Source of the DNA: Deltaproteobacteria bacterium
GTDB lineage: Bacteria; Myxococcota_A; Polyangia; Polyangiales; Houyiibacteriaceae
Assembly: GCA_034670305.1 (NCBI GenBank)
Contig: JAXMNT010000001.1
Coordinates: 256,001 to 320,000, forward strand
Reading direction: 5' to 3'
DNA: 64,000 nucleotides
The notes under the pieces: model-generated
The model's database searches: none
What the model saw: the letters and a program-made list of their open reading frames with translations, nothing else
Told to the model about the DNA's origin: nothing
In this document: one piece after another, positions 1-64,000 of the stretch
Layout: each line of letters starts with the position of its first letter
Position numbering within the stretch: position 1 is the first letter of the stretch
Made by a program: the position numbers and the translations under genes

Positions 1-466
1 CGCCCAGCCCACCGAGATGACCGGCGCGGGCGCCATCAACGCACCACCGACCACGAACCCCAGCGCGGAGACCGAGACCGAAACCGCGATGGTCGAACCG
101 ACGATGGAAGAACCCGCCATGGTCGAGACGATGGCACCGGTGGTGGCGATGACGACCGAGATGGCCGTCGAGACACCGATGATCCAGCGGATCGAGATGA
201 GCGCGATCATGCGCATCACCATGGCGGAGACGATGACCAGCACCATGATGCGTGCCCGCGGTGGACGCGGCACATTGGTCGTCAACTCCCATCCCTGGTC
301 GCAGGTCTTCGTCGATGGTCGCCGTCGGGGCAACACGCCTTTGCCGTCGCTCGCCGTGCCCGCCGGCAGCCACCGAGTGGAGCTTCGAACCTCCGACGGC
401 CGCACCCACCGCCAGACGGTCGAAGTCGAAGCCAACGAAACCGCCCGCGTCATCCACCGCTTTTAG
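1..466 (+). CDS. C-terminal part of a PEGA-domain protein, probably a membrane Ser/Thr kinase; 5' end lies outside the window
   Basis: Met/Thr/Glu-rich linker followed by PEGA-like GTLVVNSHPWSQVFVDGRRRGNTPL...VPAGSHRVEL; TAG at 464-466. Confidence 0.65.
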   Translation, partial: AQPTEMTGAGAINAPPTTNPSAETETETAMVEPTMEEPAMVETMAPVVAMTTEMAVETPMIQRIEMSAIMRITMAETMTSTMMRARGGRGTLVVNSHPWSQVFVDGRRRGNTPLPSLAVPAGSHRVELRTSDGRTHRQTVEVEANETARVIHRF

Positions 467-569
467 CGGGTCGCTGAAAAGCGACCTGCTCCCTTGCCCT
501 TGCCCTTGCCGTTGCCCGCGTCGTGGACGCCGTGTGTTTCGCGACGGCGAGGCCGCGAATCGGTCGGTG

Positions 570-653
570 CTACGCGGCGCAGCTCCGCAGCCGCGCGACG
601 CGTAGGAGGTTGTATGCGGCGCCGGCCAGGTAGGCGGCGAACTGTGTCTCTTG
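570..653 (-). pseudogene. 3' stub of an IS5-family-like DDE transposase
   Basis: Translates QETQFAAYLAGAAYNLLRVARLRSCAA*, resembling the AAYNLxR C-terminal motif, and points towards the TTTTCAGC..CTAG-type end. Confidence 0.65.
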
Positions 654-707
654 CGTCTGGAGACGACCTCGATCGCACCGTCGGGCCGAGGCATCGAGGC
701 CCGATAT

Positions 708-781
708 TTCTTGGGGGCACAGCCCCCAAACCCCGTCCCGGTGACACCGCTGGCTCGCTTCGCGAGGCTGCACGCTGTCGA
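708..781. repeat. Cassette A (74 bp, hairpin-rich), flanked by ATAT
   Basis: ATAT at 704-707 and 782-785; identical by eye to 42606-42679. Confidence 0.9.
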
Positions 782-785
782 ATAT

Positions 786-857
786 TCGACGCGGCGAAGC
801 CGAGCGAAGCGAGCAAGCCGTGTCACGGGGACGGGTTTGGGGGCTGTGCCCCCATGA
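786..857. repeat. Cassette A' (72 bp), head-to-head with cassette A
   Basis: ATAT at 782-785 and 858-861; closely similar to 6311-6381. Confidence 0.85.
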
Positions 858-1026
858 ATATCGAACGGGCTCTCGCCCACCTCGAGCAGGTCGTCGCGAT
901 GCTCGTCGCGCTGATCAAGCGATCTGACCGCTGATCCGCGGGCAAGGGCAAAGGCAAGGGCAGGGGCAAGGGGCAGGCTGCGAGAACGCCCTGCGGGCGT
1001 TCTTCAGCAGCCTGCTAGGCGGCTGC

Positions 1027-2895
1027 TCAGACGTCTTTCGCTGCGGTCCGCCAGCCCTTGAGCTTTTTGGCGGCGACCGACAGCGACTTCGCCAAGCGGG
1101 CGACGTCTTCGTCGCTCCACCGCGCGACCGCCTCGACCGATTCCACACCGGCCGCCGCGAGCTTTTGAGCCCAGGACTTTCCGATGCCCTTCACGCGCTG
1201 GAGGTCGGTGGCGACCGGGTTCGCGCTCGGCTTGGCCGCCTTCTCGGCGGACTTTGACTTGGGCGCGGACTTTCCGGAAGCCTTCGCGGAAGCCTCCAGC
1301 GCGTCGATGCGCTGCAGAAGTCCCGCGACCACGTCTTCCGAGACGCCACCGGTACTGGCTTCGGGATTCGCAGTGGGAACCGCAGTGCTGGACTCGAGAA
1401 CCGCAGTGCTGGACTCGAGTGCCTCGAGCCGCGCCAGCAGTTCCGGCGGCATGCCCGCAGGCGCGGTGTTCTCGAGCGCTTCGAGCCGCGCGGCCACTTC
1501 GGGTGGGAGCGCGGGCGCGGTCTCGAGCGCTTCGAGGCGCGCAACCAGTTCGGTCGCCGCAGAGTTCGCGGACTCGAGCGCTTCGACCCGGCCGCCAAGT
1601 TCCGAAGAAGCCCGGGGCGCGGACTCGAGCGCTTCGAGCCGCGCCACGAGATCGGACGGTACCGCCGCAGACTCGAGTTCCGCCACGCGTCCGGCGAGCT
1701 CGTCGAGCGCCTCTTTGGCGATCTCTACCGAGGATCGCACGCCTTCGATGGCGGCCAGTTGGGTCCGCAGGTCGGCGACCGATTCGGTGGCTTTGCCGAG
1801 ACCCGTCTCGAGCGCGAGGATCTGAGCCGGATCGGAGATCGGCACGATCTCCTCGATCACACCGCCGATGCGGGAGCTGAGCGAGTCGACCAACGCATCG
1901 AGGCGTTCCTCGAGCTGGGCCGCTTTGGCCACCGCCTCGAGATCTCGGCTCGTACGTTTGTCGCTGTCGTCTTTCTCCAGCGCCTCGAGCCGTCGCACCA
2001 AGTCCGTGTCGGGCTCGGCGGTGCGCTTCTGCTGCAGCTCGGAGGCGGTTCGGGTCAACTTGGCGGTGAGCTCTTTGAGTTCGAGCTCGACGTACCGCAG
2101 CCGCGCCACCACCGCCGCTTGCCCCACCTGCTGGGTGGTGACCGGCGCCATCGCTGCGACCCCTGGCGGGCCGGGCTTGCTCATGGCTGTGGAGAGCGGG
2201 TCGGGCGGCAAGCCGACCAACGTCGAACGTTTGCCCATGTCACGCGCGGGCGGGGGGCCGGAAGGCGTGGATGCAGTCACCGCGCCGGAGTGCATCGGTG
2301 GTGGTGCGCCGCTTGGGGACGTGGCCGAACCACTCGCGGCAGGTCGGGCAGAGGCTTCGGGTGGCGTCGGTTTCGGCCCCGCGTGTGCAGGTTGCGGCGG
2401 CGCCGAGTGTGCAGCCGGTGTCGCCGGCTGCGGTGCCGTGGGTTGCGACGTTGGGGCGCTCGGCTTCGAGCCGGCTGGTCCGAATCCGGAGCTGGGTGGA
2501 AGCAACGGTCGCTTCAGGCGCACGGTCTCCTTCGACACGCGTCCGGCCGCGGGGGTGGCCGGTTTCGGTGCCACCGCGGGATGTGGACGCGGAGGTGGAG
2601 AACTTGGCCGGACCTGGGTGGGACTCTTGAGCTGGAAGACGGGTTTCGGGGGCACCAAGCTCCGGCCGAGCCGCGCGGCGGGCGGCGGAACCGACTTCGG
2701 AGCGACTGGCGGAGGCGGTCGACTTGCCCGCGGCGGAGGCGGCTCGGTCGGCGTCCGGGAGTCCGCCGGCTCGGCGCCGCGTTTCGGCAACGGCGGTGGG
2801 CCCGAAGACCGACCGGGCGGGGAGGGCGGGGGAGGAGCCTCGCGTTCGACATCGTCGAGGGCCAGCTCCTGCGTATCGTCGTCGCGCGTGCTCAC
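1027..2895 (-). CDS. Pro-rich / coiled-coil protein with C-terminal helix-hairpin-helix domain
   Basis: Repeated RLEALES heptads; C-terminal DLQRVKGIGKSWAQKLAAAGV HhH motif; perfect 21-bp tandem duplication at 1378-1419. Confidence 0.7.
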   Translation of the reverse strand: MSTRDDDTQELALDDVEREAPPPPSPPGRSSGPPPLPKRGAEPADSRTPTEPPPPRASRPPPPVAPKSVPPPAARLGRSLVPPKPVFQLKSPTQVRPSSPPPRPHPAVAPKPATPAAGRVSKETVRLKRPLLPPSSGFGPAGSKPSAPTSQPTAPQPATPAAHSAPPQPAHAGPKPTPPEASARPAASGSATSPSGAPPPMHSGAVTASTPSGPPPARDMGKRSTLVGLPPDPLSTAMSKPGPPGVAAMAPVTTQQVGQAAVVARLRYVELELKELTAKLTRTASELQQKRTAEPDTDLVRRLEALEKDDSDKRTSRDLEAVAKAAQLEERLDALVDSLSSRIGGVIEEIVPISDPAQILALETGLGKATESVADLRTQLAAIEGVRSSVEIAKEALDELAGRVAELESAAVPSDLVARLEALESAPRASSELGGRVEALESANSAATELVARLEALETAPALPPEVAARLEALENTAPAGMPPELLARLEALESSTAVLESSTAVPTANPEASTGGVSEDVVAGLLQRIDALEASAKASGKSAPKSKSAEKAAKPSANPVATDLQRVKGIGKSWAQKLAAAGVESVEAVARWSDEDVARLAKSLSVAAKKLKGWRTAAKDV

Positions 2896-3008
2896 AGGGG
2901 TCCGAACGATACCGACATTCGACTCTCATCACCACAGAGCTCGTCGAACTTCTTCGGGGATTGGCGGACCCGGTCGCGGGAACTCGGGGACTCCTCTATT
3001 CTCCGTAC

Positions 3009-3641
3009 ATGGCGATGAGGATCAGCGAGACCTGGGTCGAGTCCAACGCAGGTCGTCGGTCCGCCGTCGTCCTGACTCCGTCGACCCACGTGCGGGTCGG
3101 TCGGCAGCGACTCGAGGCGTTGCGGACGGCGCACCCAGGCGGCGACCTGGATCGAGAGATCCTCGCCAAGGTGCGGAGTCTCGAACCGGCCGACCGGCTC
3201 GTCGTGTTTCGGGGACGATGTCCAGACGGCAAGGGCTCGTGGGGATTCGACGAGGACCTGACCGAGGCCGAGCGCTCTGAGCTCGGCTTCCACCTCGTGT
3301 CCGATGAACTTCCCACGTACCGGCGCCTGGTGGCGGCGGGGGTGTTCGCGATCGTGCACGTGGAGTGGGGCGAGGCCGAGGTGAAGGCCTACCGCATCGG
3401 GACCCAGAAGCTCCTGGCGCAGCTCGAGGGGCAGTCGATTCAAGAGGTCGAGGCCGACCAGGATCAAGTGGCCGTTCACACCGCCGATCGATGGATCCTC
3501 CAGCATCTGAACTCGTTCTACGACGAAGGGTACGACCAAGTGCTGCGCAGTGTGCTCGTCGCGCACCTGTCCCGATTCGAAGAGCGCATTCCCCACTTTC
3601 GAGCGATGGTCAGCAAGCTACCGGCCGCAGCGATTCGATAG
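3009..3641 (+). CDS. Hypothetical protein (~210 aa)
   Basis: Globular-looking composition; ATG at 3009, divergent from the HhH gene. Confidence 0.7.
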   Translation: MAMRISETWVESNAGRRSAVVLTPSTHVRVGRQRLEALRTAHPGGDLDREILAKVRSLEPADRLVVFRGRCPDGKGSWGFDEDLTEAERSELGFHLVSDELPTYRRLVAAGVFAIVHVEWGEAEVKAYRIGTQKLLAQLEGQSIQEVEADQDQVAVHTADRWILQHLNSFYDEGYDQVLRSVLVAHLSRFEERIPHFRAMVSKLPAAAIR

Positions 3642-3660
3642 CCGACCCACGAGGCCCCCT

Positions 3661-5103
3661 TTGTCCGCCCAGCTCTTCCCACGTCTGCACCACGCAGACG
3701 ATCGACTCGCCTTCGACGTCGACGGCCGCTCCGTCTCCTACCGAAGTTTCGCCCAGCTCGCCGCTGCGCACGCGGACTCGGTGCGTGATCTGACGCCAGG
3801 CGCGCACGTCGGCGTGTGGACGTTCGGCGCGATCGAGACACTCGCGGCGCTCGTGGGCAATGCATGCGCGGGCCTCGTCAGTGTGCCGCTCAACCCCAAA
3901 CTCGGGTCCGCGGAACTCGCGCACATCTTGGAAGACGCCGCACCCGTTCGAACGTTCGCCGCCGAGGTCGCCGCGGTGCGCGACCGGGACGAAACGGTCT
4001 TGGAGGTTGCGCGCGCGCCGAGTTCGAGTGCGCTCCCGGTGCGTGGGCTGGACGGGCCGCCGCTGCTGCTCCTGTACACGAGTGGCACCACCGGTCGTCC
4101 CAAGGGGGCGCTGCTGGGCGCGGCCGCGGTGGCCGCGAACCTCGATGCGCTCGCCGATGCATGGGCGTGGACCGACGCCGACGAGGTGGTGCACGCGCTC
4201 CCGCTCTTTCATGTGCATGGGCTCGTGCTCGGTGCGTTCGGAAGCCTGCGGGTCGGCGGCGGCCTTCGACACGTGTCCCGCTTCACGCCCGAGTCGGTCG
4301 CGCATCAGCTCGCGCAAGCGACCATGTTGTTCGCGGTCCCGACCATGATTCGACGTCTGGCCGAAAGCGCCGAGCAGGATTCGAACGTGTGCGATGCATT
4401 GCGCGGCGCGCGGCTGCTCGTCTCTGGCTCCGCGGGACTGCCGGTACGCGAACACCGACGCATCGAAGCGCTCACCGGTCGTGGGGTGCACGAACGGTAC
4501 GGGCTGACCGAGACGCTGATCAACTGCGCGGTCCGTGCCGACGAAGGTCCGAAGCCGGGCACCGTCGGTCGGCCGCTCCGCGGGGTCGAACTGCGGCTCG
4601 TGGACGATGCACGCCGCCCCTGTGAGGGCACGCTCGATGCCCCGGCCGAAGTCGCGGTGCGGGGGCCTTCGTGTTTCGAGGGCTACTTGAATCGGCCCGA
4701 GGCCACCGCCGAAGTCCGCGACGCAGACGGCTGGTTCTATACCGGCGACCTCGCGGCGCGGACCGAGGACGGGGCGATCCGGATCCTCGGACGCCGCAGC
4801 GTCGACCTGATCAAGACCGGTGGCTACAAGGTGGGTGCCGGAGAAGTGGAAGCGTGTCTCCTCGAACATCCGGCGATCGCCGAAGTCGCGGTGGTCGGGG
4901 CGCCGGACGAGGATCTGGGACAACGCATCCTGGCGTTCGTGGTCCTGCGGGAACATGCGGAACGACCGGAGGCGGCCAGCTTGACCGATCGCGTGGCCGC
5001 GGAACTCACCCCCCACAAACGGCCGCGCGAGGTGCGCTTCGTCGACGCGCTTCCGCGCAACGCGATGGGCAAAGTTCAAAAGCGGCGACTGCTCGAGCCG
5101 TGA
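3661..5103 (+). CDS. Acyl-CoA synthetase, malonyl-CoA synthetase (MatB/ACSF3)-like
   Basis: YTSGTTGRPKG, LPLFHVHGL, ERYGLTET, TGD, LPRNAMGKVQK motifs; TTG start after GAGG. Confidence 0.88.
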   Translation: MSAQLFPRLHHADDRLAFDVDGRSVSYRSFAQLAAAHADSVRDLTPGAHVGVWTFGAIETLAALVGNACAGLVSVPLNPKLGSAELAHILEDAAPVRTFAAEVAAVRDRDETVLEVARAPSSSALPVRGLDGPPLLLLYTSGTTGRPKGALLGAAAVAANLDALADAWAWTDADEVVHALPLFHVHGLVLGAFGSLRVGGGLRHVSRFTPESVAHQLAQATMLFAVPTMIRRLAESAEQDSNVCDALRGARLLVSGSAGLPVREHRRIEALTGRGVHERYGLTETLINCAVRADEGPKPGTVGRPLRGVELRLVDDARRPCEGTLDAPAEVAVRGPSCFEGYLNRPEATAEVRDADGWFYTGDLAARTEDGAIRILGRRSVDLIKTGGYKVGAGEVEACLLEHPAIAEVAVVGAPDEDLGQRILAFVVLREHAERPEAASLTDRVAAELTPHKRPREVRFVDALPRNAMGKVQKRRLLEP

Positions 5104-6104
5104 CCGACGAGCCGACCTCAGGCGCGTTCCGACTGGACGCGCTCACGGGCGACTGGCGGGTCATCTCCCCTGGCCGGCGCGGTGTGCCGGCGGCCGCCAC
5201 CAGGCTGCCCGAGCTGCCCGATCCTCCGGGACCTTGCCCGTTCTGTCCGGACAACCTCGCGCTCCAAGGAGAGACCGTCTGTCTGGTGGGCGACGACTGG
5301 CCGGTCCGGGTGGTGCGCAACCGGTACCCAACCGTTCAGGAGAGCGCACTTCACACCCCCGGCTCCGTCGAGGACGGGGACGCGTCCGACGCGGCCGATC
5401 GGTTCGTGCCCGCGGGCGGCGCGCACGAGGTCTTGATCGAAGGGCCCGAACACCTCGGCGACATCCCGACCTTCGACCCCGCGCACTTCGCAGTCGTTTG
5501 GCAAACCTACCTGGCCCGCGCCCGCGCACTCGCCGCGGTGCCGGGCGTCCAGCACGTCGCCATCTTCCGCAATCGGGGCCGGCGGGCGGGCAGCAGTCAA
5601 CCGCATCCGCACGGACAAATCGTCGCGACCCGCGCGCTCGGTCCGGGGGTCTCGCGGCGATGGGCACGCGCGGCGCAGCATCACGCCCAGGGTGGTGGGA
5701 CCCTGCTCGCCGATGTGCTCGAGGCGGATCGCGCTGCGGATCGGGTGGTGCGAGAGGAGGCGCCGTTCGTGTGGTCCGTCCCCTACGCGCCGCAGCTCGC
5801 CTTCGAGTCCCGCGTGTTGCCTGCGTCTGGCGCCGGCAACTTGCTCGCGCTGCCGCCGGGCGAAGTCGCGGTGTTGGCCGCGCTCGTTCAACGTGCGGTG
5901 GCGCGCACGGTCGAGGTGTCTGGGCGACCGGCGTACAACCTGGTGTTGCGCCTGCCGCCGGTGGCGGCGCTCGATCACGGCGCGGCGTTCTGGTCCATCG
6001 ACATCCTGCCCCGCGGCGGACCCGGCGCTGGCCTCGAACTCTCCACCGGTTTCACGATGGTCAGCACCCCACCCGAAGAAGCCGTCACCCGGCTGCGGCA
6101 ATGA
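5100..6104 (+). CDS. galT: Galactose-1-phosphate uridylyltransferase family (HIT) nucleotidyltransferase
   Basis: CPFC zinc motif, VVRNRYP, HEVLIE, GSSQPHPHGQ; GTGA overlap with the upstream stop. Confidence 0.8.
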   Translation: MTDEPTSGAFRLDALTGDWRVISPGRRGVPAAATRLPELPDPPGPCPFCPDNLALQGETVCLVGDDWPVRVVRNRYPTVQESALHTPGSVEDGDASDAADRFVPAGGAHEVLIEGPEHLGDIPTFDPAHFAVVWQTYLARARALAAVPGVQHVAIFRNRGRRAGSSQPHPHGQIVATRALGPGVSRRWARAAQHHAQGGGTLLADVLEADRAADRVVREEAPFVWSVPYAPQLAFESRVLPASGAGNLLALPPGEVAVLAALVQRAVARTVEVSGRPAYNLVLRLPPVAALDHGAAFWSIDILPRGGPGAGLELSTGFTMVSTPPEEAVTRLRQ

Positions 6105-6181
6105 ACTCGGTGCCGGTCTCCGAGGTTGGACCGGCGCAAGCCCGAGCTATTCCGATTCGGAATCCGGATCGCCGCTGATAT

Positions 6182-6306
6182 TGCTGGTCTCTCGCGGGGT
6201 TTCTGCGGGCTCGGACGCCTTCGGCTTTCCGAACCCTCGAAAGCGGCTCCGGACCTGCTCGTCGCTTCGCTCCTGCGCGGGCCCAGAGCCTCCCGCGCGA
6301 GAGACA
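6182..6306. repeat. Cassette B (125 bp MITE-like, imperfect terminal inverted repeats GTCTCTCGCG...CGCGAGAGAC)
   Basis: ATAT at 6178-6181 and 6307-6310; reverse complement of 34190-34314 with one mismatch seen. Confidence 0.9.
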
Positions 6307-6310
6307 ATAT

Positions 6311-6381
6311 TCGACGCGGCGAAGCCGAGCGAAGCGAGCGAGCCGTGTCACGGACGGGGTTTGGGGGCGGTGCCCCCAAGA
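6311..6381. repeat. Cassette A' (71 bp), overlapping the MMPL 3' end
   Basis: ATAT at 6307-6310 and 6382-6385; similar to 786-857. Confidence 0.85.
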
Positions 6382-8900
6382 ATATCCGGGCGGCGACGCT
6401 CAGCGCGCTTGGCCAGCAGAAGCAGGATCGCCGGCATCGTCAGCACCGCGCTCAGCAGACAGGTGACCTCGCTGATCGCCATCGCCAAACCGAACGAGTT
6501 GATCGCGAGGTTCGCCGAACTGTAGAGCGAGGAGTATCCGATCACCGTCGTCAGCGAGCACAGGATGACCGCGCCGCCCGTCTGCTCCACCGACGCACGC
6601 ACGGGATCCCGGCGACCGAGCTCACACTCCTGGCTGTAGCGCCGCATCACGTTGACGCCGTAGTCGACGCCGTTGCCGAAAGTGATCGGGAAAGCCACGA
6701 AGTTCAGGAAGTTCAACTTCATGCCGAGCGCGGCCATCGTGCCGCCCATCCACGCGATCCCGAGCACGAGCGCGAGCATGGTCAGGAGCCGTTCGCGCAG
6801 CTTTCGGAACGCGACGAGCGAGAGAATGAAGGTGGCGAGGAAGGCCCAGAAGATCGCGGTCGGCCCGTCGTTCACCACGGCTTGGATCACATCCGCGAAC
6901 ACCGGGGCCCGACCCGCGAGACGGGGCCGCGTCGCGCCCTCCCGATCGAGGTGCACCGCCCGCAGTCCCTTGGACCAGGCCACCAGGTACTCGCCATCCC
7001 AGATCGACTGGTTCGCTTCGACGACGAGGATGCGGCCGCGGGTCCCGTCGCGTTCGGTGAAGCTGCCAGCCACACTCTCCGGCAGGTCCTCCCGTGTGAG
7101 GACCTGGATGTCTTCGGGTGGCAGGTGCTCGTCGATATTCGCCTGGGTCGCTTCGTCCGTGCGCGGCCGCAGCTCCTGCAGGTGGGTTCGGATCAGCCCG
7201 AGCAGCGCACGCTTTTGTTGCTGCAGCTCAGCGTCGCCAGGGAGCAGGTCGTTCAGCGTGTGCACGTTCAGCCAGAGCGCGCCTTCGAGCGGCGCGTCCG
7301 GGTCCGCCTCGCCGGCCTCGGCCTCCAGCGCCGCCTCGAGGTCTTCGGCTTCGAGTGGGCTGTCGACGACGATGGCGATGCCGTTGCCCTGGGCGGAGCT
7401 GCCGACCATCTCGTGCACCCGCGCGTTGATCGAACGCGCGGTGGTGGTGCCTTCCCGTTCCGACTTCAGCTTCCGGAAGTCGTACTCCATCGCACCCTGG
7501 TCGAGCGCGTACCCCATCGCGCCGACCGACGCGAAGGTCACCAGCACACTGAACACCACGACGAGTTTGGGACTGGCGTACACCACGCGGGTGAAGAACC
7601 GCGCGAGCCCACTGATGCGCTCGACGTCGTGGCGCGCGTTCATGGGTCGGAACCGCTCGAAGCCCGCCGCCAGCGCGGGCAAGAGCAGCGTCGCGCTCAA
7701 CCAGCAGGCCAACATGCCGACCAGACCGATCGCGCCGAAGTCCCGGAAGCCGCGGAAGTCCGTGAGCATCAGCGAGCCGTACGCGAGCGCGGCCGCGACC
7801 GAGGCGGTCAGCGTGCCGAGCCAGACCGAACGGTGGGTCTCGGCCATCGCTTTGACCGCGTCGTTCCCGAGCCGGCGCTGTTCGAAGTAGCGCGCCAGCC
7901 AGATGATGTTCGGGTTCACCCCGTTGCCGATCACGATCGACCCGAGGAACGCCGTCGAGGTATTCAAGAAGTCGACCGAGAGTTCGGCGAACGCGAAGGT
8001 GAAGAGCACCGGTGGAATGAGTGCGGACCCGAGCAGGACGATCGAACGCGCGCGCCGGAAGAACGCGTAGATCGCCAAGAGCACGATGAGGATCGTGAGC
8101 ACCGTCGCGACGATGAGCTCCCGGGCGATCGCCCGCTGTTCTTCCAGCGCCACCACGACGTCGCCCGCGAAGCTGGTCGTCAGGTCTTCGCCGTAGGAGC
8201 TCGGGTCGAGTGCCTCGATGGTCTCGCCGACTTCTCGCAACAGGCCAGCCGAGCCGACCGAGTCCCCGCCGCTCAGATCGGTGCGCACGAAGACGACGAG
8301 CAGATCGCCGTCTTCGTGAAGGTAGAAGCCGCCGGGAAAACGTTCGAGCCGCTCCCGCCCCTCTTCGGCCTTGCGCTGCAAACGTTCGACCAGCGCGGCT
8401 GGGTCGGGCGGCTCCTCTTCCTCGAGGTCGACGTAGAACGGGTTCGCTTGCGCGCGCTCGTACTCGATGCGCGCTTCGAGCTCCGATTCCACCTCTTCGA
8501 GATCCGAGAGGTCTGCGTACAGGTGGCGGTGGTCGTAGACGAAGTCGGCATAGGTCCCGATGTTCCAGTCGACGCTCCCCACGACGTTCTCGGGCATCGC
8601 GTCGAGGCGCTGCACCAGATCGCGCGCGAACGACTGCAACGCTTCTCGGTTCTTCGACGGCGACTCGATCGCGATGGTCAGCGTGCTGAGGCCGCGGACC
8701 CGGTGACCGATCTCCTCGAGATCCTGCACACTCGCGGCGCTCTCGGGCAAGAGCGCGGTGAAGCGGCTGTCGAGGCCGAGGTCGCGGACGAAGAACACGC
8801 TGCCGATCGAGATCAAGAGCGCGACGAGCGCGAACGACCCAGCCCGCCGGTGCTGCAGCGCGGCGAGCTTCGTCCAGCGAGACGGCGCGTCGATGTTCAT
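6348..8900 (-). CDS. MMPL/RND family lipid transporter
   Basis: Two repeats of 1 TM + large loop + 5 TM; GNGVN and GNGVDY motifs; 850 aa. Confidence 0.9.
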   Translation of the reverse strand: MNIDAPSRWTKLAALQHRRAGSFALVALLISIGSVFFVRDLGLDSRFTALLPESAASVQDLEEIGHRVRGLSTLTIAIESPSKNREALQSFARDLVQRLDAMPENVVGSVDWNIGTYADFVYDHRHLYADLSDLEEVESELEARIEYERAQANPFYVDLEEEEPPDPAALVERLQRKAEEGRERLERFPGGFYLHEDGDLLVVFVRTDLSGGDSVGSAGLLREVGETIEALDPSSYGEDLTTSFAGDVVVALEEQRAIARELIVATVLTILIVLLAIYAFFRRARSIVLLGSALIPPVLFTFAFAELSVDFLNTSTAFLGSIVIGNGVNPNIIWLARYFEQRRLGNDAVKAMAETHRSVWLGTLTASVAAALAYGSLMLTDFRGFRDFGAIGLVGMLACWLSATLLLPALAAGFERFRPMNARHDVERISGLARFFTRVVYASPKLVVVFSVLVTFASVGAMGYALDQGAMEYDFRKLKSEREGTTTARSINARVHEMVGSSAQGNGIAIVVDSPLEAEDLEAALEAEAGEADPDAPLEGALWLNVHTLNDLLPGDAELQQQKRALLGLIRTHLQELRPRTDEATQANIDEHLPPEDIQVLTREDLPESVAGSFTERDGTRGRILVVEANQSIWDGEYLVAWSKGLRAVHLDREGATRPRLAGRAPVFADVIQAVVNDGPTAIFWAFLATFILSLVAFRKLRERLLTMLALVLGIAWMGGTMAALGMKLNFLNFVAFPITFGNGVDYGVNVMRRYSQECELGRRDPVRASVEQTGGAVILCSLTTVIGYSSLYSSANLAINSFGLAMAISEVTCLLSAVLTMPAILLLLAKRAERRRPDILGGTAPKPRP

Positions 8901-8940
8901 CGAAGCGTCCTACCCACGGGGCACGCGTTGGAACGTCGCG

Positions 8941-10227
8941 TCACGACGGACCCTGCTTCGGCTTCGCGACCCAGTCGTTCTTCGTCAAGCCGCGCCCGAG
9001 CCAGCGCGCGCTGTCGGCCGCCCACGTCCCAACCGACCACGGACCGCGGCGGTGGGGACCGGCGTCGTTCATGCGTTCGGTGAGAAACCGTTCGAGCTCC
9101 ACCGCCCGTGCGTCCCACGTCAGACTCTCCGCCCGCTTGGCCGCACCCGCGGCCAGCCGCGCGCAGCGGGCTGGATCGTCGAGCAGCGCGAGCAGCGCCG
9201 CCGCCGCGTTCTCGGCGGCGTCGGCGGTGGTCGGTGGGACGAGGCACGCGTTGAGGTCGTGCTTCAGAAGTTCGGCCGAGTCGGGACTGCTCGGCGCAAA
9301 GATCGCCCGCGCCGCCGCCAGGTAGATGAACAACTTGATCGGCAGCACGGTGTTGCCGTGCTCGAGCAGCGGCGCGAGGCTCGGCGGTACGAGGAGCACA
9401 TCGGCGGCGTAGAGGTACTGGATGGCGCCGGCGAACGTCTGCCACGGCCGCACGTGCACGTTGGGTTCGGGAGCGGCCAGGGCTTCGATGGGGCCGTCCC
9501 CCTTCGAGCCGACGAGCACGAAGTGAACGTCCCTCCGGTGGCGCGCCGCCCGCGCCATGGCGATGGCCACGTCCAGGCCTTTGCGTTCGTTCATGCGCCC
9601 GGTGTAGACGACCAGCTTTGCGGGTTCGGCCGGAAGATCCAGCAGCGCGCGCGCGTCGGCTTTGTTCAACCGGGGCTCCATGCGTTTCGGTTCGTAGCCG
9701 TTGTGCACCACGCCGAGCTTGGCTTCGGGCACGCCGAGCCTCACGTAGCTCTGCCGCGCGTAGTCGGAGTGGAAGAGCGCACCGACGCAGTGGCGGTGAC
9801 CGAAGACGTGCCGGAGCCAAGGCTGCATGGGCGGGAACTGATCGGGCCAGGGCCGAAAGTGTTCGTAGGCCGACGGGATGCCCCGATGCACACACGCGGT
9901 GAGCATGCCGAGGTTGCGGGTGTAGAGCAGATCGAACTGCTTGGGTTTCGGGTGCCGGCTCACCCGCGCCGCATGCACTACGTGCTGGATCCAGAGGTGC
10001 CGGTCGAACGAGGGCAACTCCGTCAGGGTCAGCGGCGCTTCGACTTGGTAGTAGCCGAGCATCTCCTCGGCGCTCTGGGCCGTTCGCCCGGTCTTGCGCG
10101 GCACCAGCAGCTCCACCTCGTGGCCGGCCCGCGCCAGCGCCCCGGCCGTGTTGACGAACTGCTCGGAATCCGCCTGATCGTTGGGCAGCAGGTTCTCGTA
10201 GGTGAAGAGGATCCGCACGCCCAGCAC
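8941..10227 (-). CDS. Glycosyltransferase family 4 (GT-B)
   Basis: MRIL-type N-terminus, VVHNGY, YTGRMNERKG, AADVLLVP, PIKLFIYLAAAR. Confidence 0.85.
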   Translation of the reverse strand: MLGVRILFTYENLLPNDQADSEQFVNTAGALARAGHEVELLVPRKTGRTAQSAEEMLGYYQVEAPLTLTELPSFDRHLWIQHVVHAARVSRHPKPKQFDLLYTRNLGMLTACVHRGIPSAYEHFRPWPDQFPPMQPWLRHVFGHRHCVGALFHSDYARQSYVRLGVPEAKLGVVHNGYEPKRMEPRLNKADARALLDLPAEPAKLVVYTGRMNERKGLDVAIAMARAARHRRDVHFVLVGSKGDGPIEALAAPEPNVHVRPWQTFAGAIQYLYAADVLLVPPSLAPLLEHGNTVLPIKLFIYLAAARAIFAPSSPDSAELLKHDLNACLVPPTTADAAENAAAALLALLDDPARCARLAAGAAKRAESLTWDARAVELERFLTERMNDAGPHRRGPWSVGTWAADSARWLGRGLTKNDWVAKPKQGPS

Positions 10228-10323
10228 CTAGCAGGGCCCTCCCGGGCACGGTAGCGGACGCCCAGGGCCGCAGGACCCTCAGAACGCACGCCGGGCATCG
10301 GCCGTCGTGCTACATGTTCCGCG

Positions 10324-12900
10324 ATGACCTTGCTTCGCGCGCGCAGCCAACATGGTGGGACTTCCAATGGGCTCGGGCTCGGCCACAAGCCAGCGGCGGG
10401 GTTCGCTGCGTCGGACGCACAGCCCAAGTACGCGCCCGACTTGCAGCTCGAACCGATCCACCTCGAGATCGATCTGCGCGTCGACCTCGAGAAGCCGCGG
10501 CTCGACGTGGTGCTGCGACACACCGTGCGGTGCAACACCGTCGGTGCGCATGTGCTCGCGCTCCACGGGGTCGAACTGCTCGACATGGAGGTCCGCACCT
10601 CTGGGGTCGACTGGGATTACGATGGCCAGCAGCTGCAGCTCGTCTGGCAGCGGCGGTTCGTGCGCAACGAGACGCGGGTGGTGGAACTTCGGTATGCGGT
10701 CGAAGAACCCCGCAGTGGTTTGTTCTTCACCAAGCCGAGCCCCGCGCATCCGGACGCATGTTTGCTTGCCATCACCGACCACGAGACCGAGCGCGCGCGC
10801 CATTGGCTGTGCACGGTGGACCTGCCGTCGGTGCGTCCGACGCTCTCGTTCCGAATCACGGCCCAGCAAGGGCTCACGGTGCTGGCGAACGGCGCGCTGA
10901 AATCGGAGACGAAGAACGACGACGGGACGCAGACCGTGCACTGGGCCTGCGCCTCGAACGTGCCGAGCTACCTGACCTGTTTCGCGGTTGGCGACTTCGT
11001 TCGTTGGGACGGGGGCGAGGTCGATGGGGTGCCGATTGCGGCATTCGCACCCGCCGCGCTGCACGACGAGGCGAACCTCGAGCGTTCCTTCCGGCGCACC
11101 GCCGACATGCTCGAGTGGTTGCCCGAGAAGCTCGGTGTGCCGTTCCCATACGAGAAGTACTTCCAAATCGGGGTGCCGTGGATCGGCGGCGCGATGGAGA
11201 ACATCTCGCTGACCACTTGGGACGACCGCTTCTTGCTCGACGACGCGCTCGAGTCCGAAGAACGCCAACTGCTCGATGTCATCAACCTGCACGAGATGGC
11301 GCACACCTGGTTCGGCGACTTGATCATCTGCCGCGACTACGCGCACGCCTGGCTCAAGGAGTCGTGGGCGACCTACATGGAGACGTGCTGGCTCGAGCAC
11401 GACCTGGGACAGGACGCGAAGCAACACGATCTCTGGATGTCGGCGCAGAACTACTTCAAGGAATGCGAGACCCGGTACGTCCGACCGATCGTCACCCGCG
11501 CCTTCGACAGCAGCTGGGACATGTACGATCACCACCTCTACCCCGGTGGCGCGTGGCGTTTGCAGATGCTGCGTCAACAGCTGGGCGACGAGGTCTTCTG
11601 GTCCGCGGTCCGCCAGTACGTCGACCACTACGCTGGCGAACTCGTCGAAACCGATGACTTCCGCCGCACGCTCGAGGTGGTCAGCGGCCGGTCCCTCGCT
11701 CAGTTCTTCGACGAGTGGATTCACGCGCCCGGCTTTCCCATCCTCGAGGGGCGGTTCCGATTCGATGCAGCGACCCACACCGGGACGTTCGAGCTCGCCC
11801 AGAAGCAAAAGAATACGAAGCGCGGCGTAGGGCTCTTCCACCTCGAAGTGGACATTGCCTGGTGGGTGGACGGAGAACGTCGGGAGCAGCGCGTGGCATT
11901 CGATGGCGCATCTCTGAGGTTCGTGGTCGACATGCCGGCCGCCCCCGATCGGGTGCGCATCGATCCACACCTCGGACTGCTTCATCAGCTTCGTCTCGAC
12001 CTGCCGGACGGCATGTGGCGCGCGCAGCTCGAACAAGACGACGCGTGGGGACGCATGCAAGCGGCCCGGGTGTTGGTCGCGACCGGCCGGCGCCAGAACG
12101 TCGCCGCGGTCCAGGCTGCCTTCGAGCGCGAGAAGTTCTGGGGCGTGCGATCGGAGATCGCCGCGGCGCTCGGCGACGCCGCCAACGAAGCGTCGTTCGA
12201 GGCGCTCCTGACGCTCTGCGCCAAACACAAAGACCCGCAGAGTTTGGCGTCCGTGTTTCACGCGGCGTCCAAGTACCGCGACCCGCGTCTGGTCCCAGAG
12301 CTCGTCCAGCGGCTCCGAACCGGCATGCCGCCGCGGGCCACCGAAGCCGCCCTCGACGCTCTCGGTGCGCAGCGCGAGGACGCCCCAGCCGATGTGCTCA
12401 TCGAGCACGCACAACGGAGAGAGCGGTCCGAGTTCGGCGCGGTCGGGGCGGTGCGCGCGATGGCCGCGTCGCGTCACCGCACGTTGCACAATTGGCTCGT
12501 CGAGAACGCGCCCCCCGGCACGTTGCCCGACCGGGTCCGGGCCGCGGTGTGTGCGGCGCTCGGGACCGCGCTTCGAGGGGCGGCCGAGGAGGAGCGCGCG
12601 CCGCTGATCGAGGCGCTCGAAGCGCGCCTGCGCGACTCGATCTTCCGGGTGCGGGTCGCCGCCGCCCAGGCTCTGTGTACGGGGCGGTCGCGCGGCAGCT
12701 ACGACAAGCTTCGTGCCTACCAAGTGGGGCTGCCGGACCAGGAACGCATCCGGTTCCAGCGGCAACTCGACACCTTGCGGCGCTCTGACCGGCCGGACCG
12801 CAGCGACGACCGGTTGGAGAAAGCCGAGCGCACGATCCGCGCCCTCGAAGGCCGCCTCGAAAAGCTGGAAGCTGCCAAACAGCCCGACCCGAAAGCCTGA
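10324..12900 (+). CDS. pepN: M1 family zinc aminopeptidase N with HEAT-like C-terminus
   Basis: GAMEN and HEMAH-x18-E (WLKES) motifs; helical repeats and coiled-coil tail. Confidence 0.9.
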   Translation: MTLLRARSQHGGTSNGLGLGHKPAAGFAASDAQPKYAPDLQLEPIHLEIDLRVDLEKPRLDVVLRHTVRCNTVGAHVLALHGVELLDMEVRTSGVDWDYDGQQLQLVWQRRFVRNETRVVELRYAVEEPRSGLFFTKPSPAHPDACLLAITDHETERARHWLCTVDLPSVRPTLSFRITAQQGLTVLANGALKSETKNDDGTQTVHWACASNVPSYLTCFAVGDFVRWDGGEVDGVPIAAFAPAALHDEANLERSFRRTADMLEWLPEKLGVPFPYEKYFQIGVPWIGGAMENISLTTWDDRFLLDDALESEERQLLDVINLHEMAHTWFGDLIICRDYAHAWLKESWATYMETCWLEHDLGQDAKQHDLWMSAQNYFKECETRYVRPIVTRAFDSSWDMYDHHLYPGGAWRLQMLRQQLGDEVFWSAVRQYVDHYAGELVETDDFRRTLEVVSGRSLAQFFDEWIHAPGFPILEGRFRFDAATHTGTFELAQKQKNTKRGVGLFHLEVDIAWWVDGERREQRVAFDGASLRFVVDMPAAPDRVRIDPHLGLLHQLRLDLPDGMWRAQLEQDDAWGRMQAARVLVATGRRQNVAAVQAAFEREKFWGVRSEIAAALGDAANEASFEALLTLCAKHKDPQSLASVFHAASKYRDPRLVPELVQRLRTGMPPRATEAALDALGAQREDAPADVLIEHAQRRERSEFGAVGAVRAMAASRHRTLHNWLVENAPPGTLPDRVRAAVCAALGTALRGAAEEERAPLIEALEARLRDSIFRVRVAAAQALCTGRSRGSYDKLRAYQVGLPDQERIRFQRQLDTLRRSDRPDRSDDRLEKAERTIRALEGRLEKLEAAKQPDPKA

Positions 12901-13003
12901 CCGCGCTGCGCGATTCGGGCCCTCATCCAGGGCGTCGTTTCGCGAACCCGTTCCGGGTGCTGGTGGGAGAGCGCCGCGGGGTGCGGCCTGCTACACCTCG
13001 GTG

Positions 13004-14836
13004 GTGAATCGAACCCTCGGACTGGGCTGTGTGTTGCTGATGGTCTCTGCATGCGGAGGTCGCTCGGCGCTGCTCGTCGACCCACCCGCCGCAGACGCGG
13101 GGACGGACGGCTCGCTCCCGGATGGCGATCTGCCCGATGTCGGGCCCGACGGCATGCCCTTGCGCGATGTCGGGCCGGATGGATTCGACTTTCCGGACGC
13201 GCCCCTGTTCGACGCGCCAGGCCCGGACACGCCCGATGCGCCGCCGCTCTTCGCCGTCGAGTGTGGGCCCGCGCAGATGGTCGGCGTCGGCGAGAGTGCT
13301 GAGGTCACCGCGGTCGTGACGTCGGGCGAACGCGCGGAATCGCGCTGGACCGTGGTCGACCAGCCGGATGGAGCGGACGCTGGGCTCGCGACCCCCGAGG
13401 CGCTCTCCACCGTCGTGCGCCCCACGTTGCCCGGGACGTATCTCCTCGAGTTCGAGGCCATCTCTCTCGATGGCATGCTTGCCACGTGTCGGACCCTGGT
13501 CGCTGTGGTGGACGGCCCGCCGATCGCAGCGTGCCCGGGCGAAGAGATCGTCGCGCCCGTCGCCGACGCGATCACGATCGATGGGCTCGGCTTCGACGAC
13601 GAAGGACCGGTCGCGTACCGGTGGGAAGTGCGCAGCACGCCCGACGGAGCCCGGACCACGTTGACCAACGCCGATCGGCCGAGCGTGATCTTCAGCGGCA
13701 CCGACCCAGGCAGCTACGTCCTGCGTCTGACCGTGACGGACATCTCGGGCGGCACCGATCAGTGCCGCGTCCGGGTGCGTCTGACCCAGCCCCCGATGAT
13801 CATGTGTCCCACCGATCCGATCCTGGCGCCGACCCGGCTGCCGGTCGACGTCGCCCTCGTCGTCACGGACGACCGCGAAGTGGTGCGCCACGACTGGGCG
13901 CCGATCTCCTGGCCGCCCGACGACGCGGACGGGGTGGTGTTCACCAGCATGCGTGGTCCCCGTGTGACGATCATCCCCGAGCGACAGGGCCCGTACGTGC
14001 TCGAGTACGTCGCGACCGACGACGATGGTTTGACGAGCAGTTGCCTCGTCACCGTCATCGGTACCCCGACGCCCCCGGAGCTGACCTGTCCGGAGTTGAT
14101 CGAGACCCCGCCGCTCCGCTCGGTGTCGGTGGAAGCCGAGGTGGTGGACGACGCGGATGGAGTCTCGGTCCGCTGGCAACTGGTCGACCAGCCCGTGGGT
14201 TCCGCAGCGGGCGGTCCGAGCCCGGCGAGCGCCCTCACGACCAACTTCACACCCGACATCGCGGGCGACTACCTCTTGCGCATCACCGCCACCGATTCCG
14301 ACGGGATGGTGGCGACGTGCGAGACGGCGGTGGTCGCGGTGGTCGACGAAGGACTGCGCGTCGAGATGTTCTGGAGCACCGGTCGCACGGACATGGACCT
14401 GCACTTGTTGAATGTCGGCACGAGCGCGTGGTTCCACGGCCGCGACGATTGTTACTACCGCAACTGCGATGATGGCGCGGTGCTCGACTGGGGCGGGCCC
14501 GGCACCGCCGACAACCCGCACCTCGACATCGACGACACCAACGGCTTCGGTCCCGAGAACACCAACATCGACGAGCCGGCGAACGGCACCTACCGCGTCG
14601 GGGTCCACGCCTTCAGCGGGAGCGGCAACGTGACCGTGCGCATCTACTGCGGCGGCGATCGCACCACGCCGATCGCCGAGATCGGACCGGTCGCCATCGG
14701 CACCGGCACCCGCCAGTTTTGGCGGGTCGCAGACGTCGACATCACGGGCCCGGCGCTGTGCAGCGTCACCGAGTTGGTCGGCGCGGATGGCACTCCGGAC
14801 GTCACCACGCAGACGGACGCCCGCGCCAACCGATGA
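13004..14836 (+). CDS. Lipoprotein with tandem PKD/Ig-like domains and a YfaP/DUF2135-like C-terminal domain
   Basis: Lipobox VSAC; four repeats with W..V..P.G / PG.Y.L motifs; DMDLHL...LDIDDTNGFGPEN. Confidence 0.7.
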   Translation: MNRTLGLGCVLLMVSACGGRSALLVDPPAADAGTDGSLPDGDLPDVGPDGMPLRDVGPDGFDFPDAPLFDAPGPDTPDAPPLFAVECGPAQMVGVGESAEVTAVVTSGERAESRWTVVDQPDGADAGLATPEALSTVVRPTLPGTYLLEFEAISLDGMLATCRTLVAVVDGPPIAACPGEEIVAPVADAITIDGLGFDDEGPVAYRWEVRSTPDGARTTLTNADRPSVIFSGTDPGSYVLRLTVTDISGGTDQCRVRVRLTQPPMIMCPTDPILAPTRLPVDVALVVTDDREVVRHDWAPISWPPDDADGVVFTSMRGPRVTIIPERQGPYVLEYVATDDDGLTSSCLVTVIGTPTPPELTCPELIETPPLRSVSVEAEVVDDADGVSVRWQLVDQPVGSAAGGPSPASALTTNFTPDIAGDYLLRITATDSDGMVATCETAVVAVVDEGLRVEMFWSTGRTDMDLHLLNVGTSAWFHGRDDCYYRNCDDGAVLDWGGPGTADNPHLDIDDTNGFGPENTNIDEPANGTYRVGVHAFSGSGNVTVRIYCGGDRTTPIAEIGPVAIGTGTRQFWRVADVDITGPALCSVTELVGADGTPDVTTQTDARANR

Positions 14837-15005
14837 GTGGGCGGTGTGGCCCTTCAGTCCTCAGCCCACGCCCGCGACCACCAGTACGTCGGGTGTGCGC
14901 AAACCCACCCGCACCGGCGGAGCTTTGCCGCACCCCCTACGTACATGGGGCACGCGGTGGTCCCCAGAGCCGCCCACCTCTCATACGGCGGCCGATTCCG
15001 TGTTT

Positions 15006-15021
15006 CGGCATGGACGTTGCT
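15006..15021 (+). promoter_or_regulatory. Candidate sigma-54 (-24/-12) promoter
   Basis: CGGCATGGACGTTGCT = GG-N10-GC, about 75 bp upstream of ATG 15096. Confidence 0.55.
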
Positions 15022-15095
15022 CTTGTTACGCTGCCATCGCGTGGATGGGGTTCAGATGCCCCACCTCAACCCTCAGACCGGATGAAACATTGAGA

Positions 15096-16748
15096 ATGAC
15101 CCGAAAACTACTGGTACTTTGCCTCGTCGCCCTCGGCTGCAGCTCGGACCCGGGCATGGTCCGCGAAGACCTTCCAGAGGGGGTTCGAGTCGACATCAGC
15201 GAGGAGATCATCCTCAACGAGGACGTCTTGGTGGTGTCCGACGACCCCACCCTCGAGGGCGTCGAGCTGCTCGAGGACGGTTTCTACCAGTTCACGTTCT
15301 CCAACGCGCCGGAACTCTTCGCCACCGGGACCATCCTCGTGGGCGACGAAGGCCCGGGATACATGGGCCGCGTCGCCGAGGTTCGCGCCTCCAGCCCCAC
15401 CGTGGTGGATGTGCGTCTCGATCCGGTCGGCCTCGACGAGGTCATCGACGAGGGTTCGTTCTTCACCCGCATCGTGCCGAACGCCGAAGACTTCGTCGCG
15501 ACGACCGACGACGTGGGCGGTCGACGCTCGGGTCTCGGCGGCACCTATGATCTGGTCCCGACCGAGATCCTCGACGGCGCCGGCACCTGTGAAGGCCTCG
15601 CGGAAGGTTCGATTTCTTTCCGCCACGAGTTCAAGACCACCGATGTGACCACCGAGTTCATCTTCGAGAAGCGCGGCCTGTTCGGCATCCAGCGCGCCGG
15701 TGTGACCGCCACGGGCGGCGCCGCGGTCCGCCTGACGCTCGACACCGAAGGCCAGGTCAACGCCGACTGTCTGCTCGACGTGCTCGAGTTGCTTCGCGTG
15801 AACCCGATCGAGTGGAGCCGCAGCTTCCGCATCGGACCGCTCCCGGTCCGCGTCTACATCCGCCTTCGTCCGGAGCTCACCACCTCGGTCATCGTCGACA
15901 TGGAGCCCACCCGCGTGGAGACCACGCTCTACGCGACCGCCAGCCTGCGTCTCGGCGCCATCTACGATCGCGACAGCGGCATCACCCCCATCGCCGAGTT
16001 CGACCGCACGGTCGACGTCGACATGGACCTGGAAGAAGGCGGCTCGGTCACGGCCCGCGCGGGCGTACACGCCGGGCTCTACCTGGGCATCGAGGTCAGC
16101 GGACTTCGTCTCCCGAGCGCGGGCGCCGAGTTCGATGCGGAAGCGTCGATCACGACCGACGACCTCGCGTGCACCTGGAACTGGGACGCCACGGTCAGTG
16201 GCCAGGCCTACCTCCGTGGACCGCTCGGGGTGGACCTCGGGTTCTTCTCCCGCACCTTCACCACGCTCGACTCCTCGATCGGATTCGAACAGGTGGCTGG
16301 CGGCGCGGCGGACCAGTCGCTTCCCTACTGCACCGAAGACATGTGCGACGAGATGAACCCGTGCATCGGTGAAGACGAAGAGTGTGTCGAAGGCGTCTGC
16401 GTCGAGATGCACTGCACCCCGGAGACCGAAGCCACCGATTGTGCGGCGGGTGAAGTCTGCGTGCTTGGCAGCTGTGTGCCCGACTCCTCAGGCATCACCG
16501 ACTGCGACAGTTGCAACCGCGCGGGCTTCGACTGGTGTGGAGCCACCGACAGCTGCGGCGCCGAGGGCTGCTCCGGCGACCTTCGCACCAGCCGCTCCTC
16601 GTGCATTCCCTGCGACTACACCAACTGTGGCGACTGCGCGACGGACGGCTTCTGCAGCTGGGTCCGCAACACCAGCGAGTGTGTGAACGACCGCGCGTAC
16701 GACGGCGACCGCACCTGGCTCGCCACGACGCCCGGTCAGTGCGGCTGA
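15096..16748 (+). CDS. Lipoprotein with beta-rich core and Cys-rich C-terminus
   Basis: MTRKLLVLCLVALGC lipobox; many C-x-x-C repeats at the C-terminus. Confidence 0.75.
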   Translation: MTRKLLVLCLVALGCSSDPGMVREDLPEGVRVDISEEIILNEDVLVVSDDPTLEGVELLEDGFYQFTFSNAPELFATGTILVGDEGPGYMGRVAEVRASSPTVVDVRLDPVGLDEVIDEGSFFTRIVPNAEDFVATTDDVGGRRSGLGGTYDLVPTEILDGAGTCEGLAEGSISFRHEFKTTDVTTEFIFEKRGLFGIQRAGVTATGGAAVRLTLDTEGQVNADCLLDVLELLRVNPIEWSRSFRIGPLPVRVYIRLRPELTTSVIVDMEPTRVETTLYATASLRLGAIYDRDSGITPIAEFDRTVDVDMDLEEGGSVTARAGVHAGLYLGIEVSGLRLPSAGAEFDAEASITTDDLACTWNWDATVSGQAYLRGPLGVDLGFFSRTFTTLDSSIGFEQVAGGAADQSLPYCTEDMCDEMNPCIGEDEECVEGVCVEMHCTPETEATDCAAGEVCVLGSCVPDSSGITDCDSCNRAGFDWCGATDSCGAEGCSGDLRTSRSSCIPCDYTNCGDCATDGFCSWVRNTSECVNDRAYDGDRTWLATTPGQCG

Positions 16749-16771
16749 ACCGCAGCACCTAGATGAACGCG

Positions 16772-16807
16772 CCGCCGCTTCTCTTCGGAGAAGCGGCGGT
16801 TTCGTTT
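16772..16807 (+). terminator. Intrinsic terminator
   Basis: Perfect 12-bp stem CCGCCGCTTCTC-TTCG-GAGAAGCGGCGG followed by TTTCGTTT. Confidence 0.75.
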
Positions 16808-16862
16808 GTGGGTGGGTCGGTGCGGAGCTTGCCGTGGGCGGGGTGCGCGTCGACAATGCCGT

Positions 16863-18665
16863 GTGCCGCTGCTGACCGCCCAGGAACGGATCGGAACGAC
16901 CGTGGGGTCGTACCGCTTGGATCGGATCATCGGAGAGGGTGGCATGGGTGTGGTGTTCGCCGCGCAGCACGCCTCGCTCGGCAGCCCCGCCGCCGTGAAG
17001 CTTCTCCACCCGCATCTCGTGCGCGACGCGTCGGTGGCGCTGCGCTTCGAACGGGAGGCCAAAGCGGCGGCCATGATTCGCCATCCGAACGTCGTGCGCA
17101 TCCTCGACCTCGTCACCGCGGAGGACGGCGCGCGCTGCATCGTGATGGACCTGCTCGAGGGCGAGAGTCTCGGCGACCGCATCATGCGCGTGGGCCCCCT
17201 CTCCCCCGAGGCGACTGCCGCGCTCCTGCTTCCGGTCATGCACGGGCTGGCCGACGCCCACCGTCAGAGGATCGTGCATCGCGATCTCAAGCCAGACAAC
17301 ATCTTCATCGCGCGCGAGGCCGGTAGAGAAGTGCCGATGCTGCTCGACTTCGGCATCGCCAAGTTGCTCGACGGAACCCATGCCACCCAGACCGGCATGA
17401 TGATCGGCACGCCGGCGTACATGTCGCCCGAGCAGGTCCGCGGACTCCGGGACATCGGTCCCCCGACCGATGTGTGGGCGATGGGCGCGGTGTGGTTCGA
17501 GTGTCTCTCCGGCCGCACCCCGCTTCTCGCCGAGACCCCGCAGGGCATGATCGCGTCCATTCTCACCGAGGCGCCCCCGCCGCTTCGGACGGTGAAGGGC
17601 TCGGTCCCCTCCCACCTCGCGGATGTGATCGATCGGGCGCTGAAGAAGGACTTGTCGGAACGTTACCCGGACATGAGTTCGTTCGCGGCGGCGCTGCGGG
17701 CGGCGCTCGGATCGCGTGCGGTGGAAGCGCTCGCCGCGACGATGTTGCCGACGCCCTCTCCGGCGGCCGGGCCGGCGTCGATGTCTTCCGTAGCCGTGCC
17801 GGTCGAGACGCCACTGCCCCATCGGGATCCGGCCGCCGATGCCCGCCACCTCGGCGCCGACGCAATGCGCGACGGCGCCGGCGATCGACAAGGCGGCTCC
17901 AGCATGAACCAGGGGCCGGCGACCGGCATGACGCAGGTGCCGACCGTGCGGCGCGCCCGAACCCCGTTCATCGGCGCGGCGCTGATGATGGTGGGCGCGG
18001 TTGGAGTCGGCGCCGGCGTTTTGTCCACGATGCAGGACGCGCAGGCCCCGATGGAGATGGAGATGGTGACCACGCCGCAGATCCCGGCGCCTCCCACGAC
18101 CACGACGGCGGTGGATCCGGCGACGACGCCCGAAACCACCACCCTGCCGATGGGCGCCGCCACACCCGTGACCGAGACGCCGATGGGCGTGGCTATGGTG
18201 ACGGCGCAGACGACGACGTCGCAGATGGTGGTGTCCCAGAGGGTCGTTCCGACGCCCATCACGATGACGACGGCCAACCAGCAGCGTCGGCCTTCGATGC
18301 ACACGATGATGAGAACCACGTCGATGGTTTCCATCGACGATCTCTTGAACGGTTCCAACGGCGGTGGAGGCTCCGCGATGTCTGGGATGTCGACCACCAC
18401 CACATTGAGTCGGAGTGAGGTCGTGTCCGTGGTTCGGCGCCATACGGGCGCGTTGCGCGCATGCATGGATCCCACGCTGGATTCATTTCGCGTCAACCTC
18501 GCCATTCGTGTCGATCCGGGTGGTGGGGTGTCCTCGGTCACCGCCCAGGGCGCGCCCAACCCGGCCATTCGCGGTTGCATCGAATCCGAAGTCCGCACCT
18601 GGCGGTTCTCGATCAGCAGCAACGGCTTGAGTTTCACGTACCCGTTTCGGTTCGAAGGGCAGTGA
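16863..18665 (+). CDS. Membrane Ser/Thr protein kinase with AgmX/PglI-like (TonB-C-like) C-terminal domain
   Basis: GEGGMG, AVK, HRDLKPDN, DFG, GTPAYMSPE; one TM; Met/Thr-rich linker; LSRSEVVSVVRRH...C...C...W.F...FTYPFRF. Confidence 0.92.
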   Translation: MPLLTAQERIGTTVGSYRLDRIIGEGGMGVVFAAQHASLGSPAAVKLLHPHLVRDASVALRFEREAKAAAMIRHPNVVRILDLVTAEDGARCIVMDLLEGESLGDRIMRVGPLSPEATAALLLPVMHGLADAHRQRIVHRDLKPDNIFIAREAGREVPMLLDFGIAKLLDGTHATQTGMMIGTPAYMSPEQVRGLRDIGPPTDVWAMGAVWFECLSGRTPLLAETPQGMIASILTEAPPPLRTVKGSVPSHLADVIDRALKKDLSERYPDMSSFAAALRAALGSRAVEALAATMLPTPSPAAGPASMSSVAVPVETPLPHRDPAADARHLGADAMRDGAGDRQGGSSMNQGPATGMTQVPTVRRARTPFIGAALMMVGAVGVGAGVLSTMQDAQAPMEMEMVTTPQIPAPPTTTTAVDPATTPETTTLPMGAATPVTETPMGVAMVTAQTTTSQMVVSQRVVPTPITMTTANQQRRPSMHTMMRTTSMVSIDDLLNGSNGGGGSAMSGMSTTTTLSRSEVVSVVRRHTGALRACMDPTLDSFRVNLAIRVDPGGGVSSVTAQGAPNPAIRGCIESEVRTWRFSISSNGLSFTYPFRFEGQ

Positions 18666-18698
18666 ACGCCTGCCGCGTCCCTCGAGCAAGCGCTGCCG

Positions 18699-19517
18699 TC
18701 AGGCGCCGCGGGGGTGGCCGGTCGTGGGGTCGATCGCGTCGAGGGTCTCGAGCAGCACCTGCGGGCGGTCCGTCATGATCCCGTCCACGCCAAGCTCGTA
18801 GAGCCAGCGCATCTCGCGCGCGTCGTTGATGGTCCACACGTGGACCTTGAGCCCCACCGCATGGGCGGCGTCTACGAAGCGCTGGTCCACCACGCGGAGT
18901 CCTTCGTGCGCGATGGGCACCTGCAGGACATCGAACGGCCAGCGGATGCGCGTGTGGGCCCCCACCTTGAGGGAGAGCCAGAACTTCAAGATCCCGCGCA
19001 CGCCCGGTGAGGTCGGAACCGCGGTCCCTCCGAGGCTCCGGTAGTGCGCGGTGAGCGGGTCGTGTCCCGACGCGGCGAGCATCCGGTGGTGTACGTCGTG
19101 GCGGTCCGCGAACGCGTGCAGCGCTTCGGCCAAGCGTGGGTCCTGACCCTTCATCTCGAGGTTCAGCCGCAGCTCGGGCCCGACCGCGAACGCTTCCTCG
19201 AGGGTCGGAATTCGAACCCCACACCCACGGAACGGGTGCCCGTTGCCGTCAAAGAACTGGTGGCCCGCATCGAGACGCTTCAGTTCCGTGAGGGTGTGGT
19301 CGGATGTCCGTCCGGTGCCGTCCGTGGTGCGCTCGAGTCGTTCGTCGTGGAAGACCACGATCTCGCCGTCCTTCGTAAGGTGCACGTCGGTCTCGATCCA
19401 CCGGTAGCCGAGTGCGTACGCGTTCTCGAACGCGAGCAGGGTGTTCTCGGGCCACCGCGCGGCGCCACCGCGGTGAGCGATGAGCAGGCAGCGTCCATCG
19501 CCAAAGTACGGATGCAC
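18699..19517 (-). CDS. Glycerophosphodiester phosphodiesterase
   Basis: IAHRGG, PENT, ETDV, HD, NLEMK, VHVWTIND, DGIMTDRP; GTG start after AAGGGGA. Confidence 0.92.
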   Translation of the reverse strand: MHPYFGDGRCLLIAHRGGAARWPENTLLAFENAYALGYRWIETDVHLTKDGEIVVFHDERLERTTDGTGRTSDHTLTELKRLDAGHQFFDGNGHPFRGCGVRIPTLEEAFAVGPELRLNLEMKGQDPRLAEALHAFADRHDVHHRMLAASGHDPLTAHYRSLGGTAVPTSPGVRGILKFWLSLKVGAHTRIRWPFDVLQVPIAHEGLRVVDQRFVDAAHAVGLKVHVWTINDAREMRWLYELGVDGIMTDRPQVLLETLDAIDPTTGHPRGA

Positions 19518-19549
19518 GAATCCCCTTATACTCGGCGCATGGGGATCGC

Positions 19550-19855
19550 ATGAAACGGATTCGAGTACTGGGGGTGCTCGAGACCGGCGCCGTCGAGGTG
19601 AGCGCCGGACATCCCACGATCGATGGGCGCACGTTTGGAGATCTCGCGGCGGGGGACCGGTTGGGCGAACTCGAGATCTTCGCGATCGAGGAGATCCCGT
19701 TCGCGCATCCGTATACCCATGACATCCTCCCCGACTCCTCCACCGGCGCGTACTTCGCACAGGGCGCGGCGGTCGGATCCACCCTCGCGCCTGCGCGCGA
19801 ATCGCACCCCCGGAACTTCATCGATGCGGCGAGACGCACCCGACCTGGAATCTGA
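19550..19855 (+). pseudogene. Probable C-terminal half of a Hint (intein/hedgehog-like) domain
   Basis: VEVSAGHPTIDGR (block B-like), DLAAGD, THDILPDSSTGAYFAQGAAVGST (block F/G-like); no N-terminal C-x-x-x-G-T block. Confidence 0.5.
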
Positions 19856-21095
19856 CGAAGACGAGACGCCGCGGGGCGGTATGGGTCTCGTGGTGGTGAT
19901 CGGTCTGGTGGCCGCCGTCTTCTTGGTCGCGGCCGTCTTCGGCGGGCTGGCGCTGATGGAGCGTTTCGGGGGTGGCGAGGAAGAGGCCGATGTGCGGCCC
20001 GACATCGCCGAACCCATCGTGCCCGATCCGATCGCAGACCCGATCGTGCCTGGAGTCGCTCCGACCACCGGGCCAACCCGCGCGCAGCGGGTCGAGAACA
20101 TGCGCCCCCGTTACCGGCCCGGCCCCTTCGTTCAGGTCGTCGGCCTCTTGCCTGCGGGCATGAGCGACATGCGGCGCATGGCGGCTTCGAACCGAACCGG
20201 CCGGACCATCGACAACCCGTGGATCGTGGCGGGCGCCGAGCTCCGTCCAGGCGGGCCACCTTCGGCGCCGCTCGCCGGTGGACCGAGTCTCCGTCTCGGC
20301 AGCCGCGAGCGCGTCGACCAGCCCATTCGAGTCATCGCCGGCAGCCCCGCGCAGCTGCAGGTCGTCGCCGGTCCCGGTGGCGGAACCGATGGAGAAGTGC
20401 AGGGGCTTCTGCTCGAGTTCATCGACTACCCCGGACACTTCTGGTTGCCGGCGGTCGTCGAGAGCGAGCTCGGACTGATTCGCGTCGCCGGCATGGAGAA
20501 CGCGGACCTGCAGTTCGGCATCGACTCCCCCGTGCATCCGGACGGCACCCCTGCCGATCCCGACAAAGAACTGCACGCCGCGGTGCGGATCGCTGCGGTC
20601 GACCTCCAGGGCCGGGTCTCGCCCTGGGTGCGCCGCGAGCTGCGGGTGCTGCCGCTCGGCACCGGTGACGTGGAGGTCACACTGACGATGACCCAGTCGA
20701 CCGACCTCGACCTCTACGTCGTCAGTCCGACGGGCGCGACGGTCTACTACGGCAACACCAACACCGCCGATGGCGGACACCTCGACCTCGACGCCAACGC
20801 GGGCTGCAACGGCCACATGGGCGTGAACAACGAACACGTGTTCTGGCCCCAAGGCCGTGCACCCGCGGGCACCTACCAAGCGCGGGTCTCCAACTACACG
20901 AGCTGCATCTCCGGCCGCCAGGTCGACTACACGATCACGGTCCGCAACTGCGGCGAGACCGCGGTCTTCTCCGGTTCGTTCGTGGGCAACGGCGACAGCG
21001 CCAACTGCATGCGGGACCCGGGCACGAACCGCGCGTGGTGTCAGCAGGTCGTCTCCTTCGACGTCACGCCCTGCGCTGCAGCGCCGGTTCCCTGA
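19824..21095 (+). CDS. Membrane-anchored protein with YfaP/DUF2135-like C-terminal domain
   Basis: N-terminal TM; DLDLYVVSPTG, GGHLDLDANAGC, NEHVFWPQGRAPAGTY. Confidence 0.7.
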   Translation: MRRDAPDLESDEDETPRGGMGLVVVIGLVAAVFLVAAVFGGLALMERFGGGEEEADVRPDIAEPIVPDPIADPIVPGVAPTTGPTRAQRVENMRPRYRPGPFVQVVGLLPAGMSDMRRMAASNRTGRTIDNPWIVAGAELRPGGPPSAPLAGGPSLRLGSRERVDQPIRVIAGSPAQLQVVAGPGGGTDGEVQGLLLEFIDYPGHFWLPAVVESELGLIRVAGMENADLQFGIDSPVHPDGTPADPDKELHAAVRIAAVDLQGRVSPWVRRELRVLPLGTGDVEVTLTMTQSTDLDLYVVSPTGATVYYGNTNTADGGHLDLDANAGCNGHMGVNNEHVFWPQGRAPAGTYQARVSNYTSCISGRQVDYTITVRNCGETAVFSGSFVGNGDSANCMRDPGTNRAWCQQVVSFDVTPCAAAPVP

Positions 21096-21220
21096 GCCTT
21101 CAGTCGAGTTTGGTGCTGGCGACTGCTGGTCCCACGGTGGAAGCCCACCGCGTGTCCGGTCCGCAGCAGGTGCGCTTCCGCCTCGGCATCTTCCAGTGCG
21201 TCACGCTCCGACGAGGAGAC

Positions 21221-22324
21221 TCACCCGTCGCGATCGACGGTCGCGCAGCTGGTCGCGCTCGGATCCCAGACGAACTGGTCGACGCTGCGGCCGTCGATCC
21301 AAACGCGGTAGACATGACCTGGGACCAGGTCCGGCACCCGGCACGCTTGTTCGTCGCGGATGCAGATGTCCGGGCAGGCGATGTCGCAAGACGTCTGATG
21401 TTGCGTGGCGTCGATTCGGATCTCACCGCCTGGAGGCAGGTCGTCGGTGTACCGCGGATCGAGGATCACGCTGCACGTGCCTTCGATGGACCCGCAGGGG
21501 CGGCAGTGGTCGACCAAGGTCGCGAAGATCTTGTCTTCCGCAGTGCGTCCTACGCACACCTCGTCCACCCCCGCAGGCGTGCGCGCGTCGAGGGCGCTGC
21601 CGATGCCGCACGCGTCTGGCTGCGAGAATCCGATGCACCACGGCGGCGGAGGCGCGAAGCCCGGCCGGGGCACGTCGGTGGTGAACCGGAACGCATCTTC
21701 GCCGTTCACGACGGCGGTCCAGTCTCCGACCGAGAGCGCGGGCACCTCACACCCGACGGTCGGGAACTCGCAGCGATCGCAATCGCAGGGATCGGGGCAC
21801 ATGGTCGTGGTCAGCTCGACCCGCGCGTTGCGCTCGTCGACGCGCACCGCGCACTCGGTGTCCGCGCAGCACGCGCACTGATGGAACTCCACCGGCAGCG
21901 TGAAGGCCTCGCCCGCCGGCATCACTTGGCTGCCCACGCAGCTCGCGTCCGCCCGGACCTCGGGGCACATCAGAGGCGCGCACTCGGTGCGGCTGAACAC
22001 GGAACCTTCGGGACATTCGAACGGGCACAGCGAGGTCGCGGGGACCGTGGCGCCTCCATCGCAACAAAAGCCTGCCTCTGGGAAACACGTCGCATCCCTC
22101 GGCGGCAGACCGGCGTCGGCGCCCCGACACGCGTCGGGCGTCGACTCGTACGTTCCGCGCGGACAGACGCAGCTGGTGGGGTCCGCGAGGAAGTAGTTGA
22201 GGCCATCGCAACACCCGAGATCGCACCCGGCATCGCTGCCGCCGGCGTCGACTTCCATCGAGTGATCCCGGAAGCAACCGGTCGAGAGAACAAGCAATGG
22301 CACGAAGAGGCACAGGGCACGCAT
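21221..22324 (-). CDS. Cys-rich lipoprotein
   Basis: MRALCLFVPLLVLSTGC lipobox; very high Cys content. Confidence 0.75.
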   Translation of the reverse strand: MRALCLFVPLLVLSTGCFRDHSMEVDAGGSDAGCDLGCCDGLNYFLADPTSCVCPRGTYESTPDACRGADAGLPPRDATCFPEAGFCCDGGATVPATSLCPFECPEGSVFSRTECAPLMCPEVRADASCVGSQVMPAGEAFTLPVEFHQCACCADTECAVRVDERNARVELTTTMCPDPCDCDRCEFPTVGCEVPALSVGDWTAVVNGEDAFRFTTDVPRPGFAPPPPWCIGFSQPDACGIGSALDARTPAGVDEVCVGRTAEDKIFATLVDHCRPCGSIEGTCSVILDPRYTDDLPPGGEIRIDATQHQTSCDIACPDICIRDEQACRVPDLVPGHVYRVWIDGRSVDQFVWDPSATSCATVDRDG

Positions 22325-22457
22325 GGTGCGGAACCCCACTGCACGCCCCATGCCGAGGTGAGGCGCCTGCCCGCCATCGCCGTCCGCGTCCGCTCCAAAA
22401 AAAACTCCCTGGAGATCAACGATCCCCAGGGAGCCCCACCCCCGTGTGTGTGCCGAT

Positions 22458-24164
22458 CTACTGGATGCGGCGAATTCGGTTGTTGCCCGAGTCGAGCAGG
22501 AAGAGGGAGCCCGAAGGCCAGTGGAAGGTCACTGAGAACGGGCTCGCCATGCGGGCGGCGGCCCCGGTGCCCTCGACGTACCCGTTGCTGCCTGCGCGAC
22601 CGATCATCGTCGAGACCTGCTGGGTCGCGATGACGCCCTGTCGCAGCGTGTGCTGGTTGAACTCGACCCAGTAGATGCTCGTGCCATCAGAGGTCATGCC
22701 GCGGGGCCGGTGGATGCCCGCCGCCGTGCCGACACCGTCCAAGTAGGTCGCGGTGCCATTGCCGGCGAACGTGGAGACCTCCCCCGTGACCGTGTTGTAC
22801 GCGCGGATGGTCGCGCCGTTCGTGTCCGCGATGTAGAGCATCCCGGAGTTGTCCGTCGCCATGTAGCGCGGGCTGACGAAGCGTGCTGCGGTGCCGACGC
22901 CGTCGGTGGCGCCATTCATGTAGGGTGACCCAGCGACGGTGAGTACGGTGTTCGTGGCAGGGTCGAAGCGCCGGAGCACAGCGGCGTTCGCATCGAGCAC
23001 CCACACGTAGCCGCCGTAGTAGGTCGCGCCGCGGATGTCGTCGAAGCGGGCCGCGGCGCCGACGCCATCGAAGTAGCAAGACGCGTTCATGCAGCGGGCG
23101 CCGCCCGCGACCGTGCCCACCCCGAACGGCGCGGTGGTGCTCACGGCGCGCAGTGTGGAGCCGTTGGCGACCCACACCGTGGCTCCATCGGTGGTCACGG
23201 CCTCGAGCGAAGTGAAACTGGCGTTCGCGCCGTCTCGGTTGTCGACGATCGCCGCGGTGCCGTTGCCGGCGACCGTGAGCACTGTGGCCGTCGCGACCTC
23301 GATGCGGCGCAGCACGCGGTTGGCGCTGTCGCCGAACCACACGTAGGTGTCGTCGGCCGCGAGCGAGCCGAAGCCGCCCACGCGTGCCGCGGTTCCCACG
23401 CCGTCTCTGCCGCCGGCGGTGCCGTCGCCCACCCACGCTTCGGTTTGGTTCTGGAAGTTGCAGGTCGGGTTGCAGGCGTCGCCGTTGCGGAGGTTGCCGT
23501 CGTCGCAGACTTCGAGCGGGTCGCGCATGTCGTCGCCGCAGAAGGCGCCCACGGTTTCGTATTGGCAGGTCGGACTGCAGCCATCGCCCGGCAGCACGCC
23601 GCCGTCGTCACACTGTTCGCCTGCCATCAGATCGAGCATGCCGTCGCCGCACGAGGCCGAGGCTTCGATGCGGCAGGCGCTGCTGCACCCATCGCCGTTG
23701 CGGCGGTTGCTGTCGTCGCATTGTTCGCCGAGGGCGTAGTCGACGACGCCGTCGCCGCACGAAGCCGATACTTCGAGCCGGCAGTTGTGGTCGCAGCCGT
23801 CGCCGTCCGTCGTGTTGCCGTCGTCGCACTCTTCCGGCAGCTCGATCCGTCGGTCGCCGCAGGTCGTGCTGGGTCCGCTGTCCGTGCCGGCGTCCGTGCC
23901 GGGCGCATCGACCCCCGGCGCATCGACCCCGGGTGCATCGACCCCGGGTGCATCCATGCCAGGTGCATCCATGCCAGGTGCATCCGTACCAGGCGCGTCC
24001 ATGCCAGGCGCGTCCAGGCCGGACGCGTCGAATCCCCCGCCATCGAACATGTCGACCGGCGGATCGTCGTTGCAACCGACGACAAGGCCGCAGCCACTCG
24101 TGAACCACATCACCAAGCAACCGAGCACCCACTCGTTGCAGCCCCAACACCGGCTTCTGTTCAT
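22458..24164 (-). CDS. Secreted DUF4215 (Myxococcus Cys-rich repeat) + NHL beta-propeller protein
   Basis: Four CGD...E.CDDGN...GDGC repeats; NHL-like DG.G.AARF..P repeats. Confidence 0.85.
   Translation of the reverse strand: MNRSRCWGCNEWVLGCLVMWFTSGCGLVVGCNDDPPVDMFDGGGFDASGLDAPGMDAPGTDAPGMDAPGMDAPGVDAPGVDAPGVDAPGTDAGTDSGPSTTCGDRRIELPEECDDGNTTDGDGCDHNCRLEVSASCGDGVVDYALGEQCDDSNRRNGDGCSSACRIEASASCGDGMLDLMAGEQCDDGGVLPGDGCSPTCQYETVGAFCGDDMRDPLEVCDDGNLRNGDACNPTCNFQNQTEAWVGDGTAGGRDGVGTAARVGGFGSLAADDTYVWFGDSANRVLRRIEVATATVLTVAGNGTAAIVDNRDGANASFTSLEAVTTDGATVWVANGSTLRAVSTTAPFGVGTVAGGARCMNASCYFDGVGAAARFDDIRGATYYGGYVWVLDANAAVLRRFDPATNTVLTVAGSPYMNGATDGVGTAARFVSPRYMATDNSGMLYIADTNGATIRAYNTVTGEVSTFAGNGTATYLDGVGTAAGIHRPRGMTSDGTSIYWVEFNQHTLRQGVIATQQVSTMIGRAGSNGYVEGTGAAARMASPFSVTFHWPSGSLFLLDSGNNRIRRIQ
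23894..24030 (-). repeat. 15-bp coding tandem repeat (DAPG[M/V/T] x8)
   Basis: Visible in both DNA and translation. Confidence 0.85.
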
Positions 24165-24310
24165 CGTAGACCCCCAAGCAAGACTGCGGGTCGATGCACA
24201 AATCGTGCGGATCAGTTCGCCCTTGGAATTGGACAAGATTCGGACGATCGTCTGAAACCTCGTGCGGCCGACCGCATTTTTTGCGTCCCCACGCGCCCCG
24301 AGCAACACCC

Positions 24311-24352
24311 TTGAATTGCCGCCCGGGCGCTCTTAGTGTACAAAGAACACTA
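24311..24352 (+). promoter_or_regulatory. Sigma-70-type promoter overlapped by an NrtR-type operator
   Basis: TTGAAT-17-TAGTGT; palindrome TAGTGT-ACAAAGA-ACACTA (24334-24352) fits the GT-N7-AC NrtR core. Confidence 0.75.
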
Positions 24353-25806
24353 TGACTCTCGCGCTCCTCACGGACCTCTATCAGCTGACGATGGGCGCCG
24401 GATACCACCGGGCGGGCCTCGCGGATCGTCGTGCTTGTTTTCATCTCTTCTTCCGCCGCAATCCGTTCCAGGGTGGCTACGCGATCGCGGCGGGCCTGGA
24501 CACCGCGCTCGACTACCTCGAGTCGCTGCGGTTCGGAGACGAAGAGCGGGACTACCTGCGATCGTTGCGGGGCCCCGACGGCGGGCAGCTCTTCCCGGAG
24601 GACTTCTTGGACCGCCTCCGCGACGCCACGTGGGACCTCGACGTGGCCGCGGTGCCCGAAGGCACCGTGATGTTCCCACACGAACCGCTGCTGCGGATCG
24701 AAGGCCCGCTTTGGCAGGCGCAGCTCGTCGAAACCGCGCTCCTGAACATCCTCAACTTCCAGACGCTCGTCGCCACCAAGGCGTCGCGGGTCTGCCGCGC
24801 CGCGGTCACCGACGGCGTGCCCGACAAAGTGCTCGAGTTCGGATTGCGCCGCGCGCAGGGCATCGACGGCGCCCTCTCGGCGAGCCGCGCCGCGTTCGTC
24901 GGTGGCTGCACGGCGACCAGCAACGTACTCGCAGGGCAGCGCTTCGGGATCCCGGTCCAGGGCACCCACGCCCACGCCTGGGTGATGTCGTTCGAGACGG
25001 AGCGCGAAGCGTTCGAAGCGTACGCGGACGTCTTCCCATCCGGCTGCGTGTTCCTCGTCGACACCTACGACACGCTCCAAGGCGTGCGCACCGCGATCGA
25101 GGTCGGACTCGACCTGCGCGCGCGTGGCATGGAGATGCAGGGGGTCCGGCTCGACTCGGGCGATCTGGCGGAACTCAGCACCGCGGCGCGCGCGCTGCTC
25201 GACGAAGCCGGCTTTCCCGACGCGGCGATCGTCGCGAGCAACGACCTCGACGAACATCGCATCGCAGAGATCAAAGCGAAGGGCGGGCCGATCACCGTGT
25301 GGGGCGTCGGCACGCGTCTGAGCACCTGCTACGACCAGCCCGCGCTTGGCGGCGTGTACAAACTCGCCGCGGTCCAGGACGAAGACGGCCAGTGGCAGCC
25401 GCGGATCAAGTTGAGCGAGAACCCGATCAAGACTTCCATCCCGAGCCGTCAGCAAGTGCGGCGGTTCACCGACGGCGAGGGGCGCATCGCCGCCGACGCG
25501 ATCTACGACGTCGCCACCGGGTTCTCGGGTTCGACCATTCACGACCCGGAAAGCGAGACCGTGTACGACGTGCCGACCGACTGCACGTTTGAAGACCTTC
25601 TCGAGCCGGTGTTCGCCAAGGGCGCTCGGCTGGGCACCTCGCCGACCGTGCACGAAGCCCGGGAGCGCGCGCTGGCTCAAGTGAAGTCGTTGCCTGCCGC
25701 CGTCGCCAGCAACCGGACTCCGGGCCGGTTCCCCTCCGGTCTCGAAACCGATCTGCACGCGCTGCGTCGTTCGCTCATCGAATCGGCGCGCAAGGAGTCC
25801 CCATGA
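24352..25806 (+). CDS. pncB: Nicotinate phosphoribosyltransferase
   Basis: [50 protein letters not shown]. Confidence 0.96.
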
Positions 25807-26756
25807 ACCGCAACCGACCTGTGCTCGTGTTCTGCACCGAACGCTACCGCTACTTGAGCGACGCGCTGTGCGCGGCTCCGGGATTCGAACGAGGCGAGAT
25901 CGAACGCCGCATGTTTCCCGATGGTGAACACTACCGTCGCGTGCTGACCCCCGTCGCTGGACGGGACGTGGTGCTGCTCGGCGGTACCGTGGACGACGAC
26001 GCCACCCTCGAGATCTACGACCTCGGCTGTTGTCTCGTGCAAAGCGGCGCCCACATCTTGACGCTGGTCTTGCCCTGGTTCGGGTATCAGACGATGGAGC
26101 GCGCGGTGTATCCGGGCGAGGTCGTCACGGCCAAGACCCGTGCGCGCCTCCTCTCGTCGATTCCCATCGCTGGATCGGGCAACCGGATCCTACTGGTCGA
26201 CCTTCACTCGGAGGGCATCACCCAGTACTTCGAAGGCAACATCTGCCCGGTCCACGTCTACGCCAAGGACGTGGTGCTCGATTCGATCCGCCGCCTCGGT
26301 GGAGACAACTTCGTACTTGGCGCCACCGACGCGGGCCGGGCGAAGTGGGTCGAGTCGCTGGCGAACGACCTCGGCGTGGACGCGGCGTTCGTGTTCAAAC
26401 GACGCGTGAGTGGCGACCGCACCGAAGTCACCGCGCTGGCCGCCGACGTGTCCGGCAAGACCGTCGTGATCTACGACGACATGATCCGAACCGGTGGGTC
26501 GCTCCGTGGGGCCGCCCGCGCGTTCCTCGATGCGGGCGCGAAAGACATCGCCGCGGTGACCACCCACGGCGTCTTTCCGAACGACGCGCTCGACAAACTC
26601 AAGGCCAGCGGCGTGCTCCGAGAGATCGCTGCGACCGACAGCCACCCGCGCGCGGTGGAGCTCGCCCCCGGGGCCGCGGGTTTTCTCCAGGTGCAGAGCA
26701 TCGCACCGTTGCTCATCTCCCAGCTCGGTCCCGACGCACGCGACGGCGCTGCGTAG
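25803..26756 (+). CDS. prs: Ribose-phosphate pyrophosphokinase
   Basis: [28 protein letters not shown] loop, THGVF; ATGA overlap. Confidence 0.93.
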
Positions 26757-26804
26757 TACCACCGACCCACTCCTCCTCCGTTCGTCTCCGAGAAAGTACC
26801 CACC

Positions 26805-28799
26805 ATGCATCGCGTGCACGTCGCCGTCGGCATCCTCAACCAAACCCCGTTCGGCTGGGCCGAGAACGAGGCCAACATCCGGGCCGCGATCGCGTCTGCG
26901 CGCGCCCGCGGCGTCACGTTGATGTGTCTGCCGGAGCTCTGCATCACGGGTTACGGCTGCGACGACATGTTCCAGAGCGCGGGCCTGCTCGAGACCGCGT
27001 GGGACCAGCTCGAGCGGCTCGCGACCGACACCGACGGGATGGTCGTCTCCATGGGCTTGCCCGTGGCGCTCCGCGGCGGCGTGTACAACTGCGCGGCGCT
27101 CTGCGTCGACGGAAAGATCGCGGGCCTCGTCGCGAAACGGTTCTTGGCCGGCGACGGGATTCACTACGAACCGCGATGGTTCAAACCCTGGCCGGAAGGG
27201 GTGGTCACCTCGATCACCGTGCGCGGCAAGACCTACCCGATCGGCGACCTCTCGTTCGACGTGGGCGGGCTGCTGGTCGGGTTCGAGATCTGTGAAGACG
27301 CCTGGGTGGCCGCCCGCCCGGGCGCGCAGATGTCGGAGCAAGGCATCGACCTCATCCTCAACCCGAGCGCGAGTCACTTCGCGTTCGGCAAACAGGACGT
27401 GCGCCGCCAGATCGTCGTCGAAGGATCCCGCGCGTTCGGGGTCACGTACCTCTACGCCAACCTGCTGGGCAACGAAGCGGGGCGCGCGGTCTACGACGGC
27501 GGCGGCATCATCGCTTCGGGGGGCACTGCGCTGGCGGAGACCGAGCGGTTCTCGTTCGGACCGGTTCAAGTGGTCGACGCGGTCGCGGACATCGACGCGA
27601 CGCGTTTGGCGCGCAGCCGCACCGCGAGCTTTCGCCCCGACCTGCGCGGCGACGACCAAGTGCAGCTCGACTTCCAGTGGCCCGAGGTCGCGGTGGCCCG
27701 GGCTCCGAAACTCGTGCTCTCCGACTTCTCCAAAGAGGAAGCGTTCGGTCGGGTGATCGCACTCGCGCTCTTCGACTACCTGCGGCGCAGCCGGGCGCGC
27801 GGGTACGTGGTGTCGCTCAGCGGCGGGGCCGACTCGGCCGCCTGCGTCTGCCTCGTTCGAATGATGGTCGACCTCGCCGTCCGCGAGCTCGGTCTGGATG
27901 GATTCGTGGCGCGGCTCGGTCACATCGGGGCGCTGGGCGAGGCGGCCAAGGCGGGTGCGGATCAGGCGGCGCTGACGAAGGTGCTCCTCACCACCGCGTA
28001 TCAGGCCACCCGCAACAGTGGCGACGTGACCCGCACCGCGGCGAAGGAGGTCGCTGCCGCCGTGGGCGCCGATCACTTCGAGCTGGACGTAGACGCGCTC
28101 GTGGTCGGCTACCGCGCGCTCATCGAGAAGGCGCTCGAACGGCCCCTGACCTGGGAGACCGACGACATCACCCTGCAGAACATCCAGGCGCGGGTGCGCG
28201 CGCCGAGCGTGTGGATGCTCGCCAACGTCCGCAATCAGATCTTGATGGCCACCAGCAACCGCTCGGAAGCGGCGGTGGGCTACGCGACGATGGATGGCGA
28301 CACCTGCGGCGGCATCTCGCCCATCGCGGGCATCGACAAGAACTTCCTCCGTCAGTGGCTGCGTTGGCTCGAGAGCGACGGCATCGAAGGCATCGGGCCG
28401 GTGCCGGCGCTCTCGTTCGTGAACAAGCAGCAGCCGACCGCGGAACTCCGCCCCCAGGACGAGGGCCAGACCGACGAAGGCGACTTGATGCCGTACCCGG
28501 TGCTCGATGCGATCGAGGGATTTGCGATCCGCGACAAGAAGATGCCGGTCGAGACCTTCGAGCGCATGCGGGTCGAGTGGCCGGACGTGCCGCCAGAGCA
28601 GATGCGCAGTTGGGTGATCAAGTTCTTCCAGCTCTGGTGCCGCAACCAGTGGAAACGCGAGCGCTATGCGCCGAGTTTTCACGTGGACGACAAGAACCTC
28701 GACCCGAAGACATGGTGCCGGTTCCCGATCCTCAACGGAGGCTACGCGCTCGAACTGGAAGCACTCGCGAACTGGCCCATCGTCGCGCCGAGCGCATGA
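26805..28799 (+). CDS. nadE: Glutamine-dependent NAD+ synthetase
   Basis: Nitrilase domain ([13 protein letters not shown]) plus [29 protein letters not shown]. Confidence 0.96.
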
Positions 28800-29482
28800 G
28801 CGTCACCTACAAGTACCCGCGGCCGGCGGTCACGGTCGACTGCGCGGTGTTCGGTGTGGACGAGCGCTTGATGGTCTTGCTCATCGAACGCGACCGCGAG
28901 CCCTTCGCTGGCCGGTGGGCGCTCCCCGGTGGATTCGTACGGGTGCCGGAGTCCCTCGAAGAGGCCGCGCGCCGTGAGCTGCATGAAGAAACCGGCCTGA
29001 CCGACATCTACCTCGAGCAGCTCTACTCGTTCGGCGATCCCGGACGGGATCCGCGTGGGCCGGTGGTGAGCGTGGCGTGGTACGCGCTCGTGAACGTGCA
29101 CGACCACGCGGCGAAGGCGGCCACGGACGCGCGGTCTGCGGCGTGGTTCCCGGCACACGAGATCCCGGAGCTCGCCTTCGACCACGATCGCATTCTCGAT
29201 GTGGCGCTCGAGCGGCTGCGCGCCAAGGTGCGGTACCGGCCAGTGGGGTTCGAGCTGCTTCCCGACAAGTTCACGCTGACCCAGCTGCAGCGGCTCTACG
29301 AAGTGGTGCTCGAGCAACCGCTCGACAAGCGCAACTTCCGCAAGAAGGTGCTCGGCCTGGAGTTGCTCGTCGACACCGGCGAACACGAGACCGGTGTCGC
29401 TCGCCGGCCGGCGCGGCTCTACCGATTCGATCACGACAAATACCTCGCGCTCACCGAGCGCGGATTCGAGTTCTCCATCTAA
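28796..29482 (+). CDS. nrtR: Nudix-related transcriptional regulator
   Basis: WALPGGF...[16 protein letters not shown] Nudix box, RDPR, LAFDH, wHTH FTLTQLQ..YE...DKRNFRKK. Confidence 0.92.
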
Positions 29483-29515
29483 CTGGTTGCCAGACTGGTT
29501 GCCAGACTGGTTGCC
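29482..29515. repeat. 12-bp tandem repeat ACTGGTTGCCAG (about 2.8 copies)
   Basis: Read directly between nrtR and pncA. Confidence 0.8.
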
Positions 29516-29536
29516 TCGCTCACCAAGGAGCCCGAC

Positions 29537-30151
29537 ATGACCCGCGCGCTGATCCTCGTCGACATCCAGAACGACTTCATGCCGACCGGAGCGCTCCCGG
29601 TCGCAGACGGCGACGCGGTCGTTCCGGTCGCGAACACGGTCGCGGCGAAGTTCGACCTCGTCGCCGCGACCCAGGACTGGCACCCGGCCAACCATGGTTC
29701 CTTCGCAACCCAGCACGAGGGGCACAGCCCAGGGGAACTCATCGAGCTGCACGGGCTCACGCAGGTCCTCTGGCCGGACCACTGCGTGCAGCACACGCCG
29801 GGCGCTGAGTTCGTCGAAGGCCTGGACGAGTCTCAGATCACGAAGGTGTTCCCGAAGGGGACCGACGTGACCATCGACAGCTACTCCGGCTTCTTCGACA
29901 ACGGCAAACGGCAGGACACCGGTCTCGCGAAGTGGCTCGAAGGGCAAGGCGTGACCCAGGTCTACGTGCTCGGCGTCGCCACCGACTACTGCGTGAAGTT
30001 CACGGCGCTCGACGCGGTCGGCTGCGGCTTCGAAACGTTCCTGGTCGAAGACGCCTGCCGCGGCGTGGAGATGAACCCCGGCGACATCGCCGCCGCCCTC
30101 ACCGAGATGAGCGCCGCCGGCGTGACCCGAGTCCAAAGCGCGGACGTGTAG
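29537..30151 (+). CDS. pncA: Nicotinamidase/pyrazinamidase
   Basis: LILVDIQNDF, TQDWHP, WPDHCVQ, KG, DSYSGF, ATDYCV; AAGGAG RBS. Confidence 0.96.
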   Translation: MTRALILVDIQNDFMPTGALPVADGDAVVPVANTVAAKFDLVAATQDWHPANHGSFATQHEGHSPGELIELHGLTQVLWPDHCVQHTPGAEFVEGLDESQITKVFPKGTDVTIDSYSGFFDNGKRQDTGLAKWLEGQGVTQVYVLGVATDYCVKFTALDAVGCGFETFLVEDACRGVEMNPGDIAAALTEMSAAGVTRVQSADV

Positions 30152-30193
30152 CGAATGTCGAAAGTCGCGGGGGGGTGGCGTAGCATTTCCAGA

Positions 30194-30415
30194 ATGCAAG
30201 GCATCTACTCGTCGGTCGCGCTGTGCTCACTCCTGCTCTTCGGGGCGTGTGCACCCACCGCGCGTTCGGCGCAGCCGTTGGTGCCGGGCGCGGCGGAAGA
30301 TTCGGAGGCCATATGGGTCTACATCGACACCGACGACGCCTCGCGCGGTGTCTATCGCTGTCGAGAGACGCGGGGGGAGCCGCCGGTCTGCGTTCGGGCG
30401 CGACTGCGCGAGTGA
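30194..30415 (+). CDS. Small putative lipoprotein
   Basis: LLLFGAC lipobox, two further Cys. Confidence 0.5.
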   Translation: MQGIYSSVALCSLLLFGACAPTARSAQPLVPGAAEDSEAIWVYIDTDDASRGVYRCRETRGEPPVCVRARLRE

Positions 30416-30416
30416 G

Positions 30417-31151
30417 CTACTGCAGGAGCCATCGGGTTGCGATGGCGACGGCGAGGAGGGCGACTTCGACGCCGGCGATCAGGGCGATCTCGGCGCGGGT
30501 CCAGTGGCCACCACGCAACCAACTCGGGCTGCCGATGCGCGCCTCCAGCGGCTCGGCCCATCGCTTCTTGCGGGCCTTCGCGTCTTCGATGACGACCTCG
30601 GGCGCGATGGCGAGCGAGAGTTTGCAGACCGGACAGTCGAGCCGGCCGGGGAGGGCAGGGGTCTGGGTGGGGTTGTCGCACTTGGGGCATGCCAGCGGCG
30701 TCTTGCGGAGACTGGCCACCGCGCGTCGGCGGACGGTGTGTCGTCTCAGCGCGATCAGGTAGGCGCTGATCCAGCCCACTGGGAACGCGAAGAGCAGCGC
30801 ACCGAGCAGCGCGCCCCACCACCACTCGGGCTCCAGCCAACCGAACCCTCCGAGCGCCCCTCCCGCGACGAGCCCCGCGATCATGAACCAGCGGGGCACC
30901 TCGGGTTCCACGAACCGCGACTCGAGCACCCCTTCGAGGGCGACCTCCACTTCCCGCGCGAAGTCGACCGGGAGCTTGCGTCCGACCTCGAGGTCGTCGC
31001 GCAGACGCTTCGGCATCTTGATGTCGCTGTCGCAGAACGGACACTCGACCTCTTTCACCGGCTCGTGTGAGACCAAGGTCGCGCCGCACCCACGACATGG
31101 GAACGCAGCGAGTTGTCGCGTGACCGCCACCGGTCGAGGGTAGCCGAGCAT
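30417..31151 (-). CDS. Membrane protein with two double-CxxC zinc-ribbon-like motifs
   Basis: CRGC...CPFC and CPKC...CPVC flanking hydrophobic helices. Confidence 0.65.
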   Translation of the reverse strand: MLGYPRPVAVTRQLAAFPCRGCGATLVSHEPVKEVECPFCDSDIKMPKRLRDDLEVGRKLPVDFAREVEVALEGVLESRFVEPEVPRWFMIAGLVAGGALGGFGWLEPEWWWGALLGALLFAFPVGWISAYLIALRRHTVRRRAVASLRKTPLACPKCDNPTQTPALPGRLDCPVCKLSLAIAPEVVIEDAKARKKRWAEPLEARIGSPSWLRGGHWTRAEIALIAGVEVALLAVAIATRWLLQ

Positions 31152-31185
31152 GCACCGAGTGCGATCCGGTTCTGCGAAGACGCGC

Positions 31186-32181
31186 TCAGAAGAACGCCAT
31201 CGAGACGCCCAGGACCAAGAGCGTCGCGAGCAGTCCCATGCGCATCCGGCTCTCCGCTTGCGATTCGAACCGCCGCATGCGGAGCGACTGGTCGCCGGAG
31301 CGGAAGGGCCCATCGCCGCTCCGCTGATGACGGACCACCCAGCGCGAGTCGTCCATCCGTGCGACGGGCGCGCCGTCGGCGCCCGCGGGATCGATGGGCG
31401 GGGCGATCGACCAACCGGGGACCTCGCCGCGCACGATCCGCTTCAGGAAGAACTCGACCCGGACCGTGCGCAAGAGCGTCCACCCCGCGACCGCAAGGGC
31501 CAAGACGAGCAGCGCTTGGGTGGCGTCGACGCCGTACCCTTCGACCGCGGGCCGGGTGTCGAGGGCGTGGTCGACCGCGCCCCGTGCGAACGCCCGCCCG
31601 AGGATCGAGACGCCGAGCATCCAGGCCGACACGACCGAGAGAACCTGCAGGGTCAGTTCGCCCGCGCGGGTCTCGAGCGGCACGGTGTCTTCGCGGGTCT
31701 GCCGGAACACATAGCCGAGCAGCGGACCGTAGAGCGCGGCGTAGACGAATCCGACGCAGCCGCCGACCGGCAACCCGAAGATGGCGGCGAGCGCGGTGAT
31801 GCCAAGCGCTTCTCCGAGCCCGTTGCCCGCCGCGATCGTCAGAAGCCCGGCGCAGAAGGCGGTGTTCAAGACGCCCGCGAGTGGGCCGAGCCACACGAGC
31901 GACCAGGCAGACTTCATGCGCCGCGCAAGTTTGACGACGCCGACGGTCACGATCGCGGTGGACATCGGTACCAGCAACACCGTCGAGGGTTCGAGCCAGG
32001 TCCGGACTTCGTAGAGCTGCACGACCCGGGCGCCTACCGCGAGCGCGATCGTCGAACCCACACACGCCAGCGCGCACGTCGTGAACCGTTCGACGCCGGC
32101 CCGGCTCCAGCCCCGCAGCGGTTCGGGCACGGGGGTCTCGGCAAGCACAGGCGCATCCACGGCGGTCGAAGGCGAGTCCAT
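31186..32181 (-). CDS. Multi-pass membrane hypothetical protein
   Basis: About seven hydrophobic segments. Confidence 0.65.
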   Translation of the reverse strand: MDSPSTAVDAPVLAETPVPEPLRGWSRAGVERFTTCALACVGSTIALAVGARVVQLYEVRTWLEPSTVLLVPMSTAIVTVGVVKLARRMKSAWSLVWLGPLAGVLNTAFCAGLLTIAAGNGLGEALGITALAAIFGLPVGGCVGFVYAALYGPLLGYVFRQTREDTVPLETRAGELTLQVLSVVSAWMLGVSILGRAFARGAVDHALDTRPAVEGYGVDATQALLVLALAVAGWTLLRTVRVEFFLKRIVRGEVPGWSIAPPIDPAGADGAPVARMDDSRWVVRHQRSGDGPFRSGDQSLRMRRFESQAESRMRMGLLATLLVLGVSMAFF

Positions 32182-32355
32182 GAAGTGTGTACGCCTCCCG
32201 CGAAGCGCGCATTCCTCACCCCTGAAACCCACTGCGTTTCGCAAGGACAGCGCTGCGATTCCCGAGGCACTGCACCGCGTTCGTCAGGCGCTCCAGAACG
32301 ACCGAAGCCGCGACCCCAGAGGATCGCGGCTTCCACGGATGGCGTCTGGCGACGA

Positions 32356-33681
32356 CTACGCGACGAAGGCGCGCAGGGTGTCGCTCTGGGCGACCTGCCG
32401 CAGTTTGCGAAGCGCGAGCGCCTGGAGTTGCCGGATCCGTTCGCGGCTCAGTCCGAACTCACGTCCGATCTCTGCGAGGGTGTGGGCTTCCTGGTCGCCG
32501 ATGCCGAAGCGCATGCGCAGGATCTGTTGCTCGCGTTCACTCAGGGTCTCGAGCGCCCCGAGCACGGTCGTGTTCAGGTCGTCTTCCACCAGCGCATCCA
32601 TCGGCGAGGCGGTGCGTTCGTCCGCGATGAGATCGCGCAGCTCGCTGCTGCCGTCCGAACCCACGGGGGTCTCGAGCGAGACGGTGTCGCGCGCGATGGC
32701 CAGCAGGTTGCGGACCTTCTCGACCGGAAGCTGCATCGCCGCAGCCACTTCGCCGGGCGTGGGATCCCGCCCGAGGCGACCGGTCAGTCGTCGGCTGGTA
32801 CTCATCAACTTGGTGAGCAGTTCGTGGGCGTGGACTGGGACCCGGATCGTCCGGCCCTGATCGGTCGCCGCCCGCGCCATCGACTGCCGAATCCACCACG
32901 ACGCGTACGTCGAGAGTTTGTAGCCGCGGCGGTAGTCGAATTTGTCGATGGCCCGCATGAGGCCCATGTTGCCTTCTTGAATCAGGTCGAGGAGCGGCAG
33001 GCCCCGCTTGAGGTACTTCTTCGCGGTGGCGACGACCAATCGAAGGTTCGCTTCGACCATCTCGGCTTTGGCCCGTTCGACGAGGGCGTCGGCGGCTTCG
33101 ATCGTGGCGTAGGTGTCCTTGATCACCCGCGCCTTGGCGCCCGCTTGCTTCTCGGCGATGTCGCGGTCTGCCTTCTTGCGGGTCTCGAGCAGCTGGACCC
33201 ACTTCGCGAGTCGCCGCCGGAGTTTCATGAACGGGGCGGAGATGACCGCGTCCTGAGGTCGGATCTCTTCGGCCGCGACACGGATGCCCACTTCGGCAAC
33301 CGCCGGCGCTTTGATCTTCGACGCGAGGAAGGTCGCCCAGATGACGTTGCGGCCCTTCTCGATCTGTCGGGCGAGTTCGACTTCGCCTTCGCGGGTGAGG
33401 AGACTGACCGATCCGATCCAGTCCAGGTACGACTGGATGGTCTCGTTCGCGCCGCCACGGGTCGAGCGCGAGGACGAACGTCCGCTGCTCTCGGTCTGGG
33501 TCGCCCGTTCTACCAGGCGCACACCCGCCGATTCGATCTGGCGCAGGAGGCGCTGAATGTTGAGGGGAGAAGATGCGCCCTTCGCTGCCAGGGCATCACT
33601 CACCTCCGCGAAGGTGAGAAATCCGCGTTCTCGTCCCTGCTGAATGAGCTCGTCGAAACGAGCGTTGCCGCCTTGGGTCAA
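32356..33681 (-). CDS. RpoD-like sigma-70 family factor (divergent paralogue)
   Basis: Region 1.1 [12 protein letters not shown], 1.2 [12 protein letters not shown], 2 NLRLVV..AKKY / [10 protein letters not shown] / WWIRQ, 3 and 4 ([16 protein letters not shown]); TTG start after AAGGCGG. Confidence 0.88.
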
Positions 33682-34036
33682 AGTGTCCGCCTTTCGGTGA
33701 TTAAGCCATCGATGTAAAAGAGAGATCGTCGGCCCAAGAGCAGAACGCCCGAGGAACGAATTCCTTGGGCTGCTTTTGAACCATCTGCGCTCTGAAGGTT
33801 CGACCCCGCAGGCTGAGTTGCCCGCGGACACACCGGTCGTTCATCCAGAACTCCCGAATACGCGCGCGCAGACCAAGCCGTCCCCCCACCGCTGGGAGGT
33901 GCTGTACAGGTGTTGGCGACTACGTCGGTTCGGGTCATGAAAAGTGTCTGCCCGCCACGCGATAACTCACGCGCCGTGCAGGATGCGTACAGAAGAAGGT
34001 GGGGACTTGTTTCGACTTCCGCCAGGTTTTTTTTCG

Positions 34037-34055
34037 GTTGACGAAATTCGTCAAC
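34037..34055. promoter_or_regulatory. Perfect 19-bp palindrome upstream of the sigma gene (candidate operator)
   Basis: GTTGACGAA-A-TTCGTCAAC next to a T8 tract in an AT-richer intergenic region. Confidence 0.55.
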
Positions 34056-34139
34056 GATTTCGATGCATGGATCACGGATGATCCCCGCGATCCGAACACC
34101 TGAGCAGTGCAAAATCGCCCCTCCAGGCCAGATCGCTTC

Positions 34140-34545
34140 CTAGCAGGTGTCACCGGGACGGGGTTTGGGGGCTGTGCCCCCAAGAATATTGTCTCTCGCG
34201 CGGGAGGCTCTGGGCCCGCGCAGGAGCGAAGCGACGAGCAGGTCCGGAGCCGCTTTCGAGGGTTCGGAAAGCCGAAGGCGTCCGAGCCCGTAGAAACCCC
34301 GCGAGAGACCAGCAATATTCGACAGCGTGCAGCCTCGCGAAGCGAGCCAGCGGTGTCACCGGGACGGGGGGCTGTGCCCCCAAGTAATATCGAACGGGCT
34401 CTCGCCCACCTCGAGCAGGTCGTCGCGATGCTCGTCGCGCCGATCAAGCGATCTGACCGCCGATCCGCGGGCAAGGGCAAAGGCAAGGGCAGGGGCAAGG
34501 GGCAGGCTGCGAGAACGCCCGCAGGGCGTTCTCGCAGCCTGCTAG
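34140..34545. mobile_element. Composite element copy 2 (partial A, B, A cassettes + four-helix C-terminus)
   Basis: CTAG at 34140-34143 and 34542-34545; ATAT at 34186, 34315 and 34387; IERALAHLEQVVAML segment; (GGGCAA)n and terminal hairpin. Confidence 0.85.
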
Positions 34546-35612
34546 GGCCGGGAGGTCTTGGCCATGCCACCGACGATGCCGACCAGCGCACGCACTTCTC
34601 GCGCCGCCGTGGGCACCAGATCCAACACGGTCGATTGACCGGTGTGGGAGTAGGCCCCGGTGATGAACAGCTCGGCGTGGGGGATCGCCTGGGCGAGGGC
34701 GGCGCCTTGCTCCCACGGAATGACGTCGTCGTCGCGGCCGTGTGCCACCACGGTGGGGATTGCGATGCGGGCGCAGTCGGGGAGCGGGTCGAGGCTCTCG
34801 ATGCGCGCGCGGCCTCCCTCGAGACACTGCTCGAGCATCTCGTGCACCCCTGGCAGCACGCGGGTGCCCTTCAGGAAGAGTTCTCGATCGGCGAGGTCCT
34901 CTGCCAGTCGGTGGGCCACCGGCGCGAATGCCTCGTTCGATTTCATGTACGGCCGCCCCCACGTCAGGCGGATGAAGTCCATCCAGGCTTGGCGCAGCTG
35001 CGGCGCGTTCTTCGGATCCAGGTGTTCGACGAAGTTCAGTAGCACCGCGCAGCAGTTGAGCGGGTCGTGCGCGCGTCCGTCCGGGGCGCCTTCCACCGCG
35101 AACTCGAGCGTGTCCCGAAACACCGCGAAGCCACCGAACAACATCAGCCGGCCGACCTCTGGGCGGCGCGCGGCGACATCCAGTGCCGGAAGGGATCCGA
35201 ACGAGATGCTGAAGAGCCCGACCTTGTCCGTGTCCATCGACCGGCGCTCGGGCAACGCCAGAAGCAGGTCGAGCGCGCGCTCGAGGTCGACGCCCAGATC
35301 GTGGGTGACTTGCATGCGGCGGAAGTCCGGCAAGAAGGGACAGACCACCAGGATCCCGGCCTCGGCGAGCACGCGACAGAACCGGTCCAGCCGGCAGTCC
35401 GCCGGGCCGAGGTAGTGCAGGCCCGGGGTCACCACCATCGCGCCGGTCGGCGCGCCGTTGGAGTAGACCCAGACGTCCATCTCCGGTCGGCCTGCCTCGG
35501 CTGGAACCACCATCGGCCGCCAGGACACGTGCCGCGGTACCAAGTCGTCGTCGGTCCAGGGTCCGAGCCATTGCGCCAGGCGGGCGGACATTCGCAGCGT
35601 CTCTCTATCCAC
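34542..35612 (-). CDS. Alpha/beta hydrolase fold protein
   Basis: VVTPGLH, nucleophile elbow SISFG, AHGRDDDVIP, C-terminal YSHT. Confidence 0.75.
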   Translation of the reverse strand: MDRETLRMSARLAQWLGPWTDDDLVPRHVSWRPMVVPAEAGRPEMDVWVYSNGAPTGAMVVTPGLHYLGPADCRLDRFCRVLAEAGILVVCPFLPDFRRMQVTHDLGVDLERALDLLLALPERRSMDTDKVGLFSISFGSLPALDVAARRPEVGRLMLFGGFAVFRDTLEFAVEGAPDGRAHDPLNCCAVLLNFVEHLDPKNAPQLRQAWMDFIRLTWGRPYMKSNEAFAPVAHRLAEDLADRELFLKGTRVLPGVHEMLEQCLEGGRARIESLDPLPDCARIAIPTVVAHGRDDDVIPWEQGAALAQAIPHAELFITGAYSHTGQSTVLDLVPTAAREVRALVGIVGGMAKTSRP

Positions 35613-35689
35613 CGGCGGAGACTACCTGTTCGGGGCCGCGACTCGGTCCGTTTGTTGGCGGTGTCGACGCCTCGACCCGCCCATCGGCG

Positions 35690-37456
35690 TCACTCGTCGA
35701 CCGGCTCGTTCACCCGCAGCACCGTCCTCGCCGGAACGTCGAAGAAGTTCTGGATCTGCCCGCTGCGGGGCCATCGAACTTCCACCCGCGCCACCGTCTC
35801 GTGTGTGCCCAGTCCGAAGTGGGGACGGCCGGGGTCGTTGCCGAGAAACCCGCAGCCGTTGCCCGCCAGCCGCACCATCGGGGTCGCGTCGGCCGTCGGC
35901 CAGACCCGCACTTCGGCGCCGTAGCCATCGCGGTTCGACGACGTGCCGCGCGGGTCCACGACAAGCCAGCTTCGGATTTCGGCGGCGTCGTTTCGCCAGA
36001 CGAGGGGCGGGTCGAGGGTGTGGGTGACAACCAGATCCAAGTCGCCGTCGCCGTCGAGGTCGACCGGCACCACCGCGCGGCCAACCCCGTCGTCGACGAG
36101 GCCGAGCTCGGCCGCCACGTCGACGAAGGTGCCGTCGCCTTCGTTCCGCCAGAGTTTGATCGGGTCGGTTTCGTACCCGGTGTCCGGCGTGGTGTGGCGG
36201 ATGCCATTGGTCGCGACGAGATCGAGGTCTCCGTCGAGGTCGAAGTCGAAGAAGCGTGCGCCCCATCCCCAGCCGGCGTCGCGCACCCCGGCCGCGTCGG
36301 TCACGTCGACGAACCGCCGCCCGCCTTCGTTTCGGAACAGGCGGTTGCCGCTTCGGCCCCAGTAGCAGTCTTCGCCGCGGCGGCAGTCGTCGTCGAAGAT
36401 CGCGGTCACGAAGTAGTCGAGGTCGCCGTCGTTGTCGTAGTCGCCGAACGCGGCGCCCATGCCGTTCTCCTCCGTGCCCACGCCGGCTTCGGACGTGCCA
36501 TCCAGGAACGCCATGCCGTCTTCGGGCGCGGCCTCGTTCCAGAACAGGCGCGAGGTCTCGAAGTCCGCGGTCTGCACGAACTCCGGTCGACCGTCGCCGT
36601 CGAGGTCGACCAGCGCGGGCGTGAACCCCCACGCCCCTGGGACCCCGAGCGCGCGGGTGTTCTCCGCCCGCAGTCCGAGCGCGTCCGTGACGTCCGAGAA
36701 ACTGCCCGGTGCCATCGCGCCCAGGTTGCGAAAGAGGCCGTTGCCGGTCCGCTGATCGGTGTCCGAGACCGGGCGCCACGCGCTGGTGGTCAGATCCAGA
36801 AACCCATCGAGGTCGTAGTCTCCGAAGCACTGGCTCATCGACGCGTGCAGGTCGCCGGTCGGCAGGGCCACGCCCCGCGCCTCGCCTTCTTCGACGAAGT
36901 GCAGCGGCGCGTGCTGCACGAAGAGCTGCGTCTGGGCATCGCCCATCACACCGACCACCAGATCGAGGTCGCCGTCGTTGTCGATGTCGGCGAACGCGGC
37001 GCCGTTGCTCAACCGCGCGTCTTCGAACGCCGGCACGTGCTGTCGTTCGAAGACGAAGTCTCCACGGTTCAGGTACAGCGCGTTCGGTGCGTCGAAATGG
37101 GTGAACAGCACATCCGGCAAACCGTCCCCGTCCACGTCGCCGACCGCCACACCGCCAGCGAAGCGCAGCGCCGCGCACGCCACCACGTTGTCCAGGTAAC
37201 AGGGCACGGGGTACCGCTCCGCCCATTGCGGTTCGGGGAACACCATGGGCATGGCGGTGAAGCCGCGGGGTGGGTCGAACCAGGCGTCGGCTTCGGCGGC
37301 AGCATCCGCGCCGACATCGACGGTCCCATCGTTGGACGCCCCGCCATCGCGTGTGCGTGCGTCGGGCACCGACGCGTCCGCCAGGTCCACCTCGCCTGTC
37401 GGGCTCGAACACCCCAGGACCAAGAGCCATCCGAGATGGAGGCAATGCGCGCGCAC
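35690..37456 (-). CDS. CRTAC1/ASPIC-UnbV family FG-GAP repeat lipoprotein
   Basis: Lipobox LVLGC; many D.D.DGD.DL repeats; SNRDGYGA.V...HFGLG...VEVRWP. Confidence 0.9.
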   Translation of the reverse strand: MRAHCLHLGWLLVLGCSSPTGEVDLADASVPDARTRDGGASNDGTVDVGADAAAEADAWFDPPRGFTAMPMVFPEPQWAERYPVPCYLDNVVACAALRFAGGVAVGDVDGDGLPDVLFTHFDAPNALYLNRGDFVFERQHVPAFEDARLSNGAAFADIDNDGDLDLVVGVMGDAQTQLFVQHAPLHFVEEGEARGVALPTGDLHASMSQCFGDYDLDGFLDLTTSAWRPVSDTDQRTGNGLFRNLGAMAPGSFSDVTDALGLRAENTRALGVPGAWGFTPALVDLDGDGRPEFVQTADFETSRLFWNEAAPEDGMAFLDGTSEAGVGTEENGMGAAFGDYDNDGDLDYFVTAIFDDDCRRGEDCYWGRSGNRLFRNEGGRRFVDVTDAAGVRDAGWGWGARFFDFDLDGDLDLVATNGIRHTTPDTGYETDPIKLWRNEGDGTFVDVAAELGLVDDGVGRAVVPVDLDGDGDLDLVVTHTLDPPLVWRNDAAEIRSWLVVDPRGTSSNRDGYGAEVRVWPTADATPMVRLAGNGCGFLGNDPGRPHFGLGTHETVARVEVRWPRSGQIQNFFDVPARTVLRVNEPVDE

Positions 37457-37516
37457 CGGTGCAGTCTAGCAGCCGCACAACCGGCTGGTGGCGCGGTGAC
37501 TGCGCTTGCGCGCCGT

Positions 37517-37978
37517 TCAGTCCGGCGCGGTCACGAGTCGGAGTTCGGCGCCGGCGGGCAGTCCCACTTCGAGGACGGACTGCGCTTCACCTTCCCCCGC
37601 CTCTTCGTCGACCTCGGCGACTCGCACGATGAGTCGGTTGTTCTGCCGGCGGACGATGATGTGGTGACCTGCCCCCGCCCACCAGCAGTTGGCCCGCAGC
37701 AGATCGGGCGGGTGGGCCGTCTCGTGCGAACACACGCCGAGGTAGGTGCCGATCGGCGTCACGTCGCGGCTCCCCTCGGCGGCGATGACGGCCAGCGCCA
37801 GGTTCGAACGCGGCATGTCCTGTTCGTTCACGCCTCCGTCGAGGATCCGCAACGAGACCGTGACCTCGGGTGCGGTTTCGGGCGGTGGCGCGGCGACCGG
37901 TTCGGGGGTGTGCGCACACCCCATCCAGGCGACACAGGAGAGAGACAAGGCGGACAACCGCATCGAGGAGAGGGTCAC
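37517..37978 (-). CDS. Putative lipoprotein
   Basis: AWMGC lipobox-like; GTGA overlap with the regulator stop. Confidence 0.6.
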   Translation of the reverse strand: MTLSSMRLSALSLSCVAWMGCAHTPEPVAAPPPETAPEVTVSLRILDGGVNEQDMPRSNLALAVIAAEGSRDVTPIGTYLGVCSHETAHPPDLLRANCWWAGAGHHIIVRRQNNRLIVRVAEVDEEAGEGEAQSVLEVGLPAGAELRLVTAPD

Positions 37979-39318
37979 TGGGCTTCGATTCCGTAGGCGC
38001 GGAGTTTGCGTTGCAGGGTTCGGCGATCGATACCGAGCGCGACGGCCGCTTTGGTGATGTTGCCGTCGAACGAAGAGAGCACCCGCTCGATGTGGGCGCG
38101 TTCGATCTCAGCGAGCGAGGTGGTCTCGGGCAGAGAGGCGGTGGCGTCGGTGCGCTTCTCGCTCGTTCCCCCGAGGTGCCCGAACACACTCCCGGCGATC
38201 ATGCGGCGCGCGAGGTCGGCGTCGATGACGTCTCCGTTCGCGAACAGCGCCGCGCGCCGGAGCACATTGAGCAACTCGCGCACGTTGCCCGGCCAGTCGT
38301 ACGCGCGAAGCGCGGCCAGCGCGGAGGGTTCGAGCGTCGTCGCTGCCGAACCCACCCGTCCCAGCAGATGCTGCGCGAGCGGTTCGAGGTCGCCGGGCCG
38401 GTCCCGCAGCGGGGGGACCACGACGGGGAACACCTGCAGCCGGAAGAAGAGGTCTTCGCGAAACCGGCCGGCCGCGACTTCCTCGCGCAGGTCGCGGTTC
38501 GTCGCGGCGATGATGCGGGCGTCGACGTCGTGTTCGCGACTCTCGCCGATCGGTCGCACCTTCCGGGTCTCGAGGGCACGCAACAACTTGGCCTGGCTCT
38601 CGATCGGAAGCTCGGCGAGCTCGTCGATGAACAGGGTGCCGCGGTGGGCCTCGCGAAAGAGCCCCTTGCGGTCGGACGTGGCGCCGGTGAATGCGCCCCG
38701 CTTGTGTCCGAAGAGTTCGCTCTCGAACAGTTCGCGCGGCACACACGCCGCATTCATGGCGACGAAGTTCTTGTCGGCGCGTGGGCTCCGGCGGTGCACG
38801 TGGCGCGCGACGACCTCTTTGCCCGTCCCGGTCTCTCCGGAGATGAGCACGGTCTCGTCGGTGGGGGCGACGGTGTCGATGAACCGGCGGATGGCGTCCA
38901 TCGCGCCGCTCGTGCCGATGAGGGGTGGCACGTCGTCGCCGCCGGGCGCGTTGGTGCCGCCCTCGCGGACCGCTTGTTCCAGCAGCGGTCCGAGTGCGTC
39001 GGCGTCCACCGGCTTCTCGAGGAACGAGAACGCGCCGAGCTGCATCGCGACCACCGCTGCCTGCACTGTGCCGTGACCCGTCAGCACGACGATGCGGGTC
39101 GGCGAGGCGCCGCGCCGGCGGAGCACCTCGAGCCCGTCCATGCCGCGCATCCTCAGATCGAGCAGCGCGGCGTCGGGCGCTGCGTCGCCGGTGAGGAGCG
39201 GGAGGGCTTCTTCGCCGCTCGCCGCTTCGGCGACCTCGAACTCGAGCCGCCGCAGCGCTTTCGCGATCGCGAAACGAAACGCCTTGTCGTCGTCGATGAC
39301 GAGGATCCGGCCCTTCAC
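37975..39318 (-). CDS. Sigma-54-dependent response regulator (NtrC family)
   Basis: Receiver DDD/LLDL, GETGTGKE, ESELFGHKRGAFTGA, FREDLFFRL, WPGNVREL, Fis HTH. Confidence 0.96.
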   Translation of the reverse strand: MKGRILVIDDDKAFRFAIAKALRRLEFEVAEAASGEEALPLLTGDAAPDAALLDLRMRGMDGLEVLRRRGASPTRIVVLTGHGTVQAAVVAMQLGAFSFLEKPVDADALGPLLEQAVREGGTNAPGGDDVPPLIGTSGAMDAIRRFIDTVAPTDETVLISGETGTGKEVVARHVHRRSPRADKNFVAMNAACVPRELFESELFGHKRGAFTGATSDRKGLFREAHRGTLFIDELAELPIESQAKLLRALETRKVRPIGESREHDVDARIIAATNRDLREEVAAGRFREDLFFRLQVFPVVVPPLRDRPGDLEPLAQHLLGRVGSAATTLEPSALAALRAYDWPGNVRELLNVLRRAALFANGDVIDADLARRMIAGSVFGHLGGTSEKRTDATASLPETTSLAEIERAHIERVLSSFDGNITKAAVALGIDRRTLQRKLRAYGIEAQ

Positions 39319-41078
39319 GCGCCGCCTCCGGCCGCGAGCCGCAGAATCGCTTCGGTGCCGCCGCTCTCGCGCGCTTCGAGTTCGAGTCGTCCGCCCATCG
39401 CCGTGACGAGCATATAGGACGTGTAGAGCCCGAGCCCTGTGCCTTCGCCGGGGGGCTTGGTGGTGGCGAAAGGTTCGAAGAGCCGGCCCTGCATCGATTC
39501 GGGCAGGCCGGGGCCATCGTCCAGCACTCGGATGATCACGTGTTGCCCGTCGAGGGCCGCGTTCACTTCGATCGTCGAGCCCGTGTGTGCGCGGATCGCG
39601 TCGTAGGCGTTCTGAAGAAGGTTCACGAGTACTTGGACGAGGCGATCCATGTCCGCCGCGACCTCGAGGTGTGAGACCGAGTCGTCCACCCGCACCTCCG
39701 GTCCCGAACGTACGCCCGCGAACACGATCGCTCGGGCGCGCTCCACCACCGCCGCCAAAGGAACCTGCCCGTCGATCCGTGCCCGCACGAGATCGCCGCC
39801 GGCCAGCAGCGCTTGCGTGATGCGTCCGAGCCGATGGGTCTCGTCCCGAATGAGATCCGCGGACTCGTCGAGGTCCCGCGCGAGCTCTTCGTCCATGCCC
39901 TCTTTGGCGAGCGACTGCAGCGCGCGGGCCATGTCGGTCGCCAGGGTACGGATGGTGGCGAGCGGGGTGTTGAGTTCATGCGCCACGCCTTGGGCGACCC
40001 TTCCGAGGCTCGCGAGTCGTTCGGCGAGCAGCAGCTGTCGCTCGGCGATCGTGGCCTGGGTGCGGTCGACGTACAGGTTCATGACCCGCGGCTCATCCGG
40101 CGAGGGGTGCCGGTTCGAGGACGGGCTCTCGGCTTCGATCGGGAACGCGAGCATTTCGTACACCCGCTCCGGTGTATGCAAGTCCTCGCTGGGGACCGCG
40201 AATCGACATCGACCGCTCAGCCCTTCGGCGCGCGCGAGCGCCACAGGGCACGCGCCGCCGTCGCGTTCGCACGGCCGCCGATCCCCCGCGCACTCCCAGA
40301 GCGCACCGACGGGGCACCAGGGTGCGAGCTCCTCTGCCCGCTTGTTGCGCCACAACACCCGGCCGTCTCCATCGACGACTTCCAGACCGGCGTCGAGTTC
40401 GTCGAGGGTGTTCGAGAGCAACTGGTACTCGAGCGCCGCCCGATCGCGCGCACGGGCCAGCGCGCGCTCCCGGTCGCGCAGTTCGTTCACCGCGTGGGTC
40501 ACGATGTAGGCCGCGCCCGAGACGAGCATTGCGAACGCGGCGACCTCCGAGATCGTGTCGAAGGGTGGGGTGGGCGCCCACACGCCGAGCCTCAGCGAAG
40601 GGGTCGACTGGGCGAACGCCAAGAACCCCGCGCCGGCAAAGGCGCCGCCGGTGGCGACGACGGTGCTGCGTGGTCCGCCCAAGATCGCGATGAGCGCCAC
40701 ATGGAACAGGTAGAAGCCGATGAACGGGCAGTCGACGCCGCCCGCCGCCCACAGCAACACCGTCAACATCGTCAGGTCGAAGAGCGCCTGAAAGAGGGCT
40801 GGCTTCGGACCGCTCGTGGCGACGCCGGCGCGGTGGCTGCGCCAGAGCAAGAAGTTGTAACTGGTGCCGAACGCCGCGACTCCAGCCATCACCGGCCAAG
40901 CGGTGCCCGGAAACAGACCGGAGCTTGCGAGTGCGGTGGCGGCCCAGACCCCGAGCATCGCCACCCAGCGCAGCCGCATGAGCCACCGCATCCGGTCGAG
41001 GGTGAACGCGTCGCCGCGCCCCGGCTCGAACAGCGCGTCTCCTCCGTAGCGCCCCTCGGTGATCTTCACCCTTCGCAC
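39315..41078 (-). CDS. Membrane sensor histidine kinase
   Basis: RegB-like TM region (LRWVA), PAS-like segment, HELNTPL, NLLQNA, DDGPG, GTGLGL. Confidence 0.93.
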   Translation of the reverse strand: MRRVKITEGRYGGDALFEPGRGDAFTLDRMRWLMRLRWVAMLGVWAATALASSGLFPGTAWPVMAGVAAFGTSYNFLLWRSHRAGVATSGPKPALFQALFDLTMLTVLLWAAGGVDCPFIGFYLFHVALIAILGGPRSTVVATGGAFAGAGFLAFAQSTPSLRLGVWAPTPPFDTISEVAAFAMLVSGAAYIVTHAVNELRDRERALARARDRAALEYQLLSNTLDELDAGLEVVDGDGRVLWRNKRAEELAPWCPVGALWECAGDRRPCERDGGACPVALARAEGLSGRCRFAVPSEDLHTPERVYEMLAFPIEAESPSSNRHPSPDEPRVMNLYVDRTQATIAERQLLLAERLASLGRVAQGVAHELNTPLATIRTLATDMARALQSLAKEGMDEELARDLDESADLIRDETHRLGRITQALLAGGDLVRARIDGQVPLAAVVERARAIVFAGVRSGPEVRVDDSVSHLEVAADMDRLVQVLVNLLQNAYDAIRAHTGSTIEVNAALDGQHVIIRVLDDGPGLPESMQGRLFEPFATTKPPGEGTGLGLYTSYMLVTAMGGRLELEARESGGTEAILRLAAGGGA

Positions 41079-41100
41079 CTGGGTCTAGGCGCCATGTGGA

Positions 41101-41646
41101 TCAAGTCCCAGAGAGAAACGCACGGATGTCCTTGCGGCTGACCCGCCACGCGATGAACAGATGGGCACCCAGGTTGATGAGCGAGGCGACGATCATCGAG
41201 ACGATCATCCATTGCATGTCGCCACCGCCCTGGGCGGACCCTCCGAGCAGATCGGACAGCCGCGCAGAATGCAGGTGCGTGTTGTAGAGCCAGCTCCCGA
41301 GCTTGAGCGCGATCCAGACGACGTTGGCGAGGATCGCCTGCTTCACCAGCCACAGCGCCGTGGGCCGGCGGGCGAGCAAGAACAGTCCGCCGAGCACCAA
41401 GAGCACGCTGACGACGATGTTTGCCGCGGCCAGGGGTCGCCGGTTGGGTTCGTTGTAGAGGGTCCGTTGGATCTCGACCATCTGCTCGGCGAGCTCGGCC
41501 TGATCCGGGGCGACCTGCTCGGTGGCGCGGGTCGAGAAGTGCACCCCCTCCAGGTCGGCCACGCCGTGAAACACGCCGCACGACCCCATGAACACGAGCA
41601 GGGTTGCGAGCACGAAACTCACCCGTGCGCCGTGGTTTGGGGGCAT
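41101..41646 (-). CDS. Membrane hypothetical protein
   Basis: Four hydrophobic segments; co-oriented with the kinase. Confidence 0.65.
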   Translation of the reverse strand: MPPNHGARVSFVLATLLVFMGSCGVFHGVADLEGVHFSTRATEQVAPDQAELAEQMVEIQRTLYNEPNRRPLAAANIVVSVLLVLGGLFLLARRPTALWLVKQAILANVVWIALKLGSWLYNTHLHSARLSDLLGGSAQGGGDMQWMIVSMIVASLINLGAHLFIAWRVSRKDIRAFLSGT

Positions 41647-41758
41647 GCCCGGGAGGATAGGCGGGATCGGCGGCCCTCGGTAGCGGCGCCCTCGCGAAGC
41701 ACGAGGTCGGTTTTGGAGGCGAACCGGGCCGCAGGGCAAGAAAGGGAAGGAACGTTGG

Positions 41759-41774
41759 CGGCACTCGGTATGCT
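41759..41774 (+). promoter_or_regulatory. Candidate sigma-54 promoter
   Basis: CGGCACTCGGTATGCT = GG-N10-GC upstream of 41891. Confidence 0.5.
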
Positions 41775-41890
41775 TTTCTGTGAGCGCCTGGAACATTTCC
41801 TGGAACTTTTCTCCGAACGCGGTGTCCACACCGGGCTGAGATGACTCCTTTGGTTCACCCACGTCGATTGTTGGTTGGTCGGAGCGTTCC

Positions 41891-42448
41891 GTGGAACTGA
41901 AGCTGAATGTTGCGCTGCTGGTGGGTTTGGCGTTCGTTTGGGCCCACCTGACCGCCTCCACGACCGTCTCGCCGCTCGACGCGGACGACCCCGGCACCCT
42001 CGAGCTTCAGCGGCTCGAAGACGAGTTCGCCCTCCACCGAGACGATCCCCAGCTCGGCCGCACCCTGGCCGAGGCCTACATCGACCTCGGCCGACCTGGA
42101 CTGGCCATTGCCGTTTTGCGGGCCGGCGATCCAGCGCTCATCGAACACCCCTTGGTCGCCCACCGGCTGGCTCAGGCGTACGAAGCGTCTGGCCGATTGC
42201 TCGACGCGCTTGCGACCGCGAACCTCGCCTCGGCCCGCTGCGCCCGCTCGCTCGGCACCGTAGACGCGCCGAGCGGCACCCCCGTCCCGCGCTACACCTG
42301 CAACGCCCACCAGCACGCGGTGCTCTCCACCCACCGGGTGGCACTGAGCCACATGGTCGACTGGGGCGTGACCGCACCCGGCACCGACCCACGCGCCCAA
42401 ACCGCCTACGACCTCGCGATGCGCCGCGCGCGCATCGCGCTTTACTAG
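41891..42448 (+). CDS. Exported TPR-like hypothetical protein
   Basis: N-terminal hydrophobic segment; LAEAYIDLGRP and LAQAYEASGR TPR-like helices; GGAG RBS. Confidence 0.7.
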   Translation: MELKLNVALLVGLAFVWAHLTASTTVSPLDADDPGTLELQRLEDEFALHRDDPQLGRTLAEAYIDLGRPGLAIAVLRAGDPALIEHPLVAHRLAQAYEASGRLLDALATANLASARCARSLGTVDAPSGTPVPRYTCNAHQHAVLSTHRVALSHMVDWGVTAPGTDPRAQTAYDLAMRRARIALY

Positions 42449-43114
42449 CAGGCTGCTGAAGAACGCCCGCAGGGCGTTCTGGCAGCCTGCCCCTTGCCCC
42501 TGCCCTTGCCTTTGCCCTTGCCCGCGGATCAGCGGTCAGATCGCTTGATCAGCGCGACGAGCATCGCGACGACCTGCTCAAGGTGGGCGAGAGCCTGTTC
42601 GATATTTCTTGGGGGCACAGCCCCCAAACCCCGTCCCGGTGACACCGCTGGCTCGCTTCGCGAGGCTGCACGCTGTCGAATATCGGGCCTCGATGCCTCG
42701 GCCGACGGTCCGTGATTTCGAGCCAGGAGACGACCTCGATCGCGGAGCGCCGGGACATCCGATAGAAGCGGGCCTTCTCCTTGGGACTGAACTCGCCTGC
42801 GCCCTCGGCGATGTTGGCGACGACGGAAGTCGCAGCGCGATCGATCTGGTCTCGGAGGTGAGCACGGCCTCGCGGGAGGCGGACGCACGACACAGTTCGC
42901 CGCCTGGCCGGCGCCGCATACAACCTCCTACGCGTCGCGCGGCTGCGGAGCTGCGCCGCGTAGCACCGACCGATGCCCGGCGGCTTCGTCCCGCTGGGCA
43001 TCGGGCTCCGATTCGCGGCCTCGCCGTCGCGAAACACACGGCGTCCACGACGCGGGCAAGGGCACGGGCAAGGGCAACGGCAAGGGAGCAGGTCGCTTTT
43101 CAGCACCCTGCTAG
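42445..43114. mobile_element. Composite element copy 3 (longest; inverted relative to copy 1)
   Basis: CTAGCAGGCTGCTGAAGAA ... TTTTCAGCACCCTGCTAG terminal inverted repeats with CTAG at both ends. Confidence 0.88.
42529..42888 (-). pseudogene. Four-helix-bundle (23S rRNA IVP / Avd-like) gene: 5'-truncated, frameshifted, interrupted by cassette A
   Basis: LPRGRAHLRDQIDRAATSVVANIAEGAGEFSPKEKARFYRMSRRSAIE, then after the cassette IEQALAHLEQVVAMLVALIKRSDR*. Confidence 0.85.
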
Positions 43115-43845
43115 AAGCCGACGCGGCGCATGACGGCTCGGGGGAGGTGGCGGATGACCGTCATCACCAGCCTCCAGGGCGCGGGCGCGTAGACGACGGG
43201 GTCGCCGCGATCGATGGCGCCGAGCACCGTCTTGGCCACGTCGTCGGCTTCTCCGGCGAAGGGTGGCGGCTTCAGGCCCGCGGTCATCGGCGTCTTCACG
43301 AAGCCGGGTTTCACGGTCACGACCCGCAGTCCCTGCGAGCGGAACTTGTGGTCGAGGCCCTCGAGGTAGGCGGTCAACCCCGCTTTGCTCGCGCCGTAGA
43401 TGATCACGGGTTTGCGCCCGCGCTCGCCCGCGACGCTGCTGAATGCGCACAGGGTGCCGCCGCCATCTTCGAGGAGGCGAAGTCGCGCCGCTTCACAGAA
43501 GACCACGGTGTTCGTGAAGTTCACCCGCGTCAGTCGTTCCGCGAGCGCCGGGTCCGCTTCCAGCTCGTCCTGCGAGGCGAAGAGCCCCGCGGTGACCACG
43601 ACCGTGTCGACCTTGCCGAGCGACTCCCACGCGGCGTCGAGCGCGTCGGCGAATCCTTCGGGGGCTTCCAGATCGCAGCGGTGGTGCCCGACCAAGGGCG
43701 CGCCGCGCACCTCGAGATCCCGGGCGGTGTCGGCCAGCGTGGCGCTCGTGCGACCGAGCAAGAAGAGCGAGTCGCCGCGTGCGGCCATGCGACGCGCCAG
43801 CGCCTGTCCCATTCCACCCGTGGCACCCAAGAAGACGACGTTCAT
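43111..43845 (-). CDS. Short-chain dehydrogenase/reductase (DprE2-like)
   Basis: GATGGMG, SSVAGERGR, YGASK, VKPGFVKTPMT. Confidence 0.9.
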   Translation of the reverse strand: MNVVFLGATGGMGQALARRMAARGDSLFLLGRTSATLADTARDLEVRGAPLVGHHRCDLEAPEGFADALDAAWESLGKVDTVVVTAGLFASQDELEADPALAERLTRVNFTNTVVFCEAARLRLLEDGGGTLCAFSSVAGERGRKPVIIYGASKAGLTAYLEGLDHKFRSQGLRVVTVKPGFVKTPMTAGLKPPPFAGEADDVAKTVLGAIDRGDPVVYAPAPWRLVMTVIRHLPRAVMRRVGF

Positions 43846-43941
43846 GAGCGCGGTCTAGCAGGCTCGCGCGAAAGGGCGACTGCCGCGCGGAGTTGCGGCT
43901 CGGCGCAACTGCTGGGACGCTGTTCGTTTGGGAGGGTTCTT

Positions 43942-44847
43942 GTGAAGCACTTGGTTTGTCTTGTTCTGGTGTTTGGGGTGGCGTGCGGCGACGACGACGT
44001 GCCGACGGAAGACGCGGGCGCGGACGCTGCGACGTCCGATGTGGGCGCGGATGCGCCGGCGATCGATGCGCCGGTGGACGCGTGCGGATGCCCAGCGCCG
44101 GGGCCCAGCTGCTTCTACGCCGAACCCTGCGCGTGTGATTCGTTGGTCTGCGGCCACGACGCCGCCATGCCTCCGATCGACGGCGGTCCCGAAGACGGCG
44201 GTGGGGTCGACGCCTGCATGCCGCCTCCGTGCGCCCCGCCCCCCGATGGCTGCCGCTACGTGACGGACGACCCGTGCAACGAATGCGGCGACCTCGTGTG
44301 CGAGTGCACCGAAGACGAAGACTGTGCGCCCGACGGATTCTGCCGCGCGGTCGATGCCGACGTGTCCTCACGCGAGTGCCACGGTTGGGCCCAGGAGCGA
44401 GACCGGTGCGGTGGTTTTGTACTGCCCCATCATGAGGAACGCTGTGACCCCGTGCTCGGCTGTTTCTCCGATCCCCGCATCGCGGATGCGCCCGGCAGCT
44501 GCGCACTCCCGGCCGAAGTCAGAGACCTGGTGGAGAGCGAAGATCCTTTCATCGGTCACTTCATCGCGGCGACCGGCGGCGTGATCGAGGTGCTCAACCG
44601 CGGCTGCACCCGGCGGGCGTGCACCGAAGAGATGCCGTGCTGCAACGATTGCAACGGCGTTCAAGTCCTCTCGGTGGAAGGCGGCTCCGTGCCGCTGCTG
44701 CATCCCGATGGCACGCCATACACCTGCACCGGCAACGAGTGCGAGTGGACCTCGTGCGACACCGAACCCGGCCCCAACTTCACGGTGGTCGGCGACTACG
44801 ACGGAGACGGGCTGCGGGTGACGTCGATCTTCGGCCGCGGATTCTGA
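43942..44847 (+). CDS. Cys-rich lipoprotein
   Basis: GGAGGG RBS; VKHLVCLVLVFGVAC lipobox; CTRRAC....CCNDC. Confidence 0.75.
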   Translation: MKHLVCLVLVFGVACGDDDVPTEDAGADAATSDVGADAPAIDAPVDACGCPAPGPSCFYAEPCACDSLVCGHDAAMPPIDGGPEDGGGVDACMPPPCAPPPDGCRYVTDDPCNECGDLVCECTEDEDCAPDGFCRAVDADVSSRECHGWAQERDRCGGFVLPHHEERCDPVLGCFSDPRIADAPGSCALPAEVRDLVESEDPFIGHFIAATGGVIEVLNRGCTRRACTEEMPCCNDCNGVQVLSVEGGSVPLLHPDGTPYTCTGNECEWTSCDTEPGPNFTVVGDYDGDGLRVTSIFGRGF

Positions 44848-44853
44848 CCGGAG

Positions 44854-44990
44854 CTTCGGGTTCGGAGTCGGCTTCGGGTTCGGCGTCGGCTTCGGCTACG
44901 GCGTCGGCTTCGGCTTCGGCGTCGGCGTCGGCTTCGGCTGCGGCGTCGGCTTCGGCGTCGGAGTCGGAGTCGGAGTCGGCTTCGGCTTGG
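44854..44990. repeat. Degenerate hexamer tract (TCGGCT/TCGGCG/TCGGAG)n
   Basis: About 23 units right after the stop at 44847. Confidence 0.9.
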
Positions 44991-45019
44991 GTTCCCGAAG
45001 GCTCCCGAACTCTCTCCTC

Positions 45020-45057
45020 AACGAAGAACGCGCCCGCGAAGTGCTTCGCAGGCGCGC
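45020..45057 (-). terminator. Probable metK terminator hairpin
   Basis: Minus strand GCGCGCCTGCGAAG-CA-CTTCGCGGGCGCGT followed by TCTTCGTT. Confidence 0.55.
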
Positions 45058-45078
45058 CGTTCGGGTTCGGGCCGTCGG

Positions 45079-46344
45079 TCAGTTCGCGGTGGCGGACTTG
45101 GCCTTCGAGCGCTTGCTCTTCTTTTTGGCGGCCTTCTTGGCCTTCTTCGGTGCGCCGTTCGCAGCGCCGTTGGCCTTGGCCTTCGGCATCAGCGCCTCGG
45201 CGAGCTCCTCGGCGCGGTCCGTCTTCTCCCAGGTGAACGACTTCTCGGTGCGGCCGAAGTGGCCGTACGCGGCGGTCGGGGAGTAGATCGGGCGCAGTAG
45301 GTCGAGCGTCTCGATGATCGCGCCCGGGCGGAAGTCGAACATCCCCTGCACGACCTTGGCGATCTTCGCGTCGCTGACGACGCCGGTGCCGAACGTCGTG
45401 ACGTACACGCCCATGGGCTTGCTGACGCCGATGGCGTAGGCGACCTGGACCTCGCAGCGGCGCGCGAGTTTGGCTTTCACGATGTTCTTCGCGACGTAGC
45501 GGGCGAAGTACGCCGCGCTGCGGTCGACCTTCGACGGGTCCTTGCCCGAGAACGCGCCGCCGCCGTGGCGACCCATGCCGCCGTACGTGTCCACGATGAT
45601 CTTGCGACCGGTGAGCCCTGCGTCGCCGCACGGTCCGCCGATGACGAAACGACCGGTCGGGTTCACATGGAACTTGGTGCGTCGGTCGACCATCTTCTTC
45701 GGCAGCATCGGAAGAATGACGTGCTCGATGATCTCGCTCTTGAGCGTGCGGTGCGAGACCCCTTCGGCGTGCTGCGAAGAGACCACGACCGCGTCGATGC
45801 GGAAGGGTTTGTCGTCGCGGTACTCGACCGTGACCTGGCTCTTGCCGTCGGGCCGGAGGTACTCGAGCGTGCCGTCCTTGCGGACCTTCGACAGGCGCTT
45901 GGTGAGCTTGTGCGAGAGGTCGATCGGCATCGGCATCAAGTTGCGCGTCTCATCGACCGCGAAGCCGAACATCAGGCCCTGATCGCCCGCGCCCTGGTCC
46001 TTGTCGATGCCCGCGCCGACGTCCACGCCCTGCGAGATGTCGGGGCTCTGCTCTTCGACGGCCGAGAGCACCGCGCAGGTGTCGGCGTCGAAGCCCATGC
46101 CGCTGCTCGTGTAGCCGATCTTGCGGATCGTCTCGCGGACGATGGCCGGGATGTTCACCCACGTCTTCGTCGTGATCTCGCCGGCGACGATCGCGTAGCC
46201 GGTCTTGACCATGGTCTCGCACGCAACGCGCGAGGAGGGGTCGTCTTTGAGGCAGGCATCCAGGACCGCGTCGCTGATCGCGTCGCAAATTTTGTCGGGA
46301 TGTCCTTCGGTGACGGACTCGGAGGTGAAGAGTTGGCCGGCCAT
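45079..46344 (-). CDS. metK: S-adenosylmethionine synthetase
   Basis: [51 protein letters not shown]; Lys/Ala-rich tail. Confidence 0.98.
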
Positions 46345-46496
46345 GTTGTTTCCTTGTTCGTTCGGCGTGTCTGGTCGGCTCGGGTTCGAGCCGCGTCGTT
46401 GTCGCAGGCTGCGGGGCGCGTGGTTCGCGGCGGGCAGCGGGGTTGCAGCGCGGGGAATAGTCGCAGCCGACTCACACTGCAACCGCCCGGCTCGGC

Positions 46497-48323
46497 TCAG
46501 AGCGCGTCTTCGGCTGCTTCTTGTCGGAGGACGTCGGCCCAGCGGATCCAGGCGCTGCCGCCGTGCTGCACGAAGTCGTTGCGACAGCTCAGATCCACGG
46601 GGGATCCGGGCATGCCGCCGTGTGCGCCCACCGGGTCGGCCAGGAGATGGGTCGGTCCCGGTGCCCAGCGCCACCGCAGGAGCTGTCCGAGGCCACGCTC
46701 GATCAGCGCCCGCACCTCGGTGGTGTCGTGTCCGTGGTGTTTCATCAGGAGGTAGGTGTTGATGAAGGCTTCGGTCCGCGAGCCCACCGGCGTCAGGCGC
46801 GGCACGATGACCGGGCCAGCGCCGTACCCGCCTTCGACCCGCCACGGGGTCTCGCCTTCGCGGTACTGGAGCTCGTCGTTGAAGCCGAACCAGCGCTCGC
46901 AGAAGTCCACGGCTTCAGGAGAATCGACCCGTCCGCGTGCTTCGCCCGCCGCGATGCAGGTCCAGTGTTCTTCGCCGTAGTAATAACGGCTGCCGAGGAA
47001 GTCCCAGCCCGAGCCAGTGAGGTGGCCCATCAGGACCCGCGCCGCTTCGAGGTTCGCTTCGTCGCCGAGCACCTCGTGCGCCTTGAGCAGCGCGAACGCC
47101 GCCTCGCCGCTGTAGTACATGTGCTGCACATCGATCGGTTCCTGTTCGCGCAGGTCGTACTCGTGCATGAGCTCGCCGTCGTCGCGTTGCTGCGCGCGAA
47201 TGAACCCTGTGAGTCCGACCACGAGTTCCCGCGCAACCGGGTCGTCGTCCTTGGCGAGCACCTCCGCGGCGGCCACGACCGTGAGCGCCGCCGAGCCGAT
47301 GTCGGCGCGACCGAACGACTCGACGCACGGGTGTTCCCCACAGCGGCGCAGCTTGTGCCGCTGGATCCACCGCAGGGCGCGCAGCGCACCCGACCGCGCC
47401 GCGGGCATGCCGTGCAGGCGATCCACCTGCGCAATGAAGTAGGTCGTGCCGCTGTGCCGCGGGATGTTGTACGGCTCGAGGCGTTCGGTGCCGGTGGTGC
47501 CGTCCCACACGTAGGTCCACCGCCCGTCCCGGTGTTGGTGCCGCAGCAAGAACGTCGCCCCATCGACCGACGCCGCGCGCAGGTTCTCTTCGGTGACCGC
47601 TTCGTCGCGTGGGTACTCGGACTCCGCGATCGTGTGCGAGCGGACCCGCCACACGTCTCCGTCCGACAGCAGCGTCTCCCGATCGGTGCCGAGCGTACGC
47701 GCCAGCCGACCGAGCAGACCCGGTACCGGCGCGCCGAAGGCGAGGTCGGGAATCGGCGTGGTCACGCCACCGTCGTATGCGCTGCCCGAGCGCAGTTCCT
47801 CCGGCATGAGGTAGGCCTCTTCGTCCTCGAAGCGGGCCCCGAGCCCTTCTTGCAGGGGTACGAGTCCGAGTTCGGTGACCCAGGGCAGGTCCGGCACGAG
47901 CGGGCCGGTGCCGAGCGGGACCTCGACGGTGAACCGCATCCGCCGCGAGTCCTCGACCGCGGCCCAGGACTCGAGCTCGTGAAGGGCGTCGTCCGACGCG
48001 AACGCCTCGATGGCGGCGTGCACCGATTCGACCAGCGTGCCGCGGTGGGCGAACGTTCGGATCGCGACGCCGTGGTGCCACGCCGTGACGACGATCGCGG
48101 CCCGCCAGTCGTGGTCGTCGGCGGGGGGTTGCCAATCGCCCGGCGCATCCGCGCGGGGTTGGCCGAGCCGCCCCGCGTCGAGCTCCTCGATCGCCCAGGC
48201 GCCGAGCTCGGCCGAAGGTGGTTCGACGGGGTCGATGTGGGTGTTGCAGTGCGCCCCCGTGGTCACCAGCGCGACGAGGCCGAGCGCGCCGAAGACGCTG
48301 CGCACGAAGCGGCGCCGAGTCAT
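46497..48323 (-). CDS. Exported protein with a probable (alpha/alpha) toroid C-terminal domain
   Basis: MTRRRFV twin-Arg-like leader; FLLRHQ..DG.W and [10 protein letters not shown] repeats; [18 protein letters not shown]. Confidence 0.65.
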
Positions 48324-48898
48324 TGTTCTTCGCCCGAACCCGTCGACTTCGACTTCGACTTCGACTTCGATTCCGACTTCGACTTCGACTTCGGTTCCGG
48401 CTCAGGCTTCTTCTTGGGCACGTTCCGCCGCGGTCGGGGTTTGTCGACCGCGACCGGTGCGTCGGGCTTCGGTGCGTTCCGGGCGGGCAGCAGGAAGTAC
48501 ACCTGCGCGGCGGGAAACACGATGAGGTAGGGGAGGAGCAGCGCGGCGACGATCGCCAGGATGGTGGCGCCGCCCATGCCGACCGGACCGTAGAGCCCAC
48601 TGAGGCTGCCCACCGTGTAGCCCAGCGCGGTCACGAAGCAGAGCCCCACCACGAGCGTCAGCGAGGCGACGTAGAGCGCGACCTTTTCTGCCCACGGCTG
48701 CTGGGTCAGGAGCCCCACGCCGCTCGCGGCGAGCAACATCGCCAGCAACGTGAACCCGGCGTCGATCGGCATCCATCGGGCGGGCAGGGCGATCCAGACG
48801 CATCCGAGCATGAAGACGGCACCGAGCACGTCGAGCGCACCCATGACAGTACGCTTCTGGGCCGGGCGCTCGGGCGGATTCTGAGGCTCTTTGGTCAT
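48320..48898 (-). CDS. Four-TM membrane protein with a KS-repeat tail
   Basis: Hydrophobic segments; tail encoded by (AAGTCG)n; ATGA overlap with the next gene. Confidence 0.7.
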   Translation of the reverse strand: MTKEPQNPPERPAQKRTVMGALDVLGAVFMLGCVWIALPARWMPIDAGFTLLAMLLAASGVGLLTQQPWAEKVALYVASLTLVVGLCFVTALGYTVGSLSGLYGPVGMGGATILAIVAALLLPYLIVFPAAQVYFLLPARNAPKPDAPVAVDKPRPRRNVPKKKPEPEPKSKSKSESKSKSKSKSTGSGEEQ

Positions 48899-48967
48899 CG
48901 AGCGCGGGACACTAGTACAAGCGGTGCGAACTTCGTACCCGCGGGCACGGCTCCGCCACGGAGCCGG

Positions 48968-49654
48968 TCAGAAGCGGGTGCGCGCGTTGTGGGCGGCTTC
49001 GGGGCCGACCCGCAGGAACTCGTAGTAGTGCCCGAGCACCCGGCGCACGTAGCGCTGGGTCTCGGCGTAGGGCGGAATGCCTTGGTGGCGCATCACGGCG
49101 CCTTCCCCGGCGTTGTACGCCGCGACGGTCAACACGAGGTCGCCGTTGAAGAGGTTCGCCAAGATGCGCAGGTAGCGGGCGCCGCCGAGGATGCTCTGAC
49201 GCGGATCGAAGGGATCGCGCACCCCCATCGAGGCCGCTGTGCGCGGCATCAGCTGCATCAGCCCCATGGCGCCGGCGTGGCTGACGACCGTGTGTACGAA
49301 ATCGCTTTCGACCTTCATGACGGCGCGGATGAAGGCCTCGGGGAGCTGGTAGAGCTGCGCGGCTTCGCGAATGTGGGCGTCGTAGCGGCGGTAGCGGTGG
49401 GGATCGGTGGGGCCGCGGCGGGGCGCGCGGGTGGCCGCGGCGGTTGCCGCAGGGGCGCTGCGCCGGCGCCGCGCGTCGCTCTCGCGGACGAGTACCCGGC
49501 AGTTCTGACCGCGCGCCCGGACGTTCGTGAAGTGCACCGCCCCGTCGGCGCCGCGGCACTCGAAGATGTCGGCGCGGGCGGGGGCTGCCGTCAGGAGCCC
49601 GAGCCCCATCGCGCTGAGGAGCCAGAGGGTCGGTGTGGAGCGGGCGGACAACAT
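48968..49654 (-). CDS. Lytic transglycosylase (SLT) with DUF4124-like N-terminus
   Basis: DGAVHFTN; VES, GAMGLMQLMP, AAYNAG, ETQRYV. Confidence 0.92.
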   Translation of the reverse strand: MLSARSTPTLWLLSAMGLGLLTAAPARADIFECRGADGAVHFTNVRARGQNCRVLVRESDARRRRSAPAATAAATRAPRRGPTDPHRYRRYDAHIREAAQLYQLPEAFIRAVMKVESDFVHTVVSHAGAMGLMQLMPRTAASMGVRDPFDPRQSILGGARYLRILANLFNGDLVLTVAAYNAGEGAVMRHQGIPPYAETQRYVRRVLGHYYEFLRVGPEAAHNARTRF

Positions 49655-49752
49655 GCGTCGTCCGCAGCCTATCGAGCCTGGGCCGAAGGCGCCAAAAGAC
49701 CGCGAAGCTTGCGATTGCGCCACCGAGCCGACGGATTCATTGTGCCGCCCCC

Positions 49753-50709
49753 ATGAACGCCCCCTCCGCTCCGTCGTTCTTCGAAGGTCCCGAGAAGAAG
49801 CTGGAACTGGCCGTGCTTCCGACCTTTGGATCCCTTCGCGCGCTGGGGGACGACTTCTGGAAGCAAGTGGTCGTGGCCGCCGACGCCCAGGTGCTCTCGA
49901 TCCTGCGGTCGGACGAGTGCGACGCCTATCTCTTGAGCGAGAGCAGCCTCTTCGTGCAGGACGGCTTTCTCACGATGATCACCTGCGGGCGCACCCGGCT
50001 GGTCAACGCGGCCCGGACCATCCTGCAGAAGGTGCCCGCCGACCAGATCGCGCTCGCGATCTACGAGCGGAAGAACGAGCACTTTCCCGAGCGGCAACAC
50101 ACCACCTTCTACGACGACGTCTCGAAGTTGAACGCGCTGCTGCCCGGCCGCGCCCTTCGGTTCGGCGACGAACACGATCACCACATCCACCTCTTCCACT
50201 CGACCCGCCCGTTCGTGCCGGACGGACTCGACACGACCCTCGAGATCCTGATGCACGGCATGCCGCAAGAGACCGCGGACCTGTACGTCGGGGCCTCGGG
50301 CGCACTCGCCGAGTCCACCGGCATCGCCGCGATCCTTCCCGGCTTCGAGATCGACGAACACGTCTTCGAACCGGCCGGCTACTCGATGAATGCGCTGCGC
50401 GGCGCGAACTACGCCACCGTGCACGTCACCCCGGAGACGATCGGCTCTTACGTCAGCTTCGAGACCAATGTGGACTGGCGCGGTCGCTTGCCCGAGCTCG
50501 TGCGCCAGGTCGTGGACGTCTACCGCCCGCGCAGTTTCGACGTGGTCGCCTTCGCGCCGAGCGGCGCAGACGATGAGCGCCTCGGCCTCGAGCGCCACCG
50601 CATCAAAGACCATGTCCGCACCGAGCTCGCCGGCTACCAAGTCGACTTCTGGCACTGCTACGAGCAGCTGAAGGACGCCCGCGACCCGGTCGAGCTGGCC
50701 ATCGGCTAG
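49753..50709 (+). CDS. speD: S-adenosylmethionine decarboxylase proenzyme, eukaryotic (class 2) type
   Basis: [22 protein letters not shown] (E-S cleavage), [23 protein letters not shown]; about 318 aa. Confidence 0.88.
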
Positions 50710-50713
50710 ACGA

Positions 50714-51020
50714 AGGAAGCTCGGAAGCGGAAGCAGACGCGGAAGCAGAAGCAGAAGCGGAAGCGGAAGCGGAAGCGGAAGCAGAAGCGGAAGCGGAAGC
50801 GGAAGCGGAAGCGGAAGCGGATTCGGGATCGGATTCGGGATCGGCTTCGGCTTCGGGATCGGCTTCGGGATCGGCTTCGGCTTCGGGATCGGCTTCGGCT
50901 TCGGCTTCGGGATCGGCTTCGGCTTCGGGATCGGCTTCGGCTTCGGCTTCGGGATCGGCTTCGGCTTCGGCTTCGGGCTCCTCGGGGCACGGGCACGGGC
51001 ACCGGCAAGGGCAAGGGGCC
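50714..51020. repeat. Compound hexamer tract: (GGAAGC)n, then (TTCGGS/ATCGGC)n, then (GGGCAC/GGCAAG)n
   Basis: Read directly; the pattern switches at about 50820. Confidence 0.92.
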
Positions 51021-51068
51021 TTGCGGCCAGCCTTTGACGCCTGTGCACCCGTACTCCATATCCTCTCG

Positions 51069-52172
51069 ATGGCCCTCTCTCTCGAAGAAGCGACCACCCT
51101 GATCGGCGAGGTCGTCGACCCCACGTTCGAGCGCACGCTCGCCGCCCTCGGCACGTTGTCCGACGTCGCGATCGACGGCGCGCGCGTGAACTGCACCGTC
51201 CAGCTCAGCTCGCCCTCGGAACCGATCCGCGTGAAGGTGAAGGCCGCGATCGAAGCCAAGCTCGCGCCGCACGGAGTGGACTTCGTCGAGGTGGAATGGA
51301 GAGTGCGCGTGCCGACGCGCGAGGCCGTGAGCGGCGATCCCATCCCGGACGTGCGCAACGTCATCCTGGTGATGAGTGGCAAGGGCGGCGTCGGCAAGAG
51401 CACGGTCGCGACCAACCTCGCGCTCGCGCTGCGGCGCGCGGGCACGCGGGTCGGATTGCTCGACGCGGATCTCTACGGGCCGTCCCTGCCGACCATGCTC
51501 GGCATCCAGGGCCAGCCGAGCAGCCCCGACGGCAAACGCATCACGCCGCTGCAACGGTTCGGCCTGAAGCTGATGAGCATCGGGTTTCTGCTCGAGGATC
51601 CGAAGCAGGCCGTCATCTGGCGCGGCCCGATGCTGCACGGTGCACTGCAGCAGTTCATCTCGGACGTGGACTGGGGCGAACTCGACTACCTCGTGATCGA
51701 TCTCCCGCCGGGCACCGGCGACGTGGCGCTCACACTTGCGCAGAAGATGCGCGTGACCGGCGTCGTGATGGTCACCACCCCCCAAGAGGTCGCACTGGCC
51801 GACGTCTACAAGGGCGTCTCGATGTGCAAGAAGCTCAACCTACCGATCGTCGGTGTGGTGGAGAACATGAGCTGGTTCGTGGACAGCGCCGGCGTGAAGC
51901 ACGAGATCTTCGGCGCCGGCGGCGGCGCCAAGATCGCCGAGGCCTGCGACGCGCCTTTGCTCGGCCAAATCCCCATGCACACCGATGTGCGCGAATGGGG
52001 CGACAAAGGCACGCCCATCGTCCAGGCCGACCCGGGCGGCACCGCCGGCCTCGCCTTCGCGGCCATCGCGGAAGCCTTGGCGGACCGCATCGCCGCCCTT
52101 CACTTCGCCGCCACCGAGAGCGAAAAGGCCCCGCGCGCAGACGGCCGCAAGCGACTGAAGATCCTGCGCTAG
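51069..52172 (+). CDS. apbC: Mrp/NBP35 Fe-S cluster carrier ATPase
   Basis: [47 protein letters not shown]. Confidence 0.93.
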
Positions 52173-52392
52173 CAGACGGCCGAAGGCCGGCCTGCTCCCT
52201 TGCCCCTGCCCTTGCCCCTGCCCTTGCCCTTGGTTCGCTGGGGGGCATCGGCGTCGGCGTCGGCGTCGGCTTCGGCGTCGGCGTTGGCGTCGGCTCCGGC
52301 GTTGGCGTCGGCTTCGGCTCCGGCTTCGGCTTCGGCGTCGGATTCGTGTGATCGGGCACGGGCACGGGCACGGGCACGGGCCCTTCGGCTTC
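52169..52392. repeat. Mini relative of the composite element: CTAG-hairpin, (CCCTTG)n, (TCGGCK)n, (GGGCAC)n
   Basis: CTAGCAGACGGCCGAAGGCCGGCCTGCTCCCTTGCCC mirrors the element end ...CCTGCTCCCTTGCCC at 485-500. Confidence 0.75.
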
Positions 52393-52419
52393 AGCGCCGC
52401 CGCTTCGCTGCGTGCCGCC

Positions 52420-53283
52420 CTACTGCATCATCTCGCGCGCCAGCTCTGTCGCGGGGCCCAGCGGGCGGACGGCGCGGATGAGGGCTTCGTCGCCGGCGAG
52501 GGCGCGCACGTCGAGGAGCGCTTTCTTGGCGTCTTCGTCCTTGCCCTGACTCGCGAAGGCGTGGGCCCGGACCACGCCGTAGCTGGCGGCGATGGCGGCG
52601 TCTTCCGGATCGTCGAACGCGTCGGCGCGGGAGAGGGCTTCTTCGACGTTCCCTTGGATCGCGAAGAGCAGCGCTTCGGTGGCGTTGAGCCAGCGCTCGA
52701 CTTCGGCGTCGGCGGGGCGCTTGATCTGTGCGAGTGCGTCCTGCGCCCCTTCGAGGTCGCCGTGTTCGAGCCGGAGCGTCGCGAGCGCTTGCAGCACCCG
52801 CTCCCGCAGAGGCGAGACGAGGGCGTCGATCTCGATGCGCTCCACGTGATCGGCAGCCGCCCGCCACTCGCCGATCCCAGTGAGGGGGACGCTCGCGAAG
52901 AGCGCGACCTGCGCGTAGCCGGCCGGGGTGAGCCGGTCGGTCATCACCTTCAGCCGCGCGTCGAGCACACGCATGGCTTCTTCCTGGTTGTCCGGTTGGG
53001 TCAGCCGGTAGCAGAGCAGGGCGGTGCCCCGGAGGTAGCGCGATCGCCGCGCTGCGCTGAACGCCAACAGACCTCCGATCCCCGCGCCGATCGCCGCCGC
53101 GATGTGGGGTTCGAACGCGAGCATGCAGAGGGCACCGGCGACGAGCGTGGTCAGTGCGGCGCCGATGATCGCGCGCAGGACCATGGCCCACGAAAACATC
53201 GTGAGGGGCACCCCCCACGCCGCGCTGCGGGAGACGGGCGCAAGAAGGCCGATCGCGACGGCGGCCAACGAGACGATCCACAT
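52420..53283 (-). CDS. Membrane protein with TPR-like C-terminus
   Basis: N-terminal TM helices followed by helical repeats. Confidence 0.65.
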   Translation of the reverse strand: MWIVSLAAVAIGLLAPVSRSAAWGVPLTMFSWAMVLRAIIGAALTTLVAGALCMLAFEPHIAAAIGAGIGGLLAFSAARRSRYLRGTALLCYRLTQPDNQEEAMRVLDARLKVMTDRLTPAGYAQVALFASVPLTGIGEWRAAADHVERIEIDALVSPLRERVLQALATLRLEHGDLEGAQDALAQIKRPADAEVERWLNATEALLFAIQGNVEEALSRADAFDDPEDAAIAASYGVVRAHAFASQGKDEDAKKALLDVRALAGDEALIRAVRPLGPATELAREMMQ

Positions 53284-53293
53284 GGACGGCGGT

Positions 53294-53842
53294 CTAGTCT
53301 GCGTCGGCGGCGGCCGCACGCGCCTCGCGGCGCTGGCGCACGGCGGCGGCCGTCGTGTCGAGCGCGGAGATCGCTTCGAGCGCCCGCTGCATGCCGGCTG
53401 AGACTTCGGCCGGGAGCACGGTCGGGTGGGTCTGACTGAACGTCACGAGCGCCGCGACCGCCTCGCGTGCCTCGCGCCCGTTCGAGTCGATCAGCAGCAC
53501 CCGTGCGGTGTTGAGCAGACCACGGCCTTCGTGCAGCGGGTCGCCGGCCTGCCGCGCGAGTCGGGCGCAGGTGCGAAACGACTCGAGCGCCGGCCCGTTC
53601 TGCTCCTGACGCAACAGCGCGGTGCCCAGATGGCAGTGGGCCGCTGCGCTGCCCGGGTTCGCCGCTGCGGCGGTTCGCAACGCCGAGATGGCTCCGTCCA
53701 CGTCGCCGGCATGAAGCTGCTCCACCGCGGCGCGCACTTGCGTGACGTACTCGGAGGCGCCGGGCGCGGGTGCTTCGGTTTCGTCGTCCGCGAAGGCGAC
53801 GGAGGTCAGACAGACGAGAAGACCCACGAGAGAGGCACGCAT
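53294..53842 (-). CDS. Secreted TPR protein
   Basis: Signal peptide [36 protein letters not shown]. Confidence 0.75.
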
Positions 53843-53890
53843 GGGCTCAGCGTACCAGGAAGCCGATGCCAGAGCCGAACCAAAGGCCTC

Positions 53891-54163
53891 TTGCCCTTGC
53901 CCCTGCCCGTGCCCTTGCCTTTGCCCGTGCCCGTGCCCGTGCCCGTGCCCGTGCCCTTGCCCTCCCTTGCCCTTCTTGGACCCCGAAGCCGATTCCGATT
54001 CCGAAGCCGAAGCCGAAGCCGAAGCCGATGCCGAAGCCGAAGCCGAAGCCGATGCCGATGCCGACGCCGATGCCGAAGCCGCTGCCGAAGTCGAAGCCGA
54101 AGCCGAAGCCGATGCCGAAGCCGATGCCGATGCCGACACCGACGCCGAAGCCGACGCCGAGCC
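53891..54163. repeat. Compound hexamer tract (GCCCTT/GCCCGT)n then (GCCGAA/GCCGAT/GCCGAC)n
   Basis: Fills the divergent intergenic gap upstream of nadB. Confidence 0.92.
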
Positions 54164-54215
54164 CGCGCCGAAAAGGCGTGGGACCGGATGGCAGGGGCGG
54201 GGTAGATTGCGGGGC

Positions 54216-55832
54216 ATGCGTGTTGAATGCGATCTCCTCGTCATCGGATCCGGTGTGGCCGGGCTCACGTTTGCGCTCGAAGCGAGCAAACACGCGAAGG
54301 TCACGATCCTCACCAAACGGTCGCGCTTCGAGTCCAACACGAACTACGCGCAGGGCGGGATCGCAGCGGTGCTGGACCCGGAGGACTCGATCGACGCCCA
54401 TGTGGCGGACACGCTGGCGACCGGCGGCGGGCTCTCGGATCCGGAGGTCGTGAACATCGTCGTCGGGGACGGTCCGCTCCGGGTGAAGGAGCTCATCGAG
54501 CTCGGCGCGAAGTTCAGCCGGCGGGAGAGCGACGGCGAACTCGATCTCACCCGAGAGGGAGGCCACAGCGCCCGCCGCGTGATCCACGCGGGCGACATCA
54601 CGGGCCGAGAGGTACAGCGCGCGCTGCTCGATGCGGTCGCGCAGAACGACCAGATCGAGATCCTCGAAGATCACATGGCGATCGATCTCATCGAGCAGAG
54701 CCGCTTCGGTGGGCCGTCACGCCGCGTGGTGGGGGCCTACGCGCTGCACGAACCGACCGGCGACGTGCACACGTACATTGCGAAGGCGACCATCTTGGCG
54801 GCGGGCGGTGCGGGCAAGGTCTACCTCTACACCTCCAACCCAGACGTCGCGACCGGCGACGGGGTGGCGATGGCGTACCGGGCCGGCGCGCAGATCGGGA
54901 ACATGGAGTTCTTCCAGTTCCACCCGACGAGCCTCTACCACCCCGAAGCGAAGAGTTTCCTCATCAGCGAAGCGCTCCGAGGAGAGGGTGGCGTGCTCCG
55001 GCTCGGCGACGGCACCGCCTTCATGGAGAAGCACCACGAGATGAAAGATCTCGCGCCGCGCGATGTCGTGGCCCGCGCGATCGACTGGGAGATGAAGCGC
55101 TCCGGTGAGGATCACGTGTTCCTCGACATGACGCACCTCGAAGACAGCTACGTCGCGGAGCGTTTCCCGAACATTCACGGGATGTGTCTGCGCTACGGCG
55201 TCGACATGACCAAGAAGCCGATCCCCGTGGTGCCGGCGGCGCACTACATGTGCGGCGGCGTGGTGATCGACCACGAAGGCCGAACGAGTCTGCCGGGCTT
55301 GTGGGCGATCGGCGAGGTGACTTGCTCGGGGCTGCATGGCGCGAACCGACTCGCCAGCAACTCATTGCTGGAAGGGCTCGTCTACGGGCACCGCGTGGCG
55401 CAGACGCTGGCGGCGTGCAACCTGCCCGCGGGTCCCGTCGGCGAGGTGCCGGACTGGGATGTCGGCAGCGCAGTCCGCAGCGACGAGGCGGTCATCGTCA
55501 CCCAGAACTGGGACGAGATCCGGCGCTTCATGTGGAACTACGTCGGCATCGTCCGCACGGACAAACGGCTCAAGCGCGCCGCGCGCCGCATCGCGATGCT
55601 CCAAGACGAGATCCGCGAGTACTACTGGGCCCACCTGGTCAACCGCGACATGCTCGAGTTGCGCAACATCGCGGACGTCGCCGAACTCATCATCCTCTGC
55701 GCGATCGCGCGCAAAGAGAGCCGCGGCCTGCACTACACGCTCGATCACAAAGACGTGGACGACGAGAACTTCGGCGACGACACCCTGATCGAACGCGGGC
55801 TGCCCGCGTACATCCGCCAGCGCGGCGACTGA
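54216..55832 (+). CDS. nadB: L-aspartate oxidase
   Basis: [69 protein letters not shown]. Confidence 0.96.
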
Positions 55833-55933
55833 GCGCCGGCCAGCGGCGTCGACTGCGGGCGCCGCGTCTAAGAAGGCGGGGCTCGTTTGCTGGATAGGGC
55901 GGCCGAACTCCGGCTTATGCGAAGCGCACTGAC

Positions 55934-56371
55934 CTACTCCTCGCGCCCGACCGACTTCAGGTACACCGCGTAGTCGGTGTCGCGCTCGACCGCGACGATC
56001 TCGACCACGCGCGCTCCCTGCTCGAGCCGAACGCCGCGCACGAGCTGGCGGTCGGGCGGGCTCCACCAGGCCAGCGGCTCTTCGGGCAACATCGGGTGGG
56101 TGTCGTAACCGCGCTCAAGCGCGCCGTCGGTCGTTCCGCACGACTCGAGCATGCCGGGCAGCTGCTCTTTCGGGATGACCGTCTTGGCGTGTACGACGAA
56201 CTGTTCGGCGTCGCCACCGATGTGGTCGTGGACGCGCACAGCACCGGACGGAACGTGGCACCCGGTGAACGCGAAGATGCGTGCGCGTGGGCCTCCGCTC
56301 GAGTCTTCACCGCCGCACGCACCAAAGAGCAGGGCACACGCGAGCAGGGCCCGCCGCACTCCCATGCTCAC
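55934..56371 (-). CDS. Putative lipoprotein
   Basis: LLFGAC lipobox; GTGA overlap with the ACP stop. Confidence 0.65.
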   Translation of the reverse strand: MSMGVRRALLACALLFGACGGEDSSGGPRARIFAFTGCHVPSGAVRVHDHIGGDAEQFVVHAKTVIPKEQLPGMLESCGTTDGALERGYDTHPMLPEEPLAWWSPPDRQLVRGVRLEQGARVVEIVAVERDTDYAVYLKSVGREE

Positions 56372-56610
56372 TCGGCCGCTTGGGGCAGGCGCGCTTTCAC
56401 CTTCTCGTAGACCGCGTTCAGGTTGGTCAGCTCCTGAAGTTCTTCCTCGGGGATCGACAACTTGAACGTGCGCTCGACGTCCGCGACGATCTCGATCGCC
56501 ATCATGCTGTCGATGCCGAGGTCGGCGAATGGCGTCGCGTCGGGCACTTCGTCGATCTCCGCGACCTCCGCGATGATCTCCCGGAGCTGCTGTTTCAGTT
56601 CGTCAGACAT
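56368..56610 (-). CDS. Acyl carrier protein
   Basis: Acidic 80 aa; DLGIDSM phosphopantetheine site. Confidence 0.95.
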   Translation of the reverse strand: MSDELKQQLREIIAEVAEIDEVPDATPFADLGIDSMMAIEIVADVERTFKLSIPEEELQELTNLNAVYEKVKARLPQAAE

Positions 56611-56670
56611 TCGTTCCCATCCTCATTGGTTCCACGGCTCGTACGCCGGGGTTTCGATCGTGCGGACGCA

Positions 56671-58395
56671 TCACCCTGCGTCCAGTGTGGGGTCGGGGGC
56701 GTGCTCGGCGAGCGCGCCCGCTTCGAAGAGTTGTTTGGTCTTGCGCCGCTGGGCTTTGCCGCTGCTCGTCTTCGGCAGGGTACCCACGGGGCAGATCGCG
56801 ACATGGGCGGGAGAGAGACCGAAGTCCTGTTGCACCTTGCGGGCGATCTCGACCCGCAAGCGCTCGGCGTCGCCGCTCACCGCCTCGGCCGCCATGACCA
56901 GCTGCTCGGTTCCGTCCTTCATCACACTGAACGCGAACACGTTGCCTCGGCGCACGCCCTCGATGTCGGCCACGGACCATTCCAGGTCCTGAGGATAGTG
57001 GTTCGCGCCTCGAATGATGATGAGGTCTTTCACGCGTCCACAGATGAAGAGCTGCGGGCTCGGCGGCGCGTTGGGATCGCCGGCGTCGCTGGCGAAGTAG
57101 CCAAGGTCTCCGGTTTGAAGCCATCCCTCGCGCAGCGCCTCGGCCGTGGCATCGGCGGCTTCGAAGTAGCCCGGCGTGACACTGGGTCCGCGTGCGACGA
57201 CCTGCCCGACCCGGCGCTCCGGCAACGGCTTGCCCTCGGGGTCCACGACCTGCACGTCGTGGTCGGGGAACCCGCGGCCGCAGCCCATCACCTCGAGCGC
57301 GTCGTCCGCGTCGCTCGGACGCGCGACGCCATCTTGCATCGCTTTCGGATCCACCCGGTCGACCACCATCTCGGTGCCGTGCGGATGAAACGTGATCGCG
57401 AGCGTGGACTCCGCCATGCCGTAGCTCGGCAAGAACGCGTTCGAACGGAACCCAACCGGCGCGAACTTGGTCGCGAACTCTTGCAGTGTGCGGGCGCGGA
57501 TCGGTTCGGCGCCCGAACCGGCGACCCGGAGCGTGCTCAGATCCAGCGACGCGAGCTGCCGCTCTTTCACCCGCTTCGTCACGAGCTGGTACGCGAAGTT
57601 CGGTGCGTAGGTGATCGTGCCGCGGTGTTTGGTGATGGTCTCGAGCCAGAGCCCCGGGCTGCGCGCGAAGGTCTCGGTGGGCAGCACCACCACCGGGATG
57701 TCCATCACCAGCGTGCCGAGCACGAAGCCGATGAGGCCCATGTCGTGAAAGAGCGGCAACCAGGAGACGCCCTTGTCGTCGTCGTTTCGGTCCAGTCCGT
57801 GCGGCCCGAGGAACGCCGAGGCATTGGCGACCAGGTTGCCGTGCGTGACCATCACGCCTTTGGGTTTGGACGTGCTCCCGCTCGTGAACTGAAGAAAGCA
57901 GAGGTCGTCGGGCGTCAGCGCCGGGGCGGTGAACGAAGGCGCGGTGTCGTCGAAGACGGAGACGTCGCAGATCCGCGCGGTCGATCCGCGTTCGGCGATC
58001 CGCGCGACGACCTCGCGGTTGCTCGCCATGCAGAAGACGACCTTGGCCCCGCTCGTGCCGACGATGTGCGCGAGTGTGTCGACGTAGCCGTCCACGTTCT
58101 TGAAACTGGCGCGGGGGTAGATCGGGACCGGGACGACCCCCGCCACCGCGGCGCCGAGGAACGTGAGCACGAATTCGTGCGGCTCCGGAATCACGAGCGC
58201 GACCCGGTCGCCCTTCGAGAGACCGAGCCCCTGGAGGAAGGCCGCGCGCCGGTGGGCTTCGCGTTCGAGATCCCCGTACGCGAAGTACTGCTCTTCGCGT
58301 TTCGTGCTGACGAAGGTGAACCCGCGGCCTTCGCCCTGGCGAAGCGACCCCATCGCGGAAACCAAGGTTGCCTTCGGGTGGGTGCGCAACTCCAT
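56671..58395 (-). CDS. Fatty acyl-AMP ligase (FAAL)
   Basis: LQFTSGSTSKPKGV, SWLPLFHDMGLIG, YGMAESTL, GRVKDLIIIRGANHYPQDLE, PKTSSGK. Confidence 0.92.
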   Translation of the reverse strand: MELRTHPKATLVSAMGSLRQGEGRGFTFVSTKREEQYFAYGDLEREAHRRAAFLQGLGLSKGDRVALVIPEPHEFVLTFLGAAVAGVVPVPIYPRASFKNVDGYVDTLAHIVGTSGAKVVFCMASNREVVARIAERGSTARICDVSVFDDTAPSFTAPALTPDDLCFLQFTSGSTSKPKGVMVTHGNLVANASAFLGPHGLDRNDDDKGVSWLPLFHDMGLIGFVLGTLVMDIPVVVLPTETFARSPGLWLETITKHRGTITYAPNFAYQLVTKRVKERQLASLDLSTLRVAGSGAEPIRARTLQEFATKFAPVGFRSNAFLPSYGMAESTLAITFHPHGTEMVVDRVDPKAMQDGVARPSDADDALEVMGCGRGFPDHDVQVVDPEGKPLPERRVGQVVARGPSVTPGYFEAADATAEALREGWLQTGDLGYFASDAGDPNAPPSPQLFICGRVKDLIIIRGANHYPQDLEWSVADIEGVRRGNVFAFSVMKDGTEQLVMAAEAVSGDAERLRVEIARKVQQDFGLSPAHVAICPVGTLPKTSSGKAQRRKTKQLFEAGALAEHAPDPTLDAG

Positions 58396-58625
58396 CTGGG
58401 CCGAAGTACGGCAGCGTCTGGATCGGGTCAAGCAAGTCCTGAGGCGGTCGCCCCGCGTCGGAATCCTGGTGGACAGCTGTTCGCCGATCGACCTGCGCGC
58501 CTTGCTTCGCGTGCGCCTGGGCGCTTCGCAAAACCGGCCGCCTGGCCGAGCCATTTCACGCACACCCGTCGCCCAACGGTCACATGTGGCAAGGCACGAA
58601 TGGGGCGTCTGCCGCGTTTTTTGGC

Positions 58626-58641
58626 TGGCTCGGCGATTGCT
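58626..58641 (+). promoter_or_regulatory. Candidate sigma-54 promoter for the KS operon
   Basis: TGGCTCGGCGATTGCT = TGG-N10-GCT, about 140 bp upstream of 58781. Confidence 0.55.
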
Positions 58642-58780
58642 CTAGGTGCGGCGTGTTCGGAGGCTTCGCCTTCGTCTGCCAGGCCGCGGATCCCGAGTCG
58701 AAAAGCTGGCCGCGTGGCCTATTTTTGAATGATGTCGCTTAGTTGCGTGGGCCCGGCCGGAATTCTATAGGGAGACCGCA

Positions 58781-60079
58781 GTGAGTACGGAACAACAGAA
58801 AGGCGCGCAGCGCGTCTTCGTCACCGGCGTCGGTGTGGTCAGTCCCATCGGATTCGGTCGGGTCGAGTTCGGACGCGGTCTCGTCGCAGGCAAGAGCGGC
58901 GTCGCGCCGATCCAGCTCTTCGACACCCATGGTCTCGACCGAGACCTCGCGTGTGAGGTGAAGGACTTCCGCCCGCGCGATTTTCTGACCGCCGCTGAAG
59001 CTCGGCGCACCGGTCGCTGTTCGGCGATGGCCGTGGCCGCGGCCCGCATGGCGGTCGAAGACGCGGCCATCTCCGCGGCGGATCTCGGGGGACCTCGGAC
59101 CTCGGTGATCCTCGGCACCACGATGGGCGAAGCCAACGTGCTCGGCGAACTCGAGGCCGCTTGGATCCACGACGGCGAAGCGTCGGTGGAACAGAGCGCG
59201 CTGCCCCGCTACGGCACGACCCTCCTCCCCATCCACGTGGCGCGCGCGTTCGGTGCGCGCGGCATGGTGCAGACCCTCCCGGCGGCCTGCGCGGCGGGCA
59301 ACTACGCGATCGGGTACGCGACCGACCAGATCCGCGCCGGGCGAGCCGACGTGGTCCTCACCGGCGCGAGCGAAGTGATCGAGAAGCTCCAGTTCGCTGG
59401 CTTCTGCCGGCTCGGTGCGATCGCACCCGAGCTGTGTCGTCCCTTCGATCAGGGCCGGCAAGGGCTCATGTGCGGCGAAGGCGCCGCGATCCTCGTGCTG
59501 GAGAGCGAAGCCTCCGTGGTCCGCCGCGGCGCGACGGTGCTCGCGGAGATCGGTGGCTACGGGCTCGCCTGCGACGCGCACCACATCACGCGGCCGCACC
59601 CCGAAGGGTCGGGCAGCGCGCACGCGATGCGACGGGCGATCGCCACGAGCGGTTTGCGTCCAGACGACATCGACTACGTGAACGCGCACGGGACCGGCAC
59701 GTCCGCCAACGACAAGGTCGAAGCGAAGGTTCTGCGCGACGTGTTCGAGAACCGCCAACCCGCTGTGACCAGCGTCAAGAGCATGATCGGTCACTGCATG
59801 GGCGCCGCGAGCGCGATCGAAGCGGTGAGCTGTGTGCTCACGCTGCAAGACGGAGTGATCCCTCCGACGATGAACTACGTGACGCCCGACCCGGAATGCG
59901 AGGTCGACCTGGTCGCGAACCGTCCGCGTTCGGCCAAGGTGCGGATCGCGCTCAACAACGCGCTCGCGTTTGGCGGCTACGACGCGGTCGTGGCGTTCGC
60001 GCAGCCGGGCGTGTTGCCGCCCATCCCGGATCCCAGCCAGATCGACCCCGGTTTCGTTTCCGCACCCGCGGCGCTTTGA
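58781..60079 (+). CDS. Beta-ketoacyl-ACP synthase (FabF-like, catalytically intact)
   Basis: AACAAG (Cys), NAHGTGT (His), KSMIGH (His), AFGG. Confidence 0.93.
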   Translation: MSTEQQKGAQRVFVTGVGVVSPIGFGRVEFGRGLVAGKSGVAPIQLFDTHGLDRDLACEVKDFRPRDFLTAAEARRTGRCSAMAVAAARMAVEDAAISAADLGGPRTSVILGTTMGEANVLGELEAAWIHDGEASVEQSALPRYGTTLLPIHVARAFGARGMVQTLPAACAAGNYAIGYATDQIRAGRADVVLTGASEVIEKLQFAGFCRLGAIAPELCRPFDQGRQGLMCGEGAAILVLESEASVVRRGATVLAEIGGYGLACDAHHITRPHPEGSGSAHAMRRAIATSGLRPDDIDYVNAHGTGTSANDKVEAKVLRDVFENRQPAVTSVKSMIGHCMGAASAIEAVSCVLTLQDGVIPPTMNYVTPDPECEVDLVANRPRSAKVRIALNNALAFGGYDAVVAFAQPGVLPPIPDPSQIDPGFVSAPAAL

Positions 60080-61236
60080 TGCGTCTCGCGATCACTGGTC
60101 TCGGGGTGGTGAGCCCCTTCGGAGTGACGCGTTCGGCGTGGCAAGACGCGTTGAGCGGCTCGGACGATGCCGCGCGCGCGAACGCCTTCCGAGCGTCCGA
60201 AGTCGTCGAGGGCGCGCGGACCGCGGAGGTGTGGGGCTTCGATCCGAACGAAGTCCTCGGTCCGAAGGGCCACCGGAGTTTCGATCGGCTCACCAAGTAC
60301 TTGATCGCCGCCGCGAAACACGCGCTCGAAGACGCCGGCCTCAAACACGACGGGGCCTTCGTCGGCCCGCTCACCTCGGAGCAGCTCGGCATCTGCAGCG
60401 CGACCGCGTACGGATCGCTCGACGCGATCACCGAACTCAACCGCGTCGCGGAGCTCGAAGCGCCGCGGTACATCAACCCCGCGCGCTTCCCGAACACCGT
60501 CATCAACGCGGCCGCGGGCTACGTGAGCATCTGGGAGGATCTGCGCGCGCCCAACACCACCATCGTCGATGGCAACTGCGGTGCGCTCGATGCGGTGTTG
60601 ACCGCGGCGACCCACTTGCACCACCGGCGCGGCGACGGATTCTTGGTCGGCGGCGGAGAGGTCATCAGCGAACCCCTCTATCGAGCGCTCGCCAAACTCG
60701 GCGTGCTCTCGATGGACGGCAAGCCCGGCGTCGAGATGGGCGAGGGCGCGAGCTACGTCGTCGTCGAACGACCGGACCAAGCCGCGGCGCGCGGCGCCCG
60801 AGTGCTCGGTGAGTTCGTCGGGTACGGGACCGCGTTCGAACCGCCCGAGTCCGAAGCGCTGCTCGTGCACGCCTCGCAGGAATCCACCGAGCGCGCGGTT
60901 GGCCAAGCGCTCGCAGAAGCGGGCGTGGACGCGTCGGACGTCGACGTGGTGGTCGCGGCGCGCTGTGGGCTGGCGGAGATGGACCGCGCCGAAGACCAAG
61001 GCCTCAAGGCCGCGCTCGGCGAAGACGTCGCGGTGGTGGGCCTCAAGCGCGTGCATGGCGAGACGTTTGGCGCCGCGGGCGCGTTTGGGATCGCGGCGGC
61101 GCTCGCTTGGATGAACGGCGTTCCCGTCGGATCCTTGGTTCGTGGACGCGCGCCCCAAGAGGTGCGCCACGTGGTCATCTCGACCGTGGGTTTTTACGGC
61201 AACTGCAGTGCCGTCGTCTTGCGACGCGGGGGCTGA
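60079..61236 (+). CDS. Ketosynthase-like partner lacking the catalytic triad (chain-length-factor-like)
   Basis: ITGLGVVSPFG, FPNTV.NA, GEGA retained; Cys position reads DGNCGA, HGTGT replaced by ARCGL, GH replaced by GE; TGATG coupling. Confidence 0.8.
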   Translation: MRLAITGLGVVSPFGVTRSAWQDALSGSDDAARANAFRASEVVEGARTAEVWGFDPNEVLGPKGHRSFDRLTKYLIAAAKHALEDAGLKHDGAFVGPLTSEQLGICSATAYGSLDAITELNRVAELEAPRYINPARFPNTVINAAAGYVSIWEDLRAPNTTIVDGNCGALDAVLTAATHLHHRRGDGFLVGGGEVISEPLYRALAKLGVLSMDGKPGVEMGEGASYVVVERPDQAAARGARVLGEFVGYGTAFEPPESEALLVHASQESTERAVGQALAEAGVDASDVDVVVAARCGLAEMDRAEDQGLKAALGEDVAVVGLKRVHGETFGAAGAFGIAAALAWMNGVPVGSLVRGRAPQEVRHVVISTVGFYGNCSAVVLRRGG

Positions 61237-61276
61237 TCGACTTGCGATTGTTTCCGCAATCGGACAGAGGCGCGCG

Positions 61277-62539
61277 ATGACTTCGACGAAGATTCCGAAG
61301 GCGGAGAGCTGGGCGACGGCCAAAGCCCGCGTGGGGCTCGAGCGCATTCGGGAGGCCCAGGACAAGCAGGTCTACCCGTACTTCAAACAGTTCGAGTCCG
61401 GTGGTCTGCACAGCACGATCGACGGCAAACCGGTCCTGAACTTCAGCTCGAACGACTACCTCGGACTGACCACCCATCCAAAGGTCAAAGAAGCGTCGAT
61501 CGAAGCGGTGAAGAAGTTCAGCTGCGGCCTCAGTTCGTCGCGGGTCCAGGCGACGACCACCGCCCACGTCGAACTCGAGGAACGGCTGGCCGCGTGGTTC
61601 GGGTACGAGAGCTGTCTCGTCTTCACCACCGGCTACCAGGCGATGCTCGGCACGTTGATGTCGCTGGCCGACAAAGACACCACCATCATTCTCGACAACC
61701 TCGCGCACGCCTGCATTCTCGACGGCACGTTCCTCGCCGCCGGCGTGCCGCGCAACGGCTGCGAGATCCGATTCTTCAACCACAACAGTGCACGTTCGCT
61801 CCGCCGCTGTTTGAAGACGCGCGAGCGCAAGAACGCGCTCGTCTGCATCGAGGGCATCTACTCGCTCGATGGAGACGAAGCGAAGATCCTCGAGCTCGTC
61901 GAAGCGTGCGAAGAAGATCCAGGCGCGGTGCTCATCGTCGACGACGCGCACGGCACGGGCACCCTCGGCCAGGGCGGTCGGGGCATCCACGAGAAGTACG
62001 GCCTCGACGACACGCAGATCCCGATCGTGATCAGCACGTTCAGCAAGACCTTCGGCGGCATCGGCGGCATCTTGCTCGGCGACCGCGAAGTCGTGGACCA
62101 CGTCAAACACATGGCCCGCAGCTTTCTGTTCAGCGCCAGCTTGCCGGTGCCGGTCGTAGCGGCGGCGGCGACCATTTTGGACATGCTCGAAGACCACGGT
62201 GAAGAACTCGTCGCCGAGCTGCACGAGAAGGCGGCGTACATGCGCAAGTCGCTCTTGGAGATCGGTTTCGATCTCGGCATGAGCGACACCCACATCATGC
62301 CGGTGATGTGCAACGAGGAACGCAAAGCGCTCTTCACGCACGTGGCGATGCTCGAGAGCGGCGTGATGATGGTGCCGATCACGTACCCAGGCGTGAAACT
62401 CGGCGAAGAACGGCTGCGCTTGAACGTCACCCGCGGACACTCGCGCGAAGACATGGACCAAGCGCTCGAACTCCTGCAGATCTACGGCGAAGCGTTCTTC
62501 ATTCTGAGCGGCGACGAACTCGACCCCATGGAGAGTTGA
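61277..62539 (+). CDS. PLP-dependent alpha-oxoamine synthase, serine palmitoyltransferase-like
   Basis: VYPYF, SSNDYLGL, TGYQA, HACI, FNHN, EGIYSLDGD, VDDAHG, STFSKTFGGIGG, FLFSAS. Confidence 0.85.
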   Translation: MTSTKIPKAESWATAKARVGLERIREAQDKQVYPYFKQFESGGLHSTIDGKPVLNFSSNDYLGLTTHPKVKEASIEAVKKFSCGLSSSRVQATTTAHVELEERLAAWFGYESCLVFTTGYQAMLGTLMSLADKDTTIILDNLAHACILDGTFLAAGVPRNGCEIRFFNHNSARSLRRCLKTRERKNALVCIEGIYSLDGDEAKILELVEACEEDPGAVLIVDDAHGTGTLGQGGRGIHEKYGLDDTQIPIVISTFSKTFGGIGGILLGDREVVDHVKHMARSFLFSASLPVPVVAAAATILDMLEDHGEELVAELHEKAAYMRKSLLEIGFDLGMSDTHIMPVMCNEERKALFTHVAMLESGVMMVPITYPGVKLGEERLRLNVTRGHSREDMDQALELLQIYGEAFFILSGDELDPMES

Positions 62540-62559
62540 GCCGAAGCAAAGCAGAGGCT

Positions 62560-62684
62560 CCCCTTGCCCTTGCCCGCGGTCCCCTTGCCCCTGCCCTTGC
62601 CCCTGCCCTTGCCCTCGGGTCGGAGTGAAGCCGACGCCGAAGCCGACGCCGAAGCCGAAGCCGAAGCCGAAGCCGAAGCCGAAG
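62560..62684. repeat. Compound hexamer tract (CCCTTG)n then (GCCGAA/GCCGAC)n
   Basis: Same order and polarity as 53891-54163. Confidence 0.9.
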
Positions 62685-62735
62685 GCCGGGCACAACGCGT
62701 TGCGGCCTGGGGCGCGTGGTACAGAATGCGTTTCC

Positions 62736-63287
62736 ATGAGCCACCCGTTTTCCGGAGCTACGTTTGAACGCGTCATCGCGATGCCCCGTGCAGAGCTCGA
62801 GCAGGTGATGCTCGAGGGAGCGACGCCGCAACGCGCGCATCTGGCCGGGTTCGAGTTTCGCGGCTTCAACCCGCCGGCGTTCGCGAAGGCGCTTGGGTTT
62901 CAGAAGTTCATCAAGGGCTTCTTCGTCGACGCGGGCGATCAGCTGGCCGGATACAACCTCTTCGTCCGCGACGCGCGCAAAGGCCCTTCGGCGCCATGGG
63001 TCGCGAAGAAGGATGGTGGCCCATCCACCCGGCATGGCTTCTACGACGTGGTGCCGGTCAAGTCGGGCGGGCGCTACAGCGACTTCCCGAACGCGGTGCT
63101 GCTGGACTACGGGAGCGGGCGCAACAAACCGCTCGATCCGGAAGGGCGCATCCGCGACTTCCTCGTGCAGGTGGATCCGGACAACCCGGACCTCTACCTC
63201 GGCAAGGCGTTTCTCGACCTCGGGCTGACCCGCGTGTTCGCCAACTTCTTCATCATCGAGCGGCTGCGCGAAGCACCGCCTGGCTAA
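62736..63287 (+). CDS. Hypothetical protein (~183 aa)
   Basis: Aromatic-rich globular ORF (GFEFRGFN, KFIKGF, LLDYG, IRDFLVQV, LYLGKA). Confidence 0.75.
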   Translation: MSHPFSGATFERVIAMPRAELEQVMLEGATPQRAHLAGFEFRGFNPPAFAKALGFQKFIKGFFVDAGDQLAGYNLFVRDARKGPSAPWVAKKDGGPSTRHGFYDVVPVKSGGRYSDFPNAVLLDYGSGRNKPLDPEGRIRDFLVQVDPDNPDLYLGKAFLDLGLTRVFANFFIIERLREAPPG

Positions 63288-63626
63288 CTGGCAGCCTGCC
63301 CCTTGCCCCTGCCCTTGCCTTTGCCCTTGCCCGCGGATCAGCGGTCAGATCCTGATCAGCGCGACGAGCATCGCGACGACCTGCTTGAGGTGGGCGAGAG
63401 CCCGTTCGATATTTCTTGGTTCGCCGCCTACCTGGCCGGCGCCGCATTACAACCTCCTACGCGTCGCGCGGCTGCGGAGCTGCGCCGCGTAGCTGCCCGG
63501 CGGCTTCGTCCGCTGGGCATCAGGCTCCGATTCGCCGTCGCGAAAACACACGGCGTCCACGACGCGGGCAAGGGCACGGGCAAGGGCAACGGCAAGGGAG
63601 CAGGTCGCTTTTCAGCGACCTGCTAG
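63288..63626. mobile_element. Composite element copy 4 (left end and centre deleted)
   Basis: (CCCTTG)n, four-helix C-terminus (minus), ATAT plus only TTCTTGG of cassette A, transposase stub, TTTTCAGCGACCTGCTAG. Confidence 0.85.
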
Positions 63627-64000
63627 AGGCGAACGGCGTCGAGCTCGACTTCGGCGAAGCTGCCGGTGTCGCTGATGCGGACGCGGCGTGCGAAGAAGTC
63701 GACGTCCACCGCCGGGTCGCCGTCTGAGTCGGTGTGGCTGGTGTCGAGCGCGCGGGTGGGCACGCCGTCTTCGATCTCGCACGGCGCGTAGCCGGCCGAC
63801 TGACCTTCGTCGGGGTAGAGCACGACGCCATCGCACATCACGCGCACCAGACAGTTGAACTGGCGGGCACGCACCGGCAGCACGCGCACACTGCACATGG
63901 CGCCATGCGACGGCCCGATCCCGTTCGCGGTCGTCAAGCGCCCGCGGATGGTGGTGGGTCCGAACGGCGCGCCGGTCCCCGCGTCCTGGGTACCGTAGCT
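63623..64000 (-). CDS. C-terminal part of a hypothetical protein; start lies beyond the window
   Basis: Frame stays open to the window edge; its stop is the CTAG of the element. Confidence 0.55.
   Translation of the reverse strand, partial: SYGTQDAGTGAPFGPTTIRGRLTTANGIGPSHGAMCSVRVLPVRARQFNCLVRVMCDGVVLYPDEGQSAGYAPCEIEDGVPTRALDTSHTDSDGDPAVDVDFFARRVRISDTGSFAEVELDAVRL

Follow-up and report, generated by a model that had tools for sequence, protein, structure and literature searches.

Small non-coding mobile units that stack at a self-regenerating TA joint in a myxobacterial genome

The TA-targeting MITEs RUP, Correia/NEMIS and ERIC duplicate a TA dinucleotide. In Nostoc, SDRs of 21-27 bases were reportedly described by Elhai et al. 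in 2008; SDR5 is said to insert in the HIP1 palindrome, with nested insertions and with SDRs lying within other mini-transposons. In published work, the cut made by E. coli TnpA-REP lies at a dinucleotide, and in vitro the enzyme is able to build tandem BIMEs (PMC3333891); REPIN clusters arise by insertion into or beside REPINs (PMC3116915), MITEs carry 15-30-base terminal inverted repeats (PMC3733652), and MITEPpu9 modules move through circles (PMC12288879).

Here we describe units A, A' (a variant of A) and B, a family that behaves like REPIN/BIME or non-autonomous rolling-circle elements, yet falls outside the REPINs, the IS630-type MITEs and the IS110 modules. As in the REPIN/BIME-RAYT and TIRtron/TIRYT systems (PMC3116915, PMC3333891, PMC3733652, PMC6006769), they are short hairpin repeats in roughly 100 copies that form tandem and mixed clusters, with an apparent cut at a dinucleotide, a genome that holds Y1 HUH genes, and occasional in-frame insertions. 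Unlike REPINs, the units are not pairs of inverted REPs and their ends carry no GTAG/CGTC tag; their two ends are dissimilar, they do not appear to frame the Y1 genes, and they meet in any order at one exact, self-regenerating TA joint.

Other systems share part of this behavior. TA-targeting MITEs (RUP, Correia/NEMIS and ERIC, as listed in PMC3733652) are likewise 70-130 bases long, non-coding and strongly folded, with TA flanks and both empty and filled alleles; however, A lacks terminal inverted repeats, those of B are offset and 10 bases long, the search for an IS630 partner gave none, and unrelated units are stacked together. The Nostoc repeats SDR1-8 (PMC5861425), compared by description only, are also tiny structured mobile repeats, whereas our units measure 75-132 bases, use a TA joint and belong to another phylum. 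Non-autonomous Helitron2/DINE elements and other HUH rolling-circle elements show dissimilar ends, a near-terminal 3' hairpin, asymmetric terminal repeats (as in B), insertion at an A/T dinucleotide, tandem insertions and flank capture (as in unit D, below) (PMC5148889, PMC10288648), but they are eukaryotic and use Rep/Hel enzymes. Finally, MITEPpu9/ISPpu9 of the IS110 group offers tandem modules, a 2-base core and residence in other repeats; the long conserved target and the ends common with a parent IS that are reported for it (PMC12288879) were not seen here.

The units were found in a 64,000-nucleotide stretch (the window; G000:C1:256001-320000) of a 7.93-Mb assembly with 68% G+C, 96% complete, in 105 contigs. 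Its features are as follows.

464..1018, + strand: IS5/IS1182-like copy, internally deleted, with the 3' end of its four-helix-bundle (PF05635/TIGR02436) passenger gene; hosts array 1
707..782, - strand: unit A, 76 bases, period 78 with one TA; between TA 705-706 and TA 783-784
785..858, + strand: unit A', an A variant with a compensated stem, followed by TA 859-860; its left end abuts the left end of A
6181..6307, - strand: unit B, 127 bases, period 129; preceded by TA 6179-6180
6310..6382, + strand: unit A', 73 bases, period 75; between TA 6308-6309 and TA 6383-6384
6348..8900, - strand: gene for an 850-aa membrane protein (MMPL in the preliminary description), host of the B+A' array
34140..34545, + strand: second of the IS copies, also deleted; a deletion has merged its left end with a partial A
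34146..34387, + strand: array 3, all head to tail: partial A (34146-34186), TA, B (34189-34315), TA, A with a 6-base deletion (34318-34387), TA
42445..43114, - strand: third IS copy, retaining the greater part of the four-helix gene; hosts a single A
42605..42680, - strand: unit A, between TA 42603-42604 and TA 42681-42682
63288..63626, - strand: fourth IS copy, deleted
63412..63419, - strand: A right-end remnant beside TA 63410-63411, with a one-sided boundary; a deletion product

The arrays are those that the preliminary description had claimed: A(rev)+A' at 704-861, B+A' at 6178-6385, A alone at 42602-42683, and partial A, B(rev) and A at 34146-34390, the last A lacking 6 bases. The A stub it reported is also present, but about 2 bases to the right of the earlier numbers (ATAT at 63409-63412 plus 7 bases to 63419). 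Its rule that units are always bounded by ATAT is true of the window arrays, but not of the stub, which has ATAT on one side only, and not of the genome as a whole. As claimed, every inner junction reads AATATT: the four AATATT in the window are its four inner junctions, against a chance expectation of 0.43 +/- 0.67, and four were reached in 0 of 100 shuffles. ATAT itself occurs 16 times, a total at chance level, with 12 occurrences in the five loci. The sequences at 708-781 and 42606-42679 are identical and the two window copies of B differ by a single base, both as stated before.

Removing the arrays restores GATATC in both host genes, another earlier claim that stands, and empty four-helix sites do exist (12 in the assembly); the empty joint 703>858 is present in read runs X1, X3 and X6. 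The A at 42605..42680 preserves the four-helix reading frame, adding 26 codons, and in the membrane protein gene the B+A' array sits 10 codons ahead of the stop that the empty allele uses, replacing the tail. The window also contains long intergenic runs of six-base tandem repeats (44796-45045, 50692-51030, 52188-52359, 53947-54192 and 62589-62726).

Across the assembly, A, A' and B as BLAST queries had 304 hits at 155 loci, and a pattern scan recognized 103 full units, 69 A-type and 34 B, in 83 arrays. The arrays are mixed in unit kind and orientation, also at unique sites outside IS copies. A junction scan that required TA and T...A ends and took the better-folding strand as sense (junctions with other letters exist and were left uncounted) found 33 TA junctions between recognized ends: 24 head-tail, 7 left-left and 2 right-right. 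AATATT occurs in 28 of these, and 3 join E/F modules of another repeat family. The same 76-base A sequence recurs seven times in at least four contexts, so movement is recent. These identical copies, the 24 layouts at the GATATC site of the IS and the mixed arrays at unique sites bear out the proposal of a recently active, sequence-specific insertion of small units, either way round and in changing order, into a site that it regenerates. Part of the variety, namely the stubs, the 25-32-base palindromes and the partial units, reflects deletion after insertion and not additional kinds of cassette, a point that had been overlooked. We conclude that the units form a genuine family of non-coding mobile sequences, young and stackable, whose TA joint regenerates itself.

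Arrays outside the IS define the joint best. Among the 25 with both ends parsed, the bases around the dinucleotide are A..T in 18, A..C in 4, G..T in 1 and T..T in 1; the remaining site was mis-parsed and reads G..C by eye. After removal of 7 arrays flanked by a further truncated unit, A..T still accounts for 12 of 18, against a background in which ATAT makes up 0.9% of 61,966 NTAN sites. The dinucleotides themselves are TA/TA at 19 arrays, mixed at 5 (one of them the mis-parse) and TG/TG at 1; among individual units that could be parsed, 59 of 73 are flanked by TA at both ends. Because A..C and G..T sites (in the unit's own orientation) and the G..C site all occur, only a 2-base core fits every case. 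This excludes a 4-base ATAT duplication or a 3-base one. The earlier view that ATAT and TA duplications fit equally well is thus not borne out: at ATAC, GTAT and GTAC sites the units keep their T...A ends. The outer A and T of each junction are supplied by the unit, and the shared joint is TA, sometimes CA/TG, with a strong preference for ATAT; this TA may be duplicated at insertion or carried by the unit. Flanks beyond the target hexamer show no conservation. We also considered ATAT depletion as a signature of the system and rejected it; the 533 ATAT are rare, yet not below the order-2 expectation of 304.

The polarity of the core was examined in 75 units within 2 changes of their nearest neighbor, with right-side parse errors corrected by eye. 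In the left TA, the A is invariant wherever the end could be parsed (61 of 61), and the T varies in 7. At three loci the left side reads CA and the right side TA, and at one locus the left reads TA and the right TG; such pairs fit a cut that separates T from A and involves no duplication. In one lineage, the left side is TA and the right side CA. A near-perfect A' at C23:53810 has the same non-TA dinucleotide, CA, on both sides, which fits duplication. The constancy of the left A beside a varying T, with the three CA/TA loci, fits a strand-specific cut better than a symmetric duplication.

The host of most arrays in the window is itself mobile. The four-helix gene, which matches PF05635 and TIGR02436, is part of an element with TA(G)-flanked ends, whose IS5/IS1182-type assignment comes from a fragment, the 3' end of the transposase, with a score under the cut-off. 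Of the two "unrelated genes" described earlier, one is the passenger of a multicopy IS, a fact that had been overlooked, and it is because the gene rides this IS that one target recurs. The two halves of the IS form the two large contig-end clusters, with 87 and 70 of 210 contig ends. The element carries hexamer repeats inside both ends and has more than 100 copies, mostly internally deleted, with its body absent from the assembly; microhomology deletions are common among the copies.

Matches to the GATATC site number 49: 2 spurious, 12 empty, 28 filled with both anchors and 7 without the left anchor. The 28 filled copies show 24 layouts. In two read runs the empty joint has depths of 775 and 1019, and unique DNA of the window is matched exactly at a depth of about 14, a ratio that gives roughly 55-77 empty copies per genome, although such depth is no true copy number. 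With filled and empty copies this numerous, the IS is the main sink for the units. Two insertions lie at near-match IS sites (G000:C32:46490-46597 and C20:45081-45237), with the ideal hexamer's ATAT flanking both sides; the empty copies of these sites read otherwise in 6 of 6 and 2 of 3 cases, differing at one or two bases. The ideal flanks hint at flank conversion.

The ends of the 103 units read T(T/C)CGAC / TTGTC and AAGAA(A) / CAGCAA. A shares 3 terminal bases between its ends, A and B have no end repeat in common, and the 10-base inverted repeats of B are offset 2 and 6 bases from TA. A folds into a multi-branch arm plus a separate 3' hairpin and B into a three-way junction; the B at 6181..6307 forms this junction with offset 10-base subterminal inverted repeats, and its - strand folds better. 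DNA folds beat shuffles, with z of -2.5 to -4.2, and B as RNA reaches z -6.2 on the sense strand. Three-base loops of the GNA type, which are specially stable in single-stranded DNA, occur in the units. Compensatory changes include GC/CG in A (27 versus 14 of 41 distinct cores) and, among 21 long cores of B, GC/CG, TA/CG twice and GC/AT. G.T wobbles are limited to one strand, on which the consensus energy is also better. Judged from these comparisons, the fold may be under strand-specific selection; kinship and template switching could yield some of the covariation. An Rfam search of window 6100-6450 found no family, only one chance hit (E 0.46) under the gathering score, and the idea of B as a bridge-like RNA was rejected, since by eye its loops lack target letters.

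The period is divisible by three for 45 of 68 unit copies, or 33 of 56 when each distinct sequence is counted once, and 15 of 21 non-IS inserts have 3n lengths, with most non-IS sites not looking like coding sequence. Because the copies are kin, this excess is only a hint of selection to keep the frame. Separately, units lie in coding-like frames without a frameshift at G000:C23:53810 and C43:15815, and triple A-type arrays are fused in frame to the 5' ends of putative kinase-like and amidase-like ORFs (L041:3012-5273; L042:2765-4393).

Some shorter or composite sequences derive from the units, and others resemble them in part. Each of the 25-32-base palindromes consists of a pair of A right ends placed back to back, the product to be expected when two A units in inverted orientation collapse. 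At the IS site, 7 of 7 short palindromes are in copies deleted between the transposase and four-helix sites, and 0 of 22 in the other anchored type; 12 of 13 copies with this deletion are filled. We considered the deletion between the two IS sites as a reaction of the unit system itself and rejected the idea, since two insertions plus a hairpin deletion, or microhomology, suffice. Unit D, 191 bases, joins the tail of another four-helix gene and its hairpin to an A right end; its two loci (G000:C6:46284-46478 and C89:15142-15336) are 99.5% alike and are stacked with A and a palindrome beside a tRNA gene. The E/F modular repeat is older (about 190 hits), shares the GAA hairpin, has TA joints and receives A. 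A further micro-element, about 55 bases long with two hairpins, a GAA loop and a tail rich in A, occupies non-TA sites at the C11 and C15 Y1 loci and in E-family repeats.

Searches for the enzyme found 11 Y1 HUH genes of TIRYT-like type, each within its own long inverted repeats unrelated to A or B, which is the TIRtron layout given in PMC3733652. The Y1 proteins score nearer to RAYT than to IS200, with both scores under the cut-off. Remnants of A, B or E sit at the tips of the type-2 TIRYT repeat at 6 of 11 loci that have this repeat, one weak match excluded (G000:C55:37600-39170, C15:125270-127000, C29:47800-48170, C3:41475-41700, C18:22050-22240 and C48:36450-36630). These tip units vary in kind and orientation, so the tips may merely be targets. 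A remnant of the type-2 repeat also lies at window 55895.

In the assembly, resolvase, TnpB and DUF559 searches gave no match, GIY-YIG matched two long proteins only, and PF04986 (IS91) matched neither the genome nor the controls. Three tyrosine recombinases have no clear tie to the units; nor do three putative retron-like reverse transcriptases (G000:C23:85581-87260, C10:168215-169597 and C67:18010-19680), one of which has a partial A about 600 bases behind it. A long element with A or B ends, looked for in the assembly among lone end motifs and contig-end clusters, was not found.

Beyond this genome, close copies were absent from 40 relatives, and the A-A junction pattern gave 1-2 chance-level hits outside this genome among 400 genomes. 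The 3' hairpin of A occurs in 0 of 87 genomes of the same family and in 17 of 401 of the order, led by G399 (79 matches), G095 (31) and G101 (28). In these three the hairpin ends other small units, in tandem and mixed runs with different joints; such hairpin-ending families are found in G399 (L049, L064, L085-L111) and in G095, G101, G075 and G176 (L059-L070, L074, L075). Units of the G095 type sit between CTGA repeats at stop codons. Y1 matches number 6-11 in five hairpin-bearing myxobacteria and none in four comparison genomes, the bearers being kin and not independent. An A-like hairpin lies near 1 of 30 Y1 loci fetched from five other myxobacteria, and that gene has other REPs, as do the Y1 loci of other myxobacteria.

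A GTDB-wide search with the exact pattern gave 3 unrelated hits with neither enzymes nor TA stacks, IMG/VR gave 0 matches, and plasmids gave short chance matches only. Of 6 metagenome hits, 3 are chance and 3 are real (L078-L080); the latter, three contigs of one independent metagenome, show B joined to other modules and to host DNA with the same joint type. The literature searched, mostly outside subscription papers, held no description of the unit family and no mention of variants of the hairpin motif.

Tentatively, we favor a reading in which the units are non-autonomous, travel as single strands and depend on an HUH-type enzyme acting in trans. It builds on what is directly seen: the anatomy, the target, the arrays, the empty alleles and the compensatory changes. 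A, A' and B would act as folded single strands whose dissimilar ends, a left T(T/C)-stem and a right stem-A(A)GNA(A), can pair across the flanking TA. A transposase supplied in trans, likely of HUH/Y1 type such as a TIRYT-like protein, would cut at TA, with ATAT preferred, and the unit would be joined into a new site, probably via a single-stranded circle or nick-primed copying. With T as its first base and A as its last, every inserted unit would create a new ATAT at both junctions; as ATAT is palindromic, the next unit of any kind could then enter in either orientation, and stacks would grow. The multicopy IS would offer most of the harmless ATAT targets and spread filled copies, and later deletions between hairpins would yield the short palindromes, stubs and IS derivatives. 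By analogy, unit D, with its captured flank and A right end, resembles HUH end-bypass (PMC5148889). Also in favor of this reading are the ATAT bias of the target, the use of both orientations, the strand-specific covariation, the polarity of the core, the TnpA-REP and REPIN precedents (PMC3333891, PMC3116915), the 11 Y1 genes, the remnants at TIRYT tips and the lack of IS630, resolvase and TnpB matches. Counting against an HUH enzyme, the Y1 genes are framed by long inverted repeats of their own, the search for a long element with A or B ends came up empty, hairpins near the Y1 loci of other myxobacteria are rare (1 of 30), and A lacks the GTAG/CGTC foot of a REP guide. The A' at C23:53810 and the lineage with TA left and CA right also speak against it. 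The near-match IS insertions with ATAT on both sides are predicted by neither simple model.

A more far-reaching reading, which we consider rather doubtful, is that the units represent a class of micro-transposons, so far undescribed, that is defined by structure and lacks TIRs. A folded arm of any kind would become a cassette once it carried the common 3' hairpin or end grammar, and one enzyme, a TIRYT or an unrecognized nuclease, would stack cassettes in the self-regenerating site. Related hairpin families would have expanded separately in other myxobacteria, and 3n lengths would allow stacks to be read through in frame within proteins, the four-helix passenger among them.

It is unlikely that the units are degenerate MITEs of a TA-duplicating DDE transposase, either a lost or unassembled IS630/Tc1-like enzyme or the very active IS5/IS1182-like enzyme of the genome, with stacking produced by TA duplication and T...A ends. 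TA duplication with a preference for ATAT is typical of Tc1/mariner elements. Such a transposase would account for TA on both sides of 19 of the 25 non-IS arrays and TG on both sides of one, for TA-TA and TA-T-TA joints that resemble excision footprints (C23, C9, C27), and for the subterminal inverted repeats of B; the IS itself lies between TA(G) repeats. However, the IS630 (DDE_3) search gave 0 matches in the 96% complete assembly (the control matched in 5 of 14), and no collapsed contig-end repeat has such ends. The 105-contig assembly collapses repeats, so a DDE partner could be missing from it. The IS630/Tc1-like partner suggested in the preliminary description is without an assembly match, and the terminal inverted repeat of A is at most 3 bases. 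A and B have no end repeat in common, the IS ends are unlike both, and a double-strand substrate needs no strand-biased covariation.

Ranking behind the DDE transposase, and also unlikely, is movement without a dedicated enzyme, in which stable hairpins are copied into nicked or broken ATAT by microhomology template switching during replication, repair or transposition of the host IS. Clustering of the units in other mobile repeats (IS sites, E/F joints and TIRYT tips), the donor-like flanks at two near-match sites and the common microhomology deletions in IS copies all suit this mechanism. It sits poorly with exact junctions at dozens of unique sites, conserved end motifs and an at least 70-fold target bias. 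Nor does it explain why three unrelated sequences, A, B and D, have one end grammar, and the compensatory changes imply a reader of structure.

Quite improbable is transfer of the modules via circles by an IS110/IS1111 bridge recombinase with TA as the 2-base core, as in MITEPpu9. IS1111 elements have offset subterminal repeats, as B does. An IS110-like C-terminus, read by eye and presumably of that family by its motif, occurs at 3 collapsed contig ends. More widely, collapsed multicopy elements that we take to be IS110-like and IS66-like from their motifs occupy contig ends (C55, C71, C85; C50, C73, C83; C25, C68, C72; C11, C15, C21, C50; C2, C14, C51, C88), often beside hexamer repeats. However, the assembly has no full IS110 match, the visible end of the IS110-like element lies against CTAG instead of ATAT and does not resemble A or B, and the loops of A and B lack target letters. 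MITEPpu9 forms circles and tandem copies (PMC12288879). The targets of ISPpu9 are conserved (PMC12288879), whereas the flanks here are unconserved past the hexamer.

An origin of the arrays as artefacts of assembly, or as a single composite element in decay, is hardly credible: although the short-read assembly is broken at repeats and no whole array is spanned among the run contigs listed, the 28 filled copies have 24 layouts, mixed arrays occupy unique sites, unique contigs of X1 and X3 enter the array by 33 letters at 6385 and by 29 at 6178 (the latter under the 31-letter rule), and the independent metagenome L078-L080 has B in joints of the same type. No joint skipping the 6178-6385 array is among those listed; the contigs show presence, not absence, and the read analysis left out runs with a small share. 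The small probability left over after all these readings belongs to an enzyme outside those considered here.

The movement and mosaic formation of REPINs, BIMEs and SDRs are still poorly shown. The units described here, with young exact copies, empty alleles in dozens of IS copies and near-match targets, provide an unusually clean record of the reaction. If they prove to be MITEs of a lost DDE element, they would be a local curiosity. If, as the HUH reading allows, a TIRYT is the enzyme, they would be the first substrate for the unstudied TIRYT class, and a 75-base unit that scarlessly enters its own regenerated site would be a minimal tool for iterative insertion.
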